NCBI GenBank assembly: GCA_964270895.1
Contig: OZ185438.1
Strand: one strand, 5' to 3'
DNA: 64,000 nt
DNA from: Podarcis filfolensis
Taxonomy: Eukaryota
The notes beneath the pieces were generated by a model that saw nothing but the letters and a program-made list of their open reading frames with translations, was not told the origin of the DNA and ran no database searches. Positions 1 to 64,000 of the stretch are shown piece by piece. The stretch's first letter is position 1. Each line of letters opens with the position of its first letter. The position numbers and the translations under genes were made by a program.

Positions 1-174
1 TTTGGTTCAGCAAGGATTTTGAAGTATAGAACCATATCTGGAACCAAAGAGGGAGAGGCCTTCATGTAACCACTTTATGGAGTGGGTGTATACAAAGTGA
101 GTTTTTATGTTTGCCAAGTAAAACAATTCTGCTTAAGACAACCGTTTCATGTTGGTGAGCTTAACCACTTCACT

Positions 175-330
175 CATAGAGTCATAGAAGAGTCACAGAA
201 CTGTAGAACTGGAAGGCACCCTGAGAGTTATCTAGTCCAACCCCCTGCAATGCAGGAATCTCACCTAAAGCATCCATGACAGATGGCCTTCCAATCTCTG
301 CTTAAAAACATCCAATGAAGGAGACCACAT
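175..330 (-). mobile_element. CR1 LINE 3' end fragment
   Basis: Reverse complement of the squamate CR1 3' tail (catagaa...tagaactggaagg...ctagtccaaccccctgcaatgcaggaat), continuing into CR1 3' body with no tRNA head. Confidence 0.7.
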
Positions 331-616
331 CAGTGTGTTCCACTGTTCTGGAGAAGCTTCCGTGGCACTTTCGCAGAGGAGAAGATATATAGGGAAGAGA
401 TAAACACGCACTCCAACAAATTCTGTGTGTGGTGTTACATCTGTGATAGTTAATTTAAAAACAAGCCAATATGGTCCTGTACAGATCTAGCCACAGTGAG
501 AACTTCAGAAAGCTCCAGGAGCTTGACAATTCTCATACTTGAGAATCAGGTCACTATTCATAAACTATGAGTCAACTACTTTGAAAACTCAGCCTAAAAA
601 TAGTTAAAATAGTTAC

Positions 617-683
617 ATGTGATTGAAGCTCCCTTGAAATTCCTCTTGTTTAATGGAGTTGCCATTTTTTGCCTTCCTCATCT
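617..683 (-). other. Candidate exon of an unidentified host gene (67 nt)
   Basis: Strong minus-strand acceptor ctctgcttttcttttctgttttctgcag and donor CAT|gtaact. One frame is open (MRKAKNGNSIKQEEFQGSFNH); another reads DEEGKKWQLH-stop, a possible terminal exon. No protein recognised. Confidence 0.3.
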
Positions 684-1234
684 CTGCAGAAAACAGAAAA
701 GAAAAGCAGAGTTTTAAGAGAGAATAGAAAATGGGTCGATTTTGTTGCAAAAATGCATAAATGGCTGCTTTTGTGCGATCAATGTTTGTTCACTTTTGCT
801 TCTGATGTGTGTTTCTTTAAAAAAAGGAAACCATTTGGTGCAGGCTGAAAATCATGTTAAAAGTGTTGGGTTAACAAGCACACACAAAAGGAGCACAGCA
901 AGTAATAATGGCCCAGTTTCTGTTAGTAAGAATGTGTTAAATAAGGATGTGAAGAACATCCCTAAGTCTTCGCCCCCCTCCCTCCCCACATGTGGGTTTG
1001 TTGCTCATTCTTCACCCCCTCTCTGGAATACGAAAAATTCCACAGAGAATTCTCAGGTTTCTGTTGTATTTCATCTACAGTATCCTTCCCTTAAAAAGAG
1101 AGCAAAAGCATGTCCAAAGTGCTATTGAACAGGCATATTTTGTTTCCAAAGTCTCAAAAACCTAATCTCAGATTTGTTGGTGATGCCTATATTTAGCCAT
1201 GGAAAAACTAGACACTCTCCATTTTTCTCTATAA

Positions 1235-1364
1235 CAGTAATGGGGAACCTGTGGCTTTCAGATGTTGGAATTCAGTTCTTATCAGTGCCAGCCCCCTGAT
1301 CAATGGAGAGGGATGGAAGATGTAGTCCATCAACGTCTGGAAGGCTACACATTCCCCATCCCTG
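1235..1364. mobile_element. hAT-type MITE (130 bp)
   Basis: Imperfect TIRs cagtaatgggga / tccccatccctg; 8-bp TSD ctctataa (1227-1234) / ctctatag (1365-1372). Confidence 0.75.
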
Positions 1365-2439
1365 CTCTATAGCTATTAGTCTGAAGCTCTTTAAGTTTGG
1401 TCTACAGGTGTTTGCTATGGAATTGTGTGTGTATGTATGTATTCTGCGAAGAACCAACAGCCGTCCTCAATTTCTCTAACAGAAAGCCTTTAAACTTGCT
1501 GAGCATCTGAGTATTAGAAAATGAATAGCGAGTTCCTTTGCCTTTAATAGTCAAATTTTAGGCAGCTATTCAACAAGTGCAGTGATCTTTGATATTTCCT
1601 TCCTGGTTGAAAATGTCCTAACTTCACTGCTTGAAACTATTGTGAAGGAATGGAAAGCATTTTGATAAGAAACACAGATAATCACTCAAGTTCAGTTCAG
1701 GGGTGTTTGAAGGCATGTACATGTAGATATGCTGCTCCAGTGAGGTGAAAATCACATTATCTTTACACTCTCCCTCCCCACAAACTTCAGTTTCCAGTTC
1801 TCAACCACAGCCATCAATTTTGGTCTGCGGCTTCCCTTTTTAAATATTCCACCTCCCCATGCATTATTTCTAGAACACTCAATTTAACTTAAAATTAGAT
1901 CAGTAAACACAGGCCATCTGGCACTTTTCTGAGATGCAAATCTGCAAGCTTCACCGTGTCATTGGCTAAACTGCTGTGATATCACAGAGGCCTGGAGATG
2001 TTTGAAGCATGTGAAAAGGTAAGTAAATAATGGGGCAAGAGAATGAACTAAACTGAGTTCTGAATCAGGGAACCCCAGGAAGAATGGTTTATCAAAATAT
2101 TCAGTAAGAAATTAACCTTAGATGAAACCTTGAAATGATTTGCAATGGCTGAAAACAGAGCTTCAAACAGACTTTAAAAATTCATTTGTCATTCTTTGAG
2201 TGTTTCTAGATTACTTTCTGTATTTTAGTTTCAAAAGACAGCATAACCATGCTTACCAGCCAACTTTAGCTATAACAGGAAATGGCATCCATACCATCTA
2301 TTTATTTATATTTCATACCATTGATCAAGGCCCTGTGACCACCCTGTCCCCTAAGGAGTAGAGACAACTAGAGACAACACAGCATATTGGCTACAGATGT
2401 GGGGTTTGGCCATAGTCATTGAGGTAAGCAATAAAACGT

Positions 2440-3090
2440 CACTCCCGCCCGTCCGCCAGGAGTGTTTCTACAGGTGAAACCAGCAGAGGGGGGGGCCCTA
2501 TGACCTATGTCAAAGCAGGGCGTCCCCCAAGCAATCCCTGACAGAGGAGTGGTATGACTCTAGCCCCTGTCTGGGCATCAGACAGGAGCCACTCTTCCCA
2601 GTTCCTTTTACCAGGATACCTTTACCCATGGAGGGGTTGGCGGAGGCTACAACCTCCCCTCCAACCAATGCCTATCCACCTTACAAAGTTGCGATGATTG
2701 CTATGAGGTAGGCGAAAACTCAAATGGCTGTGCCGATTAGCCAAGTGGGGAAAATTCCAGCCCCTGAAAATTAGGTGACTGACATTGTCCATAGCAAGGT
2801 CGGACCATACCCAAACAACCCTAATCTGAGGGAGGGAGGGTGGGAGAACCAGTGTGGCGAGAAAGAGGCCGAAAGGCCCCGCCAGCTGGGCATTTAAACT
2901 CCCCCTGTGTGCAACACCAAGGGCTGTGATTGGTTGGTTGGTCCCATGCCCAGGGGAACACCCATTAACTTCTGCCACCAATGGTCCTGGTAAAGTACCT
3001 TCTGGTCTCTGATAGGCTGGTTTTCCAGGGAGGCCTGGGGCCCACTCACAAAGCCGCCTGCCCAAAAAGGGGGCCAACAGACTTCCTGTG
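2440..3090 (-). mobile_element. Degenerate non-coding relic of the Ngaro-type YR element family (ends uncertain)
   Basis: 2600-2900 aligns by eye with 45620-45800 and 53960-54200 (ccaatgccta..ccttacaa.gttg, ggc.aaa..caaatggc, ccaat/ccgatt.agcc, aaaattcc, catagcaaggtc). Hairpins fall at the same positions. Confidence 0.65.
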
Positions 3091-4247
3091 CCACAAAATC
3101 TTCTCTTTCCTCCTCCTCTAAGGATTGTTCTGCCACCTCTATTTCACAGATTAAAAAAACAGTGTTCAGGTGGAGATGGTAATTTGCTGGAATGGGTTCT
3201 GCAAAACTGCATACATTCACTTAATGTGTTTGAACATATTATTTGCCTTGCAATTAATCTAGAAAAGCTGGCAACAGAGAAAAAGAAAAGGGAAACACAT
3301 GAAATTGGGATTTCAGGGGGCTAAGGGGGAATGAGGGGGAAAAGGTATCATTTTTCACTTTTATGAGGAAATACATAAACACGTAAACAGAAACATACTT
3401 TTTAAAAAAATATTAAAAAGCTCAAAGTCTTCTTTATTTTTTGAGTTCTGTTCCAACTTCTATCTTTCTGAGCTCATACAGTTCCTTTGAAAGTACATCA
3501 AGTGCCTTCCACTCTCTTTGTATCTCTGACAATTATATGCATCATATTTTATTATTTATCCTTTTAGTTTCATAAAAAGTTGACCTAAACACCTGTCCTC
3601 ATCTCCACCCCTTTTTAGCACCCCGGTGTGCAAGCAATATGCTTTTCAAGGGCTTTTTCCCTTCTTCACGCTGATGTATTTCTTTGTGTTTTCCTTTGGG
3701 ATTTGTTTCCCAACAGTCTCTTTAGACATTATGTTATAATGCTTGACTTGCTTTCCCATCAAGTATTGTTCTGTGCCTCCATGGTGTTCTCTCTTTGTTG
3801 CTGTCTCTCCAATGCAGTGCTGACCCTGCCTGCTCAGTGTGCGGGACTCATGCCTGCGAGCGCTGAGACTCAATAAGACTTATCACTGTGCCTTTGCTTG
3901 TCATATCAGCAGGCTCATCTCATCGACAGAAATATATTCTGACTGACTAAGCCTGAGGTAGACAATGCTTAATTCTCCACTACAAAATTCTCCAGGAATG
4001 GAAGAGAAATTCTGCCAGAGGGCACCAGTCCTGTCCCTGTCCTATTATCCCAACACACCATTTACTCAGTTACTGGCATTACGTTCTGCTTTATCAGTCT
4101 GATAAGGGTGTTTTTGCTTGTGTTTACCAGTTTACAGTACATTTCAGCAGGCAGTCAAGATGAGAGCCAAAGTTTTTGTTCCTACCCAATCCTGATTATG
4201 ATCTGGGCCTCTGAACCTGGACTCACATTCAATGCCATATTGTAGCC

Positions 4248-4685
4248 CAGGGGTTGGCAAACTAAGGCCCAGGGGCTGGATACAGACCACCGGGCTCATA
4301 AATCCGGCCTGCAGACCTTGCAGACCCTGCCGCCCGCTCGGTCAGTCCCCACACTAAACCAGCGGAGGCCTTGCTGCGCTGGGACTGACTTCCGTGACGC
4401 TGGCACGGCTTCGGATTGGCTGCAGGAGCTTCCTGCAGTCCAAAGCCGTGGATGCCTCTGGGCGACACCCATTCCTTCCTTCTGAGGCAGCCGCACATGA
4501 CCAAGATCCATGAGGACCCCTGGCCAAGGCAGAGGACGATGACAACGCTGCCGAAGTCGAGACGGCATCAGTGGCTGCAGTGTGAGCGGTGGCGGCGGGG
4601 TCCTTTTGGGAGAGGGTGGGTCCGGCCCCTAAAGGTCTGAGGGACAGTGGACCAGCCCCCTCCTGAAAAAGTTTGCTGACCCTTG
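4248..4685. mobile_element. hAT-type non-autonomous element (438 bp)
   Basis: TIRs CAGGGGTTGGCAAACT / AGTTTGCTGACCCTTG; 8-bp TSD ttgtagcc (4240-4247) / ctgtagcc (4686-4693); GC-rich interior. Confidence 0.85.
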
Positions 4686-5537
4686 CTGTAGCCCTGTAGC
4701 ATATGATGCAGCATATCAGTTTGTTTGCTCAATTGCCACCTAACATTTTCTTACACCCAGGGAAGCACAAAACATGCCTCATAATTTCTAGGATATTTTG
4801 GCCTTCCTACATCATGGGCGGAGGTATCTGAAGAGCAAGTAAACATTTTTTTCTTATGCTTATACAAATGGTTGTTTCTAATTAAAGTTGTCACTGAAAT
4901 TTCACCTAAAGCGAAATGGGAAGCAAATTTGGGAGCTTTTTCATTGGGGGAAAATCTGAGAATTTCAAGGAAAAGCAACGATGTGTTGGTAAGACTAGCA
5001 AAATAGCCTAGTGACAGCCAGTGAATAAAGCATAAAAAAGAGTTCAGTGGGACTAACTCCCAGGAAAGAGTGTATCCGATTGGAGCTTCAATGATGAATT
5101 GCAGTCAAGGGTTCTGCTTTGTGGAGGCTCAGAATCTGTTTCAAAAGCTAGTATCCCAACTCTTCCACACTCATAAATATATATATACCCTTCCCTGTTT
5201 CCCTTCTCTTCTGCACTAGCTGGGACCACTGCAGAACCTGCTCAAAGGCACAAGAATATTATGTGGCTGGACTGGAGTGGCAATGCAGTGCCAAAGTACA
5301 GGGTCATATAATAATTGGATGGAATGATCCTGAAATTATTACTGGTCCACTGTGGCTCCCACCAATCTTAACCTGGTCTGCCTAGAGCCATTCAGGGGGT
5401 GGAGACTCTTTGAGCTACTACCAAGCCAAAGCTGTTTCAGCTGCAGCCTGGGGTGGATGGGGTGGATATGTATAATTAACTAAATGGGGAAAGAGAGAGA
5501 GAAAAAAATGGCAAAGCAAGAGTGTGCTGGTTACTGG

Positions 5538-5765
5538 CAAAGGCAAAGGTATCCCTGACCTTTGGTCCAGTTGCAGACGACTCTGGGGTTGCGGCACTCA
5601 TCTCGCTTTATTGGCCGAGGGAGCCGGCGTACAGCTTCCGGGTCATGTGGCCAGCATGACTAAGCCGCTTCTGGCGAACCAGAGCAGTGCACAGAAATGC
5701 CATTTACCTTCCCGCCAGAGCGGTACCTATTTATCTACTTTCACTTTGATGTGCTTTCGAATTAT
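5538..5765 (-). mobile_element. Sauria (POM-type) SINE, 5'-truncated
   Basis: Reverse complement of the 3' two-thirds of the SINE at 13758-14111, including the aaaggt-type tail. Confidence 0.9.
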
Positions 5766-6919
5766 AGTTTGTTCAAAATTGACAAGAAGTTTCCCCCGAT
5801 TCAACATAGACAAGCACAGCCACATTGTCACAGAACTGGCACTTTTAAAATAAAGGGAGCCAATAGAAAACAGTGCACCTAATAACAACCTTTAGCACTT
5901 CACATCCTAGTTTACTTTTAGCTGGAGAATCACCTAATCACACACTGTACACATATGAAATATGTTTGCAGTCCCTGTAGCAGACAATTTAAGAGAAATA
6001 TAACGTTATTTCTGCATCAGGAACATCAATGAATATTTATCACATCTGGCCTACTCTAGTTTCTGATCCAAGACTGTGGCAGCTACTGTATTATTATTGA
6101 TTTAAAAGAGTTTTTATATTGTTGACCATTTACATGTATATTCATTTTTTAAAAAAACAACAACACATTTTCTATTTCTAATATTATGTCATTTTAGGAC
6201 TCCTCACTAGGACCAAATTGTGAGATAACAATGTGTATATGGGCTTCCTCCACAAAGCCAGCATTGTCTCGCTTCCTTTCAGTAAGAGCCAAGCACATTG
6301 TATAACTTCTAAATACTGAGCACAATCCTCACAAAGTTATACACTTCTCTCCATTTGTTTCCATCAAAGATTTAAATACCTTCCATTGAAATCAATGTGA
6401 TGCAGAAGCACAAAACTTTACTGGATGGGATCCACAACATTTTATCAAGCGTTGCCACATGCCCTGAGTTGTGCCCTATACATTATAAACACCATTAAGC
6501 AGAAAGCAGAAAACCTTTTGTGCTGACCTTCAGATGCTGAATTGCTATTGAAAGAAAACTCTTGCACCTCTTCCGCAATGGAACAATTTTGATGCCTTCA
6601 CCTTTGCTGACGACTCATCAGCATCTTTTGTACAGACAGCTTTAGAATTATGGCTAGATGACTATTGAAAAGGATAAAGTGATGCTCCAGTTTCCTACTC
6701 TGGAGATAAAATAATTATAGGCCCACAAGCCCACTCCATAGTCTAAAGCTCACATTGACATCAATAAGTTTATTCAAAACTATGATAGAATGTCTGATAT
6801 AATCATTTATGGCTAAATCCAGACTTTGTAAATTATCCTCCTGAAAGATAAATTCCAGTTAGTGCAAATCTAAAAAGAGTGCAATTTCTTTGGGTAATTT
6901 AGGTCATCATTTTTTAAGG

Positions 6920-7030
6920 CAGGGATGGGGACCTGTGGGCCTCCAGATATGGTTGTAGTACAACTCCCATCATCCCTGACCATTGGCTATGCTGTCTAGG
7001 ACTGATGGGAGATAGAATCCAACAACATCT
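6920..7030. mobile_element. hAT-type MITE fragment abutting an L2 fragment
   Basis: caggg..gggga.ctgtgg left end and the acaactcccatcatccct core shared with 62826-62961; right end missing. Confidence 0.6.
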
Positions 7031-7615
7031 ATGTGGCCTAGGACCCTCGTACCTGCGGGACCGCCTCTCCTGGTATGCCCCACGGAGGACCTTACGGTCC
7101 ATAAATAACAACACTTTGGAGGTCCCAGGCCTCAAGGAGGTTAGATTGGCTTCAACCAGGGCCAAGGCCTTTTCAGCTCTGGCCCCGACCTGGTGGAATG
7201 ATCTGTCATGGGAGATCAGGGCCCTGCAGGATTTGACATCTGTCTGCAGGGCCTGCAAGACGGAGCTGTTTCGCCAGGCCTTTGGTCTGGACTCACTGAC
7301 TCCCTCCTTTCTTTCTTTTTTTGATGGAACCCCTTATATGGGATCCTGCATATAAATTTTCCCTCGGCCATTTTGCTGGCCCATGTAGGACCAGCATGGA
7401 TAGCATGGTGAATATTTGATGTTTCCTCCCCTTATGATCTTGATTTATGGGCCGCCAGTAAATCGAGGGTGAATTTTAAGCTGTATTTTAAGCTATATTT
7501 TAATCAATTGGGGGTTTTTTTAAACTATTTTATATTTGGTGTTAACCGCCCTGAGCCCAGTCTTGGCCGGGGAGGGCGGGGTATAAATAAAATCATCATC
7601 ATCATCATCATCATA
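7031..7615 (+). mobile_element. L2 LINE 3' fragment (ORF2 C-terminus and 3' UTR)
   Basis: Translation SYLRDRLSWYAPRRTLRS...RAKAFSALAPTWWNDL...CKTELFRQAF is typical L2 ORF2 C-terminus; ends in aataaaat(cat)n. Confidence 0.85.
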
Positions 7616-10600
7616 CTGAGTTGGGGTGTTGATGTTGTAAACCTCTTCATCATAGGCTCAGATTGTATATTGTGTAAATAAACCATATATCATAAAGACT
7701 TCACAGTCTCCACTGAGCCTCATTTCCAAAAGAAAAAGTGAAGCCTGGGTAAGTACCCGGAAGTCCTGGAATTTTGCATACAATATTTTTGTTTCTATCT
7801 CAGTGCTCAATGCAGGCCGTACATTCACTCAAACCAGAGACTCTTTCAAATTGGCCACAGCTGGTTTCAATTCAGTTCAAGAGGGTAAGAGCCCAGTGCT
7901 GCTGAGCAAAAGGTGGGAAGATGGATTAAAGGGTCTCTGTAATGCCCTGACACTCTGTACTGCTTGACAACAGACAGATCAACATCTCCCAGTGGGGTCG
8001 ATAATCATGGGCCAGCTTCCATAAAAGACAGCATGCTTGCCAACACCACCATTTGCCCCTTGCAATATGGAGTGTGGGTGTGTTCTAAGACATACTGTTA
8101 AGAGCATGATCTGAGCAGAATGGAACCTGCACCCTGGAATTTACTGCAGTGTTCTCTGGTATGCACAATATCCCCACAGCAGACACTAGTTTTCCCCCTG
8201 AAAGTGAAAGCATGAAAACCAGTTTCATGCAATTCCAATTAATTAATTAATTAAACTATTTTTGACTACTATTACATTTCATGCATGATAACAAATCTTT
8301 AATCCCAGCCCAGGGGAATTAGAACTATTTCATAATCTAGGAACTGGGTATAAGATCCTGGCTAAGTAAACATGTAATGATCATGGATCTCAACGTGAGA
8401 GCTAGGGGTGTGCTTCAATCTTTCCTGTTGAAACAGGTGGGACTTCAATTTGATTATTTGTATGGATTGTTCCCAAAGTTTGGTTGGCATGCTATTAGTT
8501 TGGGGGTTTAATAAATGATACTGTTGAGGTTTTCTTTTTAATTGTTATAAAGCTTTTGGACTTTTTCCATATTGATCCACTTCTGGACTTCACTAAATCT
8601 GTACCATACACAAAAGTATAACACCAAATTGTTATTTACTGGATAAAGGTTATAAGAATCAGAAATGTACTAGATTCATCTGAATGAAAATATTTATTAC
8701 CTTTGTGATTCTTCCTTTTAAGCTATTTGTCTTTTCCATATCTTGAATACACAATTTCCTATAAAAATATTTAGAGTATTTGATTGGCGTAACTCAATGA
8801 AAAAAGTGTACATATAACATTTTTGCTTCTTTCATTAAAATGGATTGTGAGTGGAGGCTGGCAATAGTCCCTGAAAAATGTGATTTACATCCCTCTGCAT
8901 GTTATACACACTGGAATTTTTATGGGTTTTTTCATATTTACAGCTGTTTTCTCTTATAAATGTTCCTTGTCATTGATTTTTGTACTGTATTACGGTCATT
9001 CCTATTTCTCAAATATTATACTGTTTCATCCCCACTTTCTTTTCTTTTGCTTCATCAGTCAGAGTTTTCCTGCTATGTTATGGATTGTCTATGCAAACAT
9101 TTCATTTCCCAGAACGATGAAGAGCTAAATATTATCATTAAAAGGAGGTCCTTACATTTATGAGACATGCTGTGTTGTATATCATTTTCCCACGAGATGT
9201 GTTAGATATTGAATGAACAAAGTTGTTCTGAAGCGCTCAATTCTCCTTGAACTATCCCCCGCCCCGCCCAACAGGCAAATTGTCATCCTTTTCAATGGTC
9301 ACCCTTTCTGCTTAAATATGTACTTTACGTCTATTGATTGGAGATGAGCATGGAAGAAAATGATCCCTTCTCGGTAGCCATAAACAAGGAGATACTGAAT
9401 TAGTATTCAATACATGAGGTGAATTAGAATTAGAAACTATTCACACTTTAATATTTGAACACCAGTTCAGTAAGTGCTGGCGTTTAAATGGCAAAATAGA
9501 TGGGCAGCCCTCTCAGTCAAGAATGCTACACAGTTGACTATGCTTTCCAAAAGGAAAAAGAAAGAGAGAGAGCAGTGCTGTGCATGTGCTTTGCCATTTA
9601 AACCGAAGGACTTTTGAAAATGAAGGTTTCAAACATAAAATGCAAAGTTGCTCCCCAGCAAACTTCCAAAATTTGAACTTCTTGGAGGCAGACTTATATT
9701 TCATTGACAGACAAAACTCAGCAGTAGGGATGGTGTTTGCTGCTCTGTACCTGTATGTGTTTGTGGTTTTTTGTGGTAACCTTACTCAAACTGTGGTTTG
9801 GATTCTATAAAAGCCATGCCAGTTTGGTCCAATCTCACAATCTGCAATAATACTGTAATTGTTTTCAGTTCTCCTGATAGTGTTGCAAACGATTCTACGA
9901 ACCTATTACTTAAAGCTTCTCTTTCCCAGAAAAACTCTGCATTGTTTCATCTTGTGGATGAGAAATAAATGGAAAGCATTATATGTGTGATGAATTGAGG
10001 ATTTCATTTCAATTATTCAACTCATTGGTCACTTGTCACATGAAAGTCTCCAAGCAACTTACAGCAAAAAAAGATATACAATCCATATTACCACGGGGGG
10101 GGGGGGGGAGAGATGTGGGGAAAACCATATAATACATTAATATTTCATATAACATAACATCTAAAAAAGCCATACTCAAATAATTAACAAAGCAATAATC
10201 AAACCCATTAATTAATAATTTCCCGCCTTTGAACCTCCGCACCCAGAAGTCTGGGGTCAAGACCAGCTGTTACAAATCCATTGTGTGTGAGTCCAGTGTC
10301 TTCCAGTGATGGTCTGGCGTCTCTCCTCTCCTTTGGGGGGAGCAGCAGCAAAGCTCCTCTCTTGCTGCTGGAGGGAGGTGACAGAGGAAAGGACTATATG
10401 AAGCCTGTGTACTTCCAATTGATCTCCGTTTTCTTTATACAGCTCCTAATACCATTAAGCATTACTACCTCCTCGCCCTCCCATCATGTCATGCAATGGA
10501 AATATATAGATAGGAAGACAGGACAAGGAATGCAATATTGGATGTCACCATCATCACCTCAATAAAACAGAGTTGAAGATTATAGACTTTTCAGGAGCAC

Positions 10601-10955
10601 AACAGATCTGACAAAGAGCAGAGTAGTGCAATTATAATGGACTGCTTCAAAAGTAGCCATTGGGTTTTGTTATTTTTCCCTCACTGCAGAAATCTGTACT
10701 GCTAAATGTTGCTAAGACTCACACACAGCTCACAAATGAGTGAAGAGAGCAGAGCTCGCTTTGAGACTGAGTCGTTGCATTGTCCTCCACCACCCTCAGT
10801 CAGTAGTAAAATGCAAAGAACAGCAGAGCATGTCAACAATCCCTGCTTGAGGTATTCCATTTCTGTGAATTCAGAGGTGAACTACCAGATTAAGATGTAA
10901 TTATCCTTTGGATTTCATGCACCCAAATTTTGCAATACAGTGCTCTGAGCTCTCT

Positions 10956-11200
10956 GAGCCAGTGTGGTGTAGTGGTTAAGAGTAGTGGACTCGTAATCTG
11001 GTGAACCAGTTTCACTTCCCTGCTCCTCCACATGCAGCTGCTGGGTGACCTTGGGCTAGTCACACATCTTTGAAGTCTCTCAGCCTCACTCACCTCAGAG
11101 TGTTTGTTGTGGGGGAGGAAGGGAAAGGAGAATGTCAGCCACTTTGAGACTCGTTAGGGTGGTGATAAAGCGGGATGTCAAATCCAAATTCTTCTCTCTC
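10956..11200 (+). mobile_element. tRNA-derived squamate SINE (Squam2/Squam3-like; exact family uncertain)
   Basis: A-box gtggtgtagtggtt, degenerate B-box, gggtgaccttgggctagtcac core, (ct)n tail; possible TSD ctctctga. Confidence 0.8.
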
Positions 11201-13757
11201 TCTGAAATTTAGTTTTTAAAATATGGCTTGAAATGTGCACACTGAGATGAAATGTGCATCTGAACACTCAAATGCACACTGAAATATTTAATATCTGTTT
11301 CAATGCACAGTTCTTCTTTTTTAAGCAATATGCAAATTAAGCTAGAAATGGGATGGAATGCACTTGTGAAAGAACACTTTGCAAAATGTTGCACTGAGGG
11401 GACAACGTAAGGAAAATATTGTGCAGAAGAGAAGCAGCACATGCAATACATATAGTAGCAATATGTTGCGAGTGGAAATTGTCTTATGTGCATATTGATC
11501 CACATTGCAATGCTCATTCAGTAACCATTTGACTCCGTTGTCACATCTGAAGAGGGTAGCAATGGGAGGAGCCATATGTGAAAGGTCAGATAGCATGTGG
11601 TGGGAAATACTGTTATGATAATTGACTTACTGTATTCATTGTACTTTTATTTGGAGGCTGTCAGGCCAAAAAGGGCTATATAAATAAACCATGGCCTAAA
11701 ATTCAAAGGGACAGGAATTGAAAAAATGAAGAAACTGAAGCAAAGAACATCTGTATACCTCTTACTTAGCTGTAGGTAAGATCTTCAGATGCTACCGTTT
11801 CCCATAGCAACACTGAAAATACTGAAGTTAGTCCAAAAGTTCTCAATTGTCACTAGTATTTCTGAATGGGTTTATAGAAAACTGACCAGTGGTCCCTTGG
11901 AAATTCGGAGCTAATTTGAGACTAAAACCCAATTGCAGCACACAGTGTATAGTACATATTGCACTTCACTCATCATAGCATCAGATTGCTCTGCCTCTGA
12001 CATCAGTGCATTGGAAATTCACACAGATCCCAGAGGCTTTGTAAATTCGAGTTCCTAGTGCTGTTAGATGTGCTTTTAAAAAAGAGCAGTCCTCTCTCTT
12101 TCCATCTCTATCAGGTTTCCCTCTGCCTTGACAAAATCATCATCAGGCACTTCACTAGTGCTGGGACAGCATTTTGTCCACGTGGCTTATATTGCCTGAA
12201 GTAGAAATAGGGTGCTGCCTACTGACTCCTTTCAAAGTCTCTGTGAACCAAGTCAAAGTGGAATTGAATTGCTTGTGGTCGGACACCTAAGATGTGCCAT
12301 GCTCCCAAATGAGAGGCACAATAGAAATATCTTGACAAGAGAGATTATCAATTTCCCCATAATAATAGTAAGCTCTGCATAAGAATGCATTAGATCCCCC
12401 CTCTCTCTGAATTGCCAGATTTTGTTGTTGTTTTTAAGGTAAATCTCCAGCTCTTTTCCTTATGGAAATATGCAATCAGTTGCACAGCTGCGCCTCATGT
12501 ATGAAGGGAAAACTGCAAGATGGCATTGCAGTTGGCTCCTGCCTCAAATCAGGTAGCCTCTTAATCACTGAACTCATTGAATTGTGCCCTGTTCTTTAGG
12601 TTTCTCTTGTAGATTATATAATTATATGGTGTGACTGCATTTGACCTTTTGCAGAAGATACAGGAAATAATTCATAGAGAGCTCATTGTTAGCAAATGGG
12701 ATGAGAAATGTTCCTGTTCCTACACTATGGTATTTCCTGACAAGGAGCCAAAGTATCTATTGCTTCCTTTCTCACCAGGTGCATTTTGCACGCTTAAGAC
12801 CAAATGAAATCCTTTGCCTTGATGCATTTATGTTTAACCACAAGGAAAGATCAATCTTTTAGGAATTATTAACAGACCTACTGTTTTCACAAGGCCCACT
12901 GTTATTTCTGGATTTAAAGTGAATGTGTCACATTTCGATCCATCATGTCAAGTTTCATCAATCAAACTGAGATTTAATTTTGCATCATCAACATTCCTTG
13001 ATTTGCAGAAACTGCCTGAAACTGCTAAAGAGGACATGCAGAGAAGGGTAATGTTTATGGTATAGAGACACCTGGTGCACGATGCTCAGAAATTCAGAGC
13101 AATAAGCTTTGCTTCACTTGGCTTGCTTCTGCCTTGCCAGAGTTAGTTAAATATTGATAATCTCCAGTGGGAGCTTCAGAATGTTCATTTTGCAGGTACA
13201 GAGCAGGCAGTTGATTCAGTGAAGCATCTTTTTTTTAATACACTTAACTTGTATGCTCTGGTTTTGTTGGGTTTTGCTTTTATTTTACACTAAGCTACCC
13301 CTGTAAAATCCCATCTCACCAAACCACATGGGGAGAGTATAAACAGTGTTAGCAGTGCACAAGTGAATTCCTGTGGCCATGTTAGGCTTGTACAATCTAA
13401 TTCTATATAGGAAAATGTTCAGTCATCTGAAATTAAATCCCTCAAAATACTTTGTGTAGACCAATGAGTAGGGTATTGCATTGCAGATCTGTCCCCCCAC
13501 CCTCCGCATTACATGCACAGTCAGAACTTGTCCATAGGGGAGATGTCAGGCACTTGTCTTTCCACATGGGGGGGGGGACAGCATCCAGGATACAAAATTG
13601 TATTAGTGCAGGGGAAGGCCCAGGTTCTTGTTTCACAGATAGCTTAGACACACTTTGCCCACCCCCATATAATTTACCAGAGGCAGCTTTAGGTCTGAGG
13701 GCCTTTAGCAAAGTGCCTTCTGGCAGGTCCCCTGCTACCTCAGGGTGCCAGGCAATA

Positions 13758-14111
13758 GGGACGCGGGTGGTGCTGTGGTCTAAACCACAGAGCCTTGGGC
13801 TTGCCGATCAGAAGGTCGGCAGTTTGAATCCCCGTGACGGGGTGGGCTCCCGTTACTCAGTCCCTGCTCCTGCCCACCTAGCAGTTCAAAAGTACGTCAA
13901 AGTGCAAGTAGATAAATAGGTACCGCTCTGGTGGGAAGGTAAACGGCACTTCCATGTGCTGCTCTGGTTCGCCAGAAGCGGCTTGGTCATGCTGGCTACA
14001 TGACCTGGAAGCCGTGTGTGGACAAATGCCAGCTCCCTTGGCCTATAGAGTGAGATGAGCGCACAACTTCAGAGTCGTCCGCGACTGGACCTAACAGTCA
14101 GGGGTACCTTT
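13758..14111 (+). mobile_element. Sauria (POM-type) SINE, full length
   Basis: gggacgcgggtggtgctgtggtctaaacc head, B-box gtttgaatccc, body gtagataaataggtacc, 3' ggggtaccttt end. Confidence 0.93.
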
Positions 14112-15064
14112 AACTGTGAGTCAGTTCTAGAAAAGCCATTTTGGTTGCCACAATGCCACAGAATGGTGTTATGGGGGCCTTATGAGAAACCACGGCATTG
14201 GCTGGTAGTTGAAAAACAAATTTAAAGTGAGGTGCAGGTGGGCTGTGACAGGTATCTGGGACTCCTCTGCTCCCTGAGGATGACCTGGGTTCAAGCAATA
14301 GTGGGATGGATGAGAGGGCACAATACCTGGGACCCCCAAAGGGAATGGGGTGCCTCCAGCCCCTCAGCCTGAATTTTTCCTAAAAGTAAAGAGGGGGTAC
14401 AACAAGACTGTAACAGCTTTATAGAATGGGGGCAGGTGGACAAGAGCAAGGGTTCATATGATGTCAGGTGACACAGAATTCAAGCCATTGGTGTAAATAC
14501 AGCTTCTTTATTTGCAGCTCTGGGACCTCTTTGCATCAAGTCAGGAATGTGAAGGAAGAATCTTGCCATGTGTGTGTGTAGTGTATGTGAATCAGTTGGT
14601 GTTCCTGCTACTTCGTACTAGACCAGCCTTGCCACTGACGCCAATCCACCTCTCCTTTTCCATCCCAGCATGATGCAGTGACTCAGTCAGAAGGAGACCA
14701 GGTAAGTAGCACAATTCTACCATGCCATCCACTACTGGTGGAACTGCTCCATTTTACAGTCAAAAGTCAAACAAAATTTCCCTTATCTCCAGTCTTAGGG
14801 TTGTGCGGAAATATTGTTCTTTACTGTAACAATCAAACTGCATTTCTGTTATCACTTGGGCTCAGAGTACAACCATTTGGTAATACATCAAATATGCAAG
14901 CAACACCACAAAATTTGCAGTTTATTGACTTGTAGTTACGTATAATGTACAGTGTAGGCAGGTTTTGAATAAACATCCACAATTATTTTTTTTTTTACTG
15001 ATAATAATTAGCTAAACAGTTGGAGGATCTATACAACTCTGTAACATGCAGAAAATAGCATTAT

Positions 15065-15220
15065 TGGAGAAACCAAAGACTGGAACTGAGGGAAGTCGGG
15101 GGGTGGGGTGGGGGATGGGTTTTTTGGGGGGAGGGGGGAGGAAAAATGGGGAGGGAATAAGGATATGTTTTTGGAAAATATGTTTTGTTATAACTTTGAA
15201 TAAAAAAATTTTTTAAAAAA
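15065..15220 (+). mobile_element. L1 3' UTR fragment with G-rich tract and A-rich tail
   Basis: gaggaagtc-like motif (cf. 37134-37145), G-runs, aataaa followed by an A/T-rich tail. Confidence 0.5.
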
Positions 15221-17799
15221 TGTACCGTGTAGTAGCACTAAGCTATGTATTGCAGGGGTTGAAAGTAGCATTCACACATATTTTAGTGACATGAGAGTTG
15301 CTTTTCAATATTTCAATCCTATGAAATCTTTGAATTATTATACTCATGACTCACAATGAAGGCTCACTGAAGAGAGCTTCATGTAAGCATTTTAACTCTC
15401 AAATGCTAAATGCTTTCTAACTATTGCCTAATTTACTTTAAAAAAATATTTAAAATACAGCCATTGATTTTGAACAGGTTTTAACTCAAGTGTGCTAATG
15501 CTCTATAATAAAGCAAAAGATGTTCCATAATTATATGATGTATTATAAAATGTATTTGCAACCATAAAGTGCACACAGTGTATTGCTTTCAATGACAGCA
15601 CTAAAACTCTAAATCCTAAATGGGAAAGCAGAATACATTGGTAGGTGATATTCATATATATAATGGACTAAATAGTAAGGCTGAATTATATTTATCAAGC
15701 CTGTGTATGTGTGTGTGCTTTATTGCCACTTGGGAGTGACTGAATAATGGTGATAACAAAACTGCAAGGATATGTTAATACCAACCTGAAACCTGATCTG
15801 TAGTGCATACATAGTACCAGAGACCCATTTACTGGGGAAACAAATAGCATTATTTCTCCTTTGAAGCATAGCATTTGAACTGTACCCCAAAGCAGGCACA
15901 GCAGTTACACAATAAGCTGAAACTGGTACATGAATACACAAAAACATATTGGGGGGAAGCACCCATACGTTGAAAAAACTTGTGAAAGATCTTGTGAGGC
16001 AGCCCAAGCTAGTCCTGCACCTGCCACCAATGTGCACCACAGCAGCCCTACACTTCCTGTTGCTTGTGCATTTGGCTAGCATGTGTCGGGGCTCTGTGCC
16101 CACTGAGGTGGTAGAGTGGAAAATTCAGAAGTGCCGGATGCCTTCACGATATATACAACCTTCTGAAATTACACACACCAAAAAATGACATTTCAGTCCC
16201 TTCCTTTGTTTGGAGTTCTGTAGAGCAATGAATGCAGGTTGAGGAGGTGTCTTTTTGTCTCAATCTCTAATCTGAGGGTGGGCAGACGGGAATATCATGT
16301 GGCAAAATGCCCCCAAACTCTGGAGGGGGAAGCCTTTTCCCACAAGGGCCCGTAGGAGAGCTTTATCCCATTTTCTCCCTGTGGGATCCAAGATGTGGGT
16401 GGAACTCCGCCCCATTTACAACTTGATTTTGGGCCATGCATCACTAAGCCTTTCAGTCCAACATGGATGAACAAGGCTTCTAGAAAAGATATTCTTCACA
16501 TGACCAATCATATGTCCTCATTTTTCATGGGTATGAGAGTCGTCATAGCGATCCATAGTTAAAGGTGTCCTCTTTTTTGCTCTTCAAAATATGGCAACCC
16601 TACGTTCAGAGATGTACTGTTACTTTTGCAGCATTATAATCAAGATAAGGAAACATAAACTATCTTGGAGTAGCACTTCGTGGCAGGCCTTGTTCTCAGG
16701 GAATTCATATGTAAGAAATTATCTCAGTTGGGAGAAGGTAACATTCAACATTCATTATTATTTACATATTTTTGTATTTCCTTACCAAAACTCTAGGTGG
16801 CTAACAAGAATAGTTATCCAATTCTTCCACTTCTGGGATGTGTGTTGAAGCACTGGCCATGTGTCCTTCAAAATGCATGAGGAATTTAGCTAAAGATTGT
16901 AAAATAGGACTGTGTCGCATCACACAGTCATAAGGCAAAACAGTCTAAGTAAAGGAAAGGAAATGAGGATATATGGTATTAAACTGTATTTAAAGCATAT
17001 CTCAGCAGTTCTATCCAAATCTTTGCCATTCCCCCAGCTGCCTTTGTGCCTTAGGATGTACAGTAGACACCCTGTGTCTGAGGAGCCCTATGGCACTATC
17101 TGTGTAGTACACAAGATTTGTCTCTAGGGAAAAAGTTGAGATATAAAATGCAAAATGAGTAAATGACAGCAAGTGCCGCTTTGTACGATCCAAGCAGTAA
17201 AACATAAACATTGTCAAAGGCCATTGTTTTGAAGATTGAATTTGGTTCCCTGCTATTCGGCCTGGGCCTCTGCTTATCAAGACTGCTTCTTTTTTATTAC
17301 CCCACCATTCACCAAGCACAAGTAATTCCCACATAAATTCTTTTCTACAATGGCAACATAAATACACACAGTCTGAAGGAAAGGATTCGCCTCATTTTAT
17401 TGGCTGTTCATGCTTCTACTGTATAGTTAAAGTTGTGTCAGCACTTCTATTAAAGCCTTGTTTTTCAGAGTTTACAGCTGGAAGCAAGTAGCCGACTCAA
17501 GTCTTCCCACCCTTTGGAAAGGGATTCATGGCCACAGTTCACATTAATCTCCAAGGACTTGACCAACTGAGTCTCAATCCAAGGTCATTTGTGTGCATAT
17601 AAACCTCACATGGCAGTGGCCAGAAGAAAGTTAGAGAACTGTCTTAGTTCAAGCTGATCTGAAACTACATATCTCAGTGGCACCATTTAGGAAGGGCAAT
17701 TGATTCTACAGTGCCCCTTCATGGTTCAAAACACATGGTTATTCCTTTATAGCATCTATGTTTCTGGTTCTTCCTAGTGACTGAATATTGCCATAAATC

Positions 17800-18120
17800 T
17801 ACTAGTGCATGCCAACTCTGCATTACAAAAGTGACATGAAGGCTGGCAACATCAACCCTGCTGTGTGGGAATCCCTTGCAGATGACTGCAGAGTCTGGAG
17901 ACAGGCTGTCAAGTCTTGTATCCATAACAGTGATCACAGGAGGAATGACCGCGGGAAGGAGTGCAGAGATGCCATCATCTGCCCAGGATGCAACAAAACC
18001 TGTCTCTCCTGCATCGGTCTCTACAGTCACAGCAGGCGCTGCACCCTTCCAACAGCTTGAACTCACCCTCCAAGGCACACTCCTCCATTGTCTCCTGAGA
18101 CAGATGGATGTCAGCAACAT
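17800..18120 (+). mobile_element. RTE-clade LINE 3' fragment
   Basis: ORF 17809-18060: KSDMKAGNINPAVWESLADDCRVWRQAV...CPGCNKTCLSCIGLYSHSRRC, the C-terminal zinc-finger-like motif of RTE ORFs. Confidence 0.8.
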
Positions 18121-19241
18121 GCCAAAAGCACACAACTATTTTGACAACCACTTCAGTATGCATGGGCCTGTATTCACAATTTGTGCACACTTCCTGAGAA
18201 AATGTAGTTTCCATCTGTTTAAGAAAAAAAAGCAAACAAACCAGGATTCTAGCCCAGAAGGCTTCAAACATCGATGAGGCTGGAGAGTCAATGCCTAGTG
18301 AATGTTGGAAGCCAAGTGAATAAATTGTCTAGTGACCAGAAAACACCTTTGGGTCCAGTTTTTTTCTTTTTTCTTTTTGTAATTTATGAACTGTTTAGCT
18401 TTAAACCAATGAATTGATTCATAAATTAAACTTACACACATCTGTGTACCATTAATCCTAAATGCAGATGCATATTTAATAATGCTGCAGGAAGGAGACT
18501 ATGGGTTGGATCTAACTGTGTCCTTCTGCAAAAATAACACTGATTTGTAAAAGCGTCTTTAATCTAGCAAAGACCTCCAGAAACACTTTCCATGCTGTTT
18601 TGGAGGGTTGTACAGCCTTCTGGAGAAGAGTTTCAGGCCTACCAGGGGAAAGAGGGAATCAGCAAAAATATCTCCTCCATTTCTCCTGTTGGAAGAGGCC
18701 TCCAATAGATCAAAGAGTTTTGTGTGACTTGAACGAACCATTGGATACTGCCCCGTATTCCTTGCTGAGGTAAGTCAATATTTTGTAAAATTCTAATTGC
18801 TTAGGGAAAGGAATGACATTCTGAATGTCTTACACAATAGTGTGCAATAAAATCACCAAACACGTACTAAAGAAATTCAATGTAAGTATTGATTTTAAAA
18901 TATCACAAGTTCTTTCACTGAATTACTGTATTTTCCTCTTTAAAACAAGTAAATAAAATGTATCAACTTGTTTACAGAATGATTTTTCTTTTGACTTCTT
19001 TTTCTTGTTGTAAAAAAGAGAGTTTGTCTGTTTGTTAATGAAACCTCTTTAGTAATTGCATTTGGAAGAAAGTCACACACCAGTTTGGCAGGGCGGGACG
19101 GACCATGTGAACTTTTTTTATATATATTTATCATACATCACAGAAACAATAAAATGATTTTGGTCGGATATGTGAATGCAGAAACATTCCTCAGCCCTCT
19201 GAGGAACTCACGTTCAGTATTTCATAAATATCTGACATTTA

Positions 19242-19897
19242 TTTTTTTTAAAAAAAATAATTTGTATTAACTGGCCAATCACATCAAATTAAATCACATC
19301 ACATAATTCCAAATTACAAAGCCAAATTTTTAAATTTTGTTGGGGGAACCCATACTTCAAGATCCAAAGGGGGATTCAAATCATCTTATTACTGCGTTAA
19401 TGTCCAAATCAGTCCCAATCAGTCCAGACAAAGTTCATAATTCTATCCAGTCTTATCTTGGTGTTTCCACATCATATCTTGTTCATATAATTTCTATTTT
19501 TCCTTTATGATCTCTTCTGTTAGTCTCCTTAAGCCGATAAGCAAAATAATAATCCTGTGTGGATTTCCCGTTCCTCCACTAAGTCCAGATGGTTTTCATA
19601 TATCTCCTTCGTAGATAGCATCGCTCTTTCCATCATAAATTTGGCATTTGTCACTCTTAAGTCCCACCGAGGAGTTGATCCACGATATGTAAACAACTCT
19701 ATTTCTCTCTTTCTCTTCCCAGACCCAAGAGCTCCAACAATGCCTCCCAAAATGGCGACGGCATTTTTAACTGCGTCATTCCAAAACTCTTAGCTTTCCA
19801 GCTTCATCTTAAAACATTGCTTTGGTTCGAAAGTTTATCTCCACACAGCCTTAAATCCACAGCTTAAGTCCTTAGTTTCTGACTCATTAGGGGAGGG
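19242..19897 (-). mobile_element. Non-autonomous L1-dependent retroposon (656 bp)
   Basis: Perfect 17-bp TSD taaatatctgacattta (19225-19241 / 19898-19914); A-rich 3' end; both ends homologous to 33019-33672. Confidence 0.8.
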
Positions 19898-20245
19898 CTA
19901 AATATCTGACATTTAAGATGATTGCTGACTTTTTCCTTATTGTTTGTAGATTTTAATAGTCTATTCTATTTATTGAACCAGAATATCTGTTTTAAAGAAA
20001 CTTCTACTTCTTCTGAAGTCCTTAGTACTGTGTGCTTTAACTCCATTACCTTTGGATAACTGCAATAGTTACAGGTCATTTCTGCAACAAACATATCATT
20101 CATATTTGTGTACTGTGCTTCCTAGAAGGCACTCAGAATAGTAAATATTGTATCTCATTTTATTTTCACCTGTTTGAGGTAAATTAGGCTGAGAGTTAGT
20201 GATTGGCTGAAGGTCACTTCAATGAGTGAATTTTATGACAGAGAC

Positions 20246-20350
20246 GGGATTTGGAGTTGGAAGGATCATCTGAGGATCATCTAGTCCAACCCCTTGCAAT
20301 GCAGGATTAGACAGCTGTCCCATATGGGGATCAAACCTGCAACCTTGGTT
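20246..20350 (-). mobile_element. SINE with tRNA-Ile(AAT)-like head remnant and CR1 tail
   Basis: Minus strand ccaaggttgcaggtttgatccccatatgggaca resembles the 3' half of vertebrate tRNA-Ile(AAT) as I recall it, mostly with CpG-type changes; CR1-type tail follows. Confidence 0.7.
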
Positions 20351-20499
20351 CAAATCTTCCCACTCAGCCATTAAACCCTTTAGTCCCTGTCTGAACCTAC
20401 CTTGCATGGTGCAAAGATAAATGGGGAAAGATAAATGTATCCCAACTTGAGCTCCTTGGAGGAAAGATGAGGATTAATGTAACAATAATTTCATTTTTT

Positions 20500-21135
20500 T
20501 TAAATGCCCTACTTATGGGCTTCCCATAGGCATCTGGTTGGCCTCTGTGAGAACACAGTGCTGGACTAGATAACAGACCAGGCTTTAGTAGGGCTCTGTG
20601 GCATTTGCCCTCCTATGTGTGTGACATCATACTGGATTCATAGGGAATGGGTTAACTAATTGTAAAACGACTAACCAATGGGAACCCAAGGGGCAGAGTT
20701 AACTGTGTATAAGGTTTAAGCACAGAGGGATTTTTAGGGAGTTAGAGTTGTTGAGAAGACAGTCTGGAGTTAGAAGAGACAGAGAAGAGAAGTCTGTGGG
20801 TTGGGCTAGTCTGATGTGAGAAAATTTGTTAAGAGGAGTCAGTCAAACAGCTGAGATAATCAGTCAGAAGGTATTAGGAAGGTATAGGCCGGTAAAGAAA
20901 CTAAAGTTAAGGTACTGACAGGAATATTATCTGAGAAACCATAAACTTGTTAATGTTTGTAAAATAAACTTGTTTTTTGGTTCACTTTTACCAACTGACT
21001 GGACTCAGTGTTTTACCAGAGAGTAATGGGTTGGTGGCAGCGGGGAAGCAAGCACTGTGGTGACACAGGGATCAATAGACCATTAAAAGTCCGGGGACCC
21101 TGTGTGATCACCACAGGCTCTTCTTATGTTCTTAC
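20500..21135 (+). mobile_element. SINE 3' portion split by the solo LTR
   Basis: gggcttcccataggcatctggttggcc...gctggactaga...ggctc rejoins with ttcttatgttctta once 20597-21120 is removed. Confidence 0.6.
20597..21115 (+). mobile_element. Solo LTR (519 bp)
   Basis: TGTGG...CCACA termini, 5-bp TSD ggctc (20592-20596 / 21116-21120), CCAAT and aataaa motifs inside. Confidence 0.85.
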
Positions 21136-21917
21136 ACTAGAGAAGACGTCCCATCAGGTATCCTAGTTCTAAACCCTATAAAACTAGACTTAGTAACCAA
21201 GTTCATACATATCCAACATCCAGCACAAATGGATAAGTTACATCTCAGCACATGAAACAGAACCATCATGTAGCAGTTTCTCAAGTTGTCCTCCTTCCTC
21301 TCCCAAACCTATGGCAATTGAATTGTGAGGAAAATTAATAAGCAACACCCCCAGTTTACATGGTGAATTTTGCTAGATTATAGCCTGGGAAGTGAGAAAT
21401 TAACTCAGGGAAAGAAACCCTACATGGAAAAGTAAAATTGACACCAGGCTCTTACTGCCATGCAATGATAAGAATTTTAAATGACATCTGCTCACTATGG
21501 TTTGCTAGGATTTGGAAAACGGTCATCTGTATTCCCACTCTGAAACAGCTTTGTCCTGCTGCTCTTCAATAATTTTTGCTTCAAGAATACTCTCTCAGAC
21601 ATTGATATTGATGACTTTTGTTGTTGTTGTTAAGTATCACTTTCTTGCCATAAGTCAGCTGGATAAAAATAATGTCACACTTCTGACATGCTCAAGCCTG
21701 CCATAAACAAGGCATCCCTGGCAAATAGAACTGTGAATTTGTGTTCCGTCATCGCCTCACAAGTACATTGAGGCTTTGCATTTTGAAATTACAGTGACAT
21801 TTTTGCCCTGGTGCTGTTTGGTCAGTTGGGTATAACGTTGAGATATTCAGACTATGGTCAGCTGCCCTGAAATTTCATTCTGTGACTCCAGGGGAAGTCA
21901 AAGAGCTTGTCTGACTA

Positions 21918-21918
21918 A

Positions 21919-21978
<60 letters not shown>

Positions 21979-21979
21979 A
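21918..21979. repeat. (AAAG)n microsatellite
   Basis: Direct reading. Confidence 0.97.
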
Positions 21980-22075
21980 AAGCATAAAGTAGTTCACATT
22001 AGTGCATGGCTTTTCTGAACTTCATATATGCACTTTGAATATCTAAGTGAATCAAGCTTTGCAATCGATAGGAAG

Positions 22076-22233
22076 CATAGGTGCCCACTCCCTGCGGCCC
22101 TGGGTGCCCAAAGCACCAACAAAATTCCCCATGAAGGGGCCGAGCACCCACAAATGTCAGTGCCAGGGCCATACACGCTGCATGGCACCAATGGACCCGG
22201 GCACACGGTTGTTGGGCCAAGTTGGCACTTCTG
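22076..22233. mobile_element. hAT-type MITE (158 bp)
   Basis: Imperfect TIRs cataggtgccc / gttggcacttctg; perfect 8-bp TSD ataggaag (22068-22075 / 22234-22241). Confidence 0.8.
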
Positions 22234-25200
22234 ATAGGAAGATTGTATGTTGTTGACCCTACAACTAGGGTTGCCATCTTTAGTTGGGCAAAATAAAGGA
22301 TAGGTCGTGCCAAATATGGGAAAGGTCAGGGGAAGTTGGAGGTGGGGGCTAAAAATTACTTTACCTGGTGCAGAAATGACTTCAAAACAATCCATTACAA
22401 TGGCACATGGCGTTTACAGTGGTTTATTCTCCACTGGATGGAAGGGAACCAGAACCCCCTCTCTCTGACCCCCCCCCCCCGCCTCTGTCCGTGCTTCACC
22501 TTTTGAAATCTCTTGCACTTTGTCTGTGCTTGTTGGCAAACTCTAAAAACACTGGCCAACTGCTGTTGTCGTGAGTAGGGTTGCCACCTGTCCCTAGAAA
22601 AACACAAGCATCCTTTTTTGGGAGAAAAGTGTCCCCTGTCCTGTTTAGGCTTCAAACAAGATGCCTTCCACCACCACCACCATTCGAGCTGCTCCTGCTC
22701 CTTTAAAATGTGTGGGCAGAGAGCAGGTCTGGTGGGAGGAGAGCAGGAGCCTGAGCAGGACTTTGTGTGGGTAGAGCATGAGTCCATGGGGAGGAGAGTC
22801 TAGAGTGAGAGCAAAAGTTATCATGGGATGTGGTCAGAGGGTGGGGTGGGGTCAGAAGGAGGAGCTTGAGAGAGTTTTTTGCATGGGCAGAGAGTGGGTC
22901 ACAAAGAACAAGAGAGCAGGTCTGCAGTGCACAGGTCTGCTACAGTGGAATGAGTAGGACAGGGAATTCTGGATGTTTCCTCTTTCTAACAATTTCACCC
23001 CAAATCCTTCCCCATCCCTGGCTGACCTCATTTCTAGTCTTAGACCCCAGCTGGAGTGAAGTTGTGTGTGTGTAGAATACAGGCAAAACGCCACCTACTA
23101 TTTATGTACTTCAGTTTTTCACTGCACCTGTTTTCAGCTGTTTGGCAGTAGACCATGTTTAAAGGCACAACCTGCCCCTACCTCTCATCTCCCATCCCCA
23201 ACTGCATGTAATTTTTGTATTCCTCAATCTGTAGACATTATGAGTATTACCAGTTTTGTGCCTGTATGATTTAGATTCACAGCAAATTCTTCTTAAGAAC
23301 ACAAGAACTTCCTCCCTAGGCCAAACCCAGAGCATATTGATTTGGTATCCAAAGCCAAACTATGGATTCTAATTAGAAAGCCTCTCCAAATGCAGATGAC
23401 GTTCCATACCTAGCAATTTTTGCTGCACACCCACATACCTTTCATTCCATATTCAAATCTTCAGCGGGGGTTTTTTAGCAACAATCTTCAATGTTTGGTT
23501 CACCTTTAGGAGAGCTGCTACGATTCTTTAAAAGGAAGCATAAACAACATTGCTTCATCTGCTTTTCGCTTATTATTTCATTTTCTTTCTATTTCAGATG
23601 CAATTAGTTCCTTTCAAACTTTTCATATCTGGCTTTAGGTTTGACCTCCATTCACTGCTTTCCACTGTGTTGTTGTAATCCAACAGCACAGTTATAGTTC
23701 CCAGGAAACACTACACAAGAAACAGTTTAAAAAATCAGAGGGAATTCAAGACATCTGGGAATGTCTTCAACATACACTGGAGGGTGACCATAAAAGGTAG
23801 CCCACAAATATTTTAAAGAAATTTAAATAAATAATTTGGAAAAATATGATCTACTGCTGCTGCTGCTGATGATGATGATGATTAAGATTCCAAAACTACT
23901 AAGAGTTTTCATTATCCTCCTTCTTGTAACAGAGGCCATTTAGCCATTAACTAACTAAATCCTGATTTCATTGTTATGTCCTTAGAGCATGGTACAACTC
24001 GCTTTCGTTTCCACACTACACATGTTTTGATGAGATTAATGTGAATTTCCTCAGGATCTTTCCAATTCTATGGTAGCAAATTGTGCTTTTCAATGACTCT
24101 GCTTGGCTCAGAAATATATGCATTTGCCCCAAAGCCACTAGCATCACAGTGGTAAACTCAATTAGCCAGTTTTCTTGAACAATCAAACATTAAACAACTA
24201 TTTATTTAAAGTGTATGTCTCCATAAACATTTCAATGCCTGAAGCTCACATGAGAAAAATATGTGTCCTGAATATGTATAAGCCCATAAAAGTATGGCTC
24301 AAGGGAAGGGATGATATACAAAATGAGATGCACAGGGTATGTTTTAATTCTTGTTGGGTTTTGTATGGAAACATACGTTTTTGGCTAACAGAAACATGTT
24401 CAGAGAACAGGAGACTTAGCAGGCAGGCTGGGACTAGGTGCAGTTATCTCTCCACAGCAGGTAGCAGACACAGTGGCCTAACAAGCTGAATGCTGCTCAT
24501 TGGCCATGTAGGATAGACCATTTGGGACTCATCCCTCCACCTCTTTGGGACTGGAAAAATAGGGGAAGAGCAATACATCTGAGAGTCTATAATGCATTTA
24601 GCCAGTGGGTTGTGCTTGATTAACTGGGTCAGGGATGTAAGAAGGCATCATTTTCCTTTCTTTCCTTTCCAGGCCAAGCCCCTCACTGATTAGGCATCCT
24701 ACTTGAGTGTTTTTGCCTGGCTGGAATGCATCCCAAAATTCTTACAAGGCCTCTTGCTTGTCTGAATTGAGGATGAGGCAGGTGGTTGTCTTGAGCATGT
24801 GTAGAAACCAGCCCTACTCATATTTGGCTATAGATCCATCCATCATTAGCATGTGTCCCTCAAAAGCTTTCCCCGAAGAGAAGGCATCCCTCAGGTTGAA
24901 AAATGCTTCTGACTTCAGTGACAGGTCAATGCAAATTGAACAATAGATTTAAGGGAGCACTGCACAACTTGTGACTCAGCTTAGCAAATGTAGCCCATCA
25001 GGCATGCACTCCAGCCTGGTAGAAGAGCCTCTATTGCTTTGTATTCTGTTCAGGAATTTTATCAAGACCTTATGTGGTGGGAGCCCATTGTTTTCAGTAG
25101 ACAAGATTCATAGTTCTATATAAAGGTCTTGTGCTTGGACATATCATATTAAATTGGGGAAAACAGTGTTGGGTGAGGACTGCAGCTCCCATCCTCCCTG

Positions 25201-27294
25201 GCCATTGGCCATTCTGGTTGGAGCTTTTGGAAGCTGAAGTTCAACAATAATTGATGAAGTTCAACAATAAAAGGAAAAGGGGAAATATGTGTCCTTGGCA
25301 CATATATGTCCGTTTTACTTTTAAGAGTAGACACATAAGCAATAGTGGATGGTGAAGCTATACAGGGAATCATTGCTCTCCTGGCTTCCCAGCACAGTGG
25401 GTCACTGGCACTTACTGAGAAGGATGAGAGGAGCTGTGGGAACTGTGGGATGGCAGTGCCAACCAGACACTCCTACCATGCTAGACAGAGCTGTGTGTCT
25501 CATGCCTCACCCCTCTCTTCTTCATCTCCATAAGCCCCAGCACCCTGCTGAGAAGCCTGAAGAGCAATGGTGCCCCTTCACCAGCCAGTACCACATTCAG
25601 TACAAAGAAGGAATGTGTTAGATGTACATATAATGTCAAATATAGGGATAAAGGAACCACATGCCACCATAATGTACAACCCAAGCTGTGGCTGATCTAT
25701 GATGTTCAGTTTGGTGGTCAAAACGTCCTGTTGATGTCTCAGAGGTCATGCTACATCAGTAGCCCCTCACTCCATTATATGAACTCAACTGCTCTTGCAT
25801 TGTTGTCCATTACAGGTCATCAGATATGTACATGACATTCCTTCTTCTCCCCACGCTCAGCCATCACCATAGGTGAACATCCTCTCATGCCAAACAATTC
25901 TTTCTGCTGAAACAGAAGCACCAAACTGTCTATGTTCGAAAAGGTCTCCCTCCCTTCCATAAGAATGCATATGTAGTGGCATAGCAATATGGGACTAATG
26001 TTGTTGTTTCCACAATCAATTCCTGCTCTAGTTGCCCCAGCTTCTGCCCCAGGGACAATGCAGCCATCATCACTTTTCTACTCCTGCTACCCAGTGAGTC
26101 AAATCTGGGGATCAGAACCCTGGGCAGTTGCGCAAGCCTGGCAAATTCTAGTAAGTTACAGAAACTGTGCAACAGGAAAGTTCTCTCTACATTGTAGCAT
26201 ATATAAATATATACTTATTTTTAAATATCTCCTCCATAAACTTCTTTAGAAGTCTCCGATGCATCAATAAAAATAAAATATTCAGAAATCATTTCTAATG
26301 TCTGAATCATCCTACTTAGATGTGAGGCAGTGACATGAATATAGCAGAAGTCTTCTTTCAAGAGACAGCTTTAGATGTTCAGAATATTTTCTATTTTATG
26401 TATCTTTGATTGATATGTGGAAATATTCCAGGCCAGCTTTATAGGTTTTCTGGCTGATGCTGTTTATCACAATATCTATGGGCCTCTAATGACAACAGTG
26501 ATAACCACTCGCACTGTGTCTGTTTTCTCCAAATTTCACACCAAACAGATGTAATGAGGTGACAAACTACTTTCTTTTTAGATTGGTCCTATTCCCAGAA
26601 AGACATTCAGTATCACGTGTTACATTAGCAGCCATGCATATAATGAAGGGAAATAATTGTTCTATCCCAAAAGGCTTTTTACTGAAGTTCTAACTAAATA
26701 GGCAGTATCAGTCATGGAGTATGCTCTTTTATAGCTTACTAGTACTGTTGCCCACCATAACCGCAGGCATTATTTCTCTCTCTCTCTCTCCCTCTCTCTC
26801 TCTCTCTCTCCCCCCCTCTCTCTCTCTCACACACTATATATATATGCTAAGCTTCCATCTATTAGGAAAATGTCCCCAATGCACCCAAGTTACAAGACCC
26901 CCTTATATCCTGCATATGATCCAAAGTTTTATCATTGAACTCCACAGCTCTAAACAACTTGAACCCCAAAGATATCAGAACCAATTCACATATTATGTGA
27001 TTTCTCAACAGCATATGACAACTCAACATTTGATGACTGGTAGCTGAATTAATGAACAAGTCCACAGAAGAGGATGTTATCCTTTATATATATGAACATG
27101 CATTATATATGAATATGGAAATTCTATCAGTCAATCAAATCTTTATCAAGGTCAACTGCCCATTAAAGAAAGCACCAAATATAAATAAATACAAAATCAC
27201 AAAATCAGAACAAAGTTGAACATTAGGAACCAACTATCTTATGAGATCTAAAATACTACAACATTCAGATATATAGTCACCTGTTCAACAATGG

Positions 27295-27600
27295 ATTTAT
27301 ATATTTTGGGGGAATTATAGGTGCAGAACTTCCAAGACAGTATAGAAAATGATTTATGTATGCAACCACAGCTGCGAGAATGTTATTTGCACAAATATGG
27401 AAAGATGAAGGAATCCTGACAAAAGAGGAATGGATACAAAAACTCATGGATTTTGCAGAAATCATAAAACTTACTGGAAGAATAAGAAATCAGGATAACA
27501 AACTTTTTATAAAGGAATGGAAATGGTATATTTAATATTTACAAACAAATTTTAAACCGATAAAAACATTAGTAGGACTATTGTAATAACCTGCTATTTT
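27295..27600 (+). mobile_element. L1 ORF2 C-terminal fragment
   Basis: Translation FMYATTAARMLFAQIWKDEGILTKEEWIQKLMDFAEIIKLTGRIRNQD resembles the C-terminus of squamate L1 ORF2. Confidence 0.75.
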
Positions 27601-27698
27601 TAAAATATAGATATCTGAAAATAGATGAATAAAAATGGTTTAATATAACTTAGAATATGCAGGGAATTATGATAAAAAATGTAACTAACTTCAGAAAT

Positions 27699-27701
<3 letters not shown>

Positions 27702-27740
<39 letters not shown>
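27702..27740. repeat. (TA)n microsatellite
   Basis: Direct reading. Confidence 0.97.
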
Positions 27741-27744
<4 letters not shown>

Positions 27745-28034
27745 ATCAGAACTAAAATTACAAATACAACAACGGATTTATCAGACATGTCAAGGAAGAT
27801 ACTCAAAAGAGACTTTATGGATTGACCAGGAGACCACCTCACGAAGGGATAAATTATATGTTTCCTAACAACTTGATAAAATCTACAACACAAAAACAAA
27901 AAAGAGACCATTTCAAGTTCTAAATCATTGCAAGGACCCTGAAACAAAGGATGTGTCAGGAAAATGAAGGTAGTACTTTCTATTAGTTTTTCAACCTTCC
28001 AACAGTCACACTCCTGAGGCACTTCTAGCAGTAT

Positions 28035-28237
28035 AAGGTAAAGGGTAAAGAGGTAAAGGATCCTTGGATGGTTAAGTCCAGTCAAAGGTGACTCTGGGGT
28101 TGCGGCGCTCATCTCGCTTTCAGGCTGAGGGAGCCAGCGTTTGTCCACAGACAGCTTTCTGGGTCATTTGGCCAGCAGGACTAAACCGCTTCTGGTGCAA
28201 CAGAACACCGTGATGGAAACCAGAGCGCATGGAAACA
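28035..28237 (-). mobile_element. Sauria-type SINE, partial
   Basis: aaggtaaagg tail, gactctggggttgcggcgctcatctcgc and accagagcgcatggaaac match the other copies. Confidence 0.85.
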
Positions 28238-28247
28238 TATGAGTTTC

Positions 28248-28990
28248 TGTATAACAGACCCAGGGGATCACCAAACCCCTCTCACCTGGTTTGGAAGTCA
28301 ACTATGTATGTGATGTATGTCTTTGCACCTCTGAATTATAATACTCAGATGTGGCACTCCAGTCCTGAGTTATACCTCTCAGGTGTCAGAAACATGTTTT
28401 GTTGTAAGCAGAGTGACATGAGGCTATCCTGTTCTGTGCCTTTCTACTAAGGCAAAGGTCAAGCTGACCTGAAGGAACTTGGCAGCTTCCCTGCCTTCCT
28501 AATCGGCACAAATTCTGCTTGCTGTCCTGCTAGCTGCTGATAGTAGACCGTAAGCTAGAAACTGTCTTGGAGCAGAAATATTAGTGCTGTGAAAGCAATG
28601 TATGATCAGAAAGGCCTGCTTGCTGTGTTGACCCCAGTGGATCCCATGTCATGACACCTAGGTTACACAAGTAGACGGTATCCCCACAGCGTCTACTTCT
28701 CCTAGCTCAAATTCAGGTTTCCCGTAGTGTCTTGTCTGAATACACTGTCTTTCAGAGACTTCCTTCTCTGGCGTCAGATCCGTTCCTCAAAGTGGATGTT
28801 GCGCACACAGCTCAGGACAGGAGCCCTACTCCTGTCCAAGAACCCAGACTCTCTACTCTCTCTTCCCTCTAACTCTGTCTACTGCCTTTTCTCCCCCCCC
28901 CCCAAGTGCTGACTCCACCTGCCTCTGACTAGCTGTACCCACAGCCAGCCAGTCAGGAGGCTACCACTCAGCCCTCTGGTGGAATTATGC
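28248..28990 (-). mobile_element. Possible degenerate LTR fragment
   Basis: Inverted pair TGTATAAC (28248) / GTTACACA (to 28669) and LTR-like composition; no TSD found. Confidence 0.3.
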
Positions 28991-29002
28991 ATCACTGCAT
29001 CA

Positions 29003-29170
29003 CAGTGGCGTAGCGTGAGGGGTGCAGGGGGGGCCGGCCGCACCGGGCACAACATCTGGGGGTTAGGGTTAGGGGTTGCAAATCCACGGGTTAGGGGGTG
29101 CAAATCCACGGGTTAGGGGCGCAAATTACTTGCCTTGCCCCGGGTGCTGACAACCCACGCTACGCCACTG
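29003..29170. mobile_element. hAT-type MITE (168 bp) with TTAGGG-like internal repeats
   Basis: Perfect 15-bp TIR cagtggcgtagcgtg; perfect 8-bp TSD ctgcatca (28995-29002 / 29171-29178). Confidence 0.92.
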
Positions 29171-31179
29171 CTGCATCATCAAACTCTGGTCTTTCTGAGC
29201 TTTCAGTCACACCTCCCCAATGAACAATAGAAGGCAAAAGCATGGCATTTCTCTACGATCACACAATGTAAGTCTCTAAAAGTCTACAGCATAAAAATCT
29301 CTCTTTAACCAAAGATTTGGATTGCCACAGATCAAAGGAGAGCAGATTAGAAGGGGAAAATCAGAGACACAAATCTTTACTATTAACTTTCTTTTCCATG
29401 TTGACACAAAATAATTGTGAAACACCTGATATGTCTGAGATATATCAGGGAGGCAGAGGAGCCAATTCAGAGCCAATAATGAATGCAGCACACCCAATCC
29501 AAACTACTTAATGAATGATTTCCCGCTTCCAGATTAAGAGCAGTGCTAGCAATACATTTATGTGCAGCTCTAAGGAAGGACAGAGTTCCTTCCAAAGAAA
29601 ATTTAAGCTCATAGAATCAGATCCACATAAAATCTAGTTCACAACATTTGTAGTTTACACTTGTATGGCTCTTTGAAGAAATTTACCTCATTTTTCAAAG
29701 AAAAACCTAAGTGATCCTGCCTGCTTTGGCCTTTGCTCATTTGCCTGGCATAGTCCAACTGGTACAGCCATGAAAACAGATCCTGAGGTACTTGTGGGAG
29801 TCAACTTGCTTGAATCTGTGGCTATCCATGGTCCAAAAATACTTGAACAAACACCATAAGCTTTGTTTTCACACATTTAATAGTCAGCTAGTCTTTCCTA
29901 CAGTAATTGCAAGGCTCGCCTGAGCTGCTTCTTGAGATCCTCTAAGATATTTTCATTTGAGCAATTATTTATAGAGATGATGGAAGAATTCAATTTGTCA
30001 AATTCCTATATGAACTAGAGATGGAGTGAGCTCTTTTTAGCCCCATTGGTGCTCATAGGTAGAAATTTCTGTAGATTTTCCAAAAGGGAATATGATTTAC
30101 CACTAATCCCAAACTGTAGCATCATTCAATTTTTTTAATAAAATGTACTGTCATTCTTCCATTTGGAGGGTAGAATTTTGGTGCTTTTATGTGAATTCAG
30201 TTAAAAGAAGAAAAAAGGAAAGAGAATTCTAACTGTCAATTCAAAATGACAGATATACATAATAGAATACAAGCAAAATGAAATATTAATGTCTTGTTGC
30301 TTTTTTTTGCTTTTTTTTTGGTCAAAACAACATTAAGAGGACCTTAGCTTTGATACATCAGTGATGAAAAAGTCATGTTCTATTCTGATCTGAAAGAAAA
30401 AAGAAAACCCTTTGTAGGACACCTGGATTATGATTTTCTTATAATTATTTTGTATTCTTTATTCTGCCCTAACATACTTCTTGCAAACAGCAGTAAAACT
30501 CTTGCAACTTGAGTGACATTTAACGTCACCTGAGAAACTGAGCGAGTAAATCACAGGGAATTACAGGCATATACTATCAATTCTTTCATGTACTTTACTG
30601 AGCATTCCTTTTAAAAAAGGGAGTTCACAAAAAGGCTTTTCCTGTAGTCTGTCTCTAGCACCTGGCCTTCAGAGGCATCCTACTTGGGGGCTTCATCAGG
30701 GAAGCACTTACCATCAGTTTTGCATGGAGAACATCACAGGTGCGATTCCACGCATTTCCAAGTACAGCTGGGAAAGGACCTTCCTCCCAAACCTGCTGTT
30801 CAGTACTGAACTACATAGGCCAATCATTAAACTCTATCCATGTTACTGTCCTGTGTTCCTGTGTTCATTCATCCAGAATAACTAAGGGACAAAGCAGACA
30901 TGGCATTATTCATGCAATTAGTAATTCCATCGGTTTGCTTTTTTAAAAGTAAATAGTAACCACAAGGGTTATTATTCTGGATCAGAACAATGGTGTTAAA
31001 ATGTTGCACCTGCTGCAGTCTTAAATCATATCACTCCTCCACCCCATATACCTCACATGTTATTTGTATCTAGAGTGAGGTTTTCATTGGCATCAATGCA
31101 AATAGCAGTTGTGGGTGTGGGAAAGCTCTACCCCCATTCCACCATGTCAAAGTCTTAATTTGGATTAAGGCCTCTTTAG

Positions 31180-31184
31180 CTGCT

Positions 31185-31218
<34 letters not shown>
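31180..31218. repeat. (CA)n microsatellite
   Basis: Direct reading; start approximate. Confidence 0.9.
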
Positions 31219-31222
<4 letters not shown>

Positions 31223-31744
31223 CTGCTGATCACCACATCTTTTTAGTCTTAAGAACCAATGACTATCTTATCCTGTCCTATCCAATGATTAGTATAACCT
31301 TCTGGTGCTCAGTATTAGGGTTAATCCCCATAAAGGGGGAGATTTGGGGTGAACTCATTAGCTCCACCCACATTCACTGCTCCAGCTGCCCCCTGTAAAA
31401 TGCAGGGTATGTGGGAGATTTAACAGTCAAACCTATCAATACATGTTTATGCTTGTTAGTAAATGAAGGGGTGAAGGGGTTAAGGTCCACAGAGCTGTAA
31501 ATTGCTAGAGAAGGCTTGGGCAGGCCATGCCCCCTCACCTTTGGGGAAGGAGGGAGGGTTGTTACCTTTTAATTTCTATCTCTCTCTTTTCTTTGAACCA
31601 TGCAGCTGAGATCTGCAGATGAAGGGCAGTATATAAATTTAATAAATAACTAATTAAATAAAAAAATAAAAATGTAGCTGGCCAGATACAGACTACATGT
31701 TTGATAATTTCTGTATTTTATAACCAAATGAGTGCTTAATACTG

Positions 31745-33017
31745 AGATGATGATGATGATGATTAATTATTATTATTTATACCCCACCCATCTGGCTGGG
31801 TTTCCCCAGCCACTCTGGGCGGCTTCCAACAGAATATTAAAATACAATAGTCTATTAAACATTAAAAGCTTCCCTAAACAGGACTGCTTTCAGATGTCTT
31901 CTAAAAGTCTGATAGTTTATCTCTTTGACATCTGGTGGGAGGGCATTCCACAGGGTGGGTGCCACTACCAAGAAGGCCCTCTGCCTGGTTCCCTGTAACT
32001 TGGCTTCTTGTAGTGAGGGAACCACCAGAAGGCCCTCGGGGCTGGACCTCAGTGTCTGGGCAAAACGATGGGGGTGGAGACGCTCCTTCAGGTATACTGG
32101 ACCGAGGCCGTTTAGGGCTTTAAAGGTCAGCACCAACACTTTGAATTGTGCTCAGAAATGTACTGGGAGCCAGTGTAGGTCTTTGAAGACCGTTGTTATA
32201 TGGTCTCGCGGCCGCTCCCAGTCACCAGTCTAGCTGCCACATTCTAGATTAGTTGTAGTTTCCAGGTCATCTTCAAAGGTAGCCTCACACAGAGCGCATT
32301 GCAGTAGTCCAAGTGAGAGATAACTAGAGCATGCACCACTCTAGCGACACAGTCCACGGGCAGGTAGGGTCTCATGCGTACCAGATGGAGCTGATAAACA
32401 GCTGCCCTGGACACAGAATTGACCTGTGCCTCCACGGACAGCTGTGAGTTCAGAATGACTCCCAGGCTGCGGACCTGGTCCTTCAGGGGCACAGTTACCC
32501 CATTCAGGGCCAATGAGTCCCCCCCACCTGCCTGCCTCCTATCCCTCCAAAACAGTACTTCTGTCTTGTCAGGATTCAACCTTAATCTGTTAGCCTCCAT
32601 CCATCCTCCAACCGCCTCCAGCCACTGCCTTCACTGGTTCTGATTTGAAAGAGAGGTAGAGCTGGGTATCATCCACATGCTGATGAACACCCAGCCCAAA
32701 CCCCCTCTCCCAGCGGCTGCATGTAGATGTTGAAAAGCATGGGGGGGAGGACAGAACCCGGAGGCACCCCACAAGTGAGAGCCCAGGGGTCTGAACACTC
32801 ATCCCCCACCACCACTTTCTGAACATGGCCCAGGAGGAAGGAGCAGACCCACCGTATAACAGTGCCCCCAGCTCCCAGCCCTTCTAGACGGTCCAGAAGG
32901 ATGTTATGGTCAATGGTGTCAAAGACCGCTGAGAGATCCAGCAGAACTAGGAAACAGCTCTCACCTTTGTCCCTAGCCCGTTGGATATCATCGATCAGTG
33001 CAACCAAGGCAGTTTCT
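31745..33017 (-). pseudogene. 5'-truncated L2 LINE with disrupted RT ORF2
   Basis: LVLLDLSAVFDTIDH, GVPPGSVLPPMLFNIYM, VDDTQLYLSF, ANRLRLNPDKTEVL, HALVISHLDYCNAL, AFLVVAPTLWNALP; frameshifted; (aat)n(cat)n tail. Confidence 0.92.
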
Positions 33018-33018
33018 T

Positions 33019-33672
33019 AAAAAAATAATTTTTTATTAACCGACCAATCACATCAAATCAAACCAAATTACATAAATTCCAAATTACACAGCCGAATTTT
33101 AAATTTTTGTTGGGGGTACCCATATTTCAAATTCCGAAGGGGATCCAATCAACTTCTTGCTTCTTACTGCTGTTTTAATGTCCACAAATCTAACCTTATG
33201 ATGTTCACAGTACTATCCAGTCCTTTCTTATTGTTTTTCCACATCTCTTGTTGTTATTTTCATATATTTTTCCTTTCTCTTTGTGACCTCTGATAGTCTC
33301 CACAAGCTGGTTAGAACACTTTGTAATTCTGCATGGATATTATTATTTTTTATCCAGTAGCCATATCCAGATGTTTTCCATACAACATCACTTCCATACA
33401 TCAAAACAGTCTTAGCATCATTAATCTTCACCAATCTGCCTCCTTTCTCAAAACCTCTGAGGAGATTCACTAGGAATGCAGTCTGAAAACAAATCCGTTC
33501 TTCCTCCCGGCTATAAATTCTTTGGCAAGATGGCGACTCCGAATTAATTGCTGCGCCATTCCCAAAAGCTTCTCGATCTCCATAAAGCATACTTTTGGTT
33601 AAAGTTTATCTCCACACAGACCTTAATCATCCTGCTTGGGTCAGTTCAACCGACGATTCTAATGAGGAGGGG
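33019..33672 (-). mobile_element. Second copy of the ~650-bp L1-dependent non-autonomous retroposon
   Basis: Both ends shared with 19242-19897 (ccaatcacatcaaat, ttccaaattaca, ttatctccacacag); possible short TSD ttctt. Confidence 0.7.
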
Positions 33673-35284
33673 TTCTTGTAAATCACATAGAAGGAAAGTA
33701 AAAAAGGTCGTCCCCCCCATTCAGTCCCAACATACCCAGCCTTTGGTGTATCTTCATCGTAAAATATTCCTGTAAATATTCCTGTAAAATATGGTGTATC
33801 TTCATCGTAAAATATTCCATCAATGCCTCTGACTTAGATGGAACACAGGGATAGAGTTCTTCTGCTCTTTGGGATTTGGCAGGTTGGTATGGGAGGAAGT
33901 GATCCCTTAACTTTCCCAAACATCTGGGGGTTGAAAAGTAATTGCCAAGACTTTGAATTATGCCTAGAAGCAATTTGTTGATGAGTTCAGGCATGGCAGA
34001 ATAGGTGTAATATTGTCACAAGGAGGTGTGCCCCTTGCTGCAACATTCTGTGTGTTTCTTCAAAAGTTGTTCCATGTTTTAGATATTCCCTAATTTACTC
34101 TTTACAGTATTGCTATCATCTTCGTTACCTTTATTTGCAAAACAGACTGGACCTGTTATTCTGTAAGTCTTTAAAAAATCCATCCTTGTGCATCATCAGG
34201 ATTGAACTCTGTTATTAATTTGAGATGCTCCTGAATGAATTGAAATTCTACACAGGAATAAAACTAATTACATTGGACTTTGTCTGCAAATGCACTGCAA
34301 AATAGTTCTTTTTTTACCTCCTACATACCTAGTTCTTATTTTCTTTATAGTGAGGGGGGAAATGGGTATATCTTGCAATATTACCAATTAGAAATAACAG
34401 TTGCTGGAAAAGTATATATGTAAATCTAATCCCAGCAAGATTAAATTCTAGGTTGTAATTATAAATGACACATCCAAACTTTTAAACTTATTATCTTGCT
34501 TCTAATGTCTCTTCTTATACCTCTGACTAAAGCATTCCCCGACAGATACTGAAAGGATGTAGGTGGCAAGCCTTAAATCTTAGCAGCATCCCAAACTTGA
34601 GATGCATAAAAATGAGCACTCATAAAAATTACTGCCAACTAAGACTCCCCCTCAAACCCATCTCCTCTGGGAATAAGTGTGTCGTGATTTCAAATATTAC
34701 AACACAGCTCAGCTTTTTCTTTTACGGTAAGTTTATTCAGAGTGCTACAAACAGTGTGTGTGTGTGTGTGTGTGTGTGTGTTGGACAGTGAGAGGAAGGC
34801 ACTGGTCTGCTAACACCTCTGCAGTGGGGGGGAGAACAATAGTAAAAAAAAGAGAGAGAGAGATGCTTTATTCCTTCTCACTCCTGAATCTTAAAGTCCC
34901 TTCCCACTACTGATTTTCCCAAAGATATCTTAACAGACCAATGCCTTTCTCTCACTGTTTAATACATTGCCCCCAAAGCATATTCTCAAGTTTGCTCATA
35001 GGCCATCACCTGAATCACACACCAGCTTTTCTCTGAATTGGTGCCATCAGAAGAGGCTTTCTAGCATGTATCCTCAGGAGAAGCAAGACAGTGATTAAGA
35101 TGGCGTTGCATCACTTCTGGAATTCCCTCTCTAGAGAGACTTGCTTGGAGCCCACTATGCTACCTTTTCTGCAGCAAGTAAAACCCTTTATGATGTCCTC
35201 CTTTTAATGTTCTGAGCTTCTAAACTGTTTTTTCTGTTACTTATAATTGCTGCTTTTAAATGTCCTTAGATTTTAATGGGCCTT

Positions 35285-37364
35285 GGACTTCCGGGTTGAC
35301 GCCTCCGGCAATGGCGGAGCTCCTCCGATTGGGAGGAACTTGCTCCGTGAAAAGCAGGGTCTGACCGCCACGGCGAAGGCGGAGACCCACAGAAATCACA
35401 GGCGGGAGAAGCCTGTGAACTTGGGATTCGGCTGGCACCTCTTGCGCCTCCCCTACTCGTGGGGAAACCCTGTTTTGGGGATCCGGAGCAACGTGGGGTG
35501 AGTGGTGCGGTGCTTTGAATCGACTGCTTCTTTCACGGAGTGAAGCCGCATTGCTGTTGCCGGAGAGCGCTGACTTTTTCCTGTGGACAATTGGACTTTA
35601 AACAACTACCTGTGAGTAGACTGGAAAATTTGGATCTTCAAATATTCTAATTTGGCAAAGTAGCGGGAAGGCTCTAAACAGGAAGTCCGCCTCCCGTTTT
35701 TGTAAATAGATTGAAGCAAAGGCATTACAAACTAAAGTCTCTGAAAGTTTTTGGATAAAGGATTAAAATTCCACTGGTTAAAAATATCAATCCCCCCTTG
35801 GAAGCAGGAGAAGAGGGGGGAAGCCATGGACCTAGGGAGAACCTGCAGGAGAGAGGGAAAAGTAAACTACCACTGCTCTGAACCTGGGGACGGTCTGCCT
35901 GATGACGTTTGGGGAAGGTTCACTGACAGAACGGATTTGACAGATACTTAAAATTAGAAAGATACTGTTTCCAGTGATCTCTTCTGAGTTTATTAAAGGG
36001 TGAAAAATAACTGAAAATCGAAACTCTTTCTGTGACTGAAAGAACTGATACAATTTGAAACTGCTTCCCTCTAGAGGGAGCATGTGAAACTGTTACAGGA
36101 GTGTAACAGGGTAAACTCCAGCTGCAAGATAAAGTTTCTGAGAATCAGAGATTGACCTTGGACTATTCAAAATGCTGATAGGAGAAGGTATTGTGACTGC
36201 ATTATTCAAAATAAATCATTCACTTGAACAGCTGCACAAAAATGTAGATGACATGATCTTCAAACTTGACAGCCGGGAACAGAAAGTGACTAACTTGAAT
36301 CAAAAAGCAAGCAACAACATGGACTTGGTACAGGAAAATATCTTGGCAAGACAAATGGTGGAGGAAAAGGAGAAAGATGCCGTTGTGAAACTTAAAGTAA
36401 CTCAAGAAGGATCCTCAGTTCTACAGAGGCAAATCGAGGATTACAAATGGAGGCCCTGCATGATTGATTTTAGCAAAAACCAGAGCTTGAGGATGGGACC
36501 CTGGCTTGGACTGAAGAACGAAAGTTGGAAAGACCCCTTCATCCAGGGATTAACTGACATCTGGGACATGGGTTGGGGCCTGGAGGAGCTTGAAGCTGTG
36601 GGGGCCTATGGACTTGGAGGAATCCTGAAATGCGTTCTGAAATACCCTATGGACCTTAGTTTCAAGTATGGAAATTTGGCTGAGCTGTTCAGAAGGAACA
36701 AAAGTTCTGTTAGGTTGGAGTTTTCCTGAGATTTGCTCCTGAGCATCAAAGAATATGAAGAAGATCCGCAGAAGGGACTTGGAAAAGAATTAAGAGCCTC
36801 GGACATAAGATCTCCAGGTTGATGGAATATATGGATTTGACGGAAAGGACTGGCAGAATCCGAAACCAGGGAGAGGAGAGGGTGGAGGAAGATTGGGAAG
36901 CTAAAGCTTTATTTAGAAATTTTGCAAAATTAATGACTGTTAGAAAAATCGTGGAATGTTATTATATGGATTTAGTAGAAATGTTAGAAGAAGTTAAGAA
37001 TAGATAAGTAATTTAGTTTTAAAGGGAAATAAGGTTAAAAAATATGTTATTTACAAGACGATAAAAAACAGAGAAAGATGGAAAGGATTTGCTGAAATAA
37101 TTAGAAGAATGGGAATACAAAAAGGGAGATGTGAGGAAGTCGAGGAAACAAGGAAATGAAGGATAGAATATGGAAAAGGAGAGATGTATTTTAAACTGTT
37201 TTGTTTAGATTTATTTATGTGTTTAGCTTAATGGGATTGGGTTGGGGTTTATATTATTTGTATACTGTATTGTATTGTGGTGTTTTTTCATTTTTTCCCT
37301 CTTTCTTTTCTCTTTTCTTCTTTTTCTGTAATCTTTAAAAGCAATAAATATTATTTTAAAAAAA
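35285..37364 (+). mobile_element. Internally deleted L1 derivative (~2.08 kb): CpG-rich 5' UTR, ORF1-like remnant, ORF2 tail, 3' UTR
   Basis: Perfect 17-bp TSD agattttaatgggcctt (35268-35284 / 37365-37381); ggacttccgg start; heptad-rich ORF 36172-36729; MMEYMDLTERTGRIRNQGEERVEEDW resembles the ORF2 tail at 27295-27600; aataaa and A tail. Confidence 0.8.
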
Positions 37365-37530
37365 AGATTTTAATGGGCCTTATTGTGGTTATGTTATTGG
37401 CATTTTACTGTGCACTGCACTGGGAATCATTTAGCTGAAAAGTAATAGGCAAAAACAAAACTACATTTGCTTTGTTCTTAAAAATATAAGAACAGTGGAA
37501 GCTGTCTTATTCCAGGTCAGACTATAAATC

Positions 37531-37657
37531 AGTAACCCAGGTCCCTCAGGATGTTCCTGGCCTACAACTCCCATCATCTCTGACCACTGGCCACGCTGGC
37601 TGGGGTTAATGGGAGCGGGAGTCCAAGAGCACCTTGAGGACCACAGGTAAGCCCTGT
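37531..37657. mobile_element. Degenerate hAT-type MITE
   Basis: ctacaactcccatcatc core as in 62826-62961. Confidence 0.55.
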
Positions 37658-38251
37658 AGCATCTTCTCTGATTGGTAATGACTCCCCCGGGTCTCAGGCA
37701 GAGAAAAGTCTCCTAGATCACCTGCTTTCTGATTCACCTTCTTTTGGATCACACTGAACAGTGGAAAAAACTGCATTCACAAACACACACCTTTCAACTT
37801 TATAAAACAAAGTTTAAAATTTATAAAAGTATAAAAATTATAAAGTTGGTGAAATTTGTTGTATGTAACAAATGCGAAAAACATTTTGATTACAAATTGG
37901 TCTTCTTCAGTGGTCCAGTGTTATAACAATCACAATCTCATATATAAAATGTGCTCCTGCCTCTCGGCACTCTGTTGAATGGAATATAACAATGACATGG
38001 GATTAGTGGCACCTGTAATATAGATACATGGGGGGAAATGAAAAGTTTATAATTAAATGTGCAGTGGTTTAACTGAACCATTAAGTTATCCAACCTGGAA
38101 GGAGATGCCCTGGAGGCCACTGTAAAGTTGACAGGTACATGTTGATAACACTAGCAAATCTTCTGAATTGCAAGGTTATGTTTAAGAGGGGTTTTTTTTT
38201 AAGTTGTAGAATGCCTTATTTAGCATTTTCAGGATGATTACATATACTTGC

Positions 38252-38348
38252 CCTGAAGTCTTTCGTCATTGCTTGAAAAGTGTGCTTGTTAAACAGTTTC
38301 ATAATACCCTTTAAATTGTCAAGACTGGGGTATATGTGGGGAAACTGA
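38252..38348 (-). other. Candidate coding exon with GC-AG donor (97 nt)
   Basis: Acceptor ctctctgttccttcattcccttcag, donor AGG|gcaagt; only one frame open: QFPHIYPSLDNLKGIMKLFNKHTFQAMTKDFR. Confidence 0.4.
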
Positions 38349-39269
38349 CTGAAGGGAATGAAGGAACAGAGAGAGTTCTCTGCTCTCGGTACTTTACTTA
38401 GTAGTGTAACTAAAGACAAGAACAATTCTAAACTTTTCTTGTTCTTGCTAGGAGCACTTTGTCTTCTAAAGTATTTTATTAATGTATTATTTATAGACAT
38501 TTGCAAAGAGTGCTAAAATGGCTTGAGTTTTCTCAGATAGTGTGTCTTTCACAATTACGGCATGATCTCTTGAATACTGAGAAGTTTTTATGCATCCCAT
38601 TTCAACGTGTCACTTCATATTTTTCCAAATAAATGTGGCAAGTGATTTAAAACAACATGACACAATGCAGGAGGTCAGAACCACATGCCTCCTACCAGTT
38701 TTCATTCTGAGTGCACTTTGGGGTGATTAAATTTTCATTAACTTTCCGCCACAAGAAACAAAACAAAACGAGATTCACATGGCAAACAGAGGATTTACAC
38801 AAACTTTAAGGGGGAATATTTTTAGAAATACTAATATGTCAAAATATTTTAGATTCTTTTCGGCCATGAGCTGTCATGGTGCAAAAAAAGAGGGAAAGAA
38901 GTGTTTCCATTTAAAATTAAGCAAAGGAAATGCTATTGTGTCAAGTGAGATGGCCATTTCTAGGGTTTCTTTTTAATGTTTTACTTAAATAAGCACTAAT
39001 AACTGGTGGGATTTTGGTGGGTCTAAGACTCTGACAGCTTCCAGCAAATGCAAGAGAAACCTGAGTTATTGCTGCTGCCCTGCTCTCAGTATGTTTGTTT
39101 CCAAGCAGATGTTGTTTGATTTTGGTAAAATTGCAGCTGCTTTTAATATTAGCCATATGTACCTGGCTGTCCACCTGCTCCCCCATGCAGCCAGACATTA
39201 TAAATGCTTCCCCAGGTCTCCATTATTCTCTCCTCAGAAGACCTCTTTCCTCTGCCCCCACTCCAATAC

Positions 39270-39790
39270 TGTTCTAATTCTTGTTAAACATTCCTTATTA
39301 GCTGCTTTTATTACTTTTGCCAAAGTTTGCTCTAAGTTGGACATGGCTTCCATTTTCTAAAGGATGCCTTCTTGCGTCCAATTGCTTATTTGACCCTGCT
39401 CAGTAACTGTTCTGGCTTTGGTGGTACCTGTGATGCACATTCTAGTTGAGTTTTTATATTGAGCTTTTCAAACAACTCACAAGCATTTTGGAGAGATTTG
39501 ACATTTTTGAAGTCAATTTCCTTTACACCAGTCCTCTCACTTTTGGTACGTTTCCACTTTTGAACTCAAATGTGACTATGTTGGATTTTCTTAGCAGTTG
39601 TCCATGTACATATATATTGAATCTGATAGCACTGTGGGAGCTGTTCCCAATTGGTCCAGCAAACACTTACACCTTGCACCAGATCCTGGTTTCCACTCAA
39701 TATTAAGTCCAGGATTGCTGTCCCTTTGGTCAGTTCCATGACCAATTTTTCTAGGGCACAGCCATTGAGGGTATTTAGAAATTTCACCTC
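39270..39790 (-). pseudogene. CR1 LINE ORF2 endonuclease-region fragment
   Basis: FLNTLNGCALEKLVMELTKGTAILDLILSGNQDLVQGVSV is typical CR1 APE C-terminal region; frameshifts and stops. Confidence 0.8.
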
Positions 39791-39818
39791 TTTCTTGTGG
39801 CTAGTACACACATGTACT

Positions 39819-40081
39819 CAGGGGCGGAGGAAGGGGGGTGCAGTAGGTGCGGGTTGCCCTGGGTGTCACCAGGTGCTAGGAGAGACGCGGTGGCTTGGGT
39901 GCACACAGGCTCCGTGATGCCCAAACGGTCCACCCTCTGCCTCTCCCCCAGCTGTAGAGCGGCTGAGTGAGAGGAGGCAGGCAGACTCCAGAGTCCCTGT
40001 GGGGCGCCCCCTCCCTATGGGCAGTGCACCCCGCCCCCGGGCGTGCCGCCCCAAGTGCCTGAGTGGGTTCCTCTGCCTCTG
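39819..40081. mobile_element. hAT-type MITE (263 bp)
   Basis: TIRs caggggcggaggaa / ttcctctgcctctg; TSD catgtact / catgtatg (6 of 8). Confidence 0.7.
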
Positions 40082-40094
40082 CATGTATGTAGTC

Positions 40095-40464
40095 TGTTAT
40101 GTACTGAGTTGAATAGGATCCAAACTGCAGCAGTCTGATTGGTCCTAGAACAATAGGATCCAAAAGGCAGCAGTCTGATTGGTCCTAGAACAATAGGATT
40201 CAGAATGCAGCAGTCTGATTGGTCCTAGAACAATGCAGCAGTATGATTGGTTGGCAGGAACCACCCAATCATGCTCCAGATAGAAGTGAATCCACAACCT
40301 GATTGGCTTACAGTAGAATTCCGGAATTAGCCAATCATGTGCAGCCCATTGTGTAAATAATGTATATAAAGCAGATACTTTGAGGGGACATTCATTCATT
40401 CCTCCTCACCACTATGAGCTGAATAAAGAGCATGAAATCACTTTGCGACTCTGAGTATATTTCA
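40095..40464 (+). promoter_or_regulatory. 5' LTR with three ~40-bp ATTGG(CCAAT)-containing repeats, TATA box and polyA signal
   Basis: Repeat unit gcagcagtctgattggtcctagaacaat; TATATAAA 40363-40370; AATAAA 40422-40427. Confidence 0.9.
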
Positions 40465-40465
40465 C

Positions 40466-40483
40466 TGGCGACGAAGGTGGGAT
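40466..40483 (+). promoter_or_regulatory. Primer-binding site, tRNA-Ser(GCT)-type
   Basis: TGGCGACGAAGGTGGGAT one base after the LTR, complementary to the 3' end of vertebrate tRNA-Ser(GCT) as I recall it. Confidence 0.8.
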
Positions 40484-40589
40484 CCCGCTGAGCTGACTGC
40501 CACACACAGCACCGCAGCACCGCCACCTGCCGCACCGCTGCCTCGCACCGTGTATCCAGGCTTCAGCTCCGGGACACAAGGAACTCAGA

Positions 40590-41957
40590 ATGGCAACCGA
40601 CAGCAGCTTCTCGCCATTCAACCCAGCATCTGGAGACTGGGAAGCGTACGCCTCCCGTTTCACCTTCCTCCTAGAAGCCAAAGGGGTCACCGATGAAGAA
40701 GACGCCAAGAAGAGGGCAATATTCTTCAGCGTCTGCGGAGAGGAGACGTTTGAAATCGCCCGGACTCTCCTTGCACCTGAAGACGTTGCTACTGTTCCAT
40801 ACAAAACAATAATGGAACAGCTGAAGGGGCACTTTTCGCCACAGCCCTCAGTGGTGGCTCGTCGAAATGCCTTCTACGCAAAGCGGCAAGCCCCTGGGGA
40901 AACCATAACTGGGTTTGTGACCTCTCTCCGCCAAGCTGCCCGGTTCTGCAACTTCTCAGAGCTGGAGAACATGCTTCGTGACTGCCTCGTCGGTGGCCTG
41001 AAGGATGAGAAGCTGCAACGACGCCTCTACGCTAAGAAGGACCTAACGTTCCAGGTCGCTCTGGAGGAGGCCCTGGCAACGGAAGCTGCCAAGAGGTCGA
41101 CGCAAGAGGCATGGCCGAGCCAGCCGTCCCAACCGAGGGTCCACCACAAAGACCTCACCGATGACTCAGGATCTGACAAGGAGGAGGTGCACCGAGTACA
41201 GCAGCGCACTCAAGCAGCCCACATACCACAGCTGCCTCGACGAGAAGGAGGGAACTGCGCAAGCTGCGGGGAAAGTCACGAGAGGAGGACCTGCCGTTTC
41301 CGCAACGCAGAGTGCAGGCAGTGCAGAAAATTGGGACACATCGCCCGGGTGTGTCGAGCTCGGCCCACCCGACGCCAGGCATCAGATGACCAATCCAAGA
41401 GCCCCAGGTCCCGGGGCCCAACACACCAAGGCAACTCGACGGAGCTCACGGACTTCCAGGTATACCAGTTGCCCCACCCCAACGTAGAGAACATTTATGT
41501 AGAGGTACAGATAGAGGGGGCCCCATGCCGCATGGAGCTTGACACGGGTTCAACTCTATCCATAATCTCGGCAAGGACCTTAAGGAAACTGTGTCCTACT
41601 GGGGGTCCCAAACTCAGGCCGGCCCCATTCACCCTCCGGGACTTCCAGAAACGTAAGGTCCCCACAATGGGGGTGGGGACCTTCAGGGTGCAATACCGAG
41701 GGCGGACGCGGCAACTGGACTTGCTTGTGGTCAAGGGCCCCTACATTAGCTTATTGGGATTGGCATGGTTTGGACCACTGGGGCTAGCCGTCACCGGGGT
41801 GAACCACACAAGCTTACAAGTGGACGTGGACGCCATATGCAAGGAATTTCCGGGGGGTTTCGATGGGAAATTGGGACAGTATACAGCCCCCCCATTGCTC
41901 TACAGCTTGACCCCACAGTACGACTTTCATTCATTCCTCCTCACCACTATGAGCTGA
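40590..41957 (+). CDS. gag: Gypsy Gag-aspartic protease ORF (455 aa), running into the deletion junction
   Basis: Gag N-terminus (FNPASGDWEAYASRF), two zinc knuckles CASCGESHERRTC and CRQCRKLGHIARVC, protease LDTGS; frameshift near 41885; stop inside the 3' LTR remnant. Confidence 0.9.
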   Translation: MATDSSFSPFNPASGDWEAYASRFTFLLEAKGVTDEEDAKKRAIFFSVCGEETFEIARTLLAPEDVATVPYKTIMEQLKGHFSPQPSVVARRNAFYAKRQAPGETITGFVTSLRQAARFCNFSELENMLRDCLVGGLKDEKLQRRLYAKKDLTFQVALEEALATEAAKRSTQEAWPSQPSQPRVHHKDLTDDSGSDKEEVHRVQQRTQAAHIPQLPRREGGNCASCGESHERRTCRFRNAECRQCRKLGHIARVCRARPTRRQASDDQSKSPRSRGPTHQGNSTELTDFQVYQLPHPNVENIYVEVQIEGAPCRMELDTGSTLSIISARTLRKLCPTGGPKLRPAPFTLRDFQKRKVPTMGVGTFRVQYRGRTRQLDLLVVKGPYISLLGLAWFGPLGLAVTGVNHTSLQVDVDAICKEFPGGFDGKLGQYTAPPLLYSLTPQYDFHSFLLTTMS

Positions 41958-42504
41958 ATAAAAAGCATGAAATCACTTTGCGACTCTGAGTATATTTCAT
42001 AGTCTATAAAAGTGTAAGTGAAAAACTGATTACAACATTTCATCTTTTGGATTCCACCTTCATTACTTCATTTCCACTTTTTATAAATAAAAGTTTAGGT
42101 ATTTGTTGTTTGTATTTCTGGATCTATGGAATTCCCTTGCTGTAAAACTCTTGTTCCTCAATGTGATCCTTTTCCACTGCCACCTAATCTCCCAGTAGCT
42201 TGGTGTGAGACTGACCCCCAAACTGGATAACAAATTAACTATGAAGATTGTTTGTTTAAAATATAGTTTGTATATAAGGAAATACTGATGCTTACTTATA
42301 TTTGCATGATGCCAGTTTCTAAAGACTGAAAAGTTTATGACACCAGACTCTAAGACTGAGCCAAATTCCCTAAACCTCCATCCTAGTCAAATTCTCCCCA
42401 AACCTTGTCCAGCTACTTAGGACAAAGTACCTTTGACTCCAAAGCTTCTCTGGTTGTATTTCTAGCTGTGTGGACAGTTTAGCTGGGACTTTATGGTGAA
42501 GGGT

Positions 42505-42507
<3 letters not shown>

Positions 42508-42548
<41 letters not shown>
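42508..42548. repeat. (TA)n microsatellite
   Basis: Direct reading. Confidence 0.97.
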
Positions 42549-42550
<2 letters not shown>

Positions 42551-43167
42551 CACATTTTTACATGGGGAAGCCTTTCAGCTGAACACAGTCATCAGCTTAT
42601 TTCTTCAGATATTAATTAGCCAAGTATAATTATCACACCAAGCAAAAATAGCTGAAAAATTGATTCAAGACAAAAATGGGCATTGTTTCTTCTTCCCTCC
42701 TTTCATCTGTTTAAATCTTATGTCAGTTGTCAGCAGAGTGATTACTGTGATAATTGATGGCATTCCTCACAAATTACGAACAGTGCTCTACCAAGGATGC
42801 AACACTTTGTTACGTTTGCTATGCTTCAAAAAAGGGGCTGAAATTCTTCGGAGCTGCTTTTTTAAATAATGTGGCTATTCTATTGTAACAGAAAGCACCT
42901 CCAGATACTAGAAAATTCCAAACATAACATTTTTGCCTATAGTTAAAACCTATTTTTAATCATTAATTTAAAGTTAAGCCTATATATAATGTATGCTCAA
43001 AACTGTTAACATACCAATGTCTAGCTATGACAGATCTATTAACATGGTTTGCATGTTATAGTAAGCCAAAACATGACTTACCAGGACTGCGCAAATGTGT
43101 TAGCTCCCAGAGAGAGGACTGTGCCCACTGCTCTCCTCCCCAATTCCTTTTAGCCCGGTGTGTCAAA

Positions 43168-43317
43168 GAATTATAGAATCATAGAATTGTAGAGTAGGGA
43201 GGGACCATGAGGGTCATCTATACCAACCCCCTGCAATGCAGGAATCTGTTGCCCAATGTGGGGCTCAAACCCATGACCCTGAGATTAAGAGTCTTGGGTT
43301 TTTCCGACTGACCTATC
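43168..43317 (-). mobile_element. SINE with tRNA-Lys(CTT)-derived head and CR1 tail
   Basis: Minus strand tcagtcgg...agactcttaatctcagggtcatgggtttgagccccacattgggc resembles tRNA-Lys(CTT); followed by gattcctgcattgcagggggttgg...ctacaattctatgattcta. Confidence 0.88.
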
Positions 43318-44400
43318 CACAGTAATGGCAGTAAGACAAGGTTAAATTTCCCTTTTCAGGTGTAGGTTGATCAGCTGACCAGTGCTGACAGTGAACCCCC
43401 TTTAAGTAGTCACTGGATGTTATAGTGACATGGGTGACCCCAACATCAAAAAAAGGCTTGTAGAGTGTGGGTCAGTTCTGGATCTGAAAAAGGTTCCTCA
43501 CTTGCACTTGGAACTGGCTTTTATATATGCAGATGGTATTTTGTAGCACTTTCACATTTCTGAAAAGAAATGTGAATCTCTTCTCTTTTGTACTGCAGGT
43601 GTTTGCTGGCTAAACTAACAAGTTGCTATGTTTACCAGACCTCGGTTTTTGTGTGGCATTTCTGAGTCCGGCATACAAACATTGCCTTAAGGAAAGGCCT
43701 TTAATATTAAATACTGGAGTCTATTCTAAACACAGCTTCTGGGCTTTGACGTTTGAGTAGCTCCTTCCTTTGATATGGTGTCTTCCTTGGAGAAATTCTT
43801 TTACGAACAAAGAAAACCACTCCATATATTCATTGATGATCTTTCGAGTTTGGGGCTATGTAATATTCCCCCCTCCCCACAAAATACCACCACCACCACA
43901 TAAGAGCTCTCTGTGTGGCACCAATTTTGTCAGTGGCATAATTTAAATAAACAAAAATTAACTGATAACATAAAAAGAGAACACTCTGGTGCTTCAGCAA
44001 ATAGTGCCAAGCTTCAATTTACTCATGCCTTTGGTTTCCCATACAATAACTGCAGTAATTACTTAATAACTGGAACGTGTGGAACAGCCAACACAGATTA
44101 ATATATTTTGTTGACCAGCTTAACAAACTTAAACAAGCTGTAAAGTGCTAAGGACTAACATAGCTTCTGGATATAAAATCTGCCATAACACAATATATGA
44201 CTGGAGACAAACTGCTTTGGATTTTGAGGTCACAAATTCTGTAGGCCAGCCGAAGACAATCTCAGGATGATCCTCCTTTTGCAATCATTACCTCTGTCGC
44301 ACCTTCCTCCATTCACATCCATCCTGCACTCTGCTCCCAAAATTATTAGCATCTCTGGTTGCTCTTCCCCAACCACAAATTCTGTATAAAAATTCATATA

Positions 44401-45010
44401 TGTCAAGGGGCTGTCAGGAAGGCCAGTTCATGCACAGGTCAGGAAGAGGACTCAAGACTCGAAGTGCAATTAACTTTTATTCACAAAAATAGCAACACAA
44501 CAGAGTACATCTAGGCTATTCTGTCCCAGCTGAAGATGTTGCTGGGACTGGCATCTAGTCCTCCTTCCCTCTCTAGTCCTCTCCTTCTGGACACCTCTCA
44601 AGCAGCCATAAACTCCAGGGAGAGGGACGGATCCCCCTCTGGGCTTGTCTGGCCAGTTGCTCAGCAACATGCAAGGCTCTTCGTGATCTAGGTGTCAATG
44701 GAGGAGGAGAGTAAGCTGTAGAGGGATTGTCCAGTTGCTGTGAAACTGAGGCAGCCTCTGACTCTATGTCAGAGTCTGCACTCACATAGAGACCCTCAGC
44801 ACCCAGCTCTGTCCTCGAACGGCTCTTTATTTCTGACCGCCCATGTTCACTCTAACCTTTTGCTTCTATCATCTCCCATCTTGTCCAATCTATACTCGGG
44901 TCCTCAGTGCCCCACCACCATTGTCCTGGGTCTTCTTTCCCTGTGTCATCCCTGGGGGGCTCTTGGGCTAGTGTCACCCAGCACTCTTCATCATCCAGCC
45001 AGTCCCTGAC
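44401..45010 (-). mobile_element. Solo LTR (~610 bp)
   Basis: TGTCA...TGACA termini, TSD atata/atgta (4 of 5), AATAAA on the minus strand near 44475-44480. Confidence 0.65.
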
Positions 45011-45317
45011 AATGTACTAGGAGAAAGTAAATACAAAAATGCATTAATCAATGAAAATAATGTACTAAAGGCAATAAAATTATGGTAAACTGCTTGCAAA
45101 AATGAACATGTGTGTGGATTTTCATGAGGAGTAAAAAAAAATCTCAAACCCCAGTGGAAAAAGGAAAAGCAGTGGAAGCTTGTCCTTTCTCAATGGAGAC
45201 ACTGGAAGACAGTTAGGACATAATTATGGAGACCTAAGCCATAAAAGTAGGAAGGAATGATAAGCTGCATCAAAGATGTCATGACTGAATAGAGGCCCAT
45301 AGATTTGGCAAATATTT

Positions 45318-46002
45318 GTGTGTTGAGACCTTTAAACAACTTTATTGATTTACAGCAAATGAATGGTTGCATAGGCTCTGGTTCGACTAGCTCCCTGCAC
45401 TGTTGGAGGGAGCACTGACCCAGGGCACCAGCATAGGTCAGCCTAGGGTGAACACCTGGATAAGCGGAAAGCCGGGAACAAGCTATCTCCGCCACTGAAA
45501 TGTCCCCCTGGACTCAGGCACGGGCACAACCCCCTCTCAGGGGTTGACCAAACCATTGAGTCCCTGGATTCCTTTAATGGAATACCCTTCACATAGGGAT
45601 GGCGAGAGCGTTCTCCCATCCCTATCACCTGAACCAGAGCCTATCCACAACCTTACAAGTTGTGACGATTTGCTACGTGGCAGGCAAAACCCAAATGGCA
45701 GCAGCCAATCAGCCAAGGGGGGAAAATTCCTGCCGTGTCCCTGTCCCAACAACAGATGACACAAGACAGCATAGCAAGGTCAAGCGCAAAGCCCTAAAAG
45801 TAGGGAGAGGTGGGCAAGTGTTCTGAATGCACACACCAAAAGAGGAAGCTCTGGGTCACGTGCATGGGTATATATAGGTCCCTTGATCCGTTTAGCCTGC
45901 GTCCCATTGGCCTGATTGAACCCTGCATCAAGGGACCTACCAATTGGGTGTTAGGTTGCCAGGTCCCACCGCAACACGTGCCCTCTTTAAAGGAGGACCC
46001 GA
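45318..46002 (-). mobile_element. Non-coding 'A-B' relic of the Ngaro-type YR element (685 bp)
   Basis: 45340-45640 is the reverse complement of 49350-49660. The 5' part has CCAAT motifs and TATATATA (45869-45876). Ends GTGTGTT / GGACCCGA, both flanked by ttt. Confidence 0.8.
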
Positions 46003-47617
46003 TTTGCAGACATCTGAGTGTAGGCAAAGAGGCACTCCTACAATACGGTGGAAATACTACATCATACGTGATTCCCAGTGATAAAAGAGAGAGGAGAGAG
46101 AGATCCTGCACCCTAAATTGCCTTTAGCCAACTCTAATCTTTCACTGCCTCTGTCTAATCCAAATTGCAAACTACTGTTTCTTCACATATGGAAGCACCC
46201 CTCCCACAGATCAGACTCGCCCCTTAAAATGGAGCGTGTTTTACCATCTCCAAGCTCTTATGGCTACCACCTTCAAATATTAACAATATCTTCAATTATC
46301 TAGAAATAATCTCCTGACAATAAGCTTCCACAAAGACATTAGCCAATCGTTATGGGCTGTTATGTGCCTTTCACGGGAATCCTTTGCCAGCAGCTATAAC
46401 ACTGTACTTATGTGGGAAACATTATTACATGATGTTCAAAAGATATATGAACCTAGAACAACATGCCATGCTCTTTGATCTCATCTTCCCCTGCACATTA
46501 ATAAAAATGTATTATCTCTGCCTGCCCCCCCTGCCCCCGGCCTCCTTGTCTTCTGTTTCCAGAATTTGCTTCATCTTTCTTCCCTGGGTGAGGCAAGTAC
46601 ACTCACGTTAGAGGAGAAAAAGCCATATACCCAAAATACCATGGATCCAACAGTTCAGCTGACAATTCCATGGGAAATAAAGAGAAATATATGGGAAAGA
46701 GAATCAAAGGTTGCTAAGAAAATTGTTTGAACAGCAAGAAAACTTAGGAAAAATAGCTCAATTTATGACTGCTAGCATGAGTGAACCATAGTGTGATAAA
46801 TCCAGGTATCTACATGCCGTCTTTCCCTCACCATTTATTCCTCTGATTTTTGCCACCATCTTGAGGGAATCAAGAGTCCCCCCCCACACACACTTTGGCT
46901 CTCCGAGTTCAGAGAGCAAGGCTGGCTGGGGGAGGCAGTGTAGTGTTGTGCAGGCTTGCCGAAGCCAGGCCGGGCCAAGCAGGCAAGCAAGTGCCTTGGC
47001 TGCCCAGCTGAGGGGCCTCCAGGTGCCAAGCTGGCATTTGTTCACCCCCCACCAAGGGAGGAGAGGAGAAGCAGAAGGAGAGTCTTCCTGCCGGTGCTGC
47101 CTCCTAGCATATGCCTCCCGAGGCACTTGCTTCACCCAGCCTAGTGGCAGGACCAGCCCTACACGGCCTAGTGGGCTGAGCTAGTCTAGTTTACTATTGA
47201 AAAAATGCCTTTTAAGTTGTTTAACATCATAGCTAACAGCCATGCAGGTTACATTCTTGGTGTGTAAACTGCATTTGAGAGCTGAATGACTGTAACTTGA
47301 TTTCAGAAAGAGAAAATGACAATAAATCACATAAATCAAAGCTTGATTGATATTAGTATGCAGCACAGTGTTTCAGCAGTACATCAACTTCATGCAGCCC
47401 ATTTTCAAACATATTTATTGTAAGTATTCTTTCTTCCTGTGGAAGGGAGTGGTCCCTCTGTTTCTCAAAGGAAATATGAACCTTTTGATCTGGGAAAACA
47501 TCTTGTTCACTATGGTCCCATCTGCATCTAAAACAGCACCATACCACTTATAAATAGTCATGGTTTCCCACAAAGAATTCTGGCAATGGTGGTTTGTTAT
47601 GAGTGCTAAAAGTAGTT

Positions 47618-47980
47618 AAAAAGGTAAAGGTACCCCTGCCCGTACGGGCCAGTCGTGACCGACTCTAGGGTTGTGCGCTCATCTCACTCAAGAGGCTGGG
47701 AGCCGGCGCCGTCCGCAGACACTTCCGGGTCACGTGGCCAGCGTGACGAAGCTGCACTGGTGAGCCAGCACCAGTGCCGCACACGGAAACGCCGTTTACC
47801 TTCCCGCTATAAAGCAGTACCTATTTATCTACTTGCACTTAAGGGTGCTTTCGAACTGCTAGGTGGGCAGGAGCTGGGACCGAACGACGGGAGCTCACCC
47901 CGCCGCGGGGATTCGAACCGGTGACCTTACGATCAGCAAGTCCTAGGCACTGAGGTTTTACCCACAGTGCCACCCGCGTC
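47618..47980 (-). mobile_element. Sauria (POM-type) SINE, full length, young
   Basis: CpG-rich intact copy; 12-bp TSD ctaaaagtagtt (47606-47617 / 47981-47992). Confidence 0.95.
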
Positions 47981-48025
47981 CTAAAAGTAGTTGGGAGACC
48001 TCTATTCCCCTCTAGACCTCTAGCT

Positions 48026-48715
48026 GTGATTCCTAGAGTGGTTTCACAATCAATTCATCTTTATTCTAGAGACCCTTGTGCAAAGTTTGTAGTGCACAAG
48101 GCTCTCAAGGGTTGGGCCAGGTTGCAGCCACTGAAGTCGCCGGTCACATTTGACATTTTATTCTTGATGCACAGCAAGTTAAGACTTGTCTGCTGGTCCA
48201 TTTATGAGGTGAGACTCTTTTCAGCAGCTTTTTCAATAGCATTTTTTGTTGCACTGCGTGTTGCCGAAGTGGTGCTGGAGTCAGCACAGGGAAGGGCCCC
48301 CAGGGGCTTGCTTTTGCAGGATGTTCAGCTTTCTGACACTGAGCTGGTTCTCACTATTCGAAATCCTAAAACAGACCAGTTGGGCAGAGGTGCCTTGATG
48401 CAGCTGCCTGCCACTGGTAAGCCCGGCCCTTGTCCAGTCAAAGATGCCAAGAGATATTTGTCACTTCGTCCACCTGGGGATGGTCCTTTCCTGGTTCACG
48501 AGGATGGGTCCCTGTTAAAGAGGCATCAATTTGCTGCAGTAATGCATAAGGTGCTTTCAGTGTGTGGCCTGCTGGCCAGTGATTTTGCACCTCATTCTTT
48601 CCGTATTGGGGCAGCCACTACTGCCGCGCCCTGGGGCCTGTCCATTGACAGGATCAAGGATCTGGGCTGCTGGAAGTCTGACGCATACAGGGGTTTTGTT
48701 AGGATGCGGCGCTGA
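48026..48715 (+). CDS. Tyrosine recombinase (DIRS/Ngaro type), N-terminally truncated
   Basis: AFFVALRVAE (R), RNPKTDQ (K), HSFRIGAAT (HxxR), LGCW, SDAY (Y). The first ~11 codons probably lie outside the element. Confidence 0.9.
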   Translation: MIPRVVSQSIHLYSRDPCAKFVVHKALKGWARLQPLKSPVTFDILFLMHSKLRLVCWSIYEVRLFSAAFSIAFFVALRVAEVVLESAQGRAPRGLLLQDVQLSDTELVLTIRNPKTDQLGRGALMQLPATGKPGPCPVKDAKRYLSLRPPGDGPFLVHEDGSLLKRHQFAAVMHKVLSVCGLLASDFAPHSFRIGAATTAAPWGLSIDRIKDLGCWKSDAYRGFVRMRR

Positions 48716-49739
48716 GGTGTAGTTATTAATGTTGTTCTGTTCATTCCTAGGTCCGTCTGCCCTTTACATCTGGATAGTTGGGCACAGCATTGTCCACTGG
48801 GCCGGCAGGAGGGCAGCAGAGTCTGGATTCAGATGCAGGCTCAGACTCCCCAACCACGTGAGCGTCTCCTGGGTATCCAGATGAGGAATGGGTCGGGAGG
48901 AGTTTCTCCTGACGGTGCGGGCGAAGGTGTCTGCGGCAGGCATGCCTGCGGCGATGGTGGTGCAGCTGGGCGAGAACAATTTGCCGAAAGCACCCAGATT
49001 GAGCCTGTGGACCCGCATGCAGGAGGACTTGGAAAAGTTGAAAGCAGCTCTTCCTGGACTCAAAATTTTTTGGTCGCAGCGACATGGGTGGCGAGGTAGG
49101 CAATGCCCAGCTGCCACCGAGAGGGCCAGGAAGCGTGCCCAGAGCACTGTGGCCAAGAAGGTTCTGGCCTTGGGCAGGATGGTGATCTGTCACCTGGGCA
49201 TTACCTTCTGTGATTCGTCCCTTTACAGGCTTGATGGGGTTCATCTGTCTGTGACTGGGAATGATTTGTGGCTGGCCTCAGTGTCAGCGGGGTTAAGGAA
49301 TTGGTTACAGGTGTGAGTGGTTGGCGGCCAGCGTGGGGCTCGTGTGGCGGATAGGCACTGTTCATGTGATAGGGATGGAAGAGTGGTCTCACCATCCCTA
49401 TGTGAAGGGTATTCCGTTAAAGGAATCCAGGGACTCAACTGGTTTGGTCAACCCCTGAGAGGGGGTTGTGCCCATGCCTGAGTCCAGGGGAGCATCTGGA
49501 CTCATAGTCTGTTCCTGGCTTTTCGCCTACCTCAGGTGTTCACCCTTGCTGACTTATGCTGCTGCCCTGCGTCAGCGCTGCCTGCAAGGGTGCAGGGAGC
49601 TACTCGAACCAGAGCATATGCAACCACTCACTTTTCTGTAATCAATAAAGGTGTGGCCTAAATTCTGCCAAAAGCCAAAACTAAAATTTGAGTCAAATGT
49701 GTCTTTATTTAGGAGGGAGGTCTCTGGGTCTGAACACGC
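48060..49739 (+). mobile_element. 5'-truncated Ngaro-type tyrosine-recombinase retrotransposon
   Basis: YR ORF, then SGNH ORF, then a ~420-bp terminal repeat with AATAAA (49644-49649) ending GAACACGC; gag and RT absent; left end approximate. Confidence 0.85.
48729..49316 (+). pseudogene. SGNH/GDSL hydrolase-like ORF with one in-frame stop
   Basis: In one frame: IWIVGHS (block I), RGM (block II), QLGENN (block III), DGVHLS (block V); TGA at 48882-48884, plausibly CGA>TGA. Confidence 0.8.
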
Positions 49740-50417
49740 AAATAAGAGAACAAAGAAGAGAGAATAATGTTAACTGTATCCAAAGGATACAAAGCCAAGT
49801 TTCAGTAAAAGCAAACATTCATGTTTTCCCCAAATCACTAGAAAATAAGTAACACCCCCCCACACACAATTAAAGTTGAGGTGGGGAGGGAAAATCAGTT
49901 CAAGCTATTGGTTATCATGTGAAAGATCATATTCTATTCAGCATTGCAGAATTACAGTAATTCAGATTTTGGAACTGTTATCTAGTTCAATTGTTTCCAT
50001 TATTTTATGCATGCCATTTTATTTTCTTCACACTGTAGTGTATCTGGAATGTTAATTTCATTAAAATGTAGAGTTAATTATTACTAATCCACAGTTTGCT
50101 TCCGGAGTCCGCCGTTATCTGTGGATAAGTTAATAGCTGCCACTACACATGATCTGATGTGAACTGAAGTGATGTAAAGCATATTTAAGGGGTGGGCTGT
50201 GTGTGAACAAATTTGATCAGAAATAGATGGCTGTCATATTCACTATCTGAAAATGTATTTCATATCACATTTTCCATCTCCACCAGAAAGCTATACATCT
50301 GAGATAATGAAAGCTCATGGTGTCTCACATTAGACTAAATGAAACAAAACACATGTTAAAGTGGAGCATACTCAAAACACTGTTCTTCCTTACAGGTAAA
50401 CAAAGAGTCTAACTCAC

Positions 50418-50549
50418 CTTGCTCCGTCAGGCGTGGAAATTCAAGGGGATCCTTTCCTACCCAGCTCCAGTGGAGGCTGGTGGAAATTAGTCCTGCTGAG
50501 GCCCCCAGGAGGCCACATGGGAAGAGCCTAGGAGGTCCCCATCCTTCTC
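50418..50549 (-). other. Candidate exon (132 nt, symmetric phase 1)
   Basis: Acceptor ctgtttatttttctaag, donor AAG|gtgagt; only one frame open: EGWGPPRLFPCGLLGASAGLISTSLHWSWVGKDPLEFPRLTEQ. Confidence 0.4.
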
Positions 50550-50774
50550 CTTAGAAAAATAAACAGTGGACACTTGTCAAAAACTACCCAGTGTCAAAGT
50601 GGACAGTTGTCAAAAGCTACCCAGCATCTAAAGTATCTTACATTGGTTCAGAAAGGGCCTCTGCCACTGCAGTTGCTTCTCTGTGGGAGAAATTTGTCTG
50701 CCCCCACCTGTTCATCCCCTATTCTCTGCCTTGTGGCTCAAAAATGAAATAAAAACGAATCTCCCCCCCCCCCC

Positions 50775-50777
<3 letters not shown>

Positions 50778-50805
<28 letters not shown>
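50778..50805. repeat. (CA)n microsatellite
   Basis: Direct reading. Confidence 0.9.
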
Positions 50806-51264
50806 TCCAGGGAGGGAATGAACAACACAGACTCTGAGCAACACCCAGAAGCATGGCTTTGATAGGCTTATGGTAGGTGGTCCTAGGCCTGCCCCCACTC
50901 CGCTATGTCTGTGTTTCCCCTCCATGAGTCAGGGGTGGGCCCCACAAAGGGGCCTTCCATGCCCAGGTCACCTGAGCTACTTTCTCCATTTGCAATAATA
51001 TGTTATTCCAACTTGCCCTTAAGCAAAAGGTCACCTGAGAGGGATCCAACATGGTGCCACCCAGATATTTTTGGACTACAAATCTTATTACCCCTGGCCA
51101 TTGTTCAGAAGATATTCAGGCGAGCTCCAGCCTTAGGTATAAAGTCTGTGTCGGATGAGTTTTCACTCCCCTAAAAATACATGTTCTCAACTTGGGAATG
51201 ATGCAGCTCTGCAATTTCCTAGAGAAGTTGGATGTGGCCACAGTCAGATTCATGCCATTCACAG

Positions 51265-51375
51265 TCATTCATGCCATTAGTCGATAGACTGGACCATTGT
51301 AACACAGTCTATGTGGAGCTGTCTTTCAAAAGTGACCACAAATGTCAGTGGGTTCAAAATCAGACTGCTGTTTGG
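51265..51375 (+). mobile_element. Old L2 fragment
   Basis: LVDRLDHCNTVYVEL...QWVQNQTA resembles L2 SRLDYCN...LQLVQNAAA. Confidence 0.5.
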
Positions 51376-53607
51376 GACATAATAGAAGGTGAATATATAT
51401 CCACTCTTATTTACCTGCATTGGTCCATGTGAGAAGGACCTCTTCTTTTGTGCCGCCCATACACACTGGACAGTGACGGACTTTGACCTTTCAATTCTCA
51501 GTGGCGACACCAAAATTCAGCACCCCTCGCATCTTGCCCTCCATTGTTCATCACTGTTGCAGCCCCCTGTGGCACCCTCTCAGCTGGGTGCCCACTGCAG
51601 ATAAACTAGTTGTGCTTCCCTAAATCCACCTCTGACACTAGAAAATCTTCCCAAAGGAGCCTCATTTGGCACCAGCATTGTTTAATTTTCAACTTCTGAT
51701 AAAAACTTGACTTTTTAGATTCATGACTTCTGCTTTGTGATATATTTTCTATCTTTTGAAGGCTGATGTTCTTGTGCTGTTATACTTCTGGTATCCCCTC
51801 CCCTCTGTTGCCTTTTGCCACCTTTATGACTGATGGTTTTACATGACTTATACAATGTTGTTAGCTGCTTTGATTTGCTTTCCATGAAAAGCAGGGTACA
51901 AATTATTAAAATAAGTAATCATATATGCCAACTGTGCCGGCTTAGAAGATAAATATTTCCCTTCCAGTCTAGCAGGTGTTTACAGTGCACTGGTGTCAGA
52001 TTAAAGCATGGTGCACAGGCTGCCCTGGTGCTTACAAAGACATGTACAGATCCCCTTAACAGACACATTGTTAGTGAAAAACACATGAGCAATCCTATTT
52101 GAATAAGGTTGAATCTTTGTAATTAGGAATGCAAACACATGCATTTACCAGAGGGAACCAGGATTGTAATTCTAAGTACAGTTTGAAAACAGAAAGCCGT
52201 AGATATCAAAGCAGATGCTTGAACAGCGTAGCATCATGAGTTTACCTAATAAGGAATTCTGACAGACTAATTTCAGTTAATTACAGAAGTCATTATTTAC
52301 AGAGATGTACTTACTGTAAAAGATTGCTTGGGCACTGCTGAACTGGATGACACAAATCACAGGCATCCAATTTGCAGGAAGGCTTGTTATGGTGTATGCC
52401 TATTAATTTTCTTGTTATTATTTTTGCACATTTTTTAAAAAAGCTTGCTTAAGGGTCCCATATTAAGCTGTCAATATTCATTCAGATCCACATTGCTTCA
52501 TCCACTTTTCTCCCAAGCAGAATAATTCAAACAGTTGCAAAAATACATTTTCCCCTTGATTTATTTACAAGACATCTACTAATTGCAACACTCTGACATG
52601 AAAATCTTAGTGATGACTGGAGACAGGTGAATAGGCCCCAAGCACTGAGGATGGGGCTTGGAGATTTGGAGGGACCCAGCTCAGACTGCAAGCCCATTAT
52701 GATGAAGGAAAAACCTGAGGCTAAATCAGAGGTCATATTTAAAGATAAAGGCCTGTTTCCCTGTTTTTCCATAGGGGTGTCCAGATCTGAGATGCCATGG
52801 GCCAGAACCAGAACAAACAACAGGTAAGCAAAAAGCAAGCAGCTGGCTGAAGCTCTGCTCTTGACAGCAAGAGAGAGATGTCCCATTCACATGTTGTTCA
52901 TGTGAAAGAGGCTCCATACATTATATGCATTCATTTACTGCAGATATATCCTGCCTTTCCTCACAAAGGAATCCAGGGCAGCAAATACACCAGTCTTAAA
53001 AATAATACACTTTTAAATCAATCACATATTCTCACAGCTAACCACTGCAAGGTTGCCAGAAACAGTAACTTTCAGCCATCAAATGCCTGGGTAAGGAGGA
53101 ATGTTTTCTAAATTCACCATGAGAGAAGGCATTCCACAGATGGCCAATCTTCCCATGTTTTGCCCCAATCTTCTCCCTCCTGGCAAGCACTGCAGTGTGG
53201 GGGGAAGCTGGGAGAGCATCACTACTAGCAGAGTAGCTAAAGTGCCACTAGGAAGTCAACATCATGTGCAATACTGACTATTTTCTTGAAATTGAAACAA
53301 TGTCCAATGTCAAAAAGCTTTTACTTGCAGAACATAAAGCTAAAGAAGAATGTATGCAAAGTGTTTACATGCTTCTCCAAGCACGGGCTTAGTTCTTCTT
53401 AGTTGAAGATCACAGCTTCTTCCTGAAACATTCATACAAACTGAGTCTTTCTCTGTTTCCAGTACTTGTACGCAGCCTTCTGCACATGACTCAGCTTGGC
53501 CATGCAGTTCCTTCTGAGAAGTTTCCACTTTCTCCTTCCAGCAGACTTCTGCTGACTGCTTCTTTGGGAGAACATCAACTTATGCATTTCTTTCTGTCAC
53601 ATGCATT

Positions 53608-54417
53608 GCGTGTTGAGTCCCACAATGCCACCCCCCAAAAAATTCACACTTCACACATCAATTTTTGTTCAAGGTTTTTGGCATAAATTTTGGCCACAAC
53701 TTTATTCAAAATACAAAAAATGTGAGTGGTTGCTTAGGCATTGGTTATGACTATCTGTCCTTGCCCTCAGGGACAGAGCTGGCCTTCCGGACACCAACGG
53801 AAGCCAGCGTGGGAAACAAGTATTGGGTGAGAAAATGAAGCTGGGCCTCAGTCCCTCACTTCTCACCCTCATGTTCCTTTGGGGCTTGCACGGCCCAAGT
53901 CCGACTCCGGGGACAAGGACGCCAAGAATGGCAAGCCCCTGGATTCCTTTAACGGAATTCCCTTTCCGCACCACCATTGGAGGGGTAGGCACTTACCCCT
54001 CCAAGAACCAATTTAACCAATGCCTAACCGCCAACCTTACAAGTTGTGACGATTTGCTACACAGTAGGCAAAAACCAAATGGCACCAGCCAATCAGCCAG
54101 ATGGCAAAATTCCTACCAGGCCCCTGACCCAAGGCAGACGACCCCATGACAGGCATAGCAAGGTCAAGCGATCAAGAAACCCCCCTAATTAAAGGGAGGG
54201 AGGGCGGGTGATCCGATGCAAACCGGCCAAGAGGACGCCCACGTTTGGGCGTCCTATATTTAAGGACTCTGACCCCTCCTCCAAATTAGCAACAATCCAA
54301 ATCCCCAACAACCTAATTTAACCACTTAAAGGCTTGGGCTCTCCCAAATCTGCCCAGTCATGCAGGGTGGCCTGTTCCCCCAACCGCAACACGTGCTCTC
54401 TGTTATGGAGAACACGC
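53608..54417 (-). mobile_element. Non-coding 'A-B' relic of the Ngaro-type YR element (810 bp), both termini intact
   Basis: Perfect 7-bp inverted ends GCGTGTT (53608-53614) / AACACGC (54411-54417), flanks att / ttt, no TSD; homologous to 45318-46002 and 49320-49739. Confidence 0.82.
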
Positions 54418-54857
54418 TTTCCCACAACAACATCAGCAGTCCGCTCCTCTATTGCATTTAGAGAGTTATCCGACACTGTTTCTTCTTCAGTGCTCATGGA
54501 GATGCAACCATTACGGTCAAGTCAGTCACACACAAAACAAAATGGAGACTATAATAAGATACCTCCCATGTGACCAGAGTTAACCAAACACACAAGAGTT
54601 ACTGGAGAACATTCCAAAATTAAACACACAGTAATGCATTTAAGCATTCCCAATTTCAGTAAGTTATATCACTATACTTCACAATCACGAGCCACTACTG
54701 GCCATATATAGGGAATACAGAAATGAGAAAGTCCAAGTTTGTTGAGTTCACCATTTACAGATTGTGGAGATACTGGAGACTAACACCACATTAGTTCTAC
54801 AGTTCTTCACTTTCCTTTAGGTTCTCATCACTCTTGCCCACCTTGTCCTACACTAGC

Positions 54858-55000
54858 TCAGGTGTGGGGAACCCTTGTCCCCCCAGATATTTCTGGACAA
54901 CATTTCTGACCACCCCTGGCCAATGGCCATGCTTGCTGGAGTTGATGGGAGCTGTAGTTTAGCAACATCTGGAGAGACAGAGGTTCATGGGCTACCTGGC
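54858..55000. mobile_element. Degenerate hAT-type MITE
   Basis: caggtgtggggaacc left end; tggccaatggccatgct...gatgggagctgtagt core as in the other MITEs. Confidence 0.55.
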
Positions 55001-57333
55001 CCTTTCTCCAAATTTCTCACACCTTTGCACAGACTCTCTGCATACCTTGGGCTAAACCTTTCAGTAAGCAAGTAATATGTGCTACAGTGCAATTTCACCC
55101 CCCTGTGCCTCTTTCAGATGGTTTCGCCTCTAACTTGGAAGGAGGCAGTAGCACAACATTCAAGCATCTTGATTCTTTTCTGTAACTGGCCCCCCACTGG
55201 TGTGGCTGGTTTCATCTATGCCACTATTATTAATCATTCTTATGGCTTGTTCTTCCATTTATTTTTATCTGTTTATTTATTTAAAGAAAGCTCAGTGCTG
55301 CTTACATGAGCTCCCAATTGCTTCCTATTGTGGCACTGCATTAGACAACTGCAGCAATGTTACAGCATTTGCTAGTTAGAAATATGTTGTCCTGCACTCT
55401 CCTCTTTTCCAGTTATATTCTGCTGAAACAATCTAAGATGTCCTTCTGTTGGACATTGTCATGGAAGATCCAGACTTAACAAGATGAACATTCCTTCAGT
55501 GGCAAGGACAGGTTTAACCTCACTGTTCTAGGTGCCCTCTTTTGGTGGTGTTCCAACAGAGGAAAAGTACATATTGTATGCTTTTCTTTGTTAAGTACAA
55601 AAACAACTTTCAAAAAGCATAGTTTGGAGGATGGATTTGGTACTACGGACAGCATTCAAGAGTGACTGAAGGGGTTTTGTTGTGCTATTGTCTCTAATTA
55701 TCCTGTCGTGTCCTAAATTTCGCATTCAGATTTTTTATTGTTTTTCTGAGTTGTGCAAAATTCCACAGGAGGAGGAAGTAGAATCTTGACATCTCAGCAG
55801 GTCTCAAACTGATTTTGCATCTGAGTATTTTTTTAAAAAGGAAACAACCTTAAAGATTGCCACTTCTCCCAAAAGGCAAGGTGGTTTAAAATATTTCATC
55901 CTATACCCCCTTTCTCACTAATGATTTTACAATCTGTTACATGCTATTTTCCTTCCTTTCTGTTTGTATTCTGGTCCCAATGAAATGCAGTGCGATCAGG
56001 ACTGAAACTTTTCCATTATGATATTAGGTAAGTGTTGTGTTGAAGAATAAAAATATATAAAAAGGCATAAATGTATTTTAAATGTCAGCCAGAAATAAAA
56101 CAGGTTTGTTCTGCCTTATATATTTGTCTCACAATCTGCTGAACATGGAAACAGCATCTCTCATCAGCAAGCCATATAGAACCTTTTCCAGTATTGGAAT
56201 GGGCATGCTTGTGGATTTGGTGTAAAAGAACTCTCCACCATCTGCTGTAAAAAGCCCTCCAACTCCAACATTGTGTTACTGTTTCCATCTGCACCTAAAT
56301 TAATTGCTTCATTCTGGATAACAGGCAGTGTGATAAAATACTAGTATCTTGCAGATTAACGTGAGAAAGGGTGGGCAAAGCGTTAAATGCAGCCATGTCT
56401 CAAAAAAGTTCTTCCATTCTCCTGTGGCAGAAGTGGGGAGGTGGCGTTGGGAGGGATAGTATATGTTTTTGGTCCATATATGAAGGAAATATAACACAAA
56501 GCCAAGGACATCAAAATGCTTGGTTGAATTGCTACCCAAACACAAAAGAATCCTTGTTGAAGCATCTGTGAGAGGCTTTCATCGGCAATAAGCATTGATG
56601 GTGATACTACAACAGTAGAAGAGATTACCTGGAAATATGACTTTCATTATATAGTACAGCCACTCTCAACAGCATTCATTTGATGCTTGATGAAAGCAAG
56701 CAGAAAGCTTGTGGAGTTAAATGATATAAGAAAATACAACACCAATGCTGCTGCTTCAGCCTCTTTTTTTAAAAAAATAATAATGAAGGAACTAAAAGTT
56801 GTAAAACTGAATGGAACTACCAAAGAAAGAAATGGTATGCACTGTACCTATGTCATACTCAGGGCAGACCCCTAAAATTAATGGCCAACCAGTACAATTG
56901 ATAGCAATTGATATATTTGGAGCATGACTTAAAATACGTACAACCCATTGCAATTAGATGAAAGAGGTGTAATCCCCCAACCCTACCTTGTATTGTAGAA
57001 ACCATGTGATATACCTTCAGAGCATTTATACCTGTCATGAATTTTTACCTCATTCTATACAGAGTGTCTATGGCTATAAACAATTTGGTGGGTCCATGTA
57101 CTATGAACGCATTACAAAGGCATAATCACCCATATTTCCTAAATTTGTGACCAAATGTTTCTTTCCATTCTAAAAGATCAGTTTGTCATGTAGAGCTAAC
57201 TAGTGCTTTTTTGTGATGGTACTCTCTGGTACAAAGTACTGGCACTGCTACTTTTGGCTGACCATGGCAGACATTTGTGTGCTGGAAACCACAGCATTTT
57301 ATCAAGAGGTAATGGCACCTCATACTTGAAGAC

Positions 57334-57334
57334 G

Positions 57335-57365
<31 letters not shown>

Positions 57366-57380
57366 CTACCACCACCACCA
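57334..57380. repeat. (AAC)n/(ACC)n microsatellite
   Basis: Direct reading. Confidence 0.93.
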
Positions 57381-57629
57381 GAAGCACTGGAGCTAATCTA
57401 CTGCCTACATTAATTCATTGAATAATGTCCATTGATGGTGCTCATCTTGAAATTGTTGCCTTTATATTATGTAGGGATCTGCATTACAAAATAGTAAACT
57501 AAAAAGCACCGGGGAGGTGACACAATCTATTGATCATTTTTGTTGCACTTTAAGAAGACTACCCAGCTACCTGCTTATAACGTTATACCCTCAATTACAG
57601 TATTTGTTTATAAACATATTTATATGGAT

Positions 57630-58446
57630 GTCCTTTGTGAGTGTCTGGAGGTAGTTAGAGGAGGGATGGCGGCTAATGGATGGAAGTGGAATCCCAACAA
57701 GACAGAAGTATTGTTTTGGGGGACAGAGGGCAGTCATGTGTGAGGGACTCCCTGGTCCTGAATGGAGTAACTGTACCCCTAAAGGACTAGGTGTGAGGCC
57801 TAGGAGTCATTTTGGACTCACAGCTATCCATGGAGGCACAGGTTAATTCTGTGTCCAGGGCAGCTGCCTACCAGCTCCATCTCATATACTGGCTGAGATC
57901 CTACCTGCCTGTGCACTGTCTCATCAGAGTGGTGCATGCTCTGGTTATCTCCAGCTTAGACTACTGCAGTGTGCACTATGTGGGGCTACCTTTGAAGCTG
58001 ACTCGGAAACTACAACTAATTCAGAATGAGGCAGCTAGACTGGTGGCTGGGAGCAGCCGCTGGGACCATATAACACTGGTCCTGAAAGACCTACATTGGC
58101 TTCCAGTACATTTTAAGCACAATTCAAAGTATTGGTGCTCACCTTTAAAGCCCTAAGCAGCCTCGGCCCTGTATATCTGGATCATCTCCACCCCCATCAT
58201 TCAGCCCTGGGATCCAGCAGAGAGAAGTGAAGCTACAGGGAAACAGGTAGAGGGCCTTCTTGGTATTGGCACCCACCCTGTGTTACACCCTTCCATCAGA
58301 TCTCAAGGAGGTGAGTAACTATATAACCTTTAGAAGATATTGAAGGCTTTTTAATGTGCAATGTTTCATTATGCCTTTATATGTGTTGAAAGCCACTCAG
58401 AGTAGCTGGGGCAACCCAATCAGATGGCTGAGGTACAAATAATTAT
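57630..58446 (+). pseudogene. L2 LINE 3' fragment (same subfamily as 31745-33017)
   Basis: NPNKTEVLFW, MEAQVNSVSRAAAYQLH, HALVISSLDYC, LHWLPV; the (att)n tail resumes at 59109. Confidence 0.88.
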
Positions 58447-58448
58447 TA

Positions 58449-59108
58449 CCCTGTTTCCCCAAAAATAACAGTGTCTTGTATTAATTTTTGCTCCCTAAGA
58501 GGCGCTAGGTCTTATTTTCAGGAGATGTCTTATTTTTCCATGAAGAAGAATACGACACACATTTACAGTGGTACCTCGGGTTACATATGCTTCAGGTTAC
58601 ATACGCTTCAGGTTACAGACTCCGCTAACCCAGAAATATTACCTTGGGTTAAGAACTTTGCTTCAGGACGAGAACAGAAATTGTGCTCCGGCGGCACGGC
58701 AGCAGCAGGAGGCCCCATTAGCTAAAGTGGTGCTTCAGGTTAAGAACAGTTTCAGGTTAAGAACAGACCTCCTGAACGAATTAAGTTCTTAACCTGAGGT
58801 ACCACTGTATTGTCTAATTGCGAGTCAGCCAGACTCTGTCAGGGCAGAGCGAGCAGCAGGCGGCAACTTGTCCTGGCAGCGGCGCAGGCTGTCTGATTTA
58901 AAGAGACCTCGCACTGCCTGAAGAGCTCCAGCTGCACTGCGGTCAATCAGTGAGCTGCGCGGCAGCGCCCACCACTATGGTCTAGAGGAGTCAGATGCCT
59001 TACAGTAGCTTCGGGGGCCTTATATTGCGGGGAGGCCTTATGTTTGGGGGATGCCTTATTATCGGGGAGGTCTTCTTTTCGGGGGATGTCTTACTTTCGG
59101 GGAAATGG
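58449..59108. mobile_element. Tc1/pogo-type MITE in the L2 (TTA)n tail
   Basis: TIRs ccctgtttccccaaaaataa / ttactttcggggaaatgg, TA on both sides, subterminal ~20-bp gggga..ccttat repeats. Confidence 0.75.
58566..58807. mobile_element. Tigger/pogo-type MITE nested in the preceding MITE (242 bp)
   Basis: 18-bp TIR cagtggtacctcgggtta / taacctgaggtaccactg (one mismatch), TA TSD, internal ttcaggtta repeats. Confidence 0.92.
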
Positions 59109-61986
59109 TATTATTATTATTATTATTATTATAGTCATAAAAAAACTCAGATCAGTTTACAACAGTCATACATAAAAAAGATGCAATTAGCATGTTATAA
59201 AAGTTTAAAATCAGAGATCCACAAACTATTACAGAAGGAGATTTACTTAATTGCCAGCACAAGATTGGCAGCATAGAAAAGTTGTCAAGAGGCACTTAAA
59301 GCTTAAATCAGAAGGTGCCTGTTGAACATTCCACAGGACTGGCCTGATAACACTAAAGGCTTAGTCTCTTCTTGCTGTCAAATTAGCCTCAACAACTCAG
59401 GGGACAACCAGCAATGTTCCTGCAGATGATCACAAGGGTCGAGCTGGGATTTAAGGGTTTATATTATTTATGTTTTTTATGTTATTCAGGACTTTGTAAA
59501 TCAATACATTTCCTTGCAAAGGACCTGCCCAGAACAGCAGCCATCCAACAGGATTGGCCCATTTGATTTTGATTTTATGATAGCACAAGGAAGTTCATCT
59601 ACCTTTCCACTGAAAAGGATTCACTGAGAATTTAGAGACGATGCCAGTAAAACATGTTTTGATCATCCTACACTCACTGTGAACTAAGCTTTCTTCTGAG
59701 AAATATTATTTCAGCTAAAAACTTGCACTTAATTGACATGAGCTGCAACTAGGTCTTTAATTTTGCACTAGCAATCAATTATGGCCACAATTATGCAAGT
59801 GCAATCAATTGCAAGCACAAATCATCTTTCTCTTCCCGATTTGTTCCTACAATTGATTGCACCTGTTAATTCTGGAATGTAGATTTTCACATAAATAATA
59901 ATTACTACAGAGTAGCAACAACTTATTTTTTTAAAAAAAGAAAAAAAGATTTAAGATGGTTGCTTACAATGTTCAGTGGTTGAAGTAATTTGCAGCAGGT
60001 AAGATCATACTGGCCGCAGCTTTCAGGTCTTAACAATTCATACAGGAGAGACTTTCCAAAGGACTTTCTTCTCACTTCGCTTCAATGGCTGGCCCTTGGC
60101 TGTGTGTATGTGCACAACACAGTGGCTGTTTCTTTCCATAGAAACCTCTGCTGTGACTCCCATATACAGTATACCTCACCAAATTACTATTGTAGCCATA
60201 TTGCACAGTGGAACAGACTGCATCCATTGTGTAGCTAAGCATACCCTTGACTGAAAGAATATATTTCAAAAATTGCTTGTTAGAGGTTATCATTTTTACC
60301 AGTAAAGCCTCTTTATTTGAAACTAGGGATGTTTCATGAATTCTTTTCTGCACTGCTATGTGGATTGGAATACAACCATCTTGCACATTTTGTAGTTCTC
60401 TTAATTTTGAAATTGAATATATTTAACTCCCCCCACCCCTCACACAGTAGGTCTGTCAGTGTGCATTGGATTTGCACACTGACAGACTTATTGTTTGTGT
60501 GTATGCCTCATCACAGTCCTGGATTTCCATGAAGCCAGGAATGGATTGGGTAGGGGAGCTCTACTCAAACTTCTGCATTGTCTAAAACTGCTATTTCCCA
60601 TTCAATATTTCCTCCGCTTGTTCTGTGAAATCTCTGCTCTTTTTAAAAAAGCCCGGTTCTGGTCATGGTCTCCCCATAGTCTCTCTCCATCCCTTGTACT
60701 GAACATCATCCCTGACTACTGGTCCTGCTAGCTAGGGATGATGGGAGTTGTCGCCTAAAAACAGCTGAACACCCAATTTTAGAGGGTCTCAGTCTAGGGG
60801 GTTAATGTGGGGGGGAATGGGGGGGTGTCAAGTGACATGAGCACAGTCCGTAGTCAGTTATACAAAGGAAGAAAAAGAAAACATAAAATGCTTGGTCATT
60901 TCATTAGGCGAAGTAAAGTAAGAAGCCACCTGCTTCTTAAAATCTTGTGGGGGGGAGGTTCATTTTCCTCCCATCACCCCAATGTATGATTGAAAAAGCT
61001 CTACATTGCTTCTACTTTGGAACCAAGACCTGATAATTCAGAATTTCAAACTCTGAGAAGAAATATGGATCAGGAAGAAGGGTCCTGACTAAAGTGCGAG
61101 GTTTTTACTTTCTGTGAGCTAGGAGCTTATGAAATGGCCGCCAAACAATGGAAGCATCAATAAATGGTTGGTTTTCACAGTAGGCTATATACATTGCACC
61201 CTCTTGCTAAAAGGCAGTTATAAGTGGCAACTTTTTTAAAAATAATAATAATAACACTTGGAATAATTTAGGAATAAATCAAGTGGCTATCTAGGTGAGA
61301 AGCTTTACAGCTTTTGTCTTTTGTTGTTGTGAGACCAGAACTGGTGGCAATTCAAGACAAGACACCTGGACTCTTTTGACCTTGCCAGAGCTTTCATTTA
61401 TGCTCTGTGCTCAAAACTGCCTGTGAAATCTAACTTTTGATGTTGTCTTGGATTTTCTTAAATTGAGTGATGGTATGTCTGGGCTATTTGTGATCGAACT
61501 GTGCAATGAAAGGTCTTCCCCCTCTTTTTGATGATAATCTTTTGATGGCAGGCATATATATTCTGTTCCAAAGCCAGGTGGCCTTTGTGTAAGAATTTAT
61601 TTGATGTGGTATCACTTATGTCATTTGAACTAGATTCTAATACAGTTCCCAAAGCACCATCTTTCTAATACCTCTTCTATATTCTCAGTGAATTGTAACT
61701 GTATATAGAAGAAAATCTGATGTATGTTTGGCCTCAGTGCGGGAAACTTTTAGGCAGGCTTTTAAAAAAGGACCCATTCATCTCAGGCCACCTTCTCCTA
61801 AATACGGCCTTTATTGTTAGAGAGCTATTTTAAGATGAATAATTTTTCTATGGCCACATGAAATTTATATTTTATTTATTTTTAACTGGCCAAAATGACT
61901 GATAGTGCTGCTGATATCCCACACTTCTATAAATTGTGCTTTTATGCCATGTAAGCTGCCTTGAGGGAGCAGTGCTACAATAGACG

Positions 61987-61987
61987 G

Positions 61988-62015
<28 letters not shown>
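61987..62015. repeat. (TCAA)n microsatellite
   Basis: Direct reading. Confidence 0.93.
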
Positions 62016-62018
<3 letters not shown>

Positions 62019-62709
62019 TATAGAATCATCCCAGGTAATTTCCCAGTGGTTTGAATATGACAAAATGATACAGTTATGCTGAGCAGAAGCAAAAAATTAT
62101 CATTCCACGTTAACAAAATTTCCAGGATAGAGAGAATAGGAACTGTTTTTTATATCAGTTTGAACTGATACAGGCTGATAGAGACTGCTGCAGAGGTGTC
62201 ACATGGCTGTGCATGAACTAGGCAAATTGGGCTTGAACATCTTCCTGACACATATCTTGCTTGCTCAATCAACATGTGTAGGGAAACGTGTTCCTCAGTG
62301 TCACTCCCTAGTAATGCCTCTCAGATCGTTTTGGGGAGATGGAATTCTCAACAAGATTTCTCAGGTTCTAAAAATCCCAGAAAAGTAAGAAAGTGGCAGC
62401 ACAATCACAGGTTCAAGTCACCTTTTGAAGACTATGACACTAATAACTTGCTACACAAATTGTACAGGTAGCTCCATTGTTTACAAGGTTGGCAACATTT
62501 TGTAAGATAATCCATGTGGAAAGAGTAGTTTTCAATGGCAAGGAGTGCTGTACAATTTGTTTTAGTGTTTGCTGGTCAAGAAGTTTACCTCTCTAAGACC
62601 ACCAGCTTGCTTCATCCAGTCAAGAGCAGATGTGTTTACCTTCATTTTCTGGGGCAGACTGTAGCTTGCAGGGCCATGGGGTTTGTGCCAATGGATGGAT
62701 GGTGGCTGA

Positions 62710-63005
62710 CGTGCCACTCAGTTCCATCTCAGTGCACCTGGCTGTTAACCAGAAGGTTGGTGGTTTGAGCCCGTCCAGAGACAGCTGTGGGCAGGATTCC
62801 TGAATTACAGGAGGTTGGACTAGATCAGTGATGGCCAAACCCGGCCCTCCAGCTGTTTTGGGACTACAACTCCCATCATCCCTAGCTAACAGGACCAGTG
62901 GTCAGGGATGATAGAAACTGTACTCCCAAAACAGCTGGAGGGCCAGGTTTGGCCATCACTGGACTAGATGGACGTCAGGATCCCTTCCAACTCTATGATT
63001 CTGTG
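62710..63005 (+). mobile_element. SINE with tRNA-Asn(GTT)-derived head and CR1 tail, split by a MITE
   Basis: ggctgttaaccagaaggttggtggtttgagcccgtccagagac resembles the 3' half of tRNA-Asn(GTT); tail gcaggattcctg...gttggactagat...cccttccaactctatgattct. Confidence 0.8.
62826..62961. mobile_element. hAT-type MITE (136 bp)
   Basis: Long near-perfect TIRs starting cagtgatggccaaac; perfect 8-bp TSD gactagat (62818-62825 / 62962-62969). Confidence 0.93.
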
Positions 63006-63537
63006 AGTCCTTGTACTGTGTTTGCAGTTGGCCATTTTTCAGAGCCCAAAGCAGATTTCCCTCCAGCAGCACCCTGGCTTCTGAAAAGGCTACACCAACT
63101 GTAGATGGTCATCTTCCTTTCTCCCAGTCTCACAAAATCCACTGATCATGTGTTAATGGGTTTTTATTTCATGTCACCAGGGATTCATCTTTTCCAACCT
63201 CTCCCTGCCCCAACCATATGACTTTTTTTAATTCCTAGTTCCACAGTTTCTGTTGTCTTCTTACAGAGCAAATCTCAAAAAGCAGACAGTCTGTTGCGTA
63301 GTAGTATTGTGAACAGCATAAGATAGCAAATATGATTTTTCAGAGAAAGTGTTTATTATTAACAAATGCAACAGTGCAATAAAGCTTGGATCAGGATCTT
63401 GCTTTATTTTGCCAATTCAGAATTTCTGAAAATTGTTCTTTCTGTAGCCTACAGCAGTTCTAATTGCTCTGAAAGTTGTTTGCTCTATGCAATGATTATT
63501 TGTACAAGTCTTCACCTTCCATGAAAGGCTATCATGA

Positions 63538-63620
63538 TCACAGAATCATAGAACTGTAGAGTTGGAAGGGATTCTGAGGGTTATCTAGTCCAATCCCCTG
63601 CGATGAAGGAATCTCAACTA
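63538..63620 (-). mobile_element. CR1 3' tail fragment
   Basis: cagaatcatagaactgtagagttggaaggg...ctagtccaatcccctgc. Confidence 0.75.
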
Positions 63621-63635
63621 GACCACTGACCATTT

Positions 63636-64000
63636 AATTATCTGTTCTTGGACTTTTCCTGGCATCAACTTCAAACTGACAAGTTGGTGGTTAACAGGGT
63701 CTTCTTTCCCCCCTCTTTTCTGAAGATGGGACTCACCTCTTCTCCAAGAATTCTCAAAGATCATAGACAACAACTCTGAGATTGTATCCACAAACTCCTT
63801 TAGTACCCTTGGGTGCAGCTCATCAGTCTGTGGAAATTTGAATTCATTTAAAGTAAATGTTTCCCAACCACTTCTTTTCCTATCATGGGCTGCAGCTACT
63901 TCCTTGCATCCTTTATTCTGCTTTCACCAGGTTAAGCCCTGCTTTCCTTTTGGGTGAAGACAGAGGCAAAGTAGGTGTTGAGCAGTACTTCCTTCTCTCT
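63636..64000 (-). pseudogene. CR1 ORF2 fragment (region preceding the RT core)
   Basis: Minus translation EVLLNTYFASVFTQK...IGKEVV...PIFRK, frameshifted; runs off the window end. Confidence 0.75.

Follow-up and report, generated by a model that had tools for sequence, protein, structure and literature searches.

A decayed 3′ fragment of a probable Ngaro-like retrotransposon with a tyrosine recombinase and an SGNH esterase in a lacertid lizard

The window analysed here, a stretch of 64,000 nucleotides of Podarcis filfolensis DNA, contains at about 47993-49739 what is very probably the dead 3′ portion of a lacertid Ngaro-like (order DIRS) tyrosine-recombinase (YR) retrotransposon. What remains is the YR gene's C-terminal three quarters, an SGNH esterase gene downstream of it and a structured 3′ terminal repeat (Table 1). 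Sequence comparison shows that both ORFs are real and that neither arose by chance. A single copy of the YR family was found in the window by tblastn with full-length relatives as queries. This copy is functionally dead: it is without gag and reverse transcriptase (RT), its YR has neither the N-terminal domain nor the nucleophile Tyr, and its esterase frame is interrupted. The fragment is an ordinary fossil and a new host record for a known kind of Ngaro element, and lacertid copies are already present in public annotation as unnamed gene models.

Table 1. Features of the remnant, of the related short elements and of the SINE at its 5′ edge, with positions in the window.
Feature	Position	Strand	Basis or remark
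SINE target-site duplication, left copy, 12 bp, CTAAAAGTAGTT	47606-47617	.	same bases at 47981-47992
tRNA-derived (Sauria-type) SINE, not part of the element	47618-47980	-	inserted at the 5′ edge of the remnant
SINE target-site duplication, right copy	47981-47992	.	perfect 12-bp repeat
YR remnant, 229 aa	48026-48715	+	about 65-110 N-terminal residues absent; homology starts at about 47993-48044
Codon 224, Phe at the catalytic Tyr column (equivalent of Cre Tyr324)	48695-48697	+	alignment
SGNH/GDSL esterase ORF (Ngaro ORF4 type)	48729-49316	+	starts 14 bases past the YR ORF
In-frame TGA	48882-48884	+	one codon ahead of the block II Gly; sole stop in the esterase frame
3′ non-coding B-type repeat, ending in GAACACGC (49732-49739)	49317-49739	+	alignment with the short elements
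Short related element (relic 1)	45318-46005	-	has the 3′ repeat and a 5′ part not seen in the remnant
Short related element (relic 2), more diverged	53606-54420	-	same two parts, same terminus

Coding parts of the remnant

The missing N-terminus of the YR was deduced from the match to its relatives, which starts at about their residue 65-110. We found 306 relatives of the window YR at E≤1e-3. The closest, with identities of 58-65%, are sequences of Podarcis muralis, of Lacerta agilis and from Logan/ENA contigs, after which come those of Anolis sagrei, frogs, newts, abalone and a sea star. Relatives appear in NCBI annotation as 'integrase/recombinase xerD homolog' or 'uncharacterized protein LOC...', and the Podarcis gene models P0019, P0020 and P0076 join the recombinase to a GDSL domain. 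A scan of viral contigs found no relatives, and single-sequence PDB searches with the window ORFs gave no matches. In the search with a phage-integrase HMM that had been proposed as a check, the only Pfam match of the ORF alone was Phage_integrase at E=0.037, below threshold; the 306 relatives were recovered nonetheless.

At the level of the profile, the YR aligns with Cre over the residues R-K-H-R-W-Y, with HSFRIGAA opposite Cre HSARVGAA, G-x-W opposite Cre W315, and x-Y-[IV]-R opposite Cre Y324. The earlier note had described the YR as keeping its recognisable catalytic positions. This holds for Arg78, Lys115, His190, Arg193 and Trp216, but not for the nucleophile, which is replaced by Phe224 in a column that is at least 90% Tyr among the other 87 sequences of the tree alignment. 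The Tyr that was probably counted as the nucleophile is Tyr221, three residues upstream, where relatives alternate between Tyr and Phe. Further changes at highly conserved columns are R37K and R215C; intact lacertid relatives show zero to two deviations at conserved YR columns.

The catalytic residues of the esterase are all present (Ser20, Gly53, Asn83, Asp169 and His172), and are contained in block I (G18-H-S20), block II (G53), block III (G81-E-N83) and block V (D169-x-x-H172). The previous description of this ORF as having all four SGNH blocks and a single stop is therefore accurate as to the blocks and the one TGA, but it leaves out part of the damage: there is an in-frame gap of three residues, and the sequence deviates at three columns that are at least 85% conserved. 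We used each part of the interrupted frame as a separate query, and read through the stop, as X, only when aligning sequences and building the tree. It aligns end to end with intact Podarcis SGNH ORFs of 213-245 aa. With an SGNH/GDSL HMM, the other domain check that had been proposed, the window frame alone stayed below threshold (Lipase_GDSL_2, E=0.12); 41 of 49 relatives matched this Pfam family. A profile search of 1.84 billion representatives yielded 1741 relatives, 974 of them at E≤1e-10, with the closest in lacertids and geckos. Among the lacertid relatives are proteins of about 400 aa with an N-terminal extension ahead of the SGNH domain, and no counterpart of these extensions was found in the window.

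The AlphaFold2 model of an intact Podarcis homolog has a pLDDT of 94, and Foldseek matched it to TesA and PAF-AH at probability 1.0 and also to sialate O-acetylesterases. The esterase is a Ser-Asp-His SGNH enzyme of α/β/α fold. The full catalytic set is found in every transposon-type SGNH copy. The earlier inference of recent function fits the family, for which intact ORFs are present in Podarcis gene models, but not the decayed copy in the window.

Truncation, terminal repeat and abundance

The 5′ junction of the remnant is not an element terminus. The SINE at this junction shows a T-arm-like motif and an ACCTTT-type tail, has two more copies in the window, and reaches a depth of 10^4-10^5× single copy; ARAGORN called no tRNA on it. 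The perfect 12-bp duplication on either side of the SINE shows that the DNA to the left of 47606 formerly continued directly into 47993. The DNA upstream of the remnant revealed no homology to YR or RT, and the truncation was therefore already present and not caused by the SINE. We conclude that the 5′ truncation lies within the YR gene and arose without the SINE. Nowhere in the 64-kb window was gag, RT or RNase H found. Split direct repeats are a defining trait of Ngaro; a search for them (B1/B2) in 48900-49760 found none, which weighs against the Ngaro reading, and was also negative for the relics. The proposal that the window holds most parts of one mobile system is not upheld.

The 3′ repeat, from about 49345, is 85% identical to 45646-45336 on the minus strand and partially matches 53964-53606. 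Its end at 49739 coincides with a terminus common to the two related short elements in the window. The segment 49345-49660 is strongly structured, with a fold z-score of -3.9 against shuffled sequence, and 15 of the 67 consensus pairs of the repeat show compensatory change among three copies. No copy of the 5′ part of the relics was found after the esterase, and an Rfam search of 45000-54600 returned nothing meaningful. As a point against the Ngaro reading, the 3′ repeat could also be part of a separate short family.

In two DNA runs, the summed contig depth over the coding part is about 9-80× that of the flanks, and over the 3′ repeat it is 500-4500× single copy, making the repeat about 100× more abundant than the coding part by a measure that is explicitly not a copy number. 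At many positions, most of the aligned contigs differ from the window, indicating that the remnant carries private changes. In two RNA runs of a sister species, of which about 12% was read, no reads fell on the coding part, which is weak evidence of silence, and a few fell on the 3′ repeat. The DNA runs of the sister species contain between a third and a half of the sampled words of the stretch. Its flank contigs overlap the SINE and the end of the element by 18-22 bases, below the 31-base bridging rule. This suggests an older insertion that is shared with the sister species.

The depth over the coding part climbs from about 9× at the YR to about 80× at the end of the esterase and then jumps at the 3′ repeat. 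Depth that climbs towards the 3′ end implies that most family members in the genome are without their 5′ parts. This pattern would agree with a different history, in which the fragment derives from an RT-less, internally deleted Ngaro derivative that used the proteins of complete copies and was later truncated further. However, the 5′ side is simply absent here, so that this history and plain truncation of a complete element leave identical sequence, and the depth table does not count copies. We consider such a derivative unlikely as the source.

Placement among tyrosine-recombinase elements

The reading of the remnant as a truncated Ngaro-like retrotransposon draws on the linkage of its relatives to RT. 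Using the YR alignment to scan metagenome contigs, we identified 80 related loci, 27-41% identical to the window YR. In practically every one with upstream sequence, the YR is directly preceded on the same strand by an RT ORF; the sole exception, L007, is a decayed piece. The RT frame is stop-free, about 600 aa long and slightly overlaps the YR frame. Nine RT ORFs were compared with Pfam RVT_1 and all of them matched; eight exceeded the gathering score, L018 fell just short of it, and two of the nine frames have RNase H-type matches. Several loci contain an ORF of about 500 aa further upstream of the RT. An SGNH ORF immediately follows the YR in about 20 of the 80 loci, mostly those nearest to the window.

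A tree of 88 YR sequences places the window and the lacertid proteins in one clade with support of 99. This is nested in a tetrapod clade, also with support of 99, that includes Anolis, frogs, newts and the Xenopus tropicalis YR+SGNH protein P0237. The tetrapod clade in turn sits within the group containing nearly all loci with RT, YR and SGNH, and a separate clade of 31 sequences has RT and YR without SGNH. The position of the window YR among RT-linked, SGNH-bearing elements and beside the X. tropicalis protein supports the Ngaro-type assignment made earlier.

Among the lizard gene models examined, none has an RT next to the YR or the SGNH domain, which weighs against the Ngaro reading. The best 120 matches of a word search with the RT profile were only invertebrate and metagenome RTs, with no lizard entry, and no RT remnant was found in 120 YR matches. 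Pfam detected neither RT nor YR in 24 long SGNH-containing proteins, and custom HMMs found YR in 12 and RT in one of 155 proteins. In the frog gene model P0210, an RT is joined to an SGNH domain of the same SGNH subclade as that of the window. It is from the relatives at 27-41% identity and from P0210 that the lizard family appears to be RT-linked.

The absence of RT from the window and from all lizard YR or SGNH gene models examined, as well as the short 8-bp inverted termini of the related short elements, would also fit a DNA-only YR transposon, Crypton-like and with an esterase, that has no reverse-transcription step. Cryptons have a YR of the same broad type, are without RT, and insert without target-site duplication. 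However, wherever related loci extend far enough upstream, the YR directly adjoins an RT ORF, with the decayed L007 as the only exception. The window YR is nested with strong support in this RT-linked group, and the gene model of a frog sequence from the same SGNH subclade includes an RT. Since the ORFs of Ngaro elements are separate, RT-free gene models are expected. A DNA-only element is thus very improbable, and identity as a Crypton was rejected given that the relatives of the window YR are RT-linked. That the remnant is instead a decayed host gene pair, a domesticated recombinase with an esterase, can practically be dismissed: NCBI annotates the relatives as genes and some gecko SGNH relatives do look like host genes, but the family is multi-copy in the source genome with many paralogous models per lacertid genome, the terminus of the copy is common to dispersed short elements, and the copy is broken and has no introns.

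The Ngaro-like identity agrees with what has been published on YR retroelements. A hydrolase ORF after the YR has been assigned to Ngaro only (PMC9210276, PMC7192593, PMC6681497), and the literature concurs with the previous statement that such an extra ORF is known from some Ngaro elements (PMC9210276, PMC7192593). Of the YR families of X. tropicalis, only two have an SGNH ORF, the Ngaro-like DIRS-53_XT and DIRS-54_XT (PMC9210276). These two and DrNgaro1 of zebrafish have, like the window, a YR followed by an SGNH hydrolase ORF. The relatives of the window also match the published Ngaro layout of a gag-like ORF, an RT/RNase H of about 600 aa without methyltransferase, a YR and an SGNH ORF (PMC9210276). 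The window copy differs from Ngaro in its lacertid host, in the absence of gag and RT, and in having a single B-type repeat after the esterase in place of the arrangement A1...B1-A2-B2, of which A1 belongs to the 5′ end that this copy has lost and the other three to the 3′ end. The hydrolase ORF of Ngaro has been published for fish and amphibians; Ngaro has been stated to be absent from lizards (PMC4746887), and reptiles are among its hosts according to PMC9210276.

The DIRS1-like and PAT-like elements are also YR retroelements with a YR of the same superfamily, to judge by the profile match to Cre. They have a methyltransferase-like domain and no hydrolase (PMC3266345, PMC7192593), and neither trait fits the window or the related loci. 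The methyltransferase is assigned to DIRS1 and PAT (PMC7192593, PMC6681497, PMC3266345), and in the relatives of the window the RT/RNase H ORF abuts the YR, leaving no room for such a domain. DIRS1-like elements additionally have long inverted terminal repeats and an internal complementary region (PMC3266345, PMC7192593). No such repeats were found in the remnant or the relics, and a DIRS1-like identity was rejected on this and on the lack of room for a methyltransferase in the relatives.

For a complete element, a life cycle can be drawn from published models of YR retroelements. A gag-like ORF and an RT/RNase H ORF would lie upstream of the YR, and the RNA of the element would be reverse-transcribed. 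The repeats would allow completion of the cDNA and its closure into a circle, which the YR would then recombine into the genome without target duplication. The esterase would most likely bind or cleave acyl or phospholipid groups and so link the particle to membranes while it is assembled or transported.

The hydrolase and its relatives in LINEs and host genes

The SGNH esterase domains in ORF1 of non-LTR elements had been named in the earlier note, and the solved structures support this link. Among proteins of known structure, the SGNH profile matches the ZfL2-1 ORF1p esterase (PDB 4c1b) best, with E=4e-14 along nearly the entire domain and the runner-up nine orders of magnitude weaker at E=1e-5. 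Like the Ngaro esterase, the ORF1p of ZfL2-1, a zebrafish LINE of the L2/CR1 clade, has the Ser/Gly/Asn/Asp-x-x-His set, and both are retrotransposon-borne. To our knowledge, the ZfL2-1-type LINE ORF1p esterase is the only retrotransposon esterase with both a structure and lipid-binding data. The catalytic subunits of PAF-AH Ib and E. coli TesA/TAP have the same fold and catalytic geometry as the Ngaro esterase, but their profile similarity is remote (E about 1e-5) and we know of no link between them and mobile elements.

Slow ester hydrolysis and binding to acidic phospholipids and liposomes have been published for the ZfL2-1 ORF1p esterase, together with the proposal of a Gag-like membrane targeting (PMC3905857). 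The same paper lists the esterases of CR1, RTEX and Penelope and does not mention Ngaro. In ZfL2-1 a coiled coil and the esterase after it form one fused protein, ORF1p, encoded at the 5′ end of the LINE, whereas in the window element the esterase has an ORF of its own, the last one, after the recombinase. Neither a coiled coil nor a LINE ORF2 was found near the window esterase, and a ZfL2-1-type LINE ORF1p identity was rejected. By analogy, a lipid- or membrane-related role would be the best available model for the Ngaro hydrolase.

A separate observation concerns SGNH domains in other vertebrates. In five gecko species from four genera and in two clupeid fishes, we observed tandem arrays of 2-6 SGNH domains, related to that of the window, within large multi-isoform gene models. 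In the SGNH tree, which is unrooted and gives no direction of transfer, the gecko domains form one clade with a domain-by-domain correspondence between genera. All array domains of geckos and clupeids are without the catalytic His, whereas the transposon-type copies keep the full set.

These arrays may be worth more than the fragment, which by itself adds little. Tentatively, and with rather less than even confidence, we propose that the Ngaro hydrolase is the esterase module of CR1/L2 LINE ORF1p, exchanged between unrelated classes of retrotransposon. Its catalytic Ser-Asp-His would be kept only while it is transposon-borne, and hosts would have taken it over at least twice as dead tandem SGNH repeats. 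If this is true, the arrays would represent a second Oskar-like non-catalytic SGNH domain, in this case of transposon origin.

The analysis shows that Ngaro-like elements with the hydrolase ORF occur in lacertids. Detailed descriptions of this group exist only for fish, frogs and sea urchins, and one paper stated that it is absent from lizards. The likeness to LINE ORF1p gives the Ngaro hydrolase a concrete model, namely binding to charged membranes and slow hydrolysis of acyl esters. The retention of the catalytic set in transposon copies and its loss in the apparent host genes of geckos and clupeids argue that catalysis matters to the element.

Abundance and structure of the 3′ repeat

The 3′ repeat of the Ngaro remnant is about 100 times more common among read contigs than the remnant's coding part. 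It is found two more times in the 64-kb window, in both cases within a 0.7-0.8-kb element in which a 5′ part precedes the repeat. This abundance and the two short copies exceed the expectation from occasional solo relics and suggest a non-autonomous family mobilised in trans. A structured region within the repeat has a fold z-score of -3.9 and, when the three window copies are compared, shows compensatory change at 15 of its 67 pairs; no Rfam family matches this region.

Features in the window and related SGNH gene models outside it
Feature	Position or models	Strand
3′ repeat	49317-49739	+
Structured region inside 3′ repeat	49345-49660	+
Short element with 3′ repeat	45318-46005	-
Short element with 3′ repeat	53606-54420	-
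Sauria-type SINE with its duplicated target site	47606-47992	-
Host protein + SGNH (outside)	P0128 (Zootoca 'ZNF638-like'), P0145 (Eublepharis 'ZNF318-like'), P0180, P0227	
N-extended SGNH, ~400 aa (outside)	P0129, P0134 (Podarcis); P0130, P0132 (Zootoca); P0139 (Paroedura)	
Tandem SGNH, geckos (outside)	P0124, P0131, P0142, P0144, P0151, P0188	
Tandem SGNH, clupeid fishes (outside)	P0159, P0183	

Read depth and the 5′ breakpoint

Summed contig depth rises along window 48108-49313: at the end of the esterase ORF it is about nine times that over the YR, a pattern that may reflect many 5′-truncated or internally deleted copies. LINEs typically show a 3′-biased gradient of this kind; elements that integrate as closed circles would not be expected to. 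At the 5′ end of the remnant, the breakpoint coincides exactly with the insertion site of a SINE that is flanked by a perfect 12-bp target-site duplication and heavily covered by RNA reads on both strands.

SGNH domains in other gene models

Relatives of the remnant's esterase occur in several kinds of protein. Four models are ordinary host proteins except for a C-terminal transposon-type SGNH domain, the result of either exonisation or an annotation chimera. In the N-extended models, a disordered, basic N-terminal half is joined to an SGNH domain whose catalytic set is complete. These models interleave with YR-linked SGNH copies in the tree, and neither Pfam nor the window contains a match to their N-terminal halves. 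The models may represent either a spliced product of the Ngaro element or another carrier of the SGNH module.

Large multi-isoform gene models in geckos and clupeid fishes contain 2-6 tandem domains akin to the Ngaro-type esterase. Those of the geckos group in a single clade, and different gecko genera correspond domain by domain. The catalytic His is gone from all tandem domains of both groups and the Asn and Gly from most, whereas transposon-type copies retain all three residues. The tandem domains may represent exaptation as non-catalytic repeats.

Follow-up and report, generated by a model that had tools for sequence, protein, structure and literature searches.

Among the tyrosine recombinase (YR) retrotransposons of the DIRS order, the Ngaro layout accompanied by an SGNH hydrolase open reading frame (ORF) has been described for the DIRS-53_XT type of Xenopus (PMC9210276), and solo units made up of one A and one B repeat are known from Cafeteria (PMC8547959) and as the SIRE of VIPER (PMC6681497). 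For the DIRS1-like elements, a circular-junction model built around a trinucleotide, along with the absence of a target site duplication (TSD), has been presented (PMC3266345, PMC7192593), and the single-stranded cDNA of DIRS-1 is antisense (PMC7192593). At issue here is the way in which the recombinases of the DIRS order select their substrates and join them; according to the accessible part of a 2020 paper, YR specificity in these elements was unstudied by experiment (PMC7192593), the available text of PMC9210276 gives no crossover position, target profile or junction fold, and the available portions of PMC3783388 and 10.64898/2026.07.28.741278 hold nothing on Ngaro termini. No folded or integron-like site in Ngaro or DIRS elements was met in the literature searched, the primary Ngaro papers and the supplements being outside its scope and an earlier mention therein being possible. 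Integrons themselves offer a further point of reference: their integrase, whose IntI type is marked by an I2 helix (PMC7790495), cuts a folded strand at the A/C step of AAC, tolerates a changed AA in one of the partners, requires that the partners agree in the first base past the cut, and carries out one exchange at attC, which is resolved by replication (PMC2811028, PMC2727003).

The locus in question lies within a 64,000-nucleotide stretch of Podarcis filfolensis DNA (contig OZ185438.1; hereafter, the window), positions 53606-54418 of which (minus strand) are a solo unit (A-spacer-B) from a Ngaro YR retrotransposon. The coding sense is set by the YR frame at 47954-48715, by which both this copy and another one at 45.3 kb are placed on the minus strand, and an element read in this sense runs AAA-GCGTGTTCTC ... 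CTCAACACGC-AA. The whole 813-bp insert, delimited by an empty-site joint and by its identity with a full-length copy, stretches from a terminal A to a terminal AA and is divisible into an A repeat of about 210 bp (54209-54418, minus), the element-derived first A of which is at 54418, as judged by A1/A2 comparison and host-flanked starts; a 175-bp spacer (54034-54208, minus) that repeat comparison places only between A2 and B2; and a B repeat of about 425 bp (53606-54033, minus) with an element-derived terminal AA at 53606-53607, as delimited by B1/B2 comparison and flank counts. Counted in the window unit, A has 209 bp, the spacer 175 bp and B 426 bp. A TATA-like box in A (54253-54263, minus) is, from its letters, a putative promoter, and an AATAAA is located within B at 53701-53706.

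Two more copies in the window are of direct relevance. The 45.3-kb one (45316-46003, minus) belongs, by sequence comparison, to a second family (A start TCGGGTCCTC); it is a solo unit that has lost ~100 bp near its B end, and spans from ttt followed by GTGTGTT (45318) to GGACCCGA followed by ttt (46002). The coding one (47982-49741, plus), recognized by its frames and by comparison with the full-length family member L048, is 5'-truncated and retains the YR frame, a broken SGNH-like frame (a label taken from L048, the window copy itself being without a Pfam match) and one B repeat, which ends at 49739 as GAACACGC followed by aaa, i.e., continues into AA without an A2 thereafter; a high-copy SINE-like repeat (47620-47981) adjoins and truncates this copy on its 5' side. 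The letters of the termini, as quoted in the original prediction, were all confirmed, the 53.6-kb copy reading att followed by GCGTGTT from 53608 and AACACGC, up to 54417, followed by ttt. An older relative of the same solo type, about 75% identical, is seen on the minus strand at approximately 2300-3100 of the window. The stretch best conserved across the three families of the window is the spacer between A2 and B2 (54035-54170, 45559-45786 and 2663-2850), a motif of which, at 54035-54050, is common to these families, and which, going by this conservation, likely carries a cis signal. A G-rich, polypurine-tract-like run at 53620-53640, just upstream of the B-end arm of the hairpin described below, is also seen in other families at the end of B (columns 1-12 of the A1 alignment), and B itself begins with TGG; either might be a candidate priming signal. 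Elsewhere in the window, three 40-bp tandem repeats followed by 93-bp direct repeats on either side of a frame of 486 codons, which has a weak match to gag-aspartyl-protease (40112-42014), are, by their sequence, a remnant of an LTR-type retroelement.

When the unit was used as a query against the 1.5-Gb genome, 3881 candidates were retrieved, 40 of which were scored. The window unit is 99% identical to the A2-spacer-B2 part of a full-length copy (L002/L048), and full-length elements of 6.8-7.5 kb show the order A1-ORFs-B1-AAA-A2-spacer-B2. As expected of split direct repeats, A1 was found no more than 9.9 kb upstream in 12 of the 13 loci holding the internal junction and was identical to A2 at 98.6-100% over 205-218 bp in 12/13, with B1 and B2 of the junction loci being 98.8-100% identical. 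A Pfam scan of one copy, L048, revealed a reverse transcriptase (RT; RVT_1, E 2e-12) and, after the YR, a Lipase_GDSL_2 (SGNH-like) match that is below the cut-off (E 2e-4), and no methyltransferase (MT) match was found in the four L048 frames scanned; a long frame ahead of the RT (L048:3244-4785) has a weak ZAP-like CCCH zinc-finger match. Split repeats, RT plus YR and an SGNH hydrolase ORF after the YR without an MT are what defines Ngaro here, and the best named relatives of the recombinase come from lizards and amphibians. With A and B lying between host DNA and an empty site found, the window copy is a genuine solo AB unit. The element type, its internal junction and its solo units per se are already known; the end-repeat family of the window copy is, in other words, a known Ngaro element with confirmed ends, the geometry of which, as originally conceived, has to be corrected.

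The ends themselves are not in doubt. In the 40 scored copies (of 3881), A was found at -3, -2 and -1 in 40, 39 and 40 copies, respectively, and at +1, +2 and +3 in 40, 40 and 14, an agreement of termini across the family that is far beyond chance; the 3' flank, expected to be a trinucleotide, consists of AA and then a free base. In runs X2, X5 and X17, three of the four inspected and belonging to three studies, 53605 is joined to 54419: 813 bp are missing and two letters fit either side, so that AA is present once in the empty site; these runs are contigs, in which filled and full-length alleles are indistinguishable and the letters between the joint sides are marked as unknown, and in the fourth, X1, the joint was not seen. 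Eight of the 87 solos reside within other repeats having paralogous empty copies, and the gap is two in 8/8, reading AA in six and, where the copies have diverged, CA and GA in the other two. The empty joint, taken together with these paralogous gaps of two, indicates an insert of 810 + 3 bp and a target in which AA occurs once. Family flanks, the internal junction and the empty site thus concur in marking genuine ends of a YR retroelement, and the absence of a conventional 4-6-bp TSD and of an end at the internal TGTTG...CAACA, both anticipated by the original prediction, holds for the empty site and the paralogous empty sites alike. An integrase-type solo LTR with TG...CA ends and a 4-6-bp TSD, for which the TGTTG and CAACA shortly inside the ends might be taken to speak, is accordingly rejected and can be considered next to impossible: the empty site drops 813 bp with two letters in common, a direct repeat of two or less is seen in 84/87 solos, the parent elements encode a YR and have split repeats, and TGTTG and CAACA are simply pieces of two hairpin arms.

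Which of the flanking A residues belong to the element can be read from where the exceptions fall. In the group of the window copy, non-A bases at -3, -2 and -1 number 5, 8 and 1 among the 100 matches listed of 801 (hand count), and at +1, +2 and +3 they number 0, 1 and 42 of 74; in the second family (family 2), whose 5'-flank pattern required a non-A at -4, the respective values are 12, 21 and 1 among the 100 listed of 123 matches (hand count), against 0/46, 1/46 and 19/46, an asymmetry that is significant both for -2 vs +2 (Fisher p 0.002) and for -3 vs +1 (p 0.018). An A at -1 is found in all 84 host-flanked starts. When both ends of the same solo are considered (55 paired solos), 48 are AAA/AA, six keep the 3' AA but carry an odd base at -2, and one is TAA/AG; in family 2, AAA/AG is found in 2 of the 37 paired solos. 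As the mismatches are nearly all in the 5' AA and not in the 3' AA, the element itself must run A...AA, with the crossover at AA^A: the host gives the AA before the cut, whereas the element always contributes its own initial A and final AA. In the host, AA is preferred, with mismatches tolerated, and the host origin of the mismatched -3/-2 bases is inferred from the 5'/3' asymmetry, no empty site having been seen for a mismatch-flanked copy. For annotation purposes, this corrects the boundary rule, in that such elements should be delimited as A...AA and the flanking AA should not be called a TSD.

The same crossover alters the interpretation of the internal junction. Joining of the ends had been predicted to give a B1-A2 junction reading AACACGC-AAA-GCGTGTT, which was indeed found at 13 places, invariably around AAA, against 0 in the control. 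The proposal that two inverted arms around a 3-nt overlap constitute the YR site, that is, a canonical core of conserved arms flanking an overlap, is, however, not supported, with the crossover mapping to AA^A instead. The 7-bp arms are real in the family of the window copy, while their 8-bp version mixes two families, and inverted arms around AAA hold solely in this family group: in 15 of 24 junction types only 2-4 of 7 pairs can form, 63.6% of positions are paired overall, and not one double change is seen. The 9-bp palindrome further inside also exists, albeit with eight Watson-Crick pairs and one T.G, and is better read as the tip of a long fold-back of the junction than as an extra double-stranded YR site.

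Once joined, the ends are predicted to form a conserved sense-strand hairpin that contains the crossover. Natural junctions fold to about 22 bp on this strand (z -3.8 to -7.4) in the order of a lower stem, a bulged purine, CGCAA paired with TTGCG, a third A opposite G, and the palindrome as the tip, the donor hairpin being about 50 nt in all. Projected onto the window copy (minus strand throughout), the predicted fold and the pair counts place the 5' arm at 53606-53617 (lower stem CTCAAC, bulged A at 53611, and the core CGCAA up to the crossover) and the 3' arm at 54379-54390 (G opposite the crossover A, TTGCG against CGCAA, then the lower stem), with co-variation across families delimiting an apical stem-loop at 54391-54417 that has an invariant T.G pair and a variable loop of 6-8 nt. 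The crossover coincides with the invariant A.G mismatch of the stem.

Conservation of this fold could be evaluated beyond the family of the window copy. A core-N26-28-core pattern gave 146 matches vs 27 in the control, and among the first 100 of these, of which most of those resembling elements were examined, there were further Ngaro families that have unrelated upper stems and YRs ~50-60% identical to that of the window element. In the 24 distinct junction sequences compared (46 loci were entered, some representing the same place twice), upper-stem positions 3, 5, 7 and 9 are paired in 23, 24, 24 and 23, with the partners changing, position 6 is T.G in 24/24, and the sense strand is more stable than the antisense one in 23. 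Of the natural junctions, 22 could be aligned; 89.4% of their positions are paired, 10/19 pairs show double changes, and their covariation of 0.389 was reached in none of 500 shuffles and not by slid controls (at most 0.185), the shuffle count not being a probability, however, given that these junctions are related and perhaps represent 5-8 independent lineages. The measure of "further pair types" did not exceed the shuffles (486/500), and the search pattern itself demanded the invariant core pairs, which are unselected in the 13 predicted-junction loci only. RNAalifold, unaided, recovers the core and the upper stem and misses the lower one. The search for a natural junction in family 2 gave no matches (control 21), the fold of this family being seen in in-silico circles (31/37). 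Taken together, a conserved fold at the crossover is well supported, and it has what an attC-like site would have, namely, a single-strand hairpin that co-varies and whose 5' arm holds the crossover after AA. Among the families bearing the junction, the one most often met in the core-pattern search has the loop ACTAAAG (G000 loci L159-L161 and L166-L195); it contains internal tandem arrays and often just a short SGNH remnant ahead of B1, and may be a non-autonomous derivative in which the repeat layout is still complete.

The recombinase expected to act on this junction has a complete catalytic set (R181, K218, H293-x-x-R296, W319 and Y327), and its structure is predicted with a pLDDT of 90; the YR Pfam matches are below the cut-off, with a Cre match at E 9e-12, and the model is nearest to Cre (TM about 0.7), that of the integron integrase 2a3v scoring 0.58. 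The recombinase is thus Cre-like by both sequence and fold, and not IntI-like. This, along with a T after the six-base spacer in 24/24 junction types and the fact that symmetric protein sites can co-vary as well, would suit a conventional double-stranded YR core (AA^N6-TT/TC) used without spacer homology and followed by biased repair, in which the palindromes would be accessory protein sites or an aid to cruciform formation. Tn916-type integrases do recombine without spacer homology, and of the explanations considered, this one is nearest to the idea behind the original prediction. It is, nevertheless, quite improbable: the targets show no preference for a second half-site (+9/+10 are flat), circle-derived sequence is missing from the 5' flanks (CACGC in 0/84), the upper stem keeps its pairing and not its sequence, with a fixed asymmetric T.G, and the arms around AAA show the poor pairing without double changes noted above.

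What the targets do show is one-sided. In the window copy, the host half-site (54419-54424, minus), delimited by the flank profile, consists of the AA preceding the cut and four bases of weak preference, which in 84 host-flanked starts are T (46), G (45), a purine (74) and a non-A (81) at -7 to -4, respectively. The resulting T-G-R-notA-A-A profile of the family is located 5' of the cut, with little beyond +3 on the 3' side. The +3 base is A in 32, C in 28, T in 9 and G in 5 of 74, which means that identity after the cut is not needed. An enrichment of C at +3 in families starting with G (49/123, p 3e-7) is what pairing between the incoming host base and the G that faces the cut would lead to, with which family 2, having A in 25/37 and C in 6/37 and, hence, no enrichment of C, disagrees.

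The products are equally one-sided, as the flanks show one product type only. No permuted elements were found among 74 junction loci with B2 in range, and the search for an A copy upstream of 79 candidate junctions gave none (one of the five without B2 is not a real junction). Approached from the other side, A1 was present in the stretch examined for 7 of 11 loci at which the internal region, B and host follow each other, one of the 11 having been examined on the wrong side, and every such A1 was host-flanked. This lack of permuted elements counts against a symmetric double-stranded circle with two identical junctions, although it does not follow from the fold by itself that the internal junction should never integrate. 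Solos, for their part, are abundant: of the A starts sampled, 25/30 and 27/30 are host-flanked and have the spacer, making solos ~85-90% of this sample. Most simply, the solo form arose later by A1 x A2 recombination; alternatively, it could be a direct insertion of a small A-spacer-B circle. Internal sequence with B1 is followed by the junction in 11/22 and by host in 11/22 (two of the host loci share a flank), a ratio that is compatible with either route.

These observations also bear on whether the hairpin might act not in integration but in RNA or during reverse transcription (as a pause, a template switch, a packaging signal or a means for read-through of the B1 poly(A) site), with integration left to a double-stranded circle and a short AA homology. 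The fold prefers the sense strand and tolerates G.T(U), the B1-A2 junction is within the inferred transcript, and the standing model, with the DIRS-1 cDNA being antisense, makes a double-stranded circle (PMC7192593). Co-variation does not single out DNA either, since the sense fold is present in the transcript as well. Set against this are the location of the crossover exactly at the invariant A.G stem mismatch, the expectation that a staggered 2-3-bp overlap would leave mismatches on both sides, when for AA nearly all are 5', and the permuted elements that a double-stranded circle should give, seen in 0/74. An RNA role of this kind is, thus, rather unlikely, although it deserves more weight than the double-stranded core.

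Our preferred reading, which we regard as fairly probable, is that the YR cuts the folded sense strand at AA^A and joins it to the chromosome by single-strand, one-exchange integration. Reverse transcription would rebuild the B-A junction, which, either single-stranded or extruded, would fold so that the half-site for cleavage is made up of CGCAA/TTGCG and the bulged lower stem. The spacer would be the six nucleotides that follow the cut, six bases being the distance between cuts in Cre, and the T.G would sit at the would-be Cre-type second cut and block it. A partner monomer would cut host DNA at TGRN-AA^N, and replication or repair would resolve the single exchange, hence the single product type; one exchange would explain both this one product type and the one-sided target. 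The broader proposition, to which we would give even chances, is that Ngaro elements, and probably all of the DIRS order, integrate from a folded single-stranded junction at TGRN-AA sites with the T.G disabling the second cut, as an independent eukaryotic counterpart of the integron attC, and that some solos are primary insertions of small circles. Counted against folded-strand integration are the sense orientation of the fold vs the antisense DIRS-1 cDNA, the free base after the cut, unlike in integrons, and a YR nearer to Cre than to the integron integrase; an IntI-type protein would not be required, however, as XerC, in the available account, performs such a reaction for the CTX phage. If true, folded-strand recombination, as in integrons and the CTX phage, would extend to widespread animal retroelements and offer a loose-target integrase. 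For oligonucleotide tests, the family set supplies a defined donor hairpin, the exact position of the crossover, a profile of the target and compensatory variants that occur naturally.

With regard to the known systems, the part of PMC9210276 available depicts the Ngaro elements of the DIRS-53_XT type as likewise having A1-ORFs-B1-A2-B2 split repeats, an RT, a YR and an SGNH-like ORF after the YR, the 175-bp unique spacer between A2 and B2 being what sets the window element apart. An A-rich three-base junction, an internal copy of this junction and the lack of a true TSD are shared with the DIRS1-like elements as described in the accessible sources, which differ in having inverted repeats and an ICR instead of split repeats, and whose model wants an identical 3-bp target, whereas the families described here prefer two bases, none being strictly needed. 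On our reading of Table 3 of PMC3266345, 8/8 AAN-junction elements with unequal ends fit an antisense AA^N crossover, on which the authors make no remark in section 10 of that paper. The CTX phage/XerC system, in the portion of PMC3442271 available, resembles the proposed reaction in having one pair of strand exchanges between a single-stranded donor and a double-stranded host that replication resolves, and differs in relying on host recombinases and the fixed dif site instead of an element-coded YR and a loose target. The closest likeness, one of how the site would work, is to the integron attC as portrayed in the consulted portions of PMC2811028, PMC2727003 and PMC7790495: a hairpin defined by structure with little sequence conservation, a cut after AA in the 5' arm, a partly unpaired central part, a bulged base, a variable loop, strand asymmetry and tolerance of AA mismatches. 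Unlike attC, the Ngaro junction needs no base identity after the cut, has its bulge in the outer stem, and is served by a Cre-like YR within a eukaryotic retroelement that has no cassette array.
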